NCBI GenBank assembly: GCA_016839805.1 | Contig: JAEOTO010000002.1 | Coordinates: forward strand, 1 to 37,986 | Length of the DNA stretch: 37,986 nt | DNA from: Candidatus Hermodarchaeota archaeon | Lineage (GTDB): Archaea; Asgardarchaeota; Hermodarchaeia; Hermodarchaeales; Hermodarchaeaceae | Direction: 5' to 3' | Part shown: one piece after another, positions 1 through 37,986 of the stretch | How positions within the stretch are numbered: position 1 is the first letter of the stretch | Layout: each line of letters opens with the position of its first letter | The notes under the pieces: model-generated | Databases searched by the model: none | What the model was told of the DNA's origin: nothing | The model's input: only the letters and a program-made list of their open reading frames with translations | Program-made: the position numbers and the translations under genes

Positions 1-246
1 ATAAATCTGCTTCAGAATTGCTTTTTCCTTCTCTAGACTTGGATTCGTGTGAGATCTTTTCCAGAAGGGACATATCTTGCACCGGAGATTGCAGTTATAT
101 GTTAGCTTGTGCCCACAAAACAGTGGAACCCTTATTCCCAGGAAGTTTGAGAATAGCCCACGATAGAGCCTCAGCCCTAGCCACAACGTTTCCACGTAAT
201 AGCGCGCGCTTTTTTCTTTATTGAACCAGTTGGAAACTCGCCTCAT
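1..246 (-). CDS. Radical SAM protein, N-terminal part (runs off the window edge); resembles the archaeal PTO1314-type family
   Basis: Not in the ORF track. ATG at 246 gives an open frame to position 1: MRRVSNWFNKEKSARYYVETLWLGLRLYRGLFSNFLGIRVPLFCGHKLTYNCNLRCKICPFWKRSHTNPSLEKEKAILKQIY, with the CxxxCxxC motif CNLRCKIC. A TTTTATAA box lies about 40 nt upstream on the minus strand. The subfamily call is from memory of the PLxxGHKLTYxCNLRCxxCPFW context. Confidence 0.88.
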   Translation of the reverse strand, partial: MRRVSNWFNKEKSARYYVETLWLGLRLYRGLFSNFLGIRVPLFCGHKLTYNCNLRCKICPFWKRSHTNPSLEKEKAILKQIY

Positions 247-671
247 CCTTGAAATCACTAGAAAATACATTTACAAATTCATGCTTATAAAAACATGTTC
301 GTTTCTTAGCATCAAATACGTTTTTGTTTTCCTTTAGCTCTGGCGTGCATGCCTGTTCTTAAATTCGTTTGCGAGTAGCTCAACTAAAAATAAAAAGTCT
401 CATTAATCTTAACTAAATAGCTATGGCTCTATTTATGTTTGAACCTTACCAAATTAAATACTCTCTACTAATGCATTTCATTATCATAGACATCAAGCTA
501 TTCAATATATGAAAAATGCCATCATCGGAAGGCAAGAAACGTTTTGAGTTTTATTGAAAAGTTGTGATTTATTGTTGTTCAACAGCCGGAACTTTAATAC
601 CCTGATTGTTCTAAGCGTTAAACTCAATTAACTCACAACACTGGTTCGGATACGAGAAGAGGCTTGAAGAA

Positions 672-1202
672 ATGGCACAAGATATCATCCCTAAAGTCAC
701 TTGGCGACACACTTTCTATATCGCAGGATTGATGTGTTTAGTCTTCATTGGAATTGACTGGCTGCACTTCTTTGTCTTTGGAACCAAGTTCACTTATCTC
801 CTCAACCCGGGCTCTCCAACGGCTGCCATTGATTTCGTTTTCTACATTTTAGTATTCGCTGGGATGGCTTTTTTGGTTGGGTGCTTAGTAAACTTCGGGA
901 CCAAGGATGTCGTTGTTGCTGGAATTCTAGGTCCTTTACTCTTTCTGATTGTAAACGGTTTTATCCTCTATGGGCTTCTCCTTCTAAACCCAGCATATGG
1001 TTCACAATTAATTCCCCATTGGCACTGGATTTGGGGTTCCTTTCCTGACTGGAATGCCATACTCCCTGAAGTCATAATCGGGTTTGTACTGTTATATCTT
1101 CAAAGTTTTCTCATCTTTTTCGTCCTTGCTCTTCCCTTTATTCTCTCGTCGAGTTTCGGTGGCCATGCCATTCGCGAAACAATGGGCTGGAACTTCCCCT
1201 GA
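672..1202 (+). CDS. Hypothetical integral membrane protein (about 4-5 TM)
   Basis: 176-aa ORF made mostly of hydrophobic segments; no family recognised. Confidence 0.75.
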   Translation: MAQDIIPKVTWRHTFYIAGLMCLVFIGIDWLHFFVFGTKFTYLLNPGSPTAAIDFVFYILVFAGMAFLVGCLVNFGTKDVVVAGILGPLLFLIVNGFILYGLLLLNPAYGSQLIPHWHWIWGSFPDWNAILPEVIIGFVLLYLQSFLIFFVLALPFILSSSFGGHAIRETMGWNFP

Positions 1203-1282
1203 TAATATCTAATTTGAAGAAACAGAGATAAAGCCAAGGTTCTATCCCTATTATTATCAACGGCGTTCAAAGGTGAGACGCA

Positions 1283-1855
1283 TTGATCGAGGGTGAAAAG
1301 GTAACTCTACGTGGTCTTCAACTAGATGATGCTGGGACTATTCTTGCTCATTTTAATGATGTTGAGGTGCGCCAATATCTTGGACATCTTATCCCGATTT
1401 CAAAAGATGAAGAGCAACAATGGATTCGGAACACTTGGGAATCAAGACAAAAAGGCACAGAACACGTTTTTGGCATCGAGCTCAACAAAAACCAACAACT
1501 TATCGGAACCTGCAGCCTTTTTGATATTCACCAGATCAACCGGTCAGCGGAATTAGGTATTGCCATCTGGAATAAGCAATATTGGAGTAAAGGTCTGGGA
1601 CAAGAAGCCCTCCGATTACTTTTGAATTATGGCTTCTACTTCCTCAACCTCCATAGCATTTTCCTTATCGTAAACGAGGATAATCCACGAGCGATTCGCG
1701 CATATGAAAAAGTAGGATTTCAACACTCGGCTCACCACCGAGATGCACTCTTTCAAAATGGTATATACAAGGATACCATCTTAATGGATATCCTGGAAAC
1801 CGAGTTTCAACAACTTCATCCGCCAACTCTACCTCCTTTGAAGAAAGGTGAGTGA
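1283..1855 (+). CDS. GNAT N-acetyltransferase, RimJ/RimL (SpeG-like) family
   Basis: Motifs SAELGIAI, YWSKGLGQEA (acetyl-CoA loop) and DNPRAIRAYEKVGF; AAGGTGA SD before a TTG start. Confidence 0.9.
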   Translation: MIEGEKVTLRGLQLDDAGTILAHFNDVEVRQYLGHLIPISKDEEQQWIRNTWESRQKGTEHVFGIELNKNQQLIGTCSLFDIHQINRSAELGIAIWNKQYWSKGLGQEALRLLLNYGFYFLNLHSIFLIVNEDNPRAIRAYEKVGFQHSAHHRDALFQNGIYKDTILMDILETEFQQLHPPTLPPLKKGE

Positions 1856-2390
1856 CTTGTTCGAGGGAACCAATATCCAGTTACGCGGGTTTGAACTTGA
1901 AGACGCAGCAACAATAATCAAATACTACAATGATTTAGATGTGCGTCGATTCTTAGATCATCCCTTTCCTCTTTCACTGCAAGATGCCGAACAGTGGATT
2001 CGTAATACGTGGGAAACTTCAAAAAAAGGCAAAGCCTACTTTTTTGCTATCGCATTAAAAGAAACCAATCAACTCATTGGAACCTGTGGACTATTTGCCT
2101 TAAACCGAATCAACCGAAAAGCAGAACTAATGATTGTAATTTACAATAAAAAATACTGGGGAAAGGGATTCGGCACTGAAGCCATTCGGCTCCTTCTTAA
2201 TTACGGGTTTAAACAACTTAACCTCAATCGAATCCTTTTATTCACCCATGATGACAACACTCGTGCCCAACATATCTACGAAAAAATAGGGTTTAAGCCC
2301 GGCGGAAAGCGCCGCCAGGCTTCGTATTTTGAAGGTGCCTATCACGATTTATTATTGTACGATTTACTAGCGTCTGAATTCCAAGAGTAA
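1848..2390 (+). CDS. GNAT N-acetyltransferase, RimJ/RimL family (paralog of the upstream gene)
   Basis: Motifs YWGKGFGTEA and DNTRAQHIYEKIGF; overlaps the upstream paralog by 8 nt. Confidence 0.9.
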   Translation: MSDLFEGTNIQLRGFELEDAATIIKYYNDLDVRRFLDHPFPLSLQDAEQWIRNTWETSKKGKAYFFAIALKETNQLIGTCGLFALNRINRKAELMIVIYNKKYWGKGFGTEAIRLLLNYGFKQLNLNRILLFTHDDNTRAQHIYEKIGFKPGGKRRQASYFEGAYHDLLLYDLLASEFQE

Positions 2391-2391
2391 T

Positions 2392-3177
2392 CTATGCTTC
2401 AGCTCGTGAAAATAAGTATGTTCCTAGGACAATCATCGCCAGTGAGAATCCACTAAGCACACCTAAGGTGATCAATGGTCCGAGAAGACCAAGAAGTGGT
2501 GTGATGTATCCTGTAAGACAGAAACGTAGCAATTCGACTCCATAGAATAATGGGTCCAGTAACATTGCTATTTGAAGCGCTAGTGGAGCGGTGTCAATCG
2601 GAAAGAAGACACCAGATAACATGAATAGGGGCCACATCACAAAGGTCGTGATTAATTGGAAGGCATGGAAATCTGTTAAGGCAGAACCAATAGCAACGCC
2701 TAATCCAACGAATCCTGCAGTAATTAGGAGCATAACACCGATTGCACCAAAAATCCCAAGGGCAAAACGTAAATCAATGAAAAAAGCCCCTAACACTGTT
2801 GAGACGACTAAGATGAGAATTCCCTGAATAGAAGCAGTTACCGCACCTCCAAGAATCTTCCCAGTAATGATGCTCGTTCGGCTAACTGGTGCGACTAACA
2901 TTTCTTTGAAGAAACCAAATTGCCGGTCAAAAATGACTGAAACACCAGAAAAGACAGAGGCAAATAACAGGCTCATAGCTATAATTCCTGGGGCGATGTA
3001 CGTAAGGTAATTACCTCCGAGAGCTCCACCAAAGAGGCCTCCGATTCCAAACCCCAGAATGAGGAGGAAAAAGAAGCTTTGGGCAATTGAAGCAATGATT
3101 CGTGCTTTCGCTCGCCAAAATCGTTTCAATTCACGTAATAAGACCACATAAATTGCTTGTCCAGAAATGGGCTGCAT
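2392..3177 (-). CDS. ABC-2 type exporter permease (DrrB-like)
   Basis: Motifs RELKRFWR, APGIIAMSLLF, DRQFGFFKEMLVAPVSR, LSGVFFPI. ATG at 3177 follows a GGAG SD just after the ATPase stop and is preferred to the track's start at 3216. Confidence 0.9.
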   Translation of the reverse strand: MQPISGQAIYVVLLRELKRFWRAKARIIASIAQSFFFLLILGFGIGGLFGGALGGNYLTYIAPGIIAMSLLFASVFSGVSVIFDRQFGFFKEMLVAPVSRTSIITGKILGGAVTASIQGILILVVSTVLGAFFIDLRFALGIFGAIGVMLLITAGFVGLGVAIGSALTDFHAFQLITTFVMWPLFMLSGVFFPIDTAPLALQIAMLLDPLFYGVELLRFCLTGYITPLLGLLGPLITLGVLSGFSLAMIVLGTYLFSRAEA

Positions 3178-3193
3178 TTTCTTTTCACATCTC

Positions 3194-4426
3194 CTAGTGA
3201 GGAGTTGTTCCTCCACGAGCTTGACGCATCGTTCGAAATCGTCGGAACATTTGTATCATACTTCCAGATTCATCACGAATTCTGCGTCCCGTTACCGAAA
3301 GGAACACATCGTCAAGTGTTGGTTTGTGCATCTGAACTGACTCAAGCTCAACTCCAGATCCATCTACAATCTTAACTAACTCCGGCAGACGTTGACTAGC
3401 ATTGTCAACAAGTAACTGAATTTGCCGAAAATTCATCAATTGCTCCCCATGCTCTCCCATGGCTTTCATCACAGCTGTCATCTTTTCTGGATCCTTAGGC
3501 ATTGAGGGAAGACTTCCACCACTGCCAGCCATCGAAGGCATCATACCATCCATACCTCCACCTCCAGCCATACCTCGCATCCTTTGCATTATTTGCATCA
3601 TTTGGCTCATGCCAACTTGGTTATTAGTTCCAGACACAGGAAGTGCACTCTGAACCCATTCAAGCTGATTAAGCCTAGGCAGCATTTTCTTAGCATCTGA
3701 TGGTTCCTTGAAAGTGAGTCCAACCACATCGCCTTTCAGAGTTGCCTTCAAATTTTCTGTAGTATCTAAAGCAACAATCTTACCAAAATCGATAATTTGG
3801 ATTCGGTTACACAGATGATCGGCTTCCTCAGTGTAATGCGTTGTCAGAATTATAGTAACGTTTTGTTCTTGATTGAGTTTCAGAATATAATCCCAGATAG
3901 CCCGTCGTGTCTGCGGGTCAAGTCCAAGTGTTGGTTCATCAAGGAATAATACCTTGGGGTAATGAAGAAGTCCTCGGGCAATTTCAAGTCGACGTTTCAT
4001 TCCACCACTATAGGTCTTCACGAATGCATCTACTCGGTCAGTTAATTGAACCACTTTTAGAATCTCTTCGATTCGTTCTTTGCGTTCCTTCTTAGTAAGA
4101 CCATAGAGCCGTCCATGAAAATCAAGGTTCTCACGACCAGTTAATTCGGTATCAAGCGTTGGATCCTGAAATACGAACCCGATGCTACGACGAACCGAAT
4201 CGGGATCTTTGTGGATGTCATGTCCATTGATTGTTGCTGTTCCACTTGTTGGTCTTAATAGTGTGGCTAACATATTGAGGGTCGTGGTTTTTCCAGCCCC
4301 ATTTGGACCCAAAAAACCAAAGATTTCACCCTCTTCAACCGTGAATGAAATGTTGTCCACGGCTGTGAGACTGCCGTTGAAGACCTTGGTGAGTTCTTTC
4401 ACTTCAATAATACTAATTCTGTTCAC
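3194..4426 (-). CDS. ABC exporter ATP-binding protein (DrrA-like) with a Met/Gly-rich insertion
   Basis: Walker A GPNGAGKTT, signature YSGGMKRRLEIA, Walker B FLDEPTLGLD, H-loop TTHY, C-terminal PTLDDVFLSVTG. Confidence 0.93.
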   Translation of the reverse strand: MNRISIIEVKELTKVFNGSLTAVDNISFTVEEGEIFGFLGPNGAGKTTTLNMLATLLRPTSGTATINGHDIHKDPDSVRRSIGFVFQDPTLDTELTGRENLDFHGRLYGLTKKERKERIEEILKVVQLTDRVDAFVKTYSGGMKRRLEIARGLLHYPKVLFLDEPTLGLDPQTRRAIWDYILKLNQEQNVTIILTTHYTEEADHLCNRIQIIDFGKIVALDTTENLKATLKGDVVGLTFKEPSDAKKMLPRLNQLEWVQSALPVSGTNNQVGMSQMMQIMQRMRGMAGGGGMDGMMPSMAGSGGSLPSMPKDPEKMTAVMKAMGEHGEQLMNFRQIQLLVDNASQRLPELVKIVDGSGVELESVQMHKPTLDDVFLSVTGRRIRDESGSMIQMFRRFRTMRQARGGTTPH

Positions 4427-4442
4427 ATCTCCTAATATTTGG

Positions 4443-5048
4443 TTATCTTGGGGAATCGTTCTTCAGATTTTGAATTAATTTCTTTACAAGGTGTATTGCT
4501 TGCTTCACCGTCTTTTCGTGGTCCTTAAGAAGATCAAGACGATGCTGAAGCAGTGCAATGCCCTTTTCGGGTTTTGAAACTGCCTTATCAGGAAGCATAG
4601 CCACTTCGTTAAGAAACAGTTTTACGTTTTCCAGTTTAGCTAATGCCTTATCCACATCGAAAGCGGGTGGATGTGGAAAATGTGGTCCACCATGTGCACC
4701 AAGAATATTCCTCATAATAACGACAAATCGTGCATGCTGTAACGCTGCTTTCTCTAAATCCGCTCTACCCTTCGAACATAACTTATAGACGATTCGACGT
4801 CGGCCTTCCTGATCTACTTCCTTCCCTGCAATCAATCCGTGTTCATGTAAATCATGAAGGATAGGATAAATAGTACCTGGAGAAGGCCGCCAACCATCAC
4901 TCGCATCCGACAACACCTGAAGGATTTCATAGCCATATCGTGGTTGTTCCGCTAACAAGGCGAGAACGATGCCCCGCAAGTACCCCTTACCTAGCTTCTT
5001 CACCGCGTGTCGAAGAGCAGGTGGTTGTTCACGTCTAATTGAAGTCAA
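4443..5048 (-). CDS. PadR-family transcriptional regulator
   Basis: Winged-helix pattern LALLAEQPRYGYEI...PSPGTIYPILHDL...RRIVYKL with a C-terminal coiled coil; first gene of the exporter operon. Confidence 0.9.
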   Translation of the reverse strand: MTSIRREQPPALRHAVKKLGKGYLRGIVLALLAEQPRYGYEILQVLSDASDGWRPSPGTIYPILHDLHEHGLIAGKEVDQEGRRRIVYKLCSKGRADLEKAALQHARFVVIMRNILGAHGGPHFPHPPAFDVDKALAKLENVKLFLNEVAMLPDKAVSKPEKGIALLQHRLDLLKDHEKTVKQAIHLVKKLIQNLKNDSPR

Positions 5049-5080
5049 GATGGGTAGCTCTTTTATGTCGTTAAGAGAAA

Positions 5081-5111
5081 TATCGGAATCCGATAGTATC
5101 GCTTTCCGATA
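5081..5111. promoter_or_regulatory. Tandem palindromic operator (probable PadR sites) overlapping the padR promoter
   Basis: Perfect palindrome TATCGGA-A-TCCGATA (5081-5095) and a near-copy TATCGCT-T-TCCGATA (5097-5111) at 16-bp period. The second copy overlaps a minus-strand AAAAAC-TTTTTATC BRE/TATA-like element. Confidence 0.7.
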
Positions 5112-5154
5112 AAAAGTTTTTGCTTAGCGCATTTCTAGCATTAATTGAGGATTC

Positions 5155-6141
5155 TCATAACGGGCAGTCTGTAGGTCCTGGTTCGTCAAGAATAAGGTCT
5201 GTGTAAGATTGGTTTTCAGGAAGTGCTAAGAAGGTGCGTAATCGATTTCGGACAGCATTAATGGATGGAAAGCTAGTGGGACCAGGGGTTTCCACATTGA
5301 AGGATGCACTAGATGATGCGAAGAAAGCCGACCATAATGGCCGTCCAGTTTGTTGTAGCTCAATGAGAAAACTAATCGAAAACGTATCTCCGCTTCCAGT
5401 GAAATCCACAATGGTTCGAGAGGGAATAGCAGGAACTTTCTGTAACTGTTGGTTCTGGTAAAGGTATGAACCATGTTGACCATGGGTAATGAGGATGATT
5501 TTACAGCCAGCCTTATGAGCTTCCTCGGCTCCCTTTTCAACAGTGGTTGCTCCAGTTAGTTGACAAATCTCATCAACATCCGCTTTCAATACATCAATGC
5601 ACGAGGCATACTCTGAGAAAGCCTCCCATTGGCAAGATATAATGTGATGGTTTTGATCAGAAATACGGCGTCGAATGAATCCTTGTGCATCCACAGAAAT
5701 ATTCACGCCCTGATTCTTTCCAACTGGAATGATCTCTGAATCGACTTCTTGTAACACTGGACTAAGATGCATCCAAGCAGTATCCCAAAATGGTTCGGGT
5801 ATATCAGTTACCTTGATAGGCTCTGCAATTCGTTCTGCTTCCTGGCTACGATCTCCATTCGAGGTATAAACATTGACAAATTGGGTCGTTTCTTTTCCTT
5901 CCAGTACACCTTCAAGATTCAGGCCGGAGCTTCGTAATAGTCCATAATATTCAGCAGGGAATTCTTTGCCAATTCGTGAAACGATTGCTACTTGTTTCAC
6001 ACCTAGAGCGGGTGCAACCATCGCATACGCGGGTGGACCACCCAATGCAAAACGTTCCTGACCTCCAACTACAATACGATCCACAGTGATATGACCGATA
6101 ATCACTAGATCATAGGTTTTTGATTGCTTTTTATCACGCAC
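5155..6141 (-). CDS. PfkB/ribokinase-family carbohydrate kinase
   Basis: Motifs DLVIIGHITVD, LGGPPAY, ITHGQHGS and anion hole DFTGSGDTF. GTG at 6141 follows GGTGA and is preferred to the track's start at 6243. Confidence 0.88.
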   Translation of the reverse strand: MRDKKQSKTYDLVIIGHITVDRIVVGGQERFALGGPPAYAMVAPALGVKQVAIVSRIGKEFPAEYYGLLRSSGLNLEGVLEGKETTQFVNVYTSNGDRSQEAERIAEPIKVTDIPEPFWDTAWMHLSPVLQEVDSEIIPVGKNQGVNISVDAQGFIRRRISDQNHHIISCQWEAFSEYASCIDVLKADVDEICQLTGATTVEKGAEEAHKAGCKIILITHGQHGSYLYQNQQLQKVPAIPSRTIVDFTGSGDTFSISFLIELQQTGRPLWSAFFASSSASFNVETPGPTSFPSINAVRNRLRTFLALPENQSYTDLILDEPGPTDCPL

Positions 6142-6474
6142 CCAGGATTCACCAGAAATATTTGATATTCCTTTGTGGTAGTTACTCCATATATTGCTTT
6201 TTTTTAAGAATACTGAAAGGCGATTTAGTGATAAACGAGCCAACGATGGTCTTTACCCCAAAGGCTCGCCCAATCACCACGTTTTAGTTTCAACACTGTT
6301 GGTTTTTGTCATTCAGACGACCTAAACTTTCTTGTCTTTTGCATCTTTTCATCGAAAGAGCTATTTGTTATATATGAGAGGGTAGTTGAGAGCGTCGGTG
6401 TAACCTGGGGAACGAAAGGTGTGCACACATTGGGATTAACAATCTCCACCGAGCTCAAATAAGGTGAATTAAGA

Positions 6475-9400
6475 ATGCCTTCAGATGAGCAAACCTTATC
6501 ATCAGAGAAAAATACTTCTGCATCAGTTTTTGAGACGATTGCCCGTCAAGCTCCTCTTGGGGTTATCGTGATTCAAGATGAAAAGGTTCTGTATGCAAAT
6601 GAGGAACTTGCCCAGCTCATCGGTTATTCCTTAAAAGATATCCGCAAAATGACAGCAGATGATTTTCTAACATTTGTGGCAGATGCTGATAAAATCGAGG
6701 CTAGTCGGAGACTCAAATCAGCTGTTGCGGGTGACGTTAAAACAAAATTCTATGACCTCCGTGTGAAAGATAAACAAGGAAAATCCCGTTGGCTCCAAAT
6801 TTTACCACGCCTAATTACAGTGGACGAAAAACCTGCAATTCTGGCTATGGTCATCGATGCAACTGAACCAAAACGAATTGAAAACGCCTATCGAGAACTT
6901 GTTGACCACTCACTTCAAGGACTAATTATCATCCAGGATATGAAAGTGGTTTTTGCAAATCAAGCCTTCGCAGATATTAGTGGCTATACTATCGAAGAAA
7001 TGTTTGCACTCACTCTCAAAGAGGTTCAAGCTATTGTTCATCCGGATTATCAGGCCCGGGTTTGGGGGCGAATGCGGGATCGCTTAGAGGGGAAGGATGT
7101 TCCCTCTCATTATCAGTTTAAAGGGATTCGTAAAGATGGTGAAGAGCGTTGGGTGGAGATGTATGCGACGGTTATCCAGTACAATGGCCAACCTGCTATT
7201 CAAGCAACCTTCATCGATGTTACCGAACGTCAAGAAGCGGATACCAGGCTCCAAGAATCGGAATTACGTTATCGCGGTCTCTTTGATGAAATCCCCACTG
7301 GTCTTTATCGAACAACGGGTGATGGCAAAATCATCGATGCTAATCCTGCCCTTGTTGCACTTTTAGGTGCGAAAGATAAAGACGCCCTTCTCGAAATGAA
7401 TGCTGCTGATTTTTATGTGGATCAAAAAGAGCGTAAACAATGGCATGAGCTGATGGCTCAAGAGGGCATTGTATCGGGACATGAAGTGCAATTCAAACGC
7501 CTAGATGGAAAAACCATCTGGGTCCGTGATAGTTTCCGTGCTATCCGAGATGAAAAAGGAAATGTTATTCATTTTGAAGGTTCTTTAGAAGACATCACTG
7601 AAAGAAAACGTGCAGAAATTGCACTTCGCGAACGAGAACAACGGTATCGTGCTTTATTTGAGCGAACCAATGATGCGGTGTTTATTCTCTCGCTAGATTT
7701 GAAACACTTAGATGCCAATCAACAGGCTGCAGACATGCTCGGATATACGCGCGATGAACTCATAGGTATGCCAGTTGACGAAATTGTCGCTCCTAAAGAA
7801 TACGACGACAGCAAGCGAATACTTCGGGCTTTATTAGCCGGTGACCCTGTGCCTGTTTATGAAAGAATAGTTCGAAAAAAGAATGGCGAGGAATTCCCTG
7901 TTGAAGTTAATGCGGCTTTAGTCTTTGATGCTGAAGGTGATCCACTTCATATTCAAAGTGTAGTTCGGGATATCACTGAACGTAAACAGGCTGAACTGGC
8001 TCTCAGAGAAAGTGAGGAGAAATACCGAACTCTTGTTGAAACCTCACCTGACTCGATCACCGTTACTGATCTTGAAGGCAAGATAATTATGGTGAATCAA
8101 CAGGCTCTGAAGCTTTATGGTGTTGAAGACGAAAAAGAGCTAATTGGTGTTTCGGCATTCGAGCTCATTGTCCCCGAAGATGTTTCAAGAGCAATGGAGA
8201 ATCTACAAAAGACATTGCAAGAAGGCCATTCAGGTACCCTTGAATATACCTTGATACGTCGAGATGGCACACGTTATCCCGCTGAATTGAATGCCGCACT
8301 TTTTAAGGATGCAGAAGGAAATCCCACCGCTTTCATTGGTGTTATTCGTGACATTAGTGAACGAAAAGAGGCAGAAGCGAAATATCGAAGTCTATTTGAT
8401 AGCGTTCCAATCGGATTATTCCGAACAACGCCAGATGGAACCATCCTGGATGTGAATCCTGCGCTAATAGGAATGCTCGGTTTCGAGCAAAAAGAAAAGC
8501 TTCTCGAACGTAAGGCCTCAAGCTTTTATGTTAATCCCAAAGATCGCAAACATTGGGAAACAGCTGTTGCGCGTGAAGACGTTGTGACAGGTGTTCATGC
8601 AGAATTTCAACGAGAAGACGGGGAGAAAATTTGGGTCGAATTGGCAGCACGCGCTCTTCGGGACAAAGATGGAAACGTTGAATGCTACGAAGGAACTCTA
8701 GAGGATATCACTGACCGAAAACTCAGCGAAGATGCAGTCCGTGAATCCGAAGCTAAATATCGAGCTCTAGTCGATCAGTCTCTCCAAGGACTAGTGATTT
8801 ATCAGGACAATCGGATTGTCTTCGCAAATCCTATTATTCAAGATGTAATTGGTTTGACCTCTGAGGAATTTTCTAAGTTGAATCCTGAAGCAGTATGGGG
8901 TCTCCTTCATCCGGATGATTTAGAGTGGGTACAACAACGCTTTGAGGACCGTATGAAAGGGATTGAGGTTCCTGATCGATACACAGTACGAGCAATAGCT
9001 TCTGGTGGTCGACCTCTATGGATTGAGGTCTGGGTAAAGGTTATTGAGTACCTCGCTAAACCAGCGCTCCAGGTTTCTCTCATAGATGTTACTGAAAGAA
9101 TGCGAGCTGAGCAAGCCCTTAAAGAATCCGAAGAAAAATATCGAAACCTTGTCGAGCAATCACTATACGGCATTGTCATTTCACAGGGCGTTCCGCCTCG
9201 AATTTTCTTTGCCAATGAAGCCTTTGCACATATCATCGGTTACACAGTTGAGGAAATTCTTGCTTTTTCACCCAAGAAAATTCAAAATCTTATTCATCCG
9301 AATGACCAGGAACTCGTTATGGAGCGAGTTAAATCTAGACTTACTATAGAAACTACGCCCCAACAATACGAATATCGGATGATTCGAAAGGATGGAACGG

Positions 9401-9912
9401 TTCGCTGGGTAGAAATCTTTGCTGATGTAATCGAGTACGAAGGTGAACCAGCAATCCAAGCTGGATATCTCGACATTACAGATCGAAAACAAGTTGAAGC
9501 AGCACTCCTCGAATCTGAAGAAAAATTCCGGGCACTAGTAGAGGAGATGTCCGATTGGGTATGGGAGATGGACCTAAAAGGCAAATTTACCTACACCAAT
9601 GGTGCTGTAGAAGACATCCTCGGCTTTTCTGCCGGTCAAGTATTAGGACGAACTCCCTGCGACTTCTTCCGACCCGCAGATATACCTCGAGCCCAACAAA
9701 CATTTGCTGAAATTATTGAAAAACAACGTCCAATTCGAACCCTTGTCATCCAATTCGTCCACCGTGATGGATCCGATGTAATCCTTGAAGCGAGAGGACG
9801 ACCCGTATTCTCTGAAACTGGGGAACTCCTCGCTTACCGAGGCATCTGCCGAGACATCACTGATCGGCTCAAGATGCTCGAACAACTCCGTGCCCTAGAC
9901 GAACGCTTATAA
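6475..9912 (+). CDS. Protein of nine tandem PAS/PAC domains with no output domain
   Basis: Nine units, each running from a (K/R)YRxL-type helix to a D(I/V/A)(T/S)(E/D) end. The protein stops about 14 aa after the last DITDR. No H-box, HATPase, GGDEF, REC or TM segment. AAGGTGA SD. Confidence 0.93.
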   Translation: MPSDEQTLSSEKNTSASVFETIARQAPLGVIVIQDEKVLYANEELAQLIGYSLKDIRKMTADDFLTFVADADKIEASRRLKSAVAGDVKTKFYDLRVKDKQGKSRWLQILPRLITVDEKPAILAMVIDATEPKRIENAYRELVDHSLQGLIIIQDMKVVFANQAFADISGYTIEEMFALTLKEVQAIVHPDYQARVWGRMRDRLEGKDVPSHYQFKGIRKDGEERWVEMYATVIQYNGQPAIQATFIDVTERQEADTRLQESELRYRGLFDEIPTGLYRTTGDGKIIDANPALVALLGAKDKDALLEMNAADFYVDQKERKQWHELMAQEGIVSGHEVQFKRLDGKTIWVRDSFRAIRDEKGNVIHFEGSLEDITERKRAEIALREREQRYRALFERTNDAVFILSLDLKHLDANQQAADMLGYTRDELIGMPVDEIVAPKEYDDSKRILRALLAGDPVPVYERIVRKKNGEEFPVEVNAALVFDAEGDPLHIQSVVRDITERKQAELALRESEEKYRTLVETSPDSITVTDLEGKIIMVNQQALKLYGVEDEKELIGVSAFELIVPEDVSRAMENLQKTLQEGHSGTLEYTLIRRDGTRYPAELNAALFKDAEGNPTAFIGVIRDISERKEAEAKYRSLFDSVPIGLFRTTPDGTILDVNPALIGMLGFEQKEKLLERKASSFYVNPKDRKHWETAVAREDVVTGVHAEFQREDGEKIWVELAARALRDKDGNVECYEGTLEDITDRKLSEDAVRESEAKYRALVDQSLQGLVIYQDNRIVFANPIIQDVIGLTSEEFSKLNPEAVWGLLHPDDLEWVQQRFEDRMKGIEVPDRYTVRAIASGGRPLWIEVWVKVIEYLAKPALQVSLIDVTERMRAEQALKESEEKYRNLVEQSLYGIVISQGVPPRIFFANEAFAHIIGYTVEEILAFSPKKIQNLIHPNDQELVMERVKSRLTIETTPQQYEYRMIRKDGTVRWVEIFADVIEYEGEPAIQAGYLDITDRKQVEAALLESEEKFRALVEEMSDWVWEMDLKGKFTYTNGAVEDILGFSAGQVLGRTPCDFFRPADIPRAQQTFAEIIEKQRPIRTLVIQFVHRDGSDVILEARGRPVFSETGELLAYRGICRDITDRLKMLEQLRALDERL

Positions 9913-10057
9913 CATTGAAGCTGGTTGCTTTAGAATCCTTAAATGTAACAAGCAAACATCTCACCCCCTAAAGATTCACTATTCATTTCAAATATGAACC
10001 GCAGAAATAGATGACTCAATTCCACAAAACATCCTATCATAACCGGAAGCATAACTC

Positions 10058-10507
10058 ATGCTTAATTTCAGTTACCTAATACCAGGTGTTCTCGCGGGCT
10101 CCAGTATGCCACGAGGACGAAAAGACCTCAAACGCCTTGTCAACGAGGGCATCCAAGTTCTTATTACTGCCATGGAACACTCACTCAATGAAGACCTCGT
10201 CAAAGAAGTAGGACTCGAATACCACTACTTTCCGGTTCTGCCCTATGGAACACCCTCTCTACAACACATCAACGACTTCGTCGATCTCGTCAATACTAAT
10301 CGTGTAAAAAATCGACCCGTCGCCGTCCACTGTTACATGGGCTGGGGGCGCACCGGAACATTGCTTGCCTCGTACCTCATTAGTGAGAGAATGAGTGCTG
10401 ATGAAGCTATCGACAAAGTTCGAGAAAAACGTCCAGGGTCTATTGAAACCCTTGGACAAGAACAAATCCTGCACATTTATGAACAAACCTTAGCTCTTCG
10501 AAAATGA
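10058..10507 (+). CDS. Small dual-specificity (CX5R) phosphatase, DUSP23/Cdc14-like
   Basis: Motifs VAVHCYMGWGRTGT and EAIDKVREKRPGSIETLGQ; N-terminal NFSYLIPGVLAGSSMP. Confidence 0.9.
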   Translation: MLNFSYLIPGVLAGSSMPRGRKDLKRLVNEGIQVLITAMEHSLNEDLVKEVGLEYHYFPVLPYGTPSLQHINDFVDLVNTNRVKNRPVAVHCYMGWGRTGTLLASYLISERMSADEAIDKVREKRPGSIETLGQEQILHIYEQTLALRK

Positions 10508-10652
10508 CGCATCCCGAAGTCAATTAGTGATGATGGTTATGCCTGTGTGGTTCCATTGATGGAATGAAATTACTCCGTTCATCATACTGATAATCTGTTA
10601 TTTAATGTGATTTCGAGTAAAGAAATTGATGTAATTGGTATGGTGAGATTTG

Positions 10653-12065
10653 CTAGTCTTTCTTCCAGAGTTCATCGCCAATATATTTGCTAATCCCACT
10701 CGAGTCTTTAGGACCAACCTTCACAGTCCATCCCGAAGCATCCTCTGTTTCCCCACTTAATCTGGCTGCCATGCCTGGGCTGATGAGGATTCGATGGTTC
10801 ACCTTCTCCTCGACCTTGAATTCCTTCATCGCTTCTGCAATCACATCAGCTGTGAGTTTCCGTCCAGCAACAGCTGATTGAATACTCAAGCCTTCGGTAT
10901 CCACAACAAGGAGATACGCATCGATTCCAGCCTGTTTGATATCACTTTCTACTGTGAAGAAGGTTAAAGCGAAGTTAGAAGTATACATTACCGGGGAATC
11001 TTTTGTGGGATGACCAAACTCACGTAGACCCGCTTCCACCGCCACAGGCTTCACGGGATCCGTATAAAGATTTGTCCGCAGAAAAGTCAGTGGTAGTTGT
11101 ACCCACATATCAAGGCTATGAAGAACCAAGATATCGGCATACCGGATAATCATGGAGGCCCCTGCCAGGGTTTCTTGCCACTTTGCCAGCTCTTCTGCTT
11201 CTCCTTCCTTGTAGTCGCCCCATACAGAAATCGGTGTTGCTAGAAGCGGAAATCCTACGCCCTGATCGCCTTCTCGAGTCGCAGCCCGACGAAGCATCGA
11301 AAAATCGTCCACTGTAGCCCCAAGAGCCGCACCAAATTCATTACCCGGATCTAACACCACATCAAGACCCATTTGATGAAGAGTTGACGATAAGGATTTT
11401 AACTCTGACAAATCGCCGGGTACATACGCCACAACTGGACATTGATGTTTTTGGGCTATCTCAGATACTTCTTGCCATGTATCAGTGGTGGCAGCGAATA
11501 GAAGTGGTCTACGTCCACTTAACGCCTCAGCCCCAGCAGCAAGAACCTTTGGATTAAGAGAACACAACATAATTGGCCAGTTAGTCAGTTCTCCTACCCG
11601 CTTCGCGACCTCAGCAAACTTCTTGGGATCACCTGTTACCGAGCGAAGCGCAACACCATCCAAACGGAGATCCATCCCAATATACAAGTAAGTCCAATTT
11701 TCAATGGCTTCAACACGTTTCTTCAGCTCATCACCTGATGCCGTGTCAGCAATGTCCACAAAGAAAGCTGTGGGATGCATATAACGGAGATCATGGCGAT
11801 AAAGAACAAGTTCTCCTCCAATCGAGACTTTATTCTCACCTGTCCCAATCACGACTTCTCTAACGGGTGGTCGCATTAGTTCCTCGAGCTTGCCCCGTTT
11901 GTCACCATACTCTCGCTCACGATACAAAGGTGTACATGCCTTGATGCCAATCGTGTATTCTGCAGCTTTCGTTGCAAATGCCATACAATTGGCTTCTCCG
12001 CATTCCCCACAGTTCGTTTGCGGAAGTAACGGATAAATATCCATTGGTCCTGCACGCTTAGCCAT
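10653..12065 (-). CDS. cdhE: Acetyl-CoA decarbonylase/synthase gamma subunit (corrinoid Fe-S protein large subunit, CdhE/AcsC)
   Basis: N-terminal LPQTNCGECGEANCMAFA...CTP [4Fe-4S] domain, GGELVLYRH, and C-terminal TSNFALTFFTVESD, DTEGLSI, GWTVKVGPKDS. Confidence 0.95.
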   Translation of the reverse strand: MAKRAGPMDIYPLLPQTNCGECGEANCMAFATKAAEYTIGIKACTPLYREREYGDKRGKLEELMRPPVREVVIGTGENKVSIGGELVLYRHDLRYMHPTAFFVDIADTASGDELKKRVEAIENWTYLYIGMDLRLDGVALRSVTGDPKKFAEVAKRVGELTNWPIMLCSLNPKVLAAGAEALSGRRPLLFAATTDTWQEVSEIAQKHQCPVVAYVPGDLSELKSLSSTLHQMGLDVVLDPGNEFGAALGATVDDFSMLRRAATREGDQGVGFPLLATPISVWGDYKEGEAEELAKWQETLAGASMIIRYADILVLHSLDMWVQLPLTFLRTNLYTDPVKPVAVEAGLREFGHPTKDSPVMYTSNFALTFFTVESDIKQAGIDAYLLVVDTEGLSIQSAVAGRKLTADVIAEAMKEFKVEEKVNHRILISPGMAARLSGETEDASGWTVKVGPKDSSGISKYIGDELWKKD

Positions 12066-12469
12066 AAGAACACATCATGTGTACTAAGTAGGAAGCAGAT
12101 AATACCCGTTTAGATAATTAGCTTTTGTGCTTATGATAATAACTTCACTGTGTCTGTCATTAGAACCGTTCACTTTAAACTTGCTCCAACTCGTTTTTTG
12201 AGCATACAGAATGTACTGATATTTTTTACACTAAATAGTTTAAATTATAGATACTAATATAAATAAACACGTTTGTCGAAAACTACAAAAAAAACACGCT
12301 CAATCCCCTATGGTACAAATAACAATTGATCAAAAGAATCTGATTAAATTCCACTTTTTTTGAGTTGTCCCAAATAATACCTAGTTTTTTAAGGTGTTTG
12401 AATGAATGTGAAACACTTACTTCTGAAAAGGAGTAAGAACGAATTTAACCAATAAAATGGTGAAAAAAA

Positions 12470-12835
12470 TTGGCTGAACGCCCTCTAGGAATAACAATCA
12501 TTGCTATTCTGCAACTAATCGGTGCTATAATCATGCTTGCAGCCGGTGCTCTCGGTATTCTTGCTGGTCTAGCTATCCCGATCTTTGGAATCATTTTGCT
12601 AGCTATCGGAGCTGTCACGCTTATCTTGGGTATCTTTGGGTTCATTCTCTTCATCGGACTCTGGGGTATGAAAGGATGGGCCTGGTGGCTTGCATTAATC
12701 ATCAATCTCGTCTCAGTAATCCTTGGCATCTATGGCTTCTACAATTCCGGCTTTCTCGATTACACGCCACTTATGAGCATGATTCTCCCACTGATCATCG
12801 TCATCTACCTCTTCTTCGTCAAAAAGCACTTCTAG
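12470..12835 (+). CDS. Small four-TM membrane protein
   Basis: RPLGITIIAILQLIG...GLWGMKGWAW...IIVIYLF, a pattern common in small archaeal membrane proteins; GGTGA SD before TTG. Confidence 0.85.
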   Translation: MAERPLGITIIAILQLIGAIIMLAAGALGILAGLAIPIFGIILLAIGAVTLILGIFGFILFIGLWGMKGWAWWLALIINLVSVILGIYGFYNSGFLDYTPLMSMILPLIIVIYLFFVKKHF

Positions 12836-12862
12836 ACCAACCCCCACTGCACCAAAGAAATT

Positions 12863-12902
12863 CAATGGTGCCCCCGAGATGGGCACCTTGCATCTTTTTT
12901 TT
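12863..12902 (+). terminator. Hairpin plus T-tract terminator
   Basis: GGTGCCC-CCGAGAT-GGGCACC stem-loop (12867-12887) followed by T8 (12895-12902), downstream of the stop at 12835. Confidence 0.7.
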
Positions 12903-13101
12903 ATTTGAAATCTGACGGATGATCCATCATAATTATTCACTGTCAGATTGGAAATATTGAGCCTGAAAAATCCGCAGATAAGATAATATTCGCAGTAGAT
13001 GAAACCAGTTAAAGGATTATATTGTCCTGCAAAAACTTGATACATTCGAGAAGAGCTTTCTACGCGGATGAATGTTAGAAGGTCAGTAAGGGTTGGAGAT
13101 A

Positions 13102-14262
13102 ATGACGAATGTAATAACATGGGATCAAATTAACGCTTTTCGAATGGAGCGTCATTTCCTCACAAAACGTGTACCACGTACTGCAATTGTGTCAGTGGTT
13201 TCTTCTGTGTGTGGAATCCAAGCGCAAATGCTTCCTGCAGCTCAACTCCAATTATGGGCACGAATAGAGAATCTCACGCCCCAAGATGTCACCGAAGCAC
13301 TCTGGGGGTCCAAACAACTCTTAAGAACATGGTGTATGCGCGGAACAGCCCATTATATTGCCACAACACAGTTTTCAGCATACCTGAAAGCCATCATCGA
13401 ACCACGTATCCCACGGCATAAAGAGTGGTTAACCAAACGAGGAATGCGAGAATTTGGTGAACTCGCAAAAATGGACCCGTCTCATCATGATTTTGAAGCT
13501 ATTCTCACAGCAGTCATGAATGCCCTTGTAAGTGGACCGGCTACTCGAGACGAGGTAGCACAGAAAGTCGCTGATGAGGTCGGACCTGAAGCCCGTCCTT
13601 GGGTCGATACAGGATACTATATTGTGACCAAACTCCTTGCCTATGAGGGGAAAGTCTGTTTTGGTCCTGATTTGGATGGGAAATCGTCATTGGTATTGAC
13701 TGACCAGTGGCTCTCTAAACGACCTCAGATCAAAAAGGAAATAGCTGAAGATATGATTCTAAACAATTACCTTCATTGCTATGGTCCAGCTAAACCGCAA
13801 GATTTCTCGGTTTGGTCGGGCCTGAAAATGAAGACAGTCAAACCAATCTGGGAACGAAACCAAAAGCAATTCGCTGAAGTAATGCTCAAAGAGAAACCAC
13901 TTTGGCTTCTACAACAGGATCTTAATGCCCTCCTAGAAACTCCGGTTGAATCACGGCATGTTCGGTTACTCCCCCATTTTGACATCTTCCTGCTTGGCCA
14001 CAAAGACAAAAGCCATATCGTCGGTGAAGCCCACTATAAGCAGGTATTTAAAAAAGCAGCCTGGATTGCGCCAATACTCCTATGTGATGGACGTGCAATT
14101 GGAATTTGGAAACAGAAGCGCACCTCCAAGAAGGTAGTCGTTATCGTTGAACCATTTGAACAGCTCACCGAATTTCAACAGAATGAAGTTGAAACCGAAG
14201 CCCAGCGATTAGGCGAATTTTTTGACCTCACCCATGAGGTAAAATACACCAAATGGTCTTGA
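13102..14262 (+). CDS. AlkZ-like (HTH_42) winged-helix DNA glycosylase, crosslink/bulky adduct repair
   Basis: Motifs CGIQAQ (QxQ catalytic motif), WCMRGTAH, YGPAKPQDFSVWSG, RLLPHFDIFLLGHKD, DGRAIGIW. ATG at 13102 follows a GGAG SD. Confidence 0.9.
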   Translation: MTNVITWDQINAFRMERHFLTKRVPRTAIVSVVSSVCGIQAQMLPAAQLQLWARIENLTPQDVTEALWGSKQLLRTWCMRGTAHYIATTQFSAYLKAIIEPRIPRHKEWLTKRGMREFGELAKMDPSHHDFEAILTAVMNALVSGPATRDEVAQKVADEVGPEARPWVDTGYYIVTKLLAYEGKVCFGPDLDGKSSLVLTDQWLSKRPQIKKEIAEDMILNNYLHCYGPAKPQDFSVWSGLKMKTVKPIWERNQKQFAEVMLKEKPLWLLQQDLNALLETPVESRHVRLLPHFDIFLLGHKDKSHIVGEAHYKQVFKKAAWIAPILLCDGRAIGIWKQKRTSKKVVVIVEPFEQLTEFQQNEVETEAQRLGEFFDLTHEVKYTKWS

Positions 14263-14306
14263 ATTGAGAACAAGTAACATAATCCAATAAACAAACTCTT
14301 CATTGA

Positions 14307-15662
14307 ATGGTGGAAAGAATGCTCGAAGATGTAATACAATATCTAGAAAAACACACCAATCAGGCATTAGAAACTGTCAAACAACTCGTACGGATTCCGT
14401 CGGTTGCCGCAAAGGGTGAAGGCATTGAGGAGACAGCAACACTCCTCAAGTCAATGTTTGAAGAACTGGGGATGAAAACTCAACTCCACCCAACTTCGGG
14501 CTCACCAGTTGTAACCGCTAGTCTTGATGTCGGGGCCAAACGAACGCTATTATTCTATGACCATTATGACGTACAACCAGCTGAACCGTTTGACCTTTGG
14601 GACTCACCCCCATTTGAACCCGAAATACGGAATGGTCGACTCTATGGTCGTGGTACTGCCGATAATAAAGGTGATACAACGTCTCGTATCTGGACCATCC
14701 GGGCCTTCCAAGAAACCGATACACCACTTCCTGTCAATATCAAATTCGTGGTAGAAGGTGAAGAAGAAATTGGGAGCATTCACCTTTCCGAATTTGTGGA
14801 ACCAAATAAACACTTCCTCAAAGCCGATGGTGGCATCTGGGAATTTGGCGGAGCAGCAATTGATGGTATTCAAGAGGCATGGCTTGGACTCAAAGGTGAT
14901 TTCTATGTCCAATTAGAAGTTGAACGCTTAAACCGTGATGTCCATTCAAGTACGGCGACCCACCTCCCCTCAGCTCCCTTTCGACTGATTTGGGCTCTAA
15001 ATTCTCTTAAGGACGAGAAAGAGAGAATCCTGATCCCTGGCTGGTATGACGATATTACACCATTAACCAAGGCGGATTGGCAGCATCTCGACAAAGTAGA
15101 CATGTTGGAAGAAGATACCAAAAAATACTATGGTGTCGACTCCTACGTTCTCAACCTTACTGGGGATAAGCTGAAAGAGGTCTACTATAACGGACCAACC
15201 TGTTGTATTAGTGGATTAACCAGCGGTTGGCAAGGCAAAGGCTCGAAAACCGTCCTCCCTGCCAAAGCTTCAGCTAAAGTCGACTTTCGAATCGTTGAAG
15301 ACATGGACCCAGAAGATCTCCTGAAAAAATTACGAGCTCACCTTGATAACCAAGGATTTTCGGATGTGAAAATCACCTGGCATGAAGCTTACCCTGCTGC
15401 AAAAACCTCTCCGGATCATCCCTTCATTCAACTCGTAAATACTGCCAACAAGAAAATCTTTGGCCATGATTTACGAGTTCACATCACAAGTCCGGGATCA
15501 GGTCCTCTCTATTTGTTCAAAGACCATGTACCAATGGTATCCATTGGGGTAAGTGATTACGATTCACGCGGACATGCACCAAATGAAAGTATCAAAATTG
15601 ATAACTTCAGAAATGGCATGAAACGAATTGCAATCATCATAGATGAGATGAGTCGCTGGTAG
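14307..15662 (+). CDS. M20 family dipeptidase/amidohydrolase with canonical metal ligands
   Basis: Motifs YDHYDVQP, GRGTADNKG, EGEEEIGS, GIWE and GHAPNE. Confidence 0.93.
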   Translation: MVERMLEDVIQYLEKHTNQALETVKQLVRIPSVAAKGEGIEETATLLKSMFEELGMKTQLHPTSGSPVVTASLDVGAKRTLLFYDHYDVQPAEPFDLWDSPPFEPEIRNGRLYGRGTADNKGDTTSRIWTIRAFQETDTPLPVNIKFVVEGEEEIGSIHLSEFVEPNKHFLKADGGIWEFGGAAIDGIQEAWLGLKGDFYVQLEVERLNRDVHSSTATHLPSAPFRLIWALNSLKDEKERILIPGWYDDITPLTKADWQHLDKVDMLEEDTKKYYGVDSYVLNLTGDKLKEVYYNGPTCCISGLTSGWQGKGSKTVLPAKASAKVDFRIVEDMDPEDLLKKLRAHLDNQGFSDVKITWHEAYPAAKTSPDHPFIQLVNTANKKIFGHDLRVHITSPGSGPLYLFKDHVPMVSIGVSDYDSRGHAPNESIKIDNFRNGMKRIAIIIDEMSRW

Positions 15663-15673
15663 AACTCAATTTC

Positions 15674-16183
15674 CTACCAGTATCCTCCTCCGCGTCTATT
15701 AGCCCATCTATAATATTGCCATGATTTACGCTTGTCACCTTCCGGATCATCAAGAACCGAACTAGCTTCTTTCAACACTTCGTACAAGACTTGATATTCG
15801 CCATCAGTCAAAGGAATCAAGGGTTTACCAAATTTACTTTGGAACCATCTTTGCTGAGACTGAAACATATGATGATTTGTCAATAACTTCTGGAAATCAA
15901 TAGTATACACTGGCATTACTCTCTCGGTCAATTCCATCCAATATGTGATTTTTGCAGGAAACGCTGTATCATCGAGCATTCCAATCTCTGCACTCTCAAA
16001 AGGTGAGCTATTGGCCCGATAAATTCCTCGCAGCTCATAGGTCTGTTTTATGCAAAAAACCAGCGAATCACCGGGTTGAACCTGGTCCAGCAGGGGTCGA
16101 TATTCATCACTTACACCCCAAACACGATTTTCTAAAATTATTCCCTAATTTGCTTCATCTATAGGGCAAAGCCAGTTCGCCAT
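15674..16183 (-). pseudogene. EVE (PUA-like) domain gene interrupted by a single in-frame TAG at codon 13
   Basis: ATG at 16183 reads MANWLCPIDEAN*GIILENRVWGVSDEYRPLLDQVQPGDSLVFCIKQTYELRGIYRANS and continues in frame into the track's ORF 15674..15979. This matches the EVE pattern YWL..ENW...WGV...V.PGD.L.FY...GIY. TAG at 16145-16147. Confidence 0.75.
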
Positions 16184-16309
16184 GGAATTAAATCCCTCTA
16201 TGGGTAACAACAAAAAATATGCCAAAATACCTTACGATTTCACCTATAAGGATGAATCATTTCTTCTCGATGGGATCTTTTTCCCATTAATATCGCTAGA
16301 ATATGTGAG

Positions 16310-17320
16310 TTAGTGCTTCTTCTCTTTTCGAGCCTCCCAGCCATGACAGGCCACCCATCGATTAGGTCCAATTTGCTGAAGCTCTGGCTCGTCATCTGTG
16401 CAATACTCATCAACGGCCTGACACCGAGGTCGAAAACGACAACCTGGTGGCAAGTCAATAGGTGTCGGGGTCTCACCTGGAATGTCAATTCTATCCCGTT
16501 CTTCAGTGGGATCTGGAATGGGGATATGAGAAATAAGGGCTTGGGTGTACGGATGGATTGGATCTTGAAGGACATCTTCCACAGGTCCCATTTCCATGAC
16601 CTTCCCCAGATACATAATGATTAGCCAATTTCCGATGTATCGGGCTTGTGCAAGATCGTGAGTGATGAAAATATAGGTGAGATTATGTTCTTTTTGTAAA
16701 TCTGTCATTAAATTCATTATTTCAGTCCGAATACTCGCATCCAGCATGGAAACGGGTTCATCAGCGATAACGAGTTTAGGCTCAAGAATTAGAGAACGAG
16801 CTATCGCGACTCGTTGTAATTGCCCCCCACTGAGTTCATGAGGAAACCGACGTGAAAAATCTTCAGCAGGTATGAGACGTACATCTTCTAAAGCATTTAA
16901 AACCCGCTTCATCAATTCTTCTTCATCGCTAACCATTTCATGTATCACTAATCCTTCACCAACAAGATCTTTTACAGTGTGACGCGGATCCAAAGCTTCA
17001 AAGGGATTTTGGAAGATTAACTGCACACGTCGTCTAAATAGCCTTAGATCATCTGGTATCATCGTAAAAACAGCTTCCCCTTCAAAGTTAACAGAGCCTG
17101 CTGTCGGTTCAATTAATCGTAACATTGTTCGCACTAGAGTGGTTTTTCCTGACCCTGATTCACCTGCAATAACTAAAGAATCACCAGGCTTAACATCAAA
17201 AAAGACACCATCAACAGCCTTCACCCACCTTTGTTCGCTAAAAAATGAACGAATACCAGTTCTTACGGGAAACCATTTCTTTAGATTTTCAACTTTAATA
17301 ATCGGAGCTGAAACAGTCAT
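16310..17320 (-). CDS. dppF: Oligo/dipeptide ABC transporter ATP-binding protein (DppF/OppF)
   Basis: Motifs GESGSGKTT, LSGGQLQRVAIAR, ADEPVSMLD, HPYTQAL, PPGCRFRPRC...VACH. Confidence 0.92.
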   Translation of the reverse strand: MTVSAPIIKVENLKKWFPVRTGIRSFFSEQRWVKAVDGVFFDVKPGDSLVIAGESGSGKTTLVRTMLRLIEPTAGSVNFEGEAVFTMIPDDLRLFRRRVQLIFQNPFEALDPRHTVKDLVGEGLVIHEMVSDEEELMKRVLNALEDVRLIPAEDFSRRFPHELSGGQLQRVAIARSLILEPKLVIADEPVSMLDASIRTEIMNLMTDLQKEHNLTYIFITHDLAQARYIGNWLIIMYLGKVMEMGPVEDVLQDPIHPYTQALISHIPIPDPTEERDRIDIPGETPTPIDLPPGCRFRPRCQAVDEYCTDDEPELQQIGPNRWVACHGWEARKEKKH

Positions 17321-18294
17321 GACTCCACCTCGAAATTTATTTCACCAGCAAAATGACAAGCCACCCAATGTTTTTTTTCATATTCACGATATTCAGGAAC
17401 TTCTAAATTACAGATCTCCTGAGCCCAGGGACAGCGTGGATGAAAACGACAACCAGATGGAGGTCGTACTAAATCCGGTGGAGTACCTGGTATGAATTCG
17501 AGACGCCTTTTAGGTCCCTTTACGCTTGGAAATGCACCAATGAGCTTGTATGTGTAGGGGTGCAATGATCTTTTAAAGACATTAACAGTTGATCCTACTT
17601 CAACTAATTTTCCTGCATACATAATTCCCACTCTATCGCTATTTTCTGCAACAACTGAAAGATCGTGAGTAATCAGTAAAACAGCTAATTTGTATTTTTT
17701 CTGAAGACTTCTAAGAAGACCTAATATCTTGTTTTGAACAATAACATCAAGAGCTGTCACAGGTTCATCAGCAATGATAAGACGAGGTTCAGCGGCCAAT
17801 GCTTGGGCAATAATGGCCCGTTGCCGCATACCCCCACTAAACTCATGCGGGTAATCCCGTATTCGTTCTGGCTCAAGACCCACTTCATCAAATAACTCTT
17901 TAACTCGTTTAGTTGCTTCCTCCTTGTCAATGGATTGTTTTTCTTGCATTACTTCAACAATCTGGTTTCCAATACGTAAAACTGGATTAAATGCATTCAT
18001 GGCATATTGAAAAACAATTGAAACCTTACGCCATCGTAACTGTCGCATTTCCTCATCTGTTTTTTCAACCACATCATCACCATCAAGGAATATTTGACCA
18101 TTGACAATGGCACCATTTTCTGGCAAAATTCGCATAATACTATAAGCTGCTGTTGTCTTGCCACATCCAGACTCACCAGCTAATCCAAATATTTCCGATT
18201 CCGCGATGTCAAATGTTATTTTATCAACTGCTTGAACTCGGTCTTCGCCAAGGAAATAATGGGTGCATAAATCCTCTATTCTAAGTACTGACAA
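17317..18294 (-). CDS. dppD: Oligo/dipeptide ABC transporter ATP-binding protein (DppD/OppD)
   Basis: Motifs GESGCGKTT, FSGGMRQR, ADEPVTALD, PSGCRFHPRC...VACH; 4-nt overlap with dppF. Confidence 0.92.
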   Translation of the reverse strand: MSVLRIEDLCTHYFLGEDRVQAVDKITFDIAESEIFGLAGESGCGKTTAAYSIMRILPENGAIVNGQIFLDGDDVVEKTDEEMRQLRWRKVSIVFQYAMNAFNPVLRIGNQIVEVMQEKQSIDKEEATKRVKELFDEVGLEPERIRDYPHEFSGGMRQRAIIAQALAAEPRLIIADEPVTALDVIVQNKILGLLRSLQKKYKLAVLLITHDLSVVAENSDRVGIMYAGKLVEVGSTVNVFKRSLHPYTYKLIGAFPSVKGPKRRLEFIPGTPPDLVRPPSGCRFHPRCPWAQEICNLEVPEYREYEKKHWVACHFAGEINFEVES

Positions 18295-19842
18295 TTATTT
18301 CCGTCTCCTTCGTAATCGTGGATTTACAACCTTATCAGCTGAATGGCTTATAAAAGCAAAACCAAGGGTTGTCACCAGAATTAATACGCCAGGTGGAATG
18401 AACCACCACCATGCACCACTTACCAGAGCGGCTCCTCTAGTGGCCCAATGTAAGACTATGCCCCAACTTGGTTCTCCGTGAATGTCTCCAAATCCAAGAA
18501 AGGTTATGCCGGCTTCAGCTAGGATTGCATTTACAACTCCCAATATTACATTGGCGAGAATTAGCGGAAGAGTGTTAGGAAGAATATGCTTAACTATGAT
18601 ATAGCTGTCTTTGGCTCCTATGGCATGGGCAGCTTCGGTTAATGGTCTTTCTCGTAATGATAAGGTTTCACTTCGAACCATTCGGGCTGTTCCAGTCCAA
18701 CCTAAAATTGCTATGACAATAATAACATTATGCAGGCCTTGACCAAAGAGTTGAAGAAAAATCAACATTAACGGCAACGTAGGCAGGGATAAAAAGACAT
18801 CTGTAACTCGCATGAGTACACTGTCAACTATTCCGCCAAAATAACCCGCTATGAGGCCTACTAATGTTCCTAGGGTAACTGCAATTACACTAGCAGTAAA
18901 ACCAACAATGAGTGATATCTGACTTCCATATATGACACGACTGAAGATATCCTCGCCACGTGCATTTGTACCTAATATGTGTAAGGGGCTTGGAGGTAGG
19001 TAGAGATCTTCAAGATTCAAGCTGCCTTGACTCCAATGATATGGAGCAATCCAGGGAGCAAATACGGCTAATATTATTATTGATCCAATAAGTATCAAGC
19101 CAAGTATTCCCATGAAATCACGACTATATTCAATCCAAAAGTTTTCAATTCGAATTCGGGCATTCCAGAATGAGCGCCAGATTCGTGGTAAAAGTGCGTA
19201 AATGGGAATAAAAATTACTAAACCTATCAAGCATATGGGTGCTAATCCATAAGGACGCAATAAATTAGAAAGTGAATTCGTTAGGATTGGTGGAAATAAG
19301 ATGCTCCCAATTATTCCACTTGACACGATAGACTCAACAATAATCCCGATCAGTAATGTTCCTAGTATCACGCCTCTATAGATAAGAAGTTTCTTTTTCG
19401 GCCAGTGAATGAAGGGCTTGGGTGTCCATAAAAAGATTAAGAAAATATAAATTAGACTAAAGGCGAGATTGATGCAAAATAATAGGATGAGACCGATACA
19501 AATCAATAGGAATTTCGTTAAAATCGAGCCAAACCGTCGATAATACACTGGGGCTCCAAGAAATCCGCCCCAAATTATCATAATTAGAAGAACAACGCCC
19601 AAAACACGAATAGATGTAACAACTATCAATGATAGGTAATAATCTAGTCCTGCAATGTTTACTATCCACATGCCAAATGAAGAAAAGAAGACATCCAGTA
19701 AAAGAGGTGTAGTCAAAACTAGAAGAAAAATTGTGCCAAAGAAGACTATACGAACATGTAGTGGTTTCGAAGAATCTTTATCAATTTCTGGAGTGGAGGG
19801 TATTCCTTGTTCCTGTTCTGTATTTTCTATTTTTCTATTCAT
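18295..19842 (-). CDS. dppC: Peptide ABC transporter permease (DppC/OppC) with a long N-terminal multi-TM extension
   Basis: C-terminal core has HILGTNARGEDIFSRVIYG, EAAHAIGA (EAA loop) and PSWG...WWWFIPPG; about 230 extra hydrophobic residues precede it. Confidence 0.88.
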   Translation of the reverse strand: MNRKIENTEQEQGIPSTPEIDKDSSKPLHVRIVFFGTIFLLVLTTPLLLDVFFSSFGMWIVNIAGLDYYLSLIVVTSIRVLGVVLLIMIIWGGFLGAPVYYRRFGSILTKFLLICIGLILLFCINLAFSLIYIFLIFLWTPKPFIHWPKKKLLIYRGVILGTLLIGIIVESIVSSGIIGSILFPPILTNSLSNLLRPYGLAPICLIGLVIFIPIYALLPRIWRSFWNARIRIENFWIEYSRDFMGILGLILIGSIIILAVFAPWIAPYHWSQGSLNLEDLYLPPSPLHILGTNARGEDIFSRVIYGSQISLIVGFTASVIAVTLGTLVGLIAGYFGGIVDSVLMRVTDVFLSLPTLPLMLIFLQLFGQGLHNVIIVIAILGWTGTARMVRSETLSLRERPLTEAAHAIGAKDSYIIVKHILPNTLPLILANVILGVVNAILAEAGITFLGFGDIHGEPSWGIVLHWATRGAALVSGAWWWFIPPGVLILVTTLGFAFISHSADKVVNPRLRRRRK

Positions 19843-19857
19843 TGAACCGAAATTCTC

Positions 19858-20850
19858 CTAGTATCTGATTCGTGGGTCCAAGTACAAGTAGAGGATATCC
19901 GCAACAAAGTTTGATAATACTGCGACTGTTGCGAGAAAGAGAAAAATCCCTTGTAGAACTGGCCAATCATTGGCTACAACTGAATTATACGTTAAAAGAC
20001 CAAGTCCACTCCAACTGAATACAGTTTCTGTAATTGTAGCTCCACTGATTAGAAATGGCATGTTTACTGCAATAACGCTAACCATTGGTAACATTGCATT
20101 ACGCATAGCGTGACCAAAAAGAATAGCTCGTTCCTTTAGACCTTTAGCTCGGGCTGCCAATATATAATCCTGAGTAAAAATATCCAAAACCGAATCACGC
20201 ATGATTAAATAGAATCCGCCAATAAAAGACAATGTAAGGACCACTAAAGGTCCAGTCATATGCCAAAGATAGTCAGCAACATAATGGAAAATATTAACAT
20301 GGACAATACCGCGCGTAATTGTGCCTGCCAAAGGAATAACACGCAAAATGAAACCAAAATAATAAAGGATCATTAATCCAAGCCAAAAAACAGGCATACT
20401 ATAAGCTACGAGAAAAACTGTAGTAGAACCAACATCAATTGCTCGGTCTCTACGAGATGCCGCAATGACACCCATAATGATTGCAACTATAAGTGCGATA
20501 AGAATGGATGTCCCCATTAAAATGACTGTGTTCCAAAACCTAAAAGCGAAGATGGTTTCAATGACTGGCTGGCCATAATGTGAGAAGGATTCTCCTAAAT
20601 CACCTCGGAAGAGATTGACGATGTAAAGGACAAATTGAGTAGCGATTGGTTGATCAAGACCAAATCTGATCGCAATTGCTTGAATAACTTCTGGTGGCAT
20701 GTGTTCAGCAATGAGTGTACCCCTTGGATCACCAGGCATAATGCGGAAAATAAAGAAGTTTAAAGTAATTATGCCAAACCAGACCACAATGGTTTGTGCG
20801 ACACGTGTAGCAATGTATTGTCTAGTTCCAACCGCTTTTTTTTCAGACAT
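19858..20850 (-). CDS. dppB: Peptide ABC transporter permease (DppB/OppB)
   Basis: Motifs MPGDP, FGLDQP, GDLGES, DYILAARAKGL, ETVFSWSGLG, LDPRIRY. Confidence 0.93.
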   Translation of the reverse strand: MSEKKAVGTRQYIATRVAQTIVVWFGIITLNFFIFRIMPGDPRGTLIAEHMPPEVIQAIAIRFGLDQPIATQFVLYIVNLFRGDLGESFSHYGQPVIETIFAFRFWNTVILMGTSILIALIVAIIMGVIAASRRDRAIDVGSTTVFLVAYSMPVFWLGLMILYYFGFILRVIPLAGTITRGIVHVNIFHYVADYLWHMTGPLVVLTLSFIGGFYLIMRDSVLDIFTQDYILAARAKGLKERAILFGHAMRNAMLPMVSVIAVNMPFLISGATITETVFSWSGLGLLTYNSVVANDWPVLQGIFLFLATVAVLSNFVADILYLYLDPRIRY

Positions 20851-20940
20851 TTACGACCATCTTTTATTGAATAGAGATTAATTTGGTGTTTATTGAAAAC
20901 TTCTCTAATAAATGATATTCGGTTATGGTCACAGTATTTG

Positions 20941-20985
20941 AAAAAAAGATGTGGGGAAGGGATGAATTAATTATCCCTTCCGCAT
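20941..20985 (-). terminator. Hairpin overlapping the dppA stop, followed by a U7 tract
   Basis: Inverted repeat GGAAGGGAT (20955-20963) / ATCCCTTCC (20973-20981), then A7 on the plus strand (20941-20947). Consistent with attenuation between the binding-protein and permease genes. Confidence 0.65.
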
Positions 20986-22752
20986 TCGGAATATCAAGTA
21001 GGTAATAACGATTCCGATGACTAGTGCAACAGCACCTACAATCCCAATTAGGATTAGATTTGGTGGCGGTGGTGGAAGCACAACGCCTGGATATTCCCGA
21101 ACGCCATCGCCATCGACGTCAAGGTAGCCTGCCGCATCAAGGATGTTATTTCCTATGGTTGCATTATGTTCCCAGAAATCGCCATCAGGATGGTAAAGGC
21201 TGGCGTAAAATGTTTCTGGAATGATACTATGTGTTTCCCGGCCATGACCGAGTCGACCGATATTAACTAGTTGTGCTCGATCAATAGCATGACTCATAGC
21301 TTTTCGCACTTGGAAATCTGAGATACCTAGTCCAGGGAAGCCAGGTTCTGTCACGTTGAGGTGGAATCCCAAAACATAATCCCATTGGGATGCTAAGCCA
21401 GTGACAAGAGTTAGTTCTGGAGCATTCAGCACTACGTTTACGTAAGCACCGAAAACCTCGTAGCGTTCAGAGTCCGCATCACCTGCACGCATAGCAAGGA
21501 TACGGGCATCCTGTCCAATTACAACGTCAATTCGGAACTGCAAAATGTTCGGTAGTTGTCCTACATAGGGGTTTGATGGGCCCCACCAGTTATTGAACCT
21601 GTCTACCAGTGTAAATTCATCTGGATCTCTGGAATTGAACTCATAGGGTCCTGAACCAGTATGAGCAGTGGCATTATCTGGATCATCCCATCGGGCGTCA
21701 TTCTGTGGTGCGTCATCACGAACATGTTCGGGTAACACGTACATCTGGGTACCAAAAATGTGAGGCGCAAAAGCCATTGTCTGGTCCATATTAATGGTTA
21801 TTACTTGACCATCGACTGATGTGCTAGTGATATGTTGAAAGGTGGGCCAATCGTTGACATCTGAAGGGCCATTCTTGTAATAATTGATAGAAAATTCAAC
21901 ATCCTCTGGTCTTACTGGGAGTCCATCGTGCCACTGAGCACCTGTCCTTAGGGTGTAGTTGATTTGTGTTCCATCGGCACTTACTGCATAATCTTCAGCG
22001 AGCCACGGGATAAGATTGCTTTCATTGTCAAAGCTGAGGAGAGTGTCATAGACAAGCATATTGTACCAGTGGGAGCGTTCGCTTCGCCAGAACAAGGGAT
22101 TCATTTCTCCAATATCTGAGCTATAGGCCATCACAAACAAGGAGTTGTCAACGGATGATGTCATGAAGACTACCGTTTGAGGATTAAATGTGGTAAAGAT
22201 TCCTCCGGGTTTAACAGTGTAGTTGGTCCATTCGCTACGAATGGCATGGGTGTCATCGGAAAGATAGAGGGGTATATAGGGAATATTGTGTTTTGCTGCG
22301 ACTTGGACAAGTCGGGCTGCCTCTGCAAGTTCGGCTGGGGTGGCAGACAAGTAGTCCTCAATAAGAGTGTCTACGGTAGCATTATCCAATACGTAGGGGT
22401 TTCCTCCATAATAGACTATGTTATCAGAGTGCATTCGATCGTAGGGATGATCGGGGAATGGGGAGTAACCATGGCTCATTTCATAGAGAATGAATGCTTG
22501 ATCAGGGTTGATGCCCTCATACATGGGGTCATCGTCCATGATTACGACGGCAAGCTCAATACCGATTTGTGCCATTTGTAGTTTTAGACCAGTTCCAGTA
22601 TCAACGGAGATATCATCCCAAGAGAGAACCCATAACGGGAAGGACAATTCAGGGAGTGCATCATATACTTGTGCAGCTGCAGGTACACCAGAAACACTCA
22701 GAAAAACGAAAAGCGCAAGAAACGTTAGACCTAATAATTTTTTATTTGCCAA
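20971..22752 (-). CDS. Family-5 (DppA/OppA-like) solute-binding protein, circularly permuted, with C-terminal TM anchor
   Basis: Signal peptide; VYDTLL...IPWLAEDYAVSADG...WHDG...EDVEFS; GSGPY; VRKAMSHAIDR; LDAAGYLDVDGDGVRE; PPPPP linker, TM helix and RMRKG tail. Confidence 0.9.
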   Translation of the reverse strand: MANKKLLGLTFLALFVFLSVSGVPAAAQVYDALPELSFPLWVLSWDDISVDTGTGLKLQMAQIGIELAVVIMDDDPMYEGINPDQAFILYEMSHGYSPFPDHPYDRMHSDNIVYYGGNPYVLDNATVDTLIEDYLSATPAELAEAARLVQVAAKHNIPYIPLYLSDDTHAIRSEWTNYTVKPGGIFTTFNPQTVVFMTSSVDNSLFVMAYSSDIGEMNPLFWRSERSHWYNMLVYDTLLSFDNESNLIPWLAEDYAVSADGTQINYTLRTGAQWHDGLPVRPEDVEFSINYYKNGPSDVNDWPTFQHITSTSVDGQVITINMDQTMAFAPHIFGTQMYVLPEHVRDDAPQNDARWDDPDNATAHTGSGPYEFNSRDPDEFTLVDRFNNWWGPSNPYVGQLPNILQFRIDVVIGQDARILAMRAGDADSERYEVFGAYVNVVLNAPELTLVTGLASQWDYVLGFHLNVTEPGFPGLGISDFQVRKAMSHAIDRAQLVNIGRLGHGRETHSIIPETFYASLYHPDGDFWEHNATIGNNILDAAGYLDVDGDGVREYPGVVLPPPPPNLILIGIVGAVALVIGIVITYLIFRMRKG

Positions 22753-22832
22753 TTTTTTAGTTCCTCCAAATTGAGAGATAAGTTCAACCTCTCAATACCG
22801 CTAAAATGGACTCTTCTTACCTAAAAGAGTTA

Positions 22833-23642
22833 TTAATCGGGTTTATCTAGTGAATTCAAAGTATTTCTAAGCCGTTTTTGACATTCAGAATTCAATGAAT
22901 ATATGCGTGTTAGTGCATGACCATTTTTTTGCGCATTTTCTAAGGTTTTGACTCCCGCAGTCTCTAAGAAGACATACCGCGTTAAACCTGTTTCGATGTG
23001 TGAATATTCAGCGGTAATAGTTCTAACTCCAATTCGCTCTTCCTGGACGCTCTGTTGAATCACATAACCTTCTGGACAATTTGTTACTACCGTTGATGCG
23101 GTGAGAAAACTCTGTAGACCTTTTTTTTCTTCTATTAATTCACGCTCTTCGCGACGTTGGGCTGGCGTTCGTGGGATGAATGCTCCAAACGCTGTATGAA
23201 TTCCGGATTGAATGTGCCTTAGGGAAGGATTGATGGCAGATAGGGTGAGTTGTGCCATATACCTTTTTTCGGTAAATTTGTGAATAGTATTTTGTAGTGT
23301 AGATTCATCGGTCAAAAAAATTCGGGAAAATTGCTCGGGTTCACTAAGAGAGGATGTCGGTAAGCTGGCATAATGTGGGCGCCACAAGAGTAATAGTTCA
23401 TTCGGATCTGTGACACAACCAGCGAGTTGTTCATCCAACAAAGAATAGCATGGTTCGACTCTTTTCCCATTTTCTTTGATGCTTTCCCACCGAACGCGCC
23501 GAAATACCCGCCAGACTGGGGGATATACTGTGAGCGATTCTATCAAACGTCGTCGAAGAAGACCTCGAGACTGAATTCGTTTCTTTAGAAATTTATGAAT
23601 TTGATCAGTTGAAAACTCAGCTCCAAGAATAACTTCAACCAT
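22833..23642 (-). CDS. Hypothetical protein
   Basis: 269-aa ORF with ATG start and no competing long ORF; no family recognised. Confidence 0.75.
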   Translation of the reverse strand: MVEVILGAEFSTDQIHKFLKKRIQSRGLLRRRLIESLTVYPPVWRVFRRVRWESIKENGKRVEPCYSLLDEQLAGCVTDPNELLLLWRPHYASLPTSSLSEPEQFSRIFLTDESTLQNTIHKFTEKRYMAQLTLSAINPSLRHIQSGIHTAFGAFIPRTPAQRREERELIEEKKGLQSFLTASTVVTNCPEGYVIQQSVQEERIGVRTITAEYSHIETGLTRYVFLETAGVKTLENAQKNGHALTRIYSLNSECQKRLRNTLNSLDKPD

Positions 23643-23804
23643 GAACCAACACCATTACTTTTTCTTGCTGGCATCTTATTGTGAGGATATTCAAACCAGC
23701 ATTGCTGAATCAACACGTAAGAATCCTATGGTTCGTCTTCAGAAAGTTACAGGGTTAAACTAAAACCAACTCCTTTTAGGTTATTCACTGGTTAGGATGT
23801 TAGT

Positions 23805-24851
23805 ATGAAACCATTTCAGGAACTCAACTACCGTGGTAAGGTTCGAAGACTGAGGAAACAGGCACAAGCGGCACTTGAACCGTATGGATTATCACAAGCC
23901 AGTATGAAGTTCCTTAGCTATTCCGGAAATACGCATTACCAAGTAGATACGTCAAAGTGTGCTCCACCTGAATTGGATGACGGAAGGTATTGGGAGAATC
24001 ACTACATCCTTCGCTTGCACCAGCCCAGGTATCAGACATTGGATGCCATTCGGTCTGAATTGCTTTGGCTTAAGGCGCTTTTACAGGACACGGATCTTGT
24101 CGTACCCGAACCTATGCGAAATGCTGAAGGTGAACTTGTGACCATTACAGATGTATCGGGATTACCTAAACCCCAATATGCAACTTTCCTTCGTTGGGTA
24201 AAAGGTCGAAAAACTCCTAAACAACTATGTGAAGACCACTACAAAGCCTTGGGTCGAGTGGCAGCTCAGCTCCATAATCATTCGACTCACTGGCGACCCC
24301 CAAAAGGGTTCACCCGCATACACTATGATTGGGAGGGGTTATTCAGTGATGCTGGACTATTCGAAATCCCAGCCGCAGAAATTTGGGCATCAATACCCAA
24401 ACGCTATCAGGATCCTTTCGTAAAGGTCATAGATCATGTGCGGGATGTCATGGATAAACTAGGTAAAACTTCAGATGTGTATGGTTTGATTCATGCAGAT
24501 TTATGCTTAGATGTCAATATGCTTTGGTATCGAGGCGAGATTCGTCCTATTGACTTCGACGACTCCGCCTACGGTTACTGGATTTACGACCTGGCGATTT
24601 CATTGGCTGAAGTGCAAGACGATGAGATACGGCATCGTTTCCAAAACGCCCTATTAGATGGTTATTCTGAGATTCGGTCTATGCCACCTTCGCAATGGAA
24701 ACATCTGGACCTCTTCATCGGCGCTTGGCATGCGACTGCAATGTTATATGCGATTAACGCCTGGTTAGCACAACCCAGGTTTCGTGAATGGTCTACGCGT
24801 TGGCGGGATCAAGAGGGAGAATATCTAATCCAGACACTAGCCAGATTGTGA
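23805..24851 (+). CDS. APH/choline kinase-like phosphotransferase (type II homoserine kinase/AmiN-like clade)
   Basis: Motifs YILRLH, SELLWL, LGRVAAQLH, catalytic GLIHADL...N and PIDFDDSAYGYWIYDLA. Confidence 0.9.
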   Translation: MKPFQELNYRGKVRRLRKQAQAALEPYGLSQASMKFLSYSGNTHYQVDTSKCAPPELDDGRYWENHYILRLHQPRYQTLDAIRSELLWLKALLQDTDLVVPEPMRNAEGELVTITDVSGLPKPQYATFLRWVKGRKTPKQLCEDHYKALGRVAAQLHNHSTHWRPPKGFTRIHYDWEGLFSDAGLFEIPAAEIWASIPKRYQDPFVKVIDHVRDVMDKLGKTSDVYGLIHADLCLDVNMLWYRGEIRPIDFDDSAYGYWIYDLAISLAEVQDDEIRHRFQNALLDGYSEIRSMPPSQWKHLDLFIGAWHATAMLYAINAWLAQPRFREWSTRWRDQEGEYLIQTLARL

Positions 24852-24861
24852 GTGTGATACC

Positions 24862-25788
24862 TTGTTATTAGAAAAATCTGAAATCACCAAGTTCTACGAG
24901 ACTGTAGAAAAGAAATTTACCAAATGGGCCAGAACCCAACACCATATTCGCGTTGCTATCGTAGTTGGATCACGGGCGAGAATGGATGCTCCAGCTGACG
25001 AATGGTCTGACCTAGACATAGTAATCTTTTCGACTGAACCAAAAACGCTTATTGAATTAGCTGAATGGGTGGGCGAGTTTGGGAATCCAGTTATCACCTT
25101 TATTGAACCGACAGCGGCGGGATCGGGTGAGAGCTATGAACGCCGGGTTCTTTATGACAACGGATTAGATGTAGATTTTGCGGTGGATCCATTCACCTAT
25201 GTGCTTAACGCTCAAAAACGCGGTGTTACCCCCGAATTGGTTAAGGAAACTTATGATGTCTTAGGTCGTGGCATCCGTGTATTAGTTGATAAAGACAATA
25301 TCATGGATGATTTTCTCAAAGAGTATAAGGCAATCAAGCCTCCACTCCCAAAACCCCCTACAGAGCATGAGTATCTTGAAAGGGTAAATGATTTCTGGTA
25401 TCATACGGTGTGGACTGCAAAGAAGCTTCGGCGGGGTGAGTTGTGGGAGGCAAAATCTTGTCTTGACTCTTTTATGAAAGGACGATGCTTTCTACCCCTC
25501 ATCGAATGGCACTCCCGCATCAGCCATGGATATAATTACGATACGTGGTTTCGAGGGCGCTTCATGGAAAGATGGGCAGATCCCCGTATCATTGCTGAAC
25601 TGCGAAGTTCGTTCGCTCACTACGATGAAGATGATGTCTGGCAAGCATTAGCAAATAGTATGCAGCTCTTTCGGTGGATAGCCAAAGAAGTAGCAAAAAA
25701 ACTTGGTTATACTTACCCAAAAGTAGCTGATCAATTTGCGAGTCGATGGGTGGACGCAGCTTACTGGGACCGGGGATCCAATGATTAA
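24862..25788 (+). CDS. Aminoglycoside 6-adenylyltransferase (AadK/ANT(6))-like nucleotidyltransferase
   Basis: Pol-beta NTase motif VVGSRAR...DEWSDLDIV; LYDNGLDVDF, VLVDKD, NDFWY...AKKLRRGELW, GRFMERW; starts 10 nt after the kinase. Confidence 0.88.
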   Translation: MLLEKSEITKFYETVEKKFTKWARTQHHIRVAIVVGSRARMDAPADEWSDLDIVIFSTEPKTLIELAEWVGEFGNPVITFIEPTAAGSGESYERRVLYDNGLDVDFAVDPFTYVLNAQKRGVTPELVKETYDVLGRGIRVLVDKDNIMDDFLKEYKAIKPPLPKPPTEHEYLERVNDFWYHTVWTAKKLRRGELWEAKSCLDSFMKGRCFLPLIEWHSRISHGYNYDTWFRGRFMERWADPRIIAELRSSFAHYDEDDVWQALANSMQLFRWIAKEVAKKLGYTYPKVADQFASRWVDAAYWDRGSND

Positions 25789-25800
25789 TGCTTCGTTACT

Positions 25801-25831
25801 CCCCCCTCCCCCTGTGTGACCCCCACCCCCC
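25801..25831 (-). other. G-quadruplex-forming motif between convergent genes
   Basis: Minus strand reads G6-T-G5-TCACACA-G5-A-G6, starting 3 nt after the M20 stop codon. Confidence 0.75.
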
Positions 25832-25834
25832 GGG

Positions 25835-27271
25835 TTATGGGGGGTTGATGTGGCTGATGCGGGTGAGCATGTCGATGTAGGATTTTTCCATGGTGGCGAG
25901 TCCGCCGGTGGGTCCGCCTTCGTCGATGACGATGTATTCGTTGGGGGAATGGGCGCGGGCGCCATGGCCTAGGCCTGCGGCGACGAAGGGGAGGTTGAAG
26001 GGTGGTTGGGCGAAGAGGGAGAAGGGGGCACTGCCTGCCAGGGTGGGCCACGTTTCGATAGGATAGCTAAATTCTTGGTAGGATTCAATGATTGCTTGGG
26101 CGAGTGGGTGGTTGACGCTGAGTTTGGCCCATCCGTATCCGCTTTCCATGGATCGGATTTTCACTTCGGAAAAGCCGTGTTTATCGAGATGGCGGCGAAC
26201 CATTGGGAGGATGTCTTCGATTTTCATGTTAGGGACTAACCGGACATCGACTTTGGCGGTGGCTTTCCAGGGTAAGACGGTTTTGGTGCCTGCTTCGATG
26301 TATCCGGACCAGATACCGTCAATATTTAGCTGCGGGTCAAAGAGGTACTTGGTTAAGGCTTCGCGTCCATGGACATCGTCCATGAGGCGCTCAATTTTTA
26401 GAAGTTCCTTGAATGATTTTTCATCGAAGGTTTCAGCCAGTTTGTCAAGTGCTTCCTTATCTTCATCTGAAATGGGAGCAACAGCATCATAGAAGTCGTC
26501 GATTAAAACGCGGTTCCCATCCGGGGTTGTCATCGAGGCTAGGGCTTGGACGAGTCGCCAAGTGGGGCTGTCCATGACACATTTCATACTTCCATGAATA
26601 TCAAATTCTGTAGGACCATACCCCCAGGATTTTCCATCCACTTCTAACTCGAAATAGATAATTCCCTTTACACCTAAGAAATTCTGGACTTTACCGGTCT
26701 GGTCTTGAGACATGAAGGGAAAAAAGACATAATCAGCAGTTTTAACTAGTTTCTCTTCTTTTTTCAGAAATTCTGGAAGGTTACGGCTACCCAATTCTTC
26801 TTCGCCCTCTGCGACGAAGATAAGGTTCAGGGGCAATTCTTCTCCCGCATTTTGAATTGCTCGACATGCATTGATGAATCCAACCATCGGTCCCTTACTA
26901 TTGTAAGCTCCACGGGCCATGAGTACCCGACCAAATGGCTTCAAATCAACTAACCTGGCTTCTAGAGGAGGCACTGTCCAACCAGGGTCATCGATGGGCT
27001 GGGTATCATACATAAAATATGCTAGAACAGTCTTGTCTGCTCCAGCATCTAACTCCCCTACAACCACGGGATTCCCAGCGGTTTCAACGAGTTTTGCTCG
27101 TTTGCATCCTAATTCCTTGAAATATTTTTGAACCAGTTTTGCACAGTCTCGAACACCGACATCCTGTGGTGAAATCGACGGCTGTCGCACAAGCTCTTGA
27201 ACCTTTGCAATGTGTTCATCAATGTGCTTGTCAATATGAGAAAAAACGGATTTCACATTCACGAGGTACAC
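25835..27271 (-). CDS. M20 family peptidase-like protein with non-canonical metal site
   Basis: Motifs YFMYDTQP, ARGAYNSKG, EGEEELGS, KTVLPWKATAKVDVRLVP, AHSPNE. Confidence 0.9.
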   Translation of the reverse strand: MYLVNVKSVFSHIDKHIDEHIAKVQELVRQPSISPQDVGVRDCAKLVQKYFKELGCKRAKLVETAGNPVVVGELDAGADKTVLAYFMYDTQPIDDPGWTVPPLEARLVDLKPFGRVLMARGAYNSKGPMVGFINACRAIQNAGEELPLNLIFVAEGEEELGSRNLPEFLKKEEKLVKTADYVFFPFMSQDQTGKVQNFLGVKGIIYFELEVDGKSWGYGPTEFDIHGSMKCVMDSPTWRLVQALASMTTPDGNRVLIDDFYDAVAPISDEDKEALDKLAETFDEKSFKELLKIERLMDDVHGREALTKYLFDPQLNIDGIWSGYIEAGTKTVLPWKATAKVDVRLVPNMKIEDILPMVRRHLDKHGFSEVKIRSMESGYGWAKLSVNHPLAQAIIESYQEFSYPIETWPTLAGSAPFSLFAQPPFNLPFVAAGLGHGARAHSPNEYIVIDEGGPTGGLATMEKSYIDMLTRISHINPP

Positions 27272-27368
27272 CCTCAGTTAAAGCAAGTAGTGGCTAAGTA
27301 TTTATCCCATAAGATAAATGCCTTTACGCTCCCAAGAAAAATCGATAATTCAGTTAGTCCCTTTCAAA

Positions 27369-28670
27369 TCATTTCAAAGTTTTTAGTACCGTTTCAATTG
27401 CCTTGAGTGTCACTTCAAGATCGTTTTGTGAGTGAGCGAAAGAAAGACCTCCGAGTCCATGGTATCCAAAAACACCTTCTTCGACAAGCAAGCTCTGAAA
27501 TAAATCCGTTCTTGCCTTATCAAAAGCATCCCCTAACTTTGTGACAGTAAGGGGGCCTTCTTCAATTGGACGAGAGAGACAATGAATAAAGATGATTGAA
27601 CCCATTCCCACCGCTATAGCTTGAGTCTGGGGTAAAATTTCATTAATTTGGTGACAAAATCGTTCACCAATATTATTCAAGCTCTGGTATTTTTCTTTGC
27701 CAGCACGTAGAGCGTTTAAAGTAGCGATACCAGCCACCATGCTCAAGGGGTGACTCGAAAATGTTCCTCCACCCACCCATCGGCCTTTTGGTGCACCAGG
27801 AGCAGCAAGCGCCATCACATCTTCTCTTCCACCATAAACACCTAAAGGCATACCACTGGCTGCAATCTTTCCCAAAGTTATGAGATCTGGTTCAACGTTG
27901 AAGACAGCTGTACCTGCAGCTCCATAACATAAACGAAACCCGGTGATGATTTCATCGAAAATTAAGAGAATATCGCGTTTTGCTGTTTCTACTCGAAGAT
28001 ATGAGAGGAAATCTGGTTCAGGTGGTATTCCTCCAGCTGCTCCAATTACGGGTTCAACGATTACAGCTGCTAGCTTCGTCCCGTATTTGTTCATTAACGC
28101 ATCAATACTATCTCTGTCATTAAATTCAAATGAAACCCCATTATAATATGGTTTATCATCAAAGGGGTATCGCAGATAATAACCGAGAGCATCATTCCCG
28201 CCATGCCATCCACCGAAGACTTTTGCAACAAGAGGTTTACCCGTGAAAAGTCGACATAATCGGACAGCATACCCTGTAGCTTCGCTTCCTGTTGAACAGA
28301 AGCGCATTCGTTTTAACTCAGGAATCGCCTCCTGAAGTAATTCACCGAAGACTACTTGATGCTCATTTAGAGCTCCCAGGTGTACACCTTTAGCAAGTTG
28401 ATTATCGAGAGCTTTTCTAATCGTTGGATGGTTATGACCAAGAATCATTGAGAAGTGCGTCATCCAATAATCGATGTATTCGTTGCCGTCCACGTCCCAA
28501 AGATGGCTACCTTCACCTCGTTCCATGAAAGGTGGATAAGCTTGGCAACGATCAAGACCAAAGGTCCGAATGTTGTGATTAATACCTCCAGAGAAAAGTT
28601 TGAGTGCTCGCGTCCAAAATTTCTTTGATTGTACTGATGCTTGCTTGTACTTCTCAAGCATAAAAGCCAC
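27369..28670 (-). CDS. Class III PLP aminotransferase, glutamate-1-semialdehyde aminomutase-like
   Basis: Motifs WDVDGNEYIDY, GHNHP, STGSEA, FDEIITGFR, TLGK (PLP lysine), GGTFSSHP. No tetrapyrrole genes nearby, so hemL is not assigned. Confidence 0.9.
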   Translation of the reverse strand: MAFMLEKYKQASVQSKKFWTRALKLFSGGINHNIRTFGLDRCQAYPPFMERGEGSHLWDVDGNEYIDYWMTHFSMILGHNHPTIRKALDNQLAKGVHLGALNEHQVVFGELLQEAIPELKRMRFCSTGSEATGYAVRLCRLFTGKPLVAKVFGGWHGGNDALGYYLRYPFDDKPYYNGVSFEFNDRDSIDALMNKYGTKLAAVIVEPVIGAAGGIPPEPDFLSYLRVETAKRDILLIFDEIITGFRLCYGAAGTAVFNVEPDLITLGKIAASGMPLGVYGGREDVMALAAPGAPKGRWVGGGTFSSHPLSMVAGIATLNALRAGKEKYQSLNNIGERFCHQINEILPQTQAIAVGMGSIIFIHCLSRPIEEGPLTVTKLGDAFDKARTDLFQSLLVEEGVFGYHGLGGLSFAHSQNDLEVTLKAIETVLKTLK

Positions 28671-28876
28671 CTATTACTACTTGGTGGCGTGAAGAGCTTT
28701 TAACTTACTTACCGAGAAGTCCTCCATATTCCAGGGCGGTGTTGAATAAGCATTAGATCGACAGACTGAAAAATCATGAAAGGGTCATACATCTAGATAA
28801 CAGCTTTTTCATTTACAATAAAAAATTCTCTCCGAGTAAACTTCTTTCTATCTACAAAAAATAATTCCCCCTCTTT

Positions 28877-29075
28877 TCAGGTTTCTTTGTTTCTTTTAGA
28901 GAGGAAATATTTTCCAACAAGCGCAATTACAGGAATAGAAAAAAGTATACCCATGACGATAAAGAACGAAAGCGGGATTTGGGCGATGAAGGTTTTTTCG
29001 TTCAATGATTGCTTTAGCGATATTCTGTCCAAGAGTTCCAAATCCGATTTGAAGTACACGAAATGGCTTGAGCAT
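28877..29075 (-). pseudogene. Chimeric remnant: 5' end of a Rossmann-fold dehydrogenase joined out of frame to the 3' end of a membrane-protein gene
   Basis: ATG at 29075 reads MLKPFRVLQIGFGTLGQNIAKAIIERKNL (GxGxxG), then loses similarity and stops at 28896. A second frame gives FIAQIPLSFFIVMGILFSIPVIALVGKYFLSKRNKET* ending at 28877. Confidence 0.6.
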
Positions 29076-29144
29076 AATTTAAGCATTCAAAATCCATGTA
29101 ATAAAAGCTGTTCCATTGTAAGAATTACATAATGTGTAGTACTG

Positions 29145-30188
29145 TTAAAATCGACGTGGTTTTTTTGGATATGCCTGGAAGGGTGTTCGGGGTTCTAAAC
29201 TAAACCAGTCAGTCTTCTCGTCCAGGTGTGAGAGCGATCGCAAGATATCAAAAGTAATCCACCGCGATGCTTCTGGATATCGTTGGTATTCCCAGAGTCC
29301 ATATGGGCCTTGCAGATCTTTCACAAACTTCACGTTCTCTGCAATCCGGGGATCTTCTAAGCTTGCTTCGATACGCCACGATAAATCTAGGATTTGTGCC
29401 ACATCATAACGTTTGAAATAGGTAAAACCACCCCGTAGACGCTCTGTTCCAATAATCCGTGCAACTTCGAATCCAAGTGCATGCGCTTGTCGGTGTTCAT
29501 GCGCAAGTAGTTTATCTAATCCTCGACGAGCGGATTCACTCGTGCGTCGGCTTGGATGTAAGGCTAGCGCACTAACTGCAGCCGTTGTATTGGTTCGACA
29601 GCCAAATTTTGAATGCGCAAGTCGTCGATAACCTGCCGCAAAGATGTATTTATCCTGATGTCTCCCTGATGGCCACCCGCCCTCAGATAGCTCCTCCTTT
29701 AGAAGCCATTCATAGGCGGCTTCTGCTCGTTTATCGGTCGCATAACCTGCCCAAGCTAAGCCCAATAAAGGCAACGCAGTTTGAATAGGCATTGCATGAT
29801 ATTTCACATCATCTGCCCGTCCTCCGTCTAAAACTGCACCTTTCGCTATCAAGGGAAAGGAACCATCTGTTTGTTGTTTGGAAAAAATAAACTCGACACC
29901 GCTTTTGACAGCCGGATGATCTGGTCCCAATCCAAGAAAACCTAATGCCATCAGGGTTTGACTTGTGAGTCGAATTCGTCCCAAGATTGAAGAACCACTC
30001 TCTTCTCCTCGAAACGATCCATCTGAATCCTGTAAGGCTAGGAACTTTTTAACCAATGGATCATGTTCCTGAAGTGCTCGTAATTCTTTGACCTCCTCAT
30101 CGGTTTCTGGCCGATGTAAGAGATCTCGTAAAACGAGTAATCGTAAACTCGGTGAAGGGTCAGCTAACAAGAGAGGTGCCCAGGTCAT
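29145..30188 (-). CDS. Prenyltransferase/squalene-cyclase repeat (alpha/alpha toroid) protein of unknown function
   Basis: QW-like repeats LQDSDGSF, QQTDGSF, ELSEGGW, LQGPYGLW; no DxDD motif; ATGA overlap with the UvrA-like gene. Confidence 0.8.
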   Translation of the reverse strand: MTWAPLLLADPSPSLRLLVLRDLLHRPETDEEVKELRALQEHDPLVKKFLALQDSDGSFRGEESGSSILGRIRLTSQTLMALGFLGLGPDHPAVKSGVEFIFSKQQTDGSFPLIAKGAVLDGGRADDVKYHAMPIQTALPLLGLAWAGYATDKRAEAAYEWLLKEELSEGGWPSGRHQDKYIFAAGYRRLAHSKFGCRTNTTAAVSALALHPSRRTSESARRGLDKLLAHEHRQAHALGFEVARIIGTERLRGGFTYFKRYDVAQILDLSWRIEASLEDPRIAENVKFVKDLQGPYGLWEYQRYPEASRWITFDILRSLSHLDEKTDWFSLEPRTPFQAYPKKPRRF

Positions 30189-33100
30189 GTTTTCACCCCC
30201 ATGACTTTCCGGAGATAGGGAGCTGTTGGAGTATCGTGAGTAATTATTTTCTCTGGCGTTCCCGTGGCAATCACTTTACCCCCATCCGGTCCTCCAACAG
30301 GTCCAAGTTCTATAATCCAATCACAAGTCGCTAACAAGTGTGGATGATGTTCAACCACGACCACAGAGTGTCCGGCATCGACTAAACGGTGTAATACACT
30401 GGCTAATCGTGCAACATCTTCCATGTGGAGACCCACGGTGGGTTCATCCAGGATATACATGGTTTGTGTTGAAGTTCCTTTAATAAGCTCTTTTGCAATT
30501 TTTAACCGTTGAACTTCTCCGCCTGAAAGGGTATATGATCGTTGTCTCCAGACTAGGTATCCTAATCCCACTTGCTTTGCGATCCTCAGGGGCTCAGCAA
30601 TTCGTTTTTCCTCTTTGAAAAGTTCATAAACTTCGTCAAGAGTCATTCCATTGATTTCTGGTAATGTGACGTCCTTTACATGAATTTCCCACGCTTCGGG
30701 TTGATATCCTGTCCCCTTACAGGTTTCGCATTCTACAAATTCGTTGGGTAAAAATCCCATGTCGATTCGTAATATACCTCGTCCCTTGCATGCTGAACAG
30801 GGTCTGCTGAGATCCTTCTTAGTTACACCTAAGGTTTTCGCATCATCACTATCCGAAAAAATCTGAATTAATGGTTTTAGGAGACCCAGGAAACTAGCAG
30901 GACTTCGGATTCCTCGACGTGATTGATCGACAAGAAGGGTACGTTTTGGTTCGTTGGAGATCGAATCGTATTCACCAGCTTCCAGAGGCTCACGGGCAAA
31001 AGACGATGAATGGACCTGCTTGACAAGAGCTCGTCCAATAGTATCAATGAGTAGCGTACTTTTTCCAGACCCTGATACTCCACACACACCAGTTAAGGTT
31101 CCTAAGGGAATTCGTATTTTTTCACCGCGGAGATTATTTGCTCGAGCGCCTTTGACTACCATCCAGTCTTGAGATTTTCGACGTTGAGTTCTGGTCATCC
31201 ATTGGTGCAGTCCAGCTTTTCGTGGGAATTTTTTCTGTTGATCCGCTTGAAGCCATTTCCCAGTTATGGTTTGAGCTTTGATGATATCTGCTGGCTTTCC
31301 TTGGGCAATGAGTTTTCCCCCATTAATCCCGGCACCTGGTCCTAGATCGATTATATAATCTGCTGCCCGAATGATGAGTAAGTCATGTTCAACAACGACG
31401 ACCGTGTTGCCCTCATCTCGAAGTTCTTGTAGCGCTTGTAGGAGGGCTTCAAGTTCAGAGGGATGCATTCCTCGTGACGGCTCATCAACTAAAATCGTCA
31501 AAGATGTTAAACCACTTCCTAGTAGACTAGCTAATTGAATTCGTTGCGCCTCTCCAGCAGAAAGGGTTCCGGTTGGACGATTCAAATGAAGATACCCGAT
31601 TCCTACCTGTCTTAGGAATCGTAACCGTTTATGAATTATTTGAAGACTTGTTTCGATTAAGGGAATCTCAGTAGAGGGTAATGCTATCTTTTTGACGAGT
31701 TTTTCTAAGTCGATAAGGGGCATCTCACTTAATTCATTCATGTTCTTGCCCTGCAAAGTTACTGCTAAGAACTCCGGTCGCAGTCCAGCGCCCTGGCACT
31801 CAGGGCATTGAACTTGTTTCGTATAGGTGCCATGAATATCCCAATCGAAAATCCAACTATCCTCTCGGTAGAAGCCTCTCCATTTCCAAGTCGTTTGTCG
31901 TTCTTTTCCCTTCCACTTTCCCGCTGATTTACTAATATAGGTAAATTTGTAGGTTCTGTCATCCCCATAAAAGAACACATCTTTAGCCTTTTGTGACATT
32001 TTATTCCAGGGGGTTTTGAAAGGATCAAATCCATACTGTTTGCCAAGCTCAGAAATAATAGGTTGGTCTTTACAGAGATACGTTTTGGGCCAATAACCGG
32101 GAGACCACATAGCTCCAGCACATAGGGGTTTGTCAGGATTCACAATAAGCTTCTCCGGTTGAGGAAGATGCAACACCCCTAATCCATTACATTTCTCGCA
32201 TGAACTCGTCCAATGAGCTGGGGAGAAATGCTGAGGTTTAGCAAAGGGAGCTGTAACTTCACATTTAGGACAGATCCATTCTTCCCTTCGCTTCATTTTC
32301 GATCCACAATTCAAACAGTTACGTTTGCCGAGTGAAGCAAGTAGATTGGCTAAATGAAAACTAATCTCTGTCAGAGCACCTACAGTATTTCGACGTGTAA
32401 ACTGTGGAATGTGACTCCATAAATGCGCTCGATGAGTTGCTACTGTGAGAGTAACCCCCAAACCTGTAATTGAATCAACCGGAGCTTCTGCACTCTCCTT
32501 CACACCTTGTCGTTCATACATCGACAAGGTCTCTAAATACCGGCGTCGGGCCTCTGCCTGCAATGTGTCATTAACCAAACTCGATTTTCCTGAACCTGAC
32601 ACACCGGTTACAACAGTTAGTGCACCCTTCGGGATATCAACATCAATTCCTTGTAGATTATTTGCTTGAGTATTTCGAATCTTGATACTCGGAATCAATG
32701 GTTTTGTAGTGTGTTTCGGAGTTCTTTCAGGTTGAACTGCCAGTTCATCCTTTAATGCAGAACCAGTGACAGATGATTTTACTTCAAACAAGTTGTTAAG
32801 AGGACCCGCATACAGGACTTGGCCACCTGCGGGTCCTGCACCTGGTCCAAGGTCAATAATCCAATCAGCAGCTCGGATAAAGTCCGAGTTATGTTCAACT
32901 ACAACGATAGTAGCACCATGACGCACTAACCGATCAAGAACAGTAAGCAACCCATCCAGGTCCTTTGGATGCAAACCTGTTGAGGGTTCATCAAGAATAA
33001 TAAGCTGATTCGTTAGCTTGTTCCGACCCAAGAATTTAGTTAATTTCACACGTTGAGCCTCACCACCAGAAAGAGTAGGTGAGGGCTGACCCAGTTCCAA

Positions 33101-35119
33101 ATAACCTAAACCCACATCATTGAGAGCTTTCAGAATCCGCAAACCAGACTCTCGTTTTATTTCAGAAAGATGCTTCGACTTGTGAAATTGCTCCTCAATT
33201 TCAGCAATAGGTAGACTATAGAAATCAGCAATGGATAGGTTCTCTCCATCGAATTCAACTTGTGCAGATAATACTTCGTTATTAAATCGTTGTCCCTCAC
33301 AATCAGAACAAGGAATCCAAATGGACTGTAAATATCGCATTTTAACCTCGCTAGCCCCGATGCCTTTACACTTAGGACATGCACCTTCAGGTCGATTAAA
33401 AGAAAAATGCGACTTAGATAATCCTGTAGCTTCCGCATAAAGGTCACGGATTATCTCTGATAATTTCGTATACGTTGCTGGGTTGGAACGCGGATTACGA
33501 CCGATAGGGCTTTGATCCACCATGACCGGTTTGATACTTGGACCTTCAATATGCTCACACCCTATTGGCTCCTTCTTCCTTAAGGATGGTACCAAGACAT
33601 GCTCAACGAACGTGCTTTTTCCGGACCCAGAAACCCCGGTAATGACAGTTAATCGACCTAAAGGAATTTGAACATCAATATTTTGAAGATTATGTTGAAT
33701 CGCTTTTCTTACACTAAGAAATTTCTCGGGTGGGGAGCGAGGTTCAAGGGTCTTTACCCGATCTCGGAGACTGAAATACCGCCCTGTTGCGGTGTCAGCT
33801 TTCCATAATTTTGCTGGCGAACCCGAAAAGATGACTTCACCTCCCTCTTTGCCTGCACCTGGTCCTAGATCTACAGCGTAATCTGCAGAAGCAGCAGCAA
33901 CCCGGTCATGTTCAACAAAAATCACTGGACCTGATAGGTCTCGAAAAGCAGGGAGGAACCGTGAAACATCTACGGGATGTTGACCAATCGTTGGCTCATC
34001 AAGAACATGTAGAATGTCTTCTAATCGGCTGGATAATGAGATAGCAAGTCTTACTCTTTGAGACTCGCCCCGAGATAACGTGGGTGCCGACCTATTATGA
34101 GTAATATATCCGAGTCCCACTCGTTTGAGAGCATCAAGACGTCGTTGAATCTCTGAGCGTAACCGATTCGCTGTGGCAGGAAGATTCACATTCAAAAACA
34201 GCTCATGGGCTTCATCAACAGAAAGACAAAGCAGTTCAGGTAACCGCAATCCCTCCCATCGCACAGATGCAGCCTGCGGATGCATCCCCGTTGAATCACA
34301 GCGCTTACACCCTTTCCCTTTGCAAAAAGAACATATCTGATTGAAATGCGTAGGTTCTAAATCCCGGAACCCAGTTGCACAAACACTACAGATTTGTGTC
34401 GTTGTTAGAGTCACATCGAGGTTTTGACCTCGAGCTTGAATAGCTCCTGCACCTAGCGCTGTAGCCTGTCGTGTGAAATTTCTAACATCTTTTACAGAAG
34501 TTCTCTTATCAATTACACCTATCTCAACTTCAATCGAATGAGCCTGTAATGGATCAAGAGGGTTACCATCCCACTCACGACCATCAACGATAAGTGAACT
34601 CCGCTCAAACTCAGCATCTAAAATCCTAAGGAGCGTTCTATGGCTTCCTTTCACCTTCTGCACCAAAGGTGCAAATACTCGTACCAGTTTCTGTTTACTC
34701 AGAAGGTTTAGTTGCCCAACGATTTCGTCCTCAGTAAAAACGCTCAATGGTGTTCCACAATGTAAACAGTGGCGTACTCCAAAATTCGAATATAAGAGAC
34801 GAAAGAATGGATGTAATCCGGATGCTGTTGCAAGGGTGGATGCTGGATTTCGATTCAAAAGGTTTTGACCAACTGCAATGGTCGGGACCATTCCAGTGAT
34901 TACTTCAACATTCGATGGAGCAAGACGTTGCCCGCCACGACCATACGAAAAGACATCCAAAAAGCGTCTGTGAGCCTCATGATACAAGGTATCAAAAACA
35001 AGGGAGGTTTTCCCTGAACCAGAAACACCTGTGACAACGGTGAGGCCATCACCAAACTGTACATCGATATTTTTGAGGTTGTGTTCCTTTGCACCCTTGA
35101 CACGGATGTCCATGAGCAT
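30185..35119 (-). CDS. Internally duplicated UvrA-like protein with four ABC ATPase domains
   Basis: Four GVSGSGK Walker A motifs, four signatures (LSRGE, LSGGE, LSAGE, LSGGE), four DEP Walker B motifs, four VEH loops, three DLGPGAG motifs plus ELGPVGG, and multiple CxxC zinc modules. Confidence 0.93.
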   Translation of the reverse strand: MLMDIRVKGAKEHNLKNIDVQFGDGLTVVTGVSGSGKTSLVFDTLYHEAHRRFLDVFSYGRGGQRLAPSNVEVITGMVPTIAVGQNLLNRNPASTLATASGLHPFFRLLYSNFGVRHCLHCGTPLSVFTEDEIVGQLNLLSKQKLVRVFAPLVQKVKGSHRTLLRILDAEFERSSLIVDGREWDGNPLDPLQAHSIEVEIGVIDKRTSVKDVRNFTRQATALGAGAIQARGQNLDVTLTTTQICSVCATGFRDLEPTHFNQICSFCKGKGCKRCDSTGMHPQAASVRWEGLRLPELLCLSVDEAHELFLNVNLPATANRLRSEIQRRLDALKRVGLGYITHNRSAPTLSRGESQRVRLAISLSSRLEDILHVLDEPTIGQHPVDVSRFLPAFRDLSGPVIFVEHDRVAAASADYAVDLGPGAGKEGGEVIFSGSPAKLWKADTATGRYFSLRDRVKTLEPRSPPEKFLSVRKAIQHNLQNIDVQIPLGRLTVITGVSGSGKSTFVEHVLVPSLRKKEPIGCEHIEGPSIKPVMVDQSPIGRNPRSNPATYTKLSEIIRDLYAEATGLSKSHFSFNRPEGACPKCKGIGASEVKMRYLQSIWIPCSDCEGQRFNNEVLSAQVEFDGENLSIADFYSLPIAEIEEQFHKSKHLSEIKRESGLRILKALNDVGLGYLELGQPSPTLSGGEAQRVKLTKFLGRNKLTNQLIILDEPSTGLHPKDLDGLLTVLDRLVRHGATIVVVEHNSDFIRAADWIIDLGPGAGPAGGQVLYAGPLNNLFEVKSSVTGSALKDELAVQPERTPKHTTKPLIPSIKIRNTQANNLQGIDVDIPKGALTVVTGVSGSGKSSLVNDTLQAEARRRYLETLSMYERQGVKESAEAPVDSITGLGVTLTVATHRAHLWSHIPQFTRRNTVGALTEISFHLANLLASLGKRNCLNCGSKMKRREEWICPKCEVTAPFAKPQHFSPAHWTSSCEKCNGLGVLHLPQPEKLIVNPDKPLCAGAMWSPGYWPKTYLCKDQPIISELGKQYGFDPFKTPWNKMSQKAKDVFFYGDDRTYKFTYISKSAGKWKGKERQTTWKWRGFYREDSWIFDWDIHGTYTKQVQCPECQGAGLRPEFLAVTLQGKNMNELSEMPLIDLEKLVKKIALPSTEIPLIETSLQIIHKRLRFLRQVGIGYLHLNRPTGTLSAGEAQRIQLASLLGSGLTSLTILVDEPSRGMHPSELEALLQALQELRDEGNTVVVVEHDLLIIRAADYIIDLGPGAGINGGKLIAQGKPADIIKAQTITGKWLQADQQKKFPRKAGLHQWMTRTQRRKSQDWMVVKGARANNLRGEKIRIPLGTLTGVCGVSGSGKSTLLIDTIGRALVKQVHSSSFAREPLEAGEYDSISNEPKRTLLVDQSRRGIRSPASFLGLLKPLIQIFSDSDDAKTLGVTKKDLSRPCSACKGRGILRIDMGFLPNEFVECETCKGTGYQPEAWEIHVKDVTLPEINGMTLDEVYELFKEEKRIAEPLRIAKQVGLGYLVWRQRSYTLSGGEVQRLKIAKELIKGTSTQTMYILDEPTVGLHMEDVARLASVLHRLVDAGHSVVVVEHHPHLLATCDWIIELGPVGGPDGGKVIATGTPEKIITHDTPTAPYLRKVMGVKT

Positions 35120-35268
35120 CTTTCCTAGATAGTGTTGTGTGAACTATATATTTTTACAATGGCAAAAATGTCCCTTTGACCGTATAAAACCAAATAGAGA
35201 CTGCACTAAAAGTAATTGGCAAATCTAGGAAAAACCTAAACAACATGAAAAGCTAGAAAACAAACTAA

Positions 35269-35778
35269 GTGATACCCATGGATTTACCGGTCACCCCTGA
35301 AAGTAAGAAACTGCTGCTAATGGGCAGTAAGGCATTCGAAAACCGGCAATTACCGGTTGAGGTGACGCAGCGTATCGATAGTGCAATGGATAAGGGAATG
35401 ATCATCATTGTGGGGGAAGCGCATGGAACCCCGCGCCTTTACCAAGATTATCTACACGCAAAAGGGTATGAAAACGTAATTGTGGGCCATGCAAAAAGCC
35501 TGCGATATAACGCAGGTAACTGGACTGCCATCCAGTACGGTCAAGATCTCAAGGAACGCGAACGTAATATGATTGAAGATTGCGATGAAGCCATCGTAAT
35601 TTGGATGAATAAAAGCGGGGTAATTGCCCAGAATCTAGAGCAGCTAAAGCGATTGGGGAAACCAACGTTTCTTTATGAGTGTTATAGCCACACACATGAA
35701 GTAAATGCTGGGCCTCTAGATCCCACGCGCATCTACGATCAGTATTTTGACTGGAAACTTCGAAAGAAAAAACCTTAA
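35269..35778 (+). CDS. SLOG-superfamily (YspA/DUF2493-like) Rossmannoid protein
   Basis: LLLMGSK...IIVGEAHG...QDYL...RYNAGNW...RERNMIEDCDEAIVIW..KSG...LKRLGKP follows the SLOG pattern as recalled; start may be the ATG at 35278. Confidence 0.65.
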   Translation: MIPMDLPVTPESKKLLLMGSKAFENRQLPVEVTQRIDSAMDKGMIIIVGEAHGTPRLYQDYLHAKGYENVIVGHAKSLRYNAGNWTAIQYGQDLKERERNMIEDCDEAIVIWMNKSGVIAQNLEQLKRLGKPTFLYECYSHTHEVNAGPLDPTRIYDQYFDWKLRKKKP

Positions 35779-35902
35779 TCATCAAGGAACTGAATTCACA
35801 CTACCTCATCGTTAAGGGAAACTTAACCTAGACCTTACTAAAGCCATTCTGGAGTTACGGTTTAAATAGCAACATGGCAACGTCGCTTTTGGGGATATCA
35901 CT

Positions 35903-36349
35903 ATGTCTGAACATCTCTACATTCCAGTAGACCAACTAAATCCTGGTTTCCAGCAACTCATTCCTGGTGGAGCAAACATTCTGTACACAACCCGCGCTGA
36001 AGTTCTTAAACGGGGCTTTGGTGCCCATAAGAAAAGTGGCTTTGTCGTGGTCACTGATAAGGGAATTGCTTTTCACGCAGCCAAAACGGGGCTCTTTGAC
36101 GTTAGCTTAGTTTCAATGGCCTCTGGTGCTCTCGCAGGATTTATTCCCTGGGCAAATATCCAAAAACTGGGAAACTACAAAGACAAGATTCAAGTTAAAC
36201 ACACACTCACTGATAATCCGAAGAAGAAACTTGAATGGTTCTTCAAATGTGAACGATGCAAAGACCAGGGTGAAGAGAAAAAGGAGTTCGAAGCACGCAA
36301 AAAAGGCTTTGGACCCTTCGTTGAAACTCTCTACAAACAGAACAAGTAA
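35903..36349 (+). CDS. Hypothetical protein, possible PH-like fold
   Basis: GFVVVTDKGIAF...FIPWANIQKL resembles bPH/GRAM patterns; followed by a terminator. Confidence 0.7.
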   Translation: MSEHLYIPVDQLNPGFQQLIPGGANILYTTRAEVLKRGFGAHKKSGFVVVTDKGIAFHAAKTGLFDVSLVSMASGALAGFIPWANIQKLGNYKDKIQVKHTLTDNPKKKLEWFFKCERCKDQGEEKKEFEARKKGFGPFVETLYKQNK

Positions 36350-36365
36350 TTGCTCCGAATCGCGC

Positions 36366-36409
36366 TAGAGGACTAGAAGAACACCTTCTAGCCTCTAATT
36401 TTTGTTTTT
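36366..36409 (+). terminator. Hairpin plus T-rich tract between convergent genes
   Basis: TAGAGG-A-CTAGAAG / AACAC / CTTCTAG-CCTCTA followed by ATTTTTGTTTTT. Confidence 0.7.
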
Positions 36410-36420
36410 AGATACGATAC

Positions 36421-36873
36421 TTAATCGAGTTTCTTGGGCTTACGTTTGATAGCGATGAGTCTTTTCAGATCCTCAAAAAGAGATGCGTCAGGAATGCGTA
36501 TCCATAACCATTTACCATCATGTAATTTCGGTGTGTTTCGGAATATATCTACGATAGAGGGTAAAAAATCAGCTGCTTGAGCAGCAAATTTCTCAATCTC
36601 TTTTTTACCATAGACAATGAGAAAGCTAAAACTTTGCTTTTCAGGGAAAAGGGACACGATAGTACGACCACTTTTACGATATCGAACAAGCCACCCATAT
36701 TTATCGCCATAATAGAGAATTTCTTTTGACAAGTCATAGTGGATTTCTAGGTATTCTTGAATTTGCTTCCACGCTGTAATGGCATCCGCATCAGAGATGA
36801 ATGTGAAGATGTCAGTTTCTGTGGGTTCTCGGGTCCGATCAAACATTCTTTGATGAGTCTCTTGTTCCGTCAT
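36421..36873 (-). CDS. DUF3788-family protein
   Basis: KYGWLVRYRKSGRTIVSLFPE...IVYGKKE...HDGKWLWIRI...DLKRLIAIKRKP. Confidence 0.8.
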   Translation of the reverse strand: MTEQETHQRMFDRTREPTETDIFTFISDADAITAWKQIQEYLEIHYDLSKEILYYGDKYGWLVRYRKSGRTIVSLFPEKQSFSFLIVYGKKEIEKFAAQAADFLPSIVDIFRNTPKLHDGKWLWIRIPDASLFEDLKRLIAIKRKPKKLD

Positions 36874-36949
36874 CTTAATCCCTATTAGTCCTAAGAGATT
36901 AAAAGATTCTAATTCTTATAATAAAAAATAGTTGGAGTGGCGGTGTAAC

Positions 36950-37986
36950 GTGATAGTTGAAGATTACTCCCAGTTTGGTGCAACCGAGCGAACTGCTGGA
37001 GCACTACGCAATATTTTGGATTATGAAGGCGTTGTAGCACCACATAGTGGCAAACCGTTTACAGAAGCTTTGCTCATGGGCATTGGCGGCGGATTGGGTG
37101 CTGAATATGCGACCTGGGCCTTTAGAGGAATTGATCCATCACGCCCCCGGAAGAGCCAACTCTATCTCCGCTATCATCATGTCAAGAATTACATCGAGAA
37201 AAAAGAAGAGACACTATTACGTAAAATAGCTACTAGGATTGGTGCTCCTCTCACGGTGAAAGAAACAACGAGTCGGGAACGGGCAGACCAATTTCTCCAC
37301 CAATCACTCCAAGCAGGCAACCCAGTGATGGTCCAACTTTCCATTTGGCATTCGATTTATTCCCGTCAAGAAGTGAATGACCGCTACCATAATAACCGTG
37401 AATTCTATCCACCACTGCTATATGATGAATATGTCTCGTTTCTTCCTTACTATTCACTCCCTTATCCATGGATCTCAGGACATTTTGCTACCGTTTACGG
37501 AATTGACGAGGACAGCAATCAAGTCTTCCTAACCGACTATAGTAACCGACCTCACACCCTCAGTCTCCACCAATTCACCGATTCACGGAGTATTATTAAA
37601 GGTTGGAAAAATGCCGCATATACCATTACGGTCCCACAAACGAAACCAGATCTAGTGAAAGCTATCCGTCTTGGTATCCATGACTGCACTGAGAGCCTTC
37701 TTCATGAAAAAGCTGTCATCTCTGGTGCACACCTTCGTGTTGAAGCTTGGAAGGACATGGCAACCAGGATTGGTGATCTCAATGGAAAACGCGGATGGCT
37801 CGCTCTCTTCAACGAACCCTGGCAACTTTACAATACTCTCACTCGTCTCCATGCTCAAATCGCCTTCCATAATAGTGACGGCGGCGCACTCCGCTCCTCC
37901 TACGCTGATTTCTTAGAGGAAGCAAGCAATATCCTGAAGAAACCCACTCTCAAACAAATAGCCCACCAGTTCTCCGATATCGGCAT
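36950..37986 (+). CDS. BtrH N-terminal/DUF4872-like protein (3' truncated by the window edge)
   Basis: Not in the ORF track. GTG at 36950 after GGAG: MIVEDYSQFGATERTAGALRNILDYEGVVAPHSGKPFTEALLMGIGGGLGAEY...GHFATVYGIDE...DGGALRSSYADFLEEA; no stop seen before the edge. Confidence 0.8.
   Translation, partial: MIVEDYSQFGATERTAGALRNILDYEGVVAPHSGKPFTEALLMGIGGGLGAEYATWAFRGIDPSRPRKSQLYLRYHHVKNYIEKKEETLLRKIATRIGAPLTVKETTSRERADQFLHQSLQAGNPVMVQLSIWHSIYSRQEVNDRYHNNREFYPPLLYDEYVSFLPYYSLPYPWISGHFATVYGIDEDSNQVFLTDYSNRPHTLSLHQFTDSRSIIKGWKNAAYTITVPQTKPDLVKAIRLGIHDCTESLLHEKAVISGAHLRVEAWKDMATRIGDLNGKRGWLALFNEPWQLYNTLTRLHAQIAFHNSDGGALRSSYADFLEEASNILKKPTLKQIAHQFSDIG

Follow-up and report, generated by a model that had tools for sequence, protein, structure and literature searches.

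The window analysed in this work, i.e. the whole stretch of 37,986 nucleotides from Candidatus Hermodarchaeota archaeon, contains a compact pair of genes, in which a double UvrA is followed by a small protein with a predicted barrel fold. The pair represents a previously unrecognised two-gene unit common to sediment archaea and bacteria: our literature search, which covered UvrA classes, fused or double UvrA proteins and UvrA-like defence systems, yielded no publication describing the pair, and the author of the preliminary description of this DNA likewise knew of no described system with such a pairing. In the interpretation that we prefer, and to which we assign a probability of roughly 0.5, the products of the two genes form a self-contained machine, obligate and equimolar, whose guarding of DNA requires neither UvrB nor UvrC.

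Both genes lie on the minus strand and together occupy only 6 kb. The double UvrA gene (30185..35119) encodes a protein of 1644 aa with four ABC ATPase sites and six Zn modules, while the partner gene (29145..30188) encodes a single (alpha/alpha)6-barrel protein of 347 aa; the coordinates and lengths of the two ORFs, as well as their overlap, had been given exactly in the preliminary description. The coupling junction (30185..30200, minus strand) consists of GGGGGTGA at 30200-30193, located 5 nt 5' of the partner ATG, and of an ATGA stop/start overlap at 30188-30185. The 4-nt overlap ([AGT]TGA) is found at most of the ~100 junctions examined, usually with GGAGG upstream. The TATA-like AAAAATATATA (35145..35155, minus strand), seen by direct inspection of the sequence, precedes the ATG of the double uvrA by 25 nt and may serve as an archaeal promoter.

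Conservation and inheritance of the gene pair

The adjacency of the double UvrA and its partner, scored on related loci by tblastn and ORF maps, is kept in ~100 loci from Asgard archaea, Bathyarchaeia, Chloroflexota, Acidobacteriota and unassigned metagenome contigs. Conservation of this adjacency, which the preliminary description had proposed as a test, holds across two domains of life, and the pairing is far beyond chance because it recurs in ~100 independent loci. In particular, a double-UvrA stretch lies directly upstream of the partner in 33 of the 35 loci from genomes, which represent five phyla; the other two have no readable upstream DNA, owing to a gap (L042) or a contig end (L047). 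A second clade of metagenome loci, with 45-57% identity, was judged only where at least 300 nt of upstream DNA were present, and there all loci except L054 carry the upstream double UvrA. The distant members were retrieved by a pattern search built on an alignment of 7 sequences.

Several apparent irregularities were rejected. The truncated UvrA genes of L030, L033, L036 and L039 end at 100-N scaffold gaps, and the loss of the UvrA signal in L042 likewise coincides with a 100-N scaffold gap, hence none of them was regarded as a true exception; the UvrA of L045, which is split without any N, probably reflects a long-read frameshift or a pseudogene. Two putative fusions, P0245 (a fragment of the insertion domain joined to the barrel, on a 1.9-kb contig) and P0400 (an ABC domain and the barrel, 741 aa, on a 2.8-kb contig), were not accepted either, as both are singletons.

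The gene trees of the double UvrA and the partner are congruent, with a correlation of pairwise distances of r = 0.957, and no third conserved gene was found beside the pair in the loci examined. The barrel gene of L054, which lacks an upstream UvrA, might be taken as an indication that the two genes are mere neighbours doing unrelated jobs. However, this explanation is effectively refuted by the comparative data, as the same order and the same overlap, together with the congruent trees, persist in distant lineages among otherwise unrelated flanks.

In the host Asgard lineage the pair is core-like, as 12 of the 14 genomes from the genus and 15 of the 18 from the family encode the partner, with conserved synteny. 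Beyond this single family of Asgard archaea the occurrence is patchy (10 of 151 Bathyarchaeia), a pattern that is also compatible with an accessory trait of resistance or defence. It is conceivable, albeit very improbable, that the pair provides defence against phages or mobile DNA, with the UvrA-like protein sensing foreign (e.g. hypermodified) DNA and the barrel acting as the effector. Such a role would agree with the patchy occurrence and with transfer between archaea and bacteria, as well as with the fact that ABC ATPases are common defence sensors and that the ATPase has ABC matches in PADLOC. On the other hand, these matches are of the generic, multi-stretch ABC-domain kind (e.g. mad3, 8 stretches), the barrel has no match in PADLOC-DB 2.0, and no known defence system in that database is matched by both components. 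Moreover, the pair was not found on any viral contig, phage or plasmid, its neighbours are metabolic genes rather than a defence island, it contains no nuclease or toxin domain, and in the host family it is not only core-like and syntenic but also slowly evolving.

Anatomy and relatives of the double UvrA

Each half of the double UvrA exhibits the build of class I UvrA (TIGR00630 / NF001503; 2r6f, 3pih, 3zqj and 9gxk in the PDB), with two ABC nucleotide-binding domains, the stem-borne Zn modules 1 and 2, and the C-terminal Zn finger. Among 41 homologues, the four sets of Walker A, signature, Walker B and H-loop motifs are invariant or nearly so, and the cysteines of the twelve CxxC pairs, six per half, are invariant. 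The 1644-aa protein matches TIGR00630 twice over, with a whole-protein sum of 1395 bits, compared to 1369.9 bits for the canonical UvrA of the host; its best single stretches (562.5 and 503.9 bits) remain below the cut-off of 729.8, which is not reached by one unit. The two units are joined by a variable linker of 17 aa and are each 33-39% identical to the canonical UvrA of the host, and their mutual identity is ~35%, so that the halves are as distant from each other as each of them is from the canonical protein.

A class I unit comprises a UvrB-binding domain as well as an insertion domain (domain definitions: PMC3167621), whereas here two units are combined in one chain and each of them lacks one accessory domain. 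The N half (aa 1 to ~810; 32690..35119, minus strand), delimited by alignment to the canonical UvrA of the host and by the TIGR00630 stretches 2-284 and 399-918, keeps a UvrB-binding-type domain, while a clean deletion has removed the insertion domain of this half (CSFCKGKGCKRC). The region of Zn module 1 and the UvrB-binding-type domain (aa 118-247; 34379..34768, minus strand) aligns to the canonical UvrB-binding domain, and its score against PF17760 (20.4 bits) is under the cut-off of 23.3. In the C half (aa ~811-1644; 30185..32689, minus strand) it is the UvrB-binding domain that is deleted (CLNC, 11 aa, CPKC), while the insertion domain has been retained; the region of Zn module 2 and this DNA-binding domain (aa 974-1108; 31796..32200, minus strand) contains conserved motifs and matches PF17755 with 29.2 bits, over the cut-off of 23.2. 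As judged from these complementary losses, the double UvrA is asymmetric by build, because it has one UvrB-binding-type domain, in the N half, and one insertion domain, in the C half.

The UvrB-binding-type domain is kept by the N half in all 41 full-length homologues and is at the same time less conserved than any other domain of the family, with 46% identity and 3% invariant positions. In an exploratory analysis of domain-wise co-variation, in which the pairs are not independent, the block of NBD-I, insertion domain and signature I of the C half shows a partial r of 0.40-0.53 with the partner, and the UvrB-binding-type domain shows no residual co-variation with it (partial r -0.09). The sequence comparison thus does not favour the UvrB-binding-type domain, otherwise the obvious candidate, as the docking site of the partner, because this domain is the least conserved one and does not co-vary with it.

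UvrA homologues were reportedly divided into classes by Marszalkowska in 2013. The paralogues of class II/IIa (DrrC, Ecm16 (7sh1 in the PDB) and Deinococcus UvrA2 (2vf7)) act outside UvrABC and lack the UvrB-binding domain, like the C half described here; Ecm16 and the N half can be aligned over their full length. However, each of these paralogues is a single unit of ~800 aa that assembles into a homodimer and does not depend on a partner protein, and they are often encoded in antibiotic gene clusters, while the protein described here is a fused hetero-pair, in which the C half alone lacks the UvrB-binding domain and the N half has one of that type, and it is accompanied by a barrel partner and has no biosynthetic context. 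The UvrA of the chlamydial type (NCBIfam NF001885, PRK00635, a model of 1809 positions) is also roughly double-length and is annotated as the excinuclease subunit A of its organism; the double UvrA described here scores 898.8 bits against NF001885, compared to a cut-off of 3054, and hence is not a member. We know of no barrel partner of the chlamydial protein.

The barrel partner and a possible protection against DNA-bound drugs

The partner matches SQHop_cyclase_C (PF13243) with an E-value of 2.7e-10 (40.2 bits, cut-off 26.1), and its AlphaFold2 model (pLDDT 88.8), which replaced an earlier model based on a shallow alignment (pLDDT 59.5), is an (alpha/alpha)6 barrel. This predicted fold and the QW-like Q..DG.W repeats are common to the partner and to class II terpene cyclases and their single-barrel relatives (PF13243; drimenyl diphosphate synthase, 8zg0; MstE, 6sbb; 8paj; 6ij1). 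The similarity is evident in the sequence match to SHC (1e-11), in an hhalign probability of 97%, and in structural matches to class II terpene cyclases and relatives with Z of 12-15. The QxxDGxF-type repeats mentioned in the preliminary description are located at positions 53, 105 and 166, and the absence of the DxDD motif noted there extends to the entire 347 aa, in which no D.DD occurs. In contrast to the cyclases, the partner is a single barrel without DxDD, and because of this lack we conclude that it is not a cyclase. The scores against TIGR01507, TIGR01787 and TIGR03463 (20.4, 21.5 and 23.3 bits) are far from the cut-offs of 431, 323 and 851, and the one against PF00432, the beta subunit of protein prenyltransferases, is 17.3 bits compared to a Pfam gathering score of 26.5.

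The partner family is narrow, with 331 representatives among 1.84 billion proteins, and possesses a hallmark motif of its own, AGYRRLAHSKFGCRTNTT (aa 185-202; 29583..29636, minus strand), modelled as an Arg-rich loop or hairpin that runs into the helix 198-209. The family pattern, AGYRR..HS.FGCR.NTT, is absent from cyclases, and in the hhalign comparison with a squalene-cyclase-like protein it stands out as an insertion. It includes Cys197, the sole cysteine of the partner, which is nearly invariant. The basic C-terminal tail, EP.TPFQ.YPK..RR[FY] (aa 331-347; 29148..29198, minus strand), is conserved and modelled with low confidence. We considered the GCR of the hallmark as an equivalent of DxDD and rejected it, as the HMMER alignment is weak (7 bits, i-Evalue 26) and hhalign treats the motif as an insertion; a Zn site in the barrel was dismissed as well, since Cys197 alone is conserved among distant members.

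The best structural matches of the partner model are the thioester domains (TEDs) of complement C3/C4/C5 and of alpha-2-macroglobulins (for the C5 TED, Z 15.5 and rmsd 4.5 A over 245 residues). The identity to TEDs is 14-17%, and many unrelated barrels reach Z of 11-14. Unlike in the TED, the only cysteine of the partner is in GCRTN (R-T-N after the Cys), elsewhere in the fold, and the identification as a thioester domain was rejected because the CGEQ motif is absent. The (alpha/alpha)6 barrels are known as enzymes or binders of small molecules, sugars or peptides, and no DNA-acting protein was found among the structure matches of the partner model.

It is tempting to consider the pair as a system of protection against drugs in the manner of DrrC or Ecm16, where the double UvrA would use ATP to dislodge a DNA-bound intercalator or another natural product, and the hydrophobic cavity of the terpene cyclase-type barrel would capture or modify the released compound, thereby blocking its rebinding. 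There is a precedent in class IIa, where the resistance provided by Ecm16 and DrrC does not require UvrA, UvrB, UvrC or UvrD but depends on the ATPase activity of these two proteins (PMC9328131). The usual binding of small hydrophobic or sugar ligands by this fold, the presence of the pair in genomes without uvrB, and the patchy distribution that spans domains of life would all agree with such a function. Nonetheless, we find it rather unlikely, as no conserved biosynthetic cluster or transporter accompanies the pair in the loci examined, the near-universal and syntenic occurrence in one Asgard family differs from that of a gene for niche resistance, a partner is not required by Ecm16, and the barrel has a hallmark that is basic and rich in Arg instead of hydrophobic.

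Independence from UvrB and UvrC, and the proposed function

As stated in the preliminary description, neither uvrB nor uvrC is present in the window. Both are found in the same genome, in a separate canonical uvrB-uvrA-uvrC cluster on another contig (C15), and the double UvrA is not the only UvrA of the host; a sole UvrA would have spoken against the earlier proposal. The dedicated two-gene module put forward there is hence upheld, its mechanism aside, by the conserved adjacency and by the second, canonical UvrA. As candidate mechanisms, the preliminary description had suggested that a ligand is stripped from DNA and sequestered, or that the toroid protein takes the place of UvrB.

A Chloroflexota genome with the pair also holds a full uvrABC set. 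On the other hand, uvrB was not found in any of the 13 Bathyarchaeia genomes that carry the partner, and in the four of them, all chromosome-level, that were searched for uvrC and a canonical uvrA, neither gene was found. Thus, the co-occurrence with uvrB and uvrC that is typical of class I UvrA does not hold for the pair, and linkage to either gene was never seen in the loci examined. Evidently, the pair is independent of UvrB and UvrC, and with respect to UvrB this is supported by genome content. The pair encodes no nuclease or helicase, so excision cannot be completed by the pair alone.

These data also bear on the idea that the pair is an auxiliary sensor, which finds special lesions for UvrB/UvrC, where these are present, or for archaeal enzymes of the XPF/XPB/XPD type, with the barrel as an adaptor or lesion reader, in analogy to the alkyltransferase-like proteins that feed UvrA. 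The UvrB-binding-type domain retained by every full-length homologue, the full uvrABC sets of the host and the Chloroflexota genome, and the need to borrow a nuclease are in its favour. However, the pair remains intact, including this domain, in the 13 Bathyarchaeia genomes without uvrB, the domain is fast-evolving, and the genes are not linked to uvrB or uvrC. We regard this role as unlikely.

Within the self-contained DNA-guarding machine that we prefer, the double UvrA is a single-chain UvrA pseudo-dimer with four ATP sites and six zinc modules intact, which, by analogy with UvrA, may clamp duplex DNA and test its distortion via ATP binding and hydrolysis. The barrel protein, produced by coupled translation and inherited strictly with the ATPase as its dedicated partner, would be recruited to, or activated at, the flagged site, where the Arg-rich loop, the near-invariant single cysteine and the basic tail could bind or chemically process the offending group. 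Tentatively, one may go further and imagine a hitherto unrecognised DNA-maintenance pathway of archaea and bacteria of anoxic sediments, among them Asgard archaea and the Bathyarchaeia without UvrB and UvrC, in which the asymmetric pseudo-dimer finds the lesion and the terpene cyclase-fold protein serves as a novel type of DNA-directed effector, e.g. by removal or acceptance of an adduct by the Cys/Arg loop without excision.

UvrA is among the best-studied sensors of DNA damage and is known to act with the partners UvrB, Mfd and the alkyltransferase-like proteins. An obligate partner with the terpene cyclase fold, in genomes without UvrB and UvrC, would be a new use of the UvrA engine. The fused, lopsided pseudo-dimer, which combines four conserved ATP sites with a single UvrB-binding-type domain and a single insertion domain, is a natural experiment that could help to explain why both accessory domains have to be present twice in UvrA and how the work is divided among the four ATP sites. 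To our knowledge, no damage-recognition factor for bulky lesions has been identified in many archaea, and the lone UvrA-type sensor in Bathyarchaeia and Asgard archaea bears on this gap in the archaeal recognition of bulky lesions.

A coupled gene pair inherited as one unit

Two overlapping open reading frames on the minus strand, with coordinates and lengths exactly as in the preliminary description, encode the double UvrA, a four-ATPase protein of 1644 aa (30185-35119), and its partner, an (alpha/alpha)6-barrel protein of 347 aa (29145-30188). The ATPase stop codon overlaps the partner start codon in ATGA (30188-30185), with GGGGGTGA located 5 nt upstream of the partner ATG, and a TATA-like AAAAATATATA is found 25 nt upstream of the double UvrA ATG. 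On the downstream side, an AT-rich gap of 474 nt (28671-29144) separates the barrel gene from an aminotransferase gene; its sole ORF (28887-29132, plus strand, 81 aa, TTG start) does not look like a genuine gene, and a simple scan of the gap found no terminator-like hairpin. Upstream of the pair, the region 35269-36873 contains three small genes, two for proteins of 169 aa and 148 aa that match no Pfam family and one for a DUF3788 protein of 150 aa, which keep their synteny with the pair in 9-11 Asgard loci and are absent beside it in other phyla.

In a set of 185,579 species genomes, a pattern search based on the partner identified 35 loci, which come from Hermod-, Odin- and Promethearchaeota, Bathyarchaeota, Chloroflexota, Desulfobacterales and Acidobacteriota. 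The adjacency, whose conservation across taxa the preliminary description proposed to check, is kept both here and in a more distant metagenome clade. The double-UvrA stretch ends at the partner start in 33 of the 35 genome loci; of the other two, L042 has a scaffold gap abutting the partner gene and L047 starts inside that gene. Scaffold gaps of 100 N cut five loci in all, truncating UvrA in four and hiding it wholly in L042. In the metagenome clade (partner 45-57% identical, ATPase 50-66%), the ATPase-partner order is found wherever a locus offers 300 nt or more upstream, with the exception of L054. A 4-nt [AGT]TGA overlap is present at most of the approximately 100 junctions, usually with GGAGG upstream. 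The pairing is real, and chance adjacency is excluded. Among the loci compared, no third conserved gene was found beside the pair outside the Asgard-specific synteny.

Two peculiarities of the metagenome loci deserve mention. L054 (1205-4549) is the sole locus without a double UvrA ahead of the barrel gene; a gene for a 727-aa molybdopterin oxidoreductase lies upstream on the opposite strand, and the contig ends 55 nt past the barrel gene. In one subclade (L050:6500-8500, as well as L053, L059, L088, L089 and L121), a gene for a 650-aa S9 prolyl-oligopeptidase-type protein with a beta-propeller follows the barrel gene on the same strand after a few bases.

The ATPase tree and the partner tree agree in their clades, and the pairwise distances of the two proteins are correlated (r = 0.957). 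In both, the Asgard sequences (11 rows) are sister to Chloroflexota (4 rows); next comes a Bathyarchaeota group (5 rows, including a contig labelled Desulfobacterales), separated clearly by the ATPase tree but not resolved by the partner tree, followed by Acidobacteria and then the metagenome clade. The ATPase and partner genes are passed on together, and they also cross between domains of life together. In both trees, the branch of the Desulfobacterales-labelled contig (L031) is very short and lies next to the Bathyarchaeota rows, and a locus labelled Odinarchaeota (L016) forms a tight pair with Hermodarchaeum yapensis; these placements reflect either recent transfers or mis-binned or mislabelled contigs.

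The nearest relatives of both proteins occur in Hermodarchaeota and Promethearchaeota assemblies, which supports the Asgard origin of the window. Within the host's phylum, 29 of 151 genomes carry the partner, which is nearly universal around the host (12 of 14 genomes in the genus, 15 of 18 in the family). That the pair behaves as core genes within the host family weakens the idea that it defends the cell against mobile DNA. Against this idea speak also the metabolic character of its neighbours in the window (a class III aminotransferase, an M20 peptidase, DUF3788 and a BtrH_N-like protein), the lack of a match of the barrel in the defence-system database PADLOC, and the fact that the pair was not found on viral contigs, phages or plasmids.

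Complementary halves of the double UvrA

The ATPase matches UvrA twice over (TIGR00630, NF001503); the chlamydial type of long UvrA is ruled out (898.8 bits versus a cut-off of 3054). Both halves were aligned to the genome's own UvrA, and 41 full-length homologues were compared. The ATPase has four copies each of the Walker A, signature, Walker B and H-loop motifs as well as 12 CxxC pairs that make up six zinc modules, all of them fully or almost fully conserved among these homologues. The N half (aa 1 to ~810) keeps the domain at the UvrB-binding position, between CLHC 118-121 and CSVC 244-247, and its insertion domain has been cleanly excised, with CSFCKGKGCKRC left in its place. In the C half, the UvrB-binding domain is cut to 11 residues (CLNC to CPKC) and the insertion domain is retained (PF17755, over cut-off). 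In the canonical UvrA dimer, every accessory domain occurs twice (for definitions see PMC3167621); if the present chain folds as an intramolecular pseudo-dimer, it would possess one of each and would be built asymmetric. The fusion is old, since identity is ~35% between the halves and 33-39% between the halves and canonical UvrA.

The UvrB-binding-type domain is the least conserved structured domain among the 41 homologues, with 46% identity and 3% of positions invariant, versus ~60-80% identity in the other structured domains. The most variable stretches are the linker between the halves (aa 796-812, window 32690-32740, 25% identity) and a linker within the C half (aa 1286-1325, window 31160-31265, 37% identity). 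The C half has also diverged in its first Q-loop region (VATHRAH) and in the segment after the second Q-loop (VDQSRRGIRSPASF), where the N half keeps the canonical sequences, which suggests that the four ATP sites may not be equivalent.

A barrel partner of clear fold

The partner matches the C-terminal repeat family of squalene-hopene cyclases (PF13243, 2.7e-10) and contains three Q..DG.F/W-type repeats, and no DxDD motif was found in its 347 residues. AlphaFold2 with a diverse alignment predicts a single (alpha/alpha)6 barrel (pLDDT 88.8, pTM 0.89). In structure comparisons, the model scores highest against C5 thioester domains (Z 15.5), then against drimenyl diphosphate synthase (14.6) and single-barrel cyclase-like proteins (14.2), and many unrelated barrels come next with Z of 11-14. 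The predicted fold is clear, yet it gives no function; as a cyclase, a prenyltransferase or a thioester domain, the partner fails the tests of all three. Its family is narrow: a set of 1.84 billion proteins contains 331 representatives at E below 0.001. Compared with a cyclase-like protein, the hallmark AGYR[RK]L.HS.[FW]GCR[ST]NTT (aa 185-202) forms an insertion; Cys197, the sole cysteine, is nearly invariant in the family, and the basic C-terminal tail EP.TPFQ.YPK..RR[FY] is likewise conserved. Two database proteins in which the barrel is joined directly to a fragment of the insertion domain (P0245, 378 aa) or to an ABC domain (P0400, 741 aa) are singletons on contigs shorter than 3 kb, and are therefore probably due to faulty assembly or frameshifts and not natural fusions.

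Independence from excision repair and possible function

The host assembly (2.3 Mb, 50 contigs, 86.7% complete) contains canonical uvrB, uvrA and uvrC head to tail in a single cluster on the minus strand of another contig (C15:32789-39719), scoring 991.7, 1369.9 and 550.9 bits, respectively, all over the family cut-offs. The search for a separate uvrABC therefore indicates that the double UvrA is not the only UvrA of this cell, but an extra paralogue distinct from its excision-repair sensor.

No uvrB, uvrC or canonical uvrA was found in four chromosome-level Bathyarchaeota assemblies that carry the pair. The partner occurs in 10 of 151 sampled genomes of Bathyarchaeia, and uvrB was found in none of nine newly found partner-bearing ones. 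Altogether, uvrB is absent from all 13 partner-bearing Bathyarchaeia genomes, which include one with a distant partner homologue (30% identity) and one with a partial one; a UvrA-like stretch was confirmed beside the partner gene in five of them, full length in G100, G124 and G148 and truncated in G079 and G145. Since every assembly was filtered at a completeness of at least 80%, joint gene loss through incompleteness is not credible. G148 also encodes a separate single-unit UvrA without a UvrB-binding domain (C109:13782-15968, profile positions 2-117 and 264-924), which, judging from its sequence, looks like a class II-type paralogue.

A hand-off of damage to nucleases encoded elsewhere would fit a module with no nuclease of its own, but the presence of the pair in genomes without uvrB weakens this possibility. 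Stripping of drugs from DNA in the manner of the stand-alone UvrA paralogues Ecm16 and DrrC fits the module's independence from excision repair, which these proteins share (PMC9328131), and also the barrel fold, which is of a ligand-binding type. However, Ecm16 and DrrC require no partner, and the loci examined show no biosynthetic or transporter context.

With its UvrA machinery intact, including both C-terminal zinc fingers and one insertion domain, the double UvrA would carry out ATP-driven testing of duplex DNA. The strict coupling and co-inheritance of the genes suggest that the barrel would join it in an equimolar complex. The UvrB-binding-type domain is the obvious candidate for the docking site, yet indirect tests do not favour it: in exploratory correlations uncorrected for shared ancestry, with the rest of the protein controlled, this domain does not track partner divergence (partial r -0.09), whereas the C-half block of NBD-I, insertion domain and signature-I does (partial r 0.40-0.53).

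In public records these proteins are named "hypothetical", "ATP-binding cassette domain-containing", "excinuclease ABC subunit A" or "prenyltransferase/squalene oxidase repeat-containing". The preliminary description knew of no system with this pairing, and our literature search likewise found no description of it. Together, the double UvrA and its barrel represent a system built on a UvrA paralogue, new both in its architecture and in its obligate partner.
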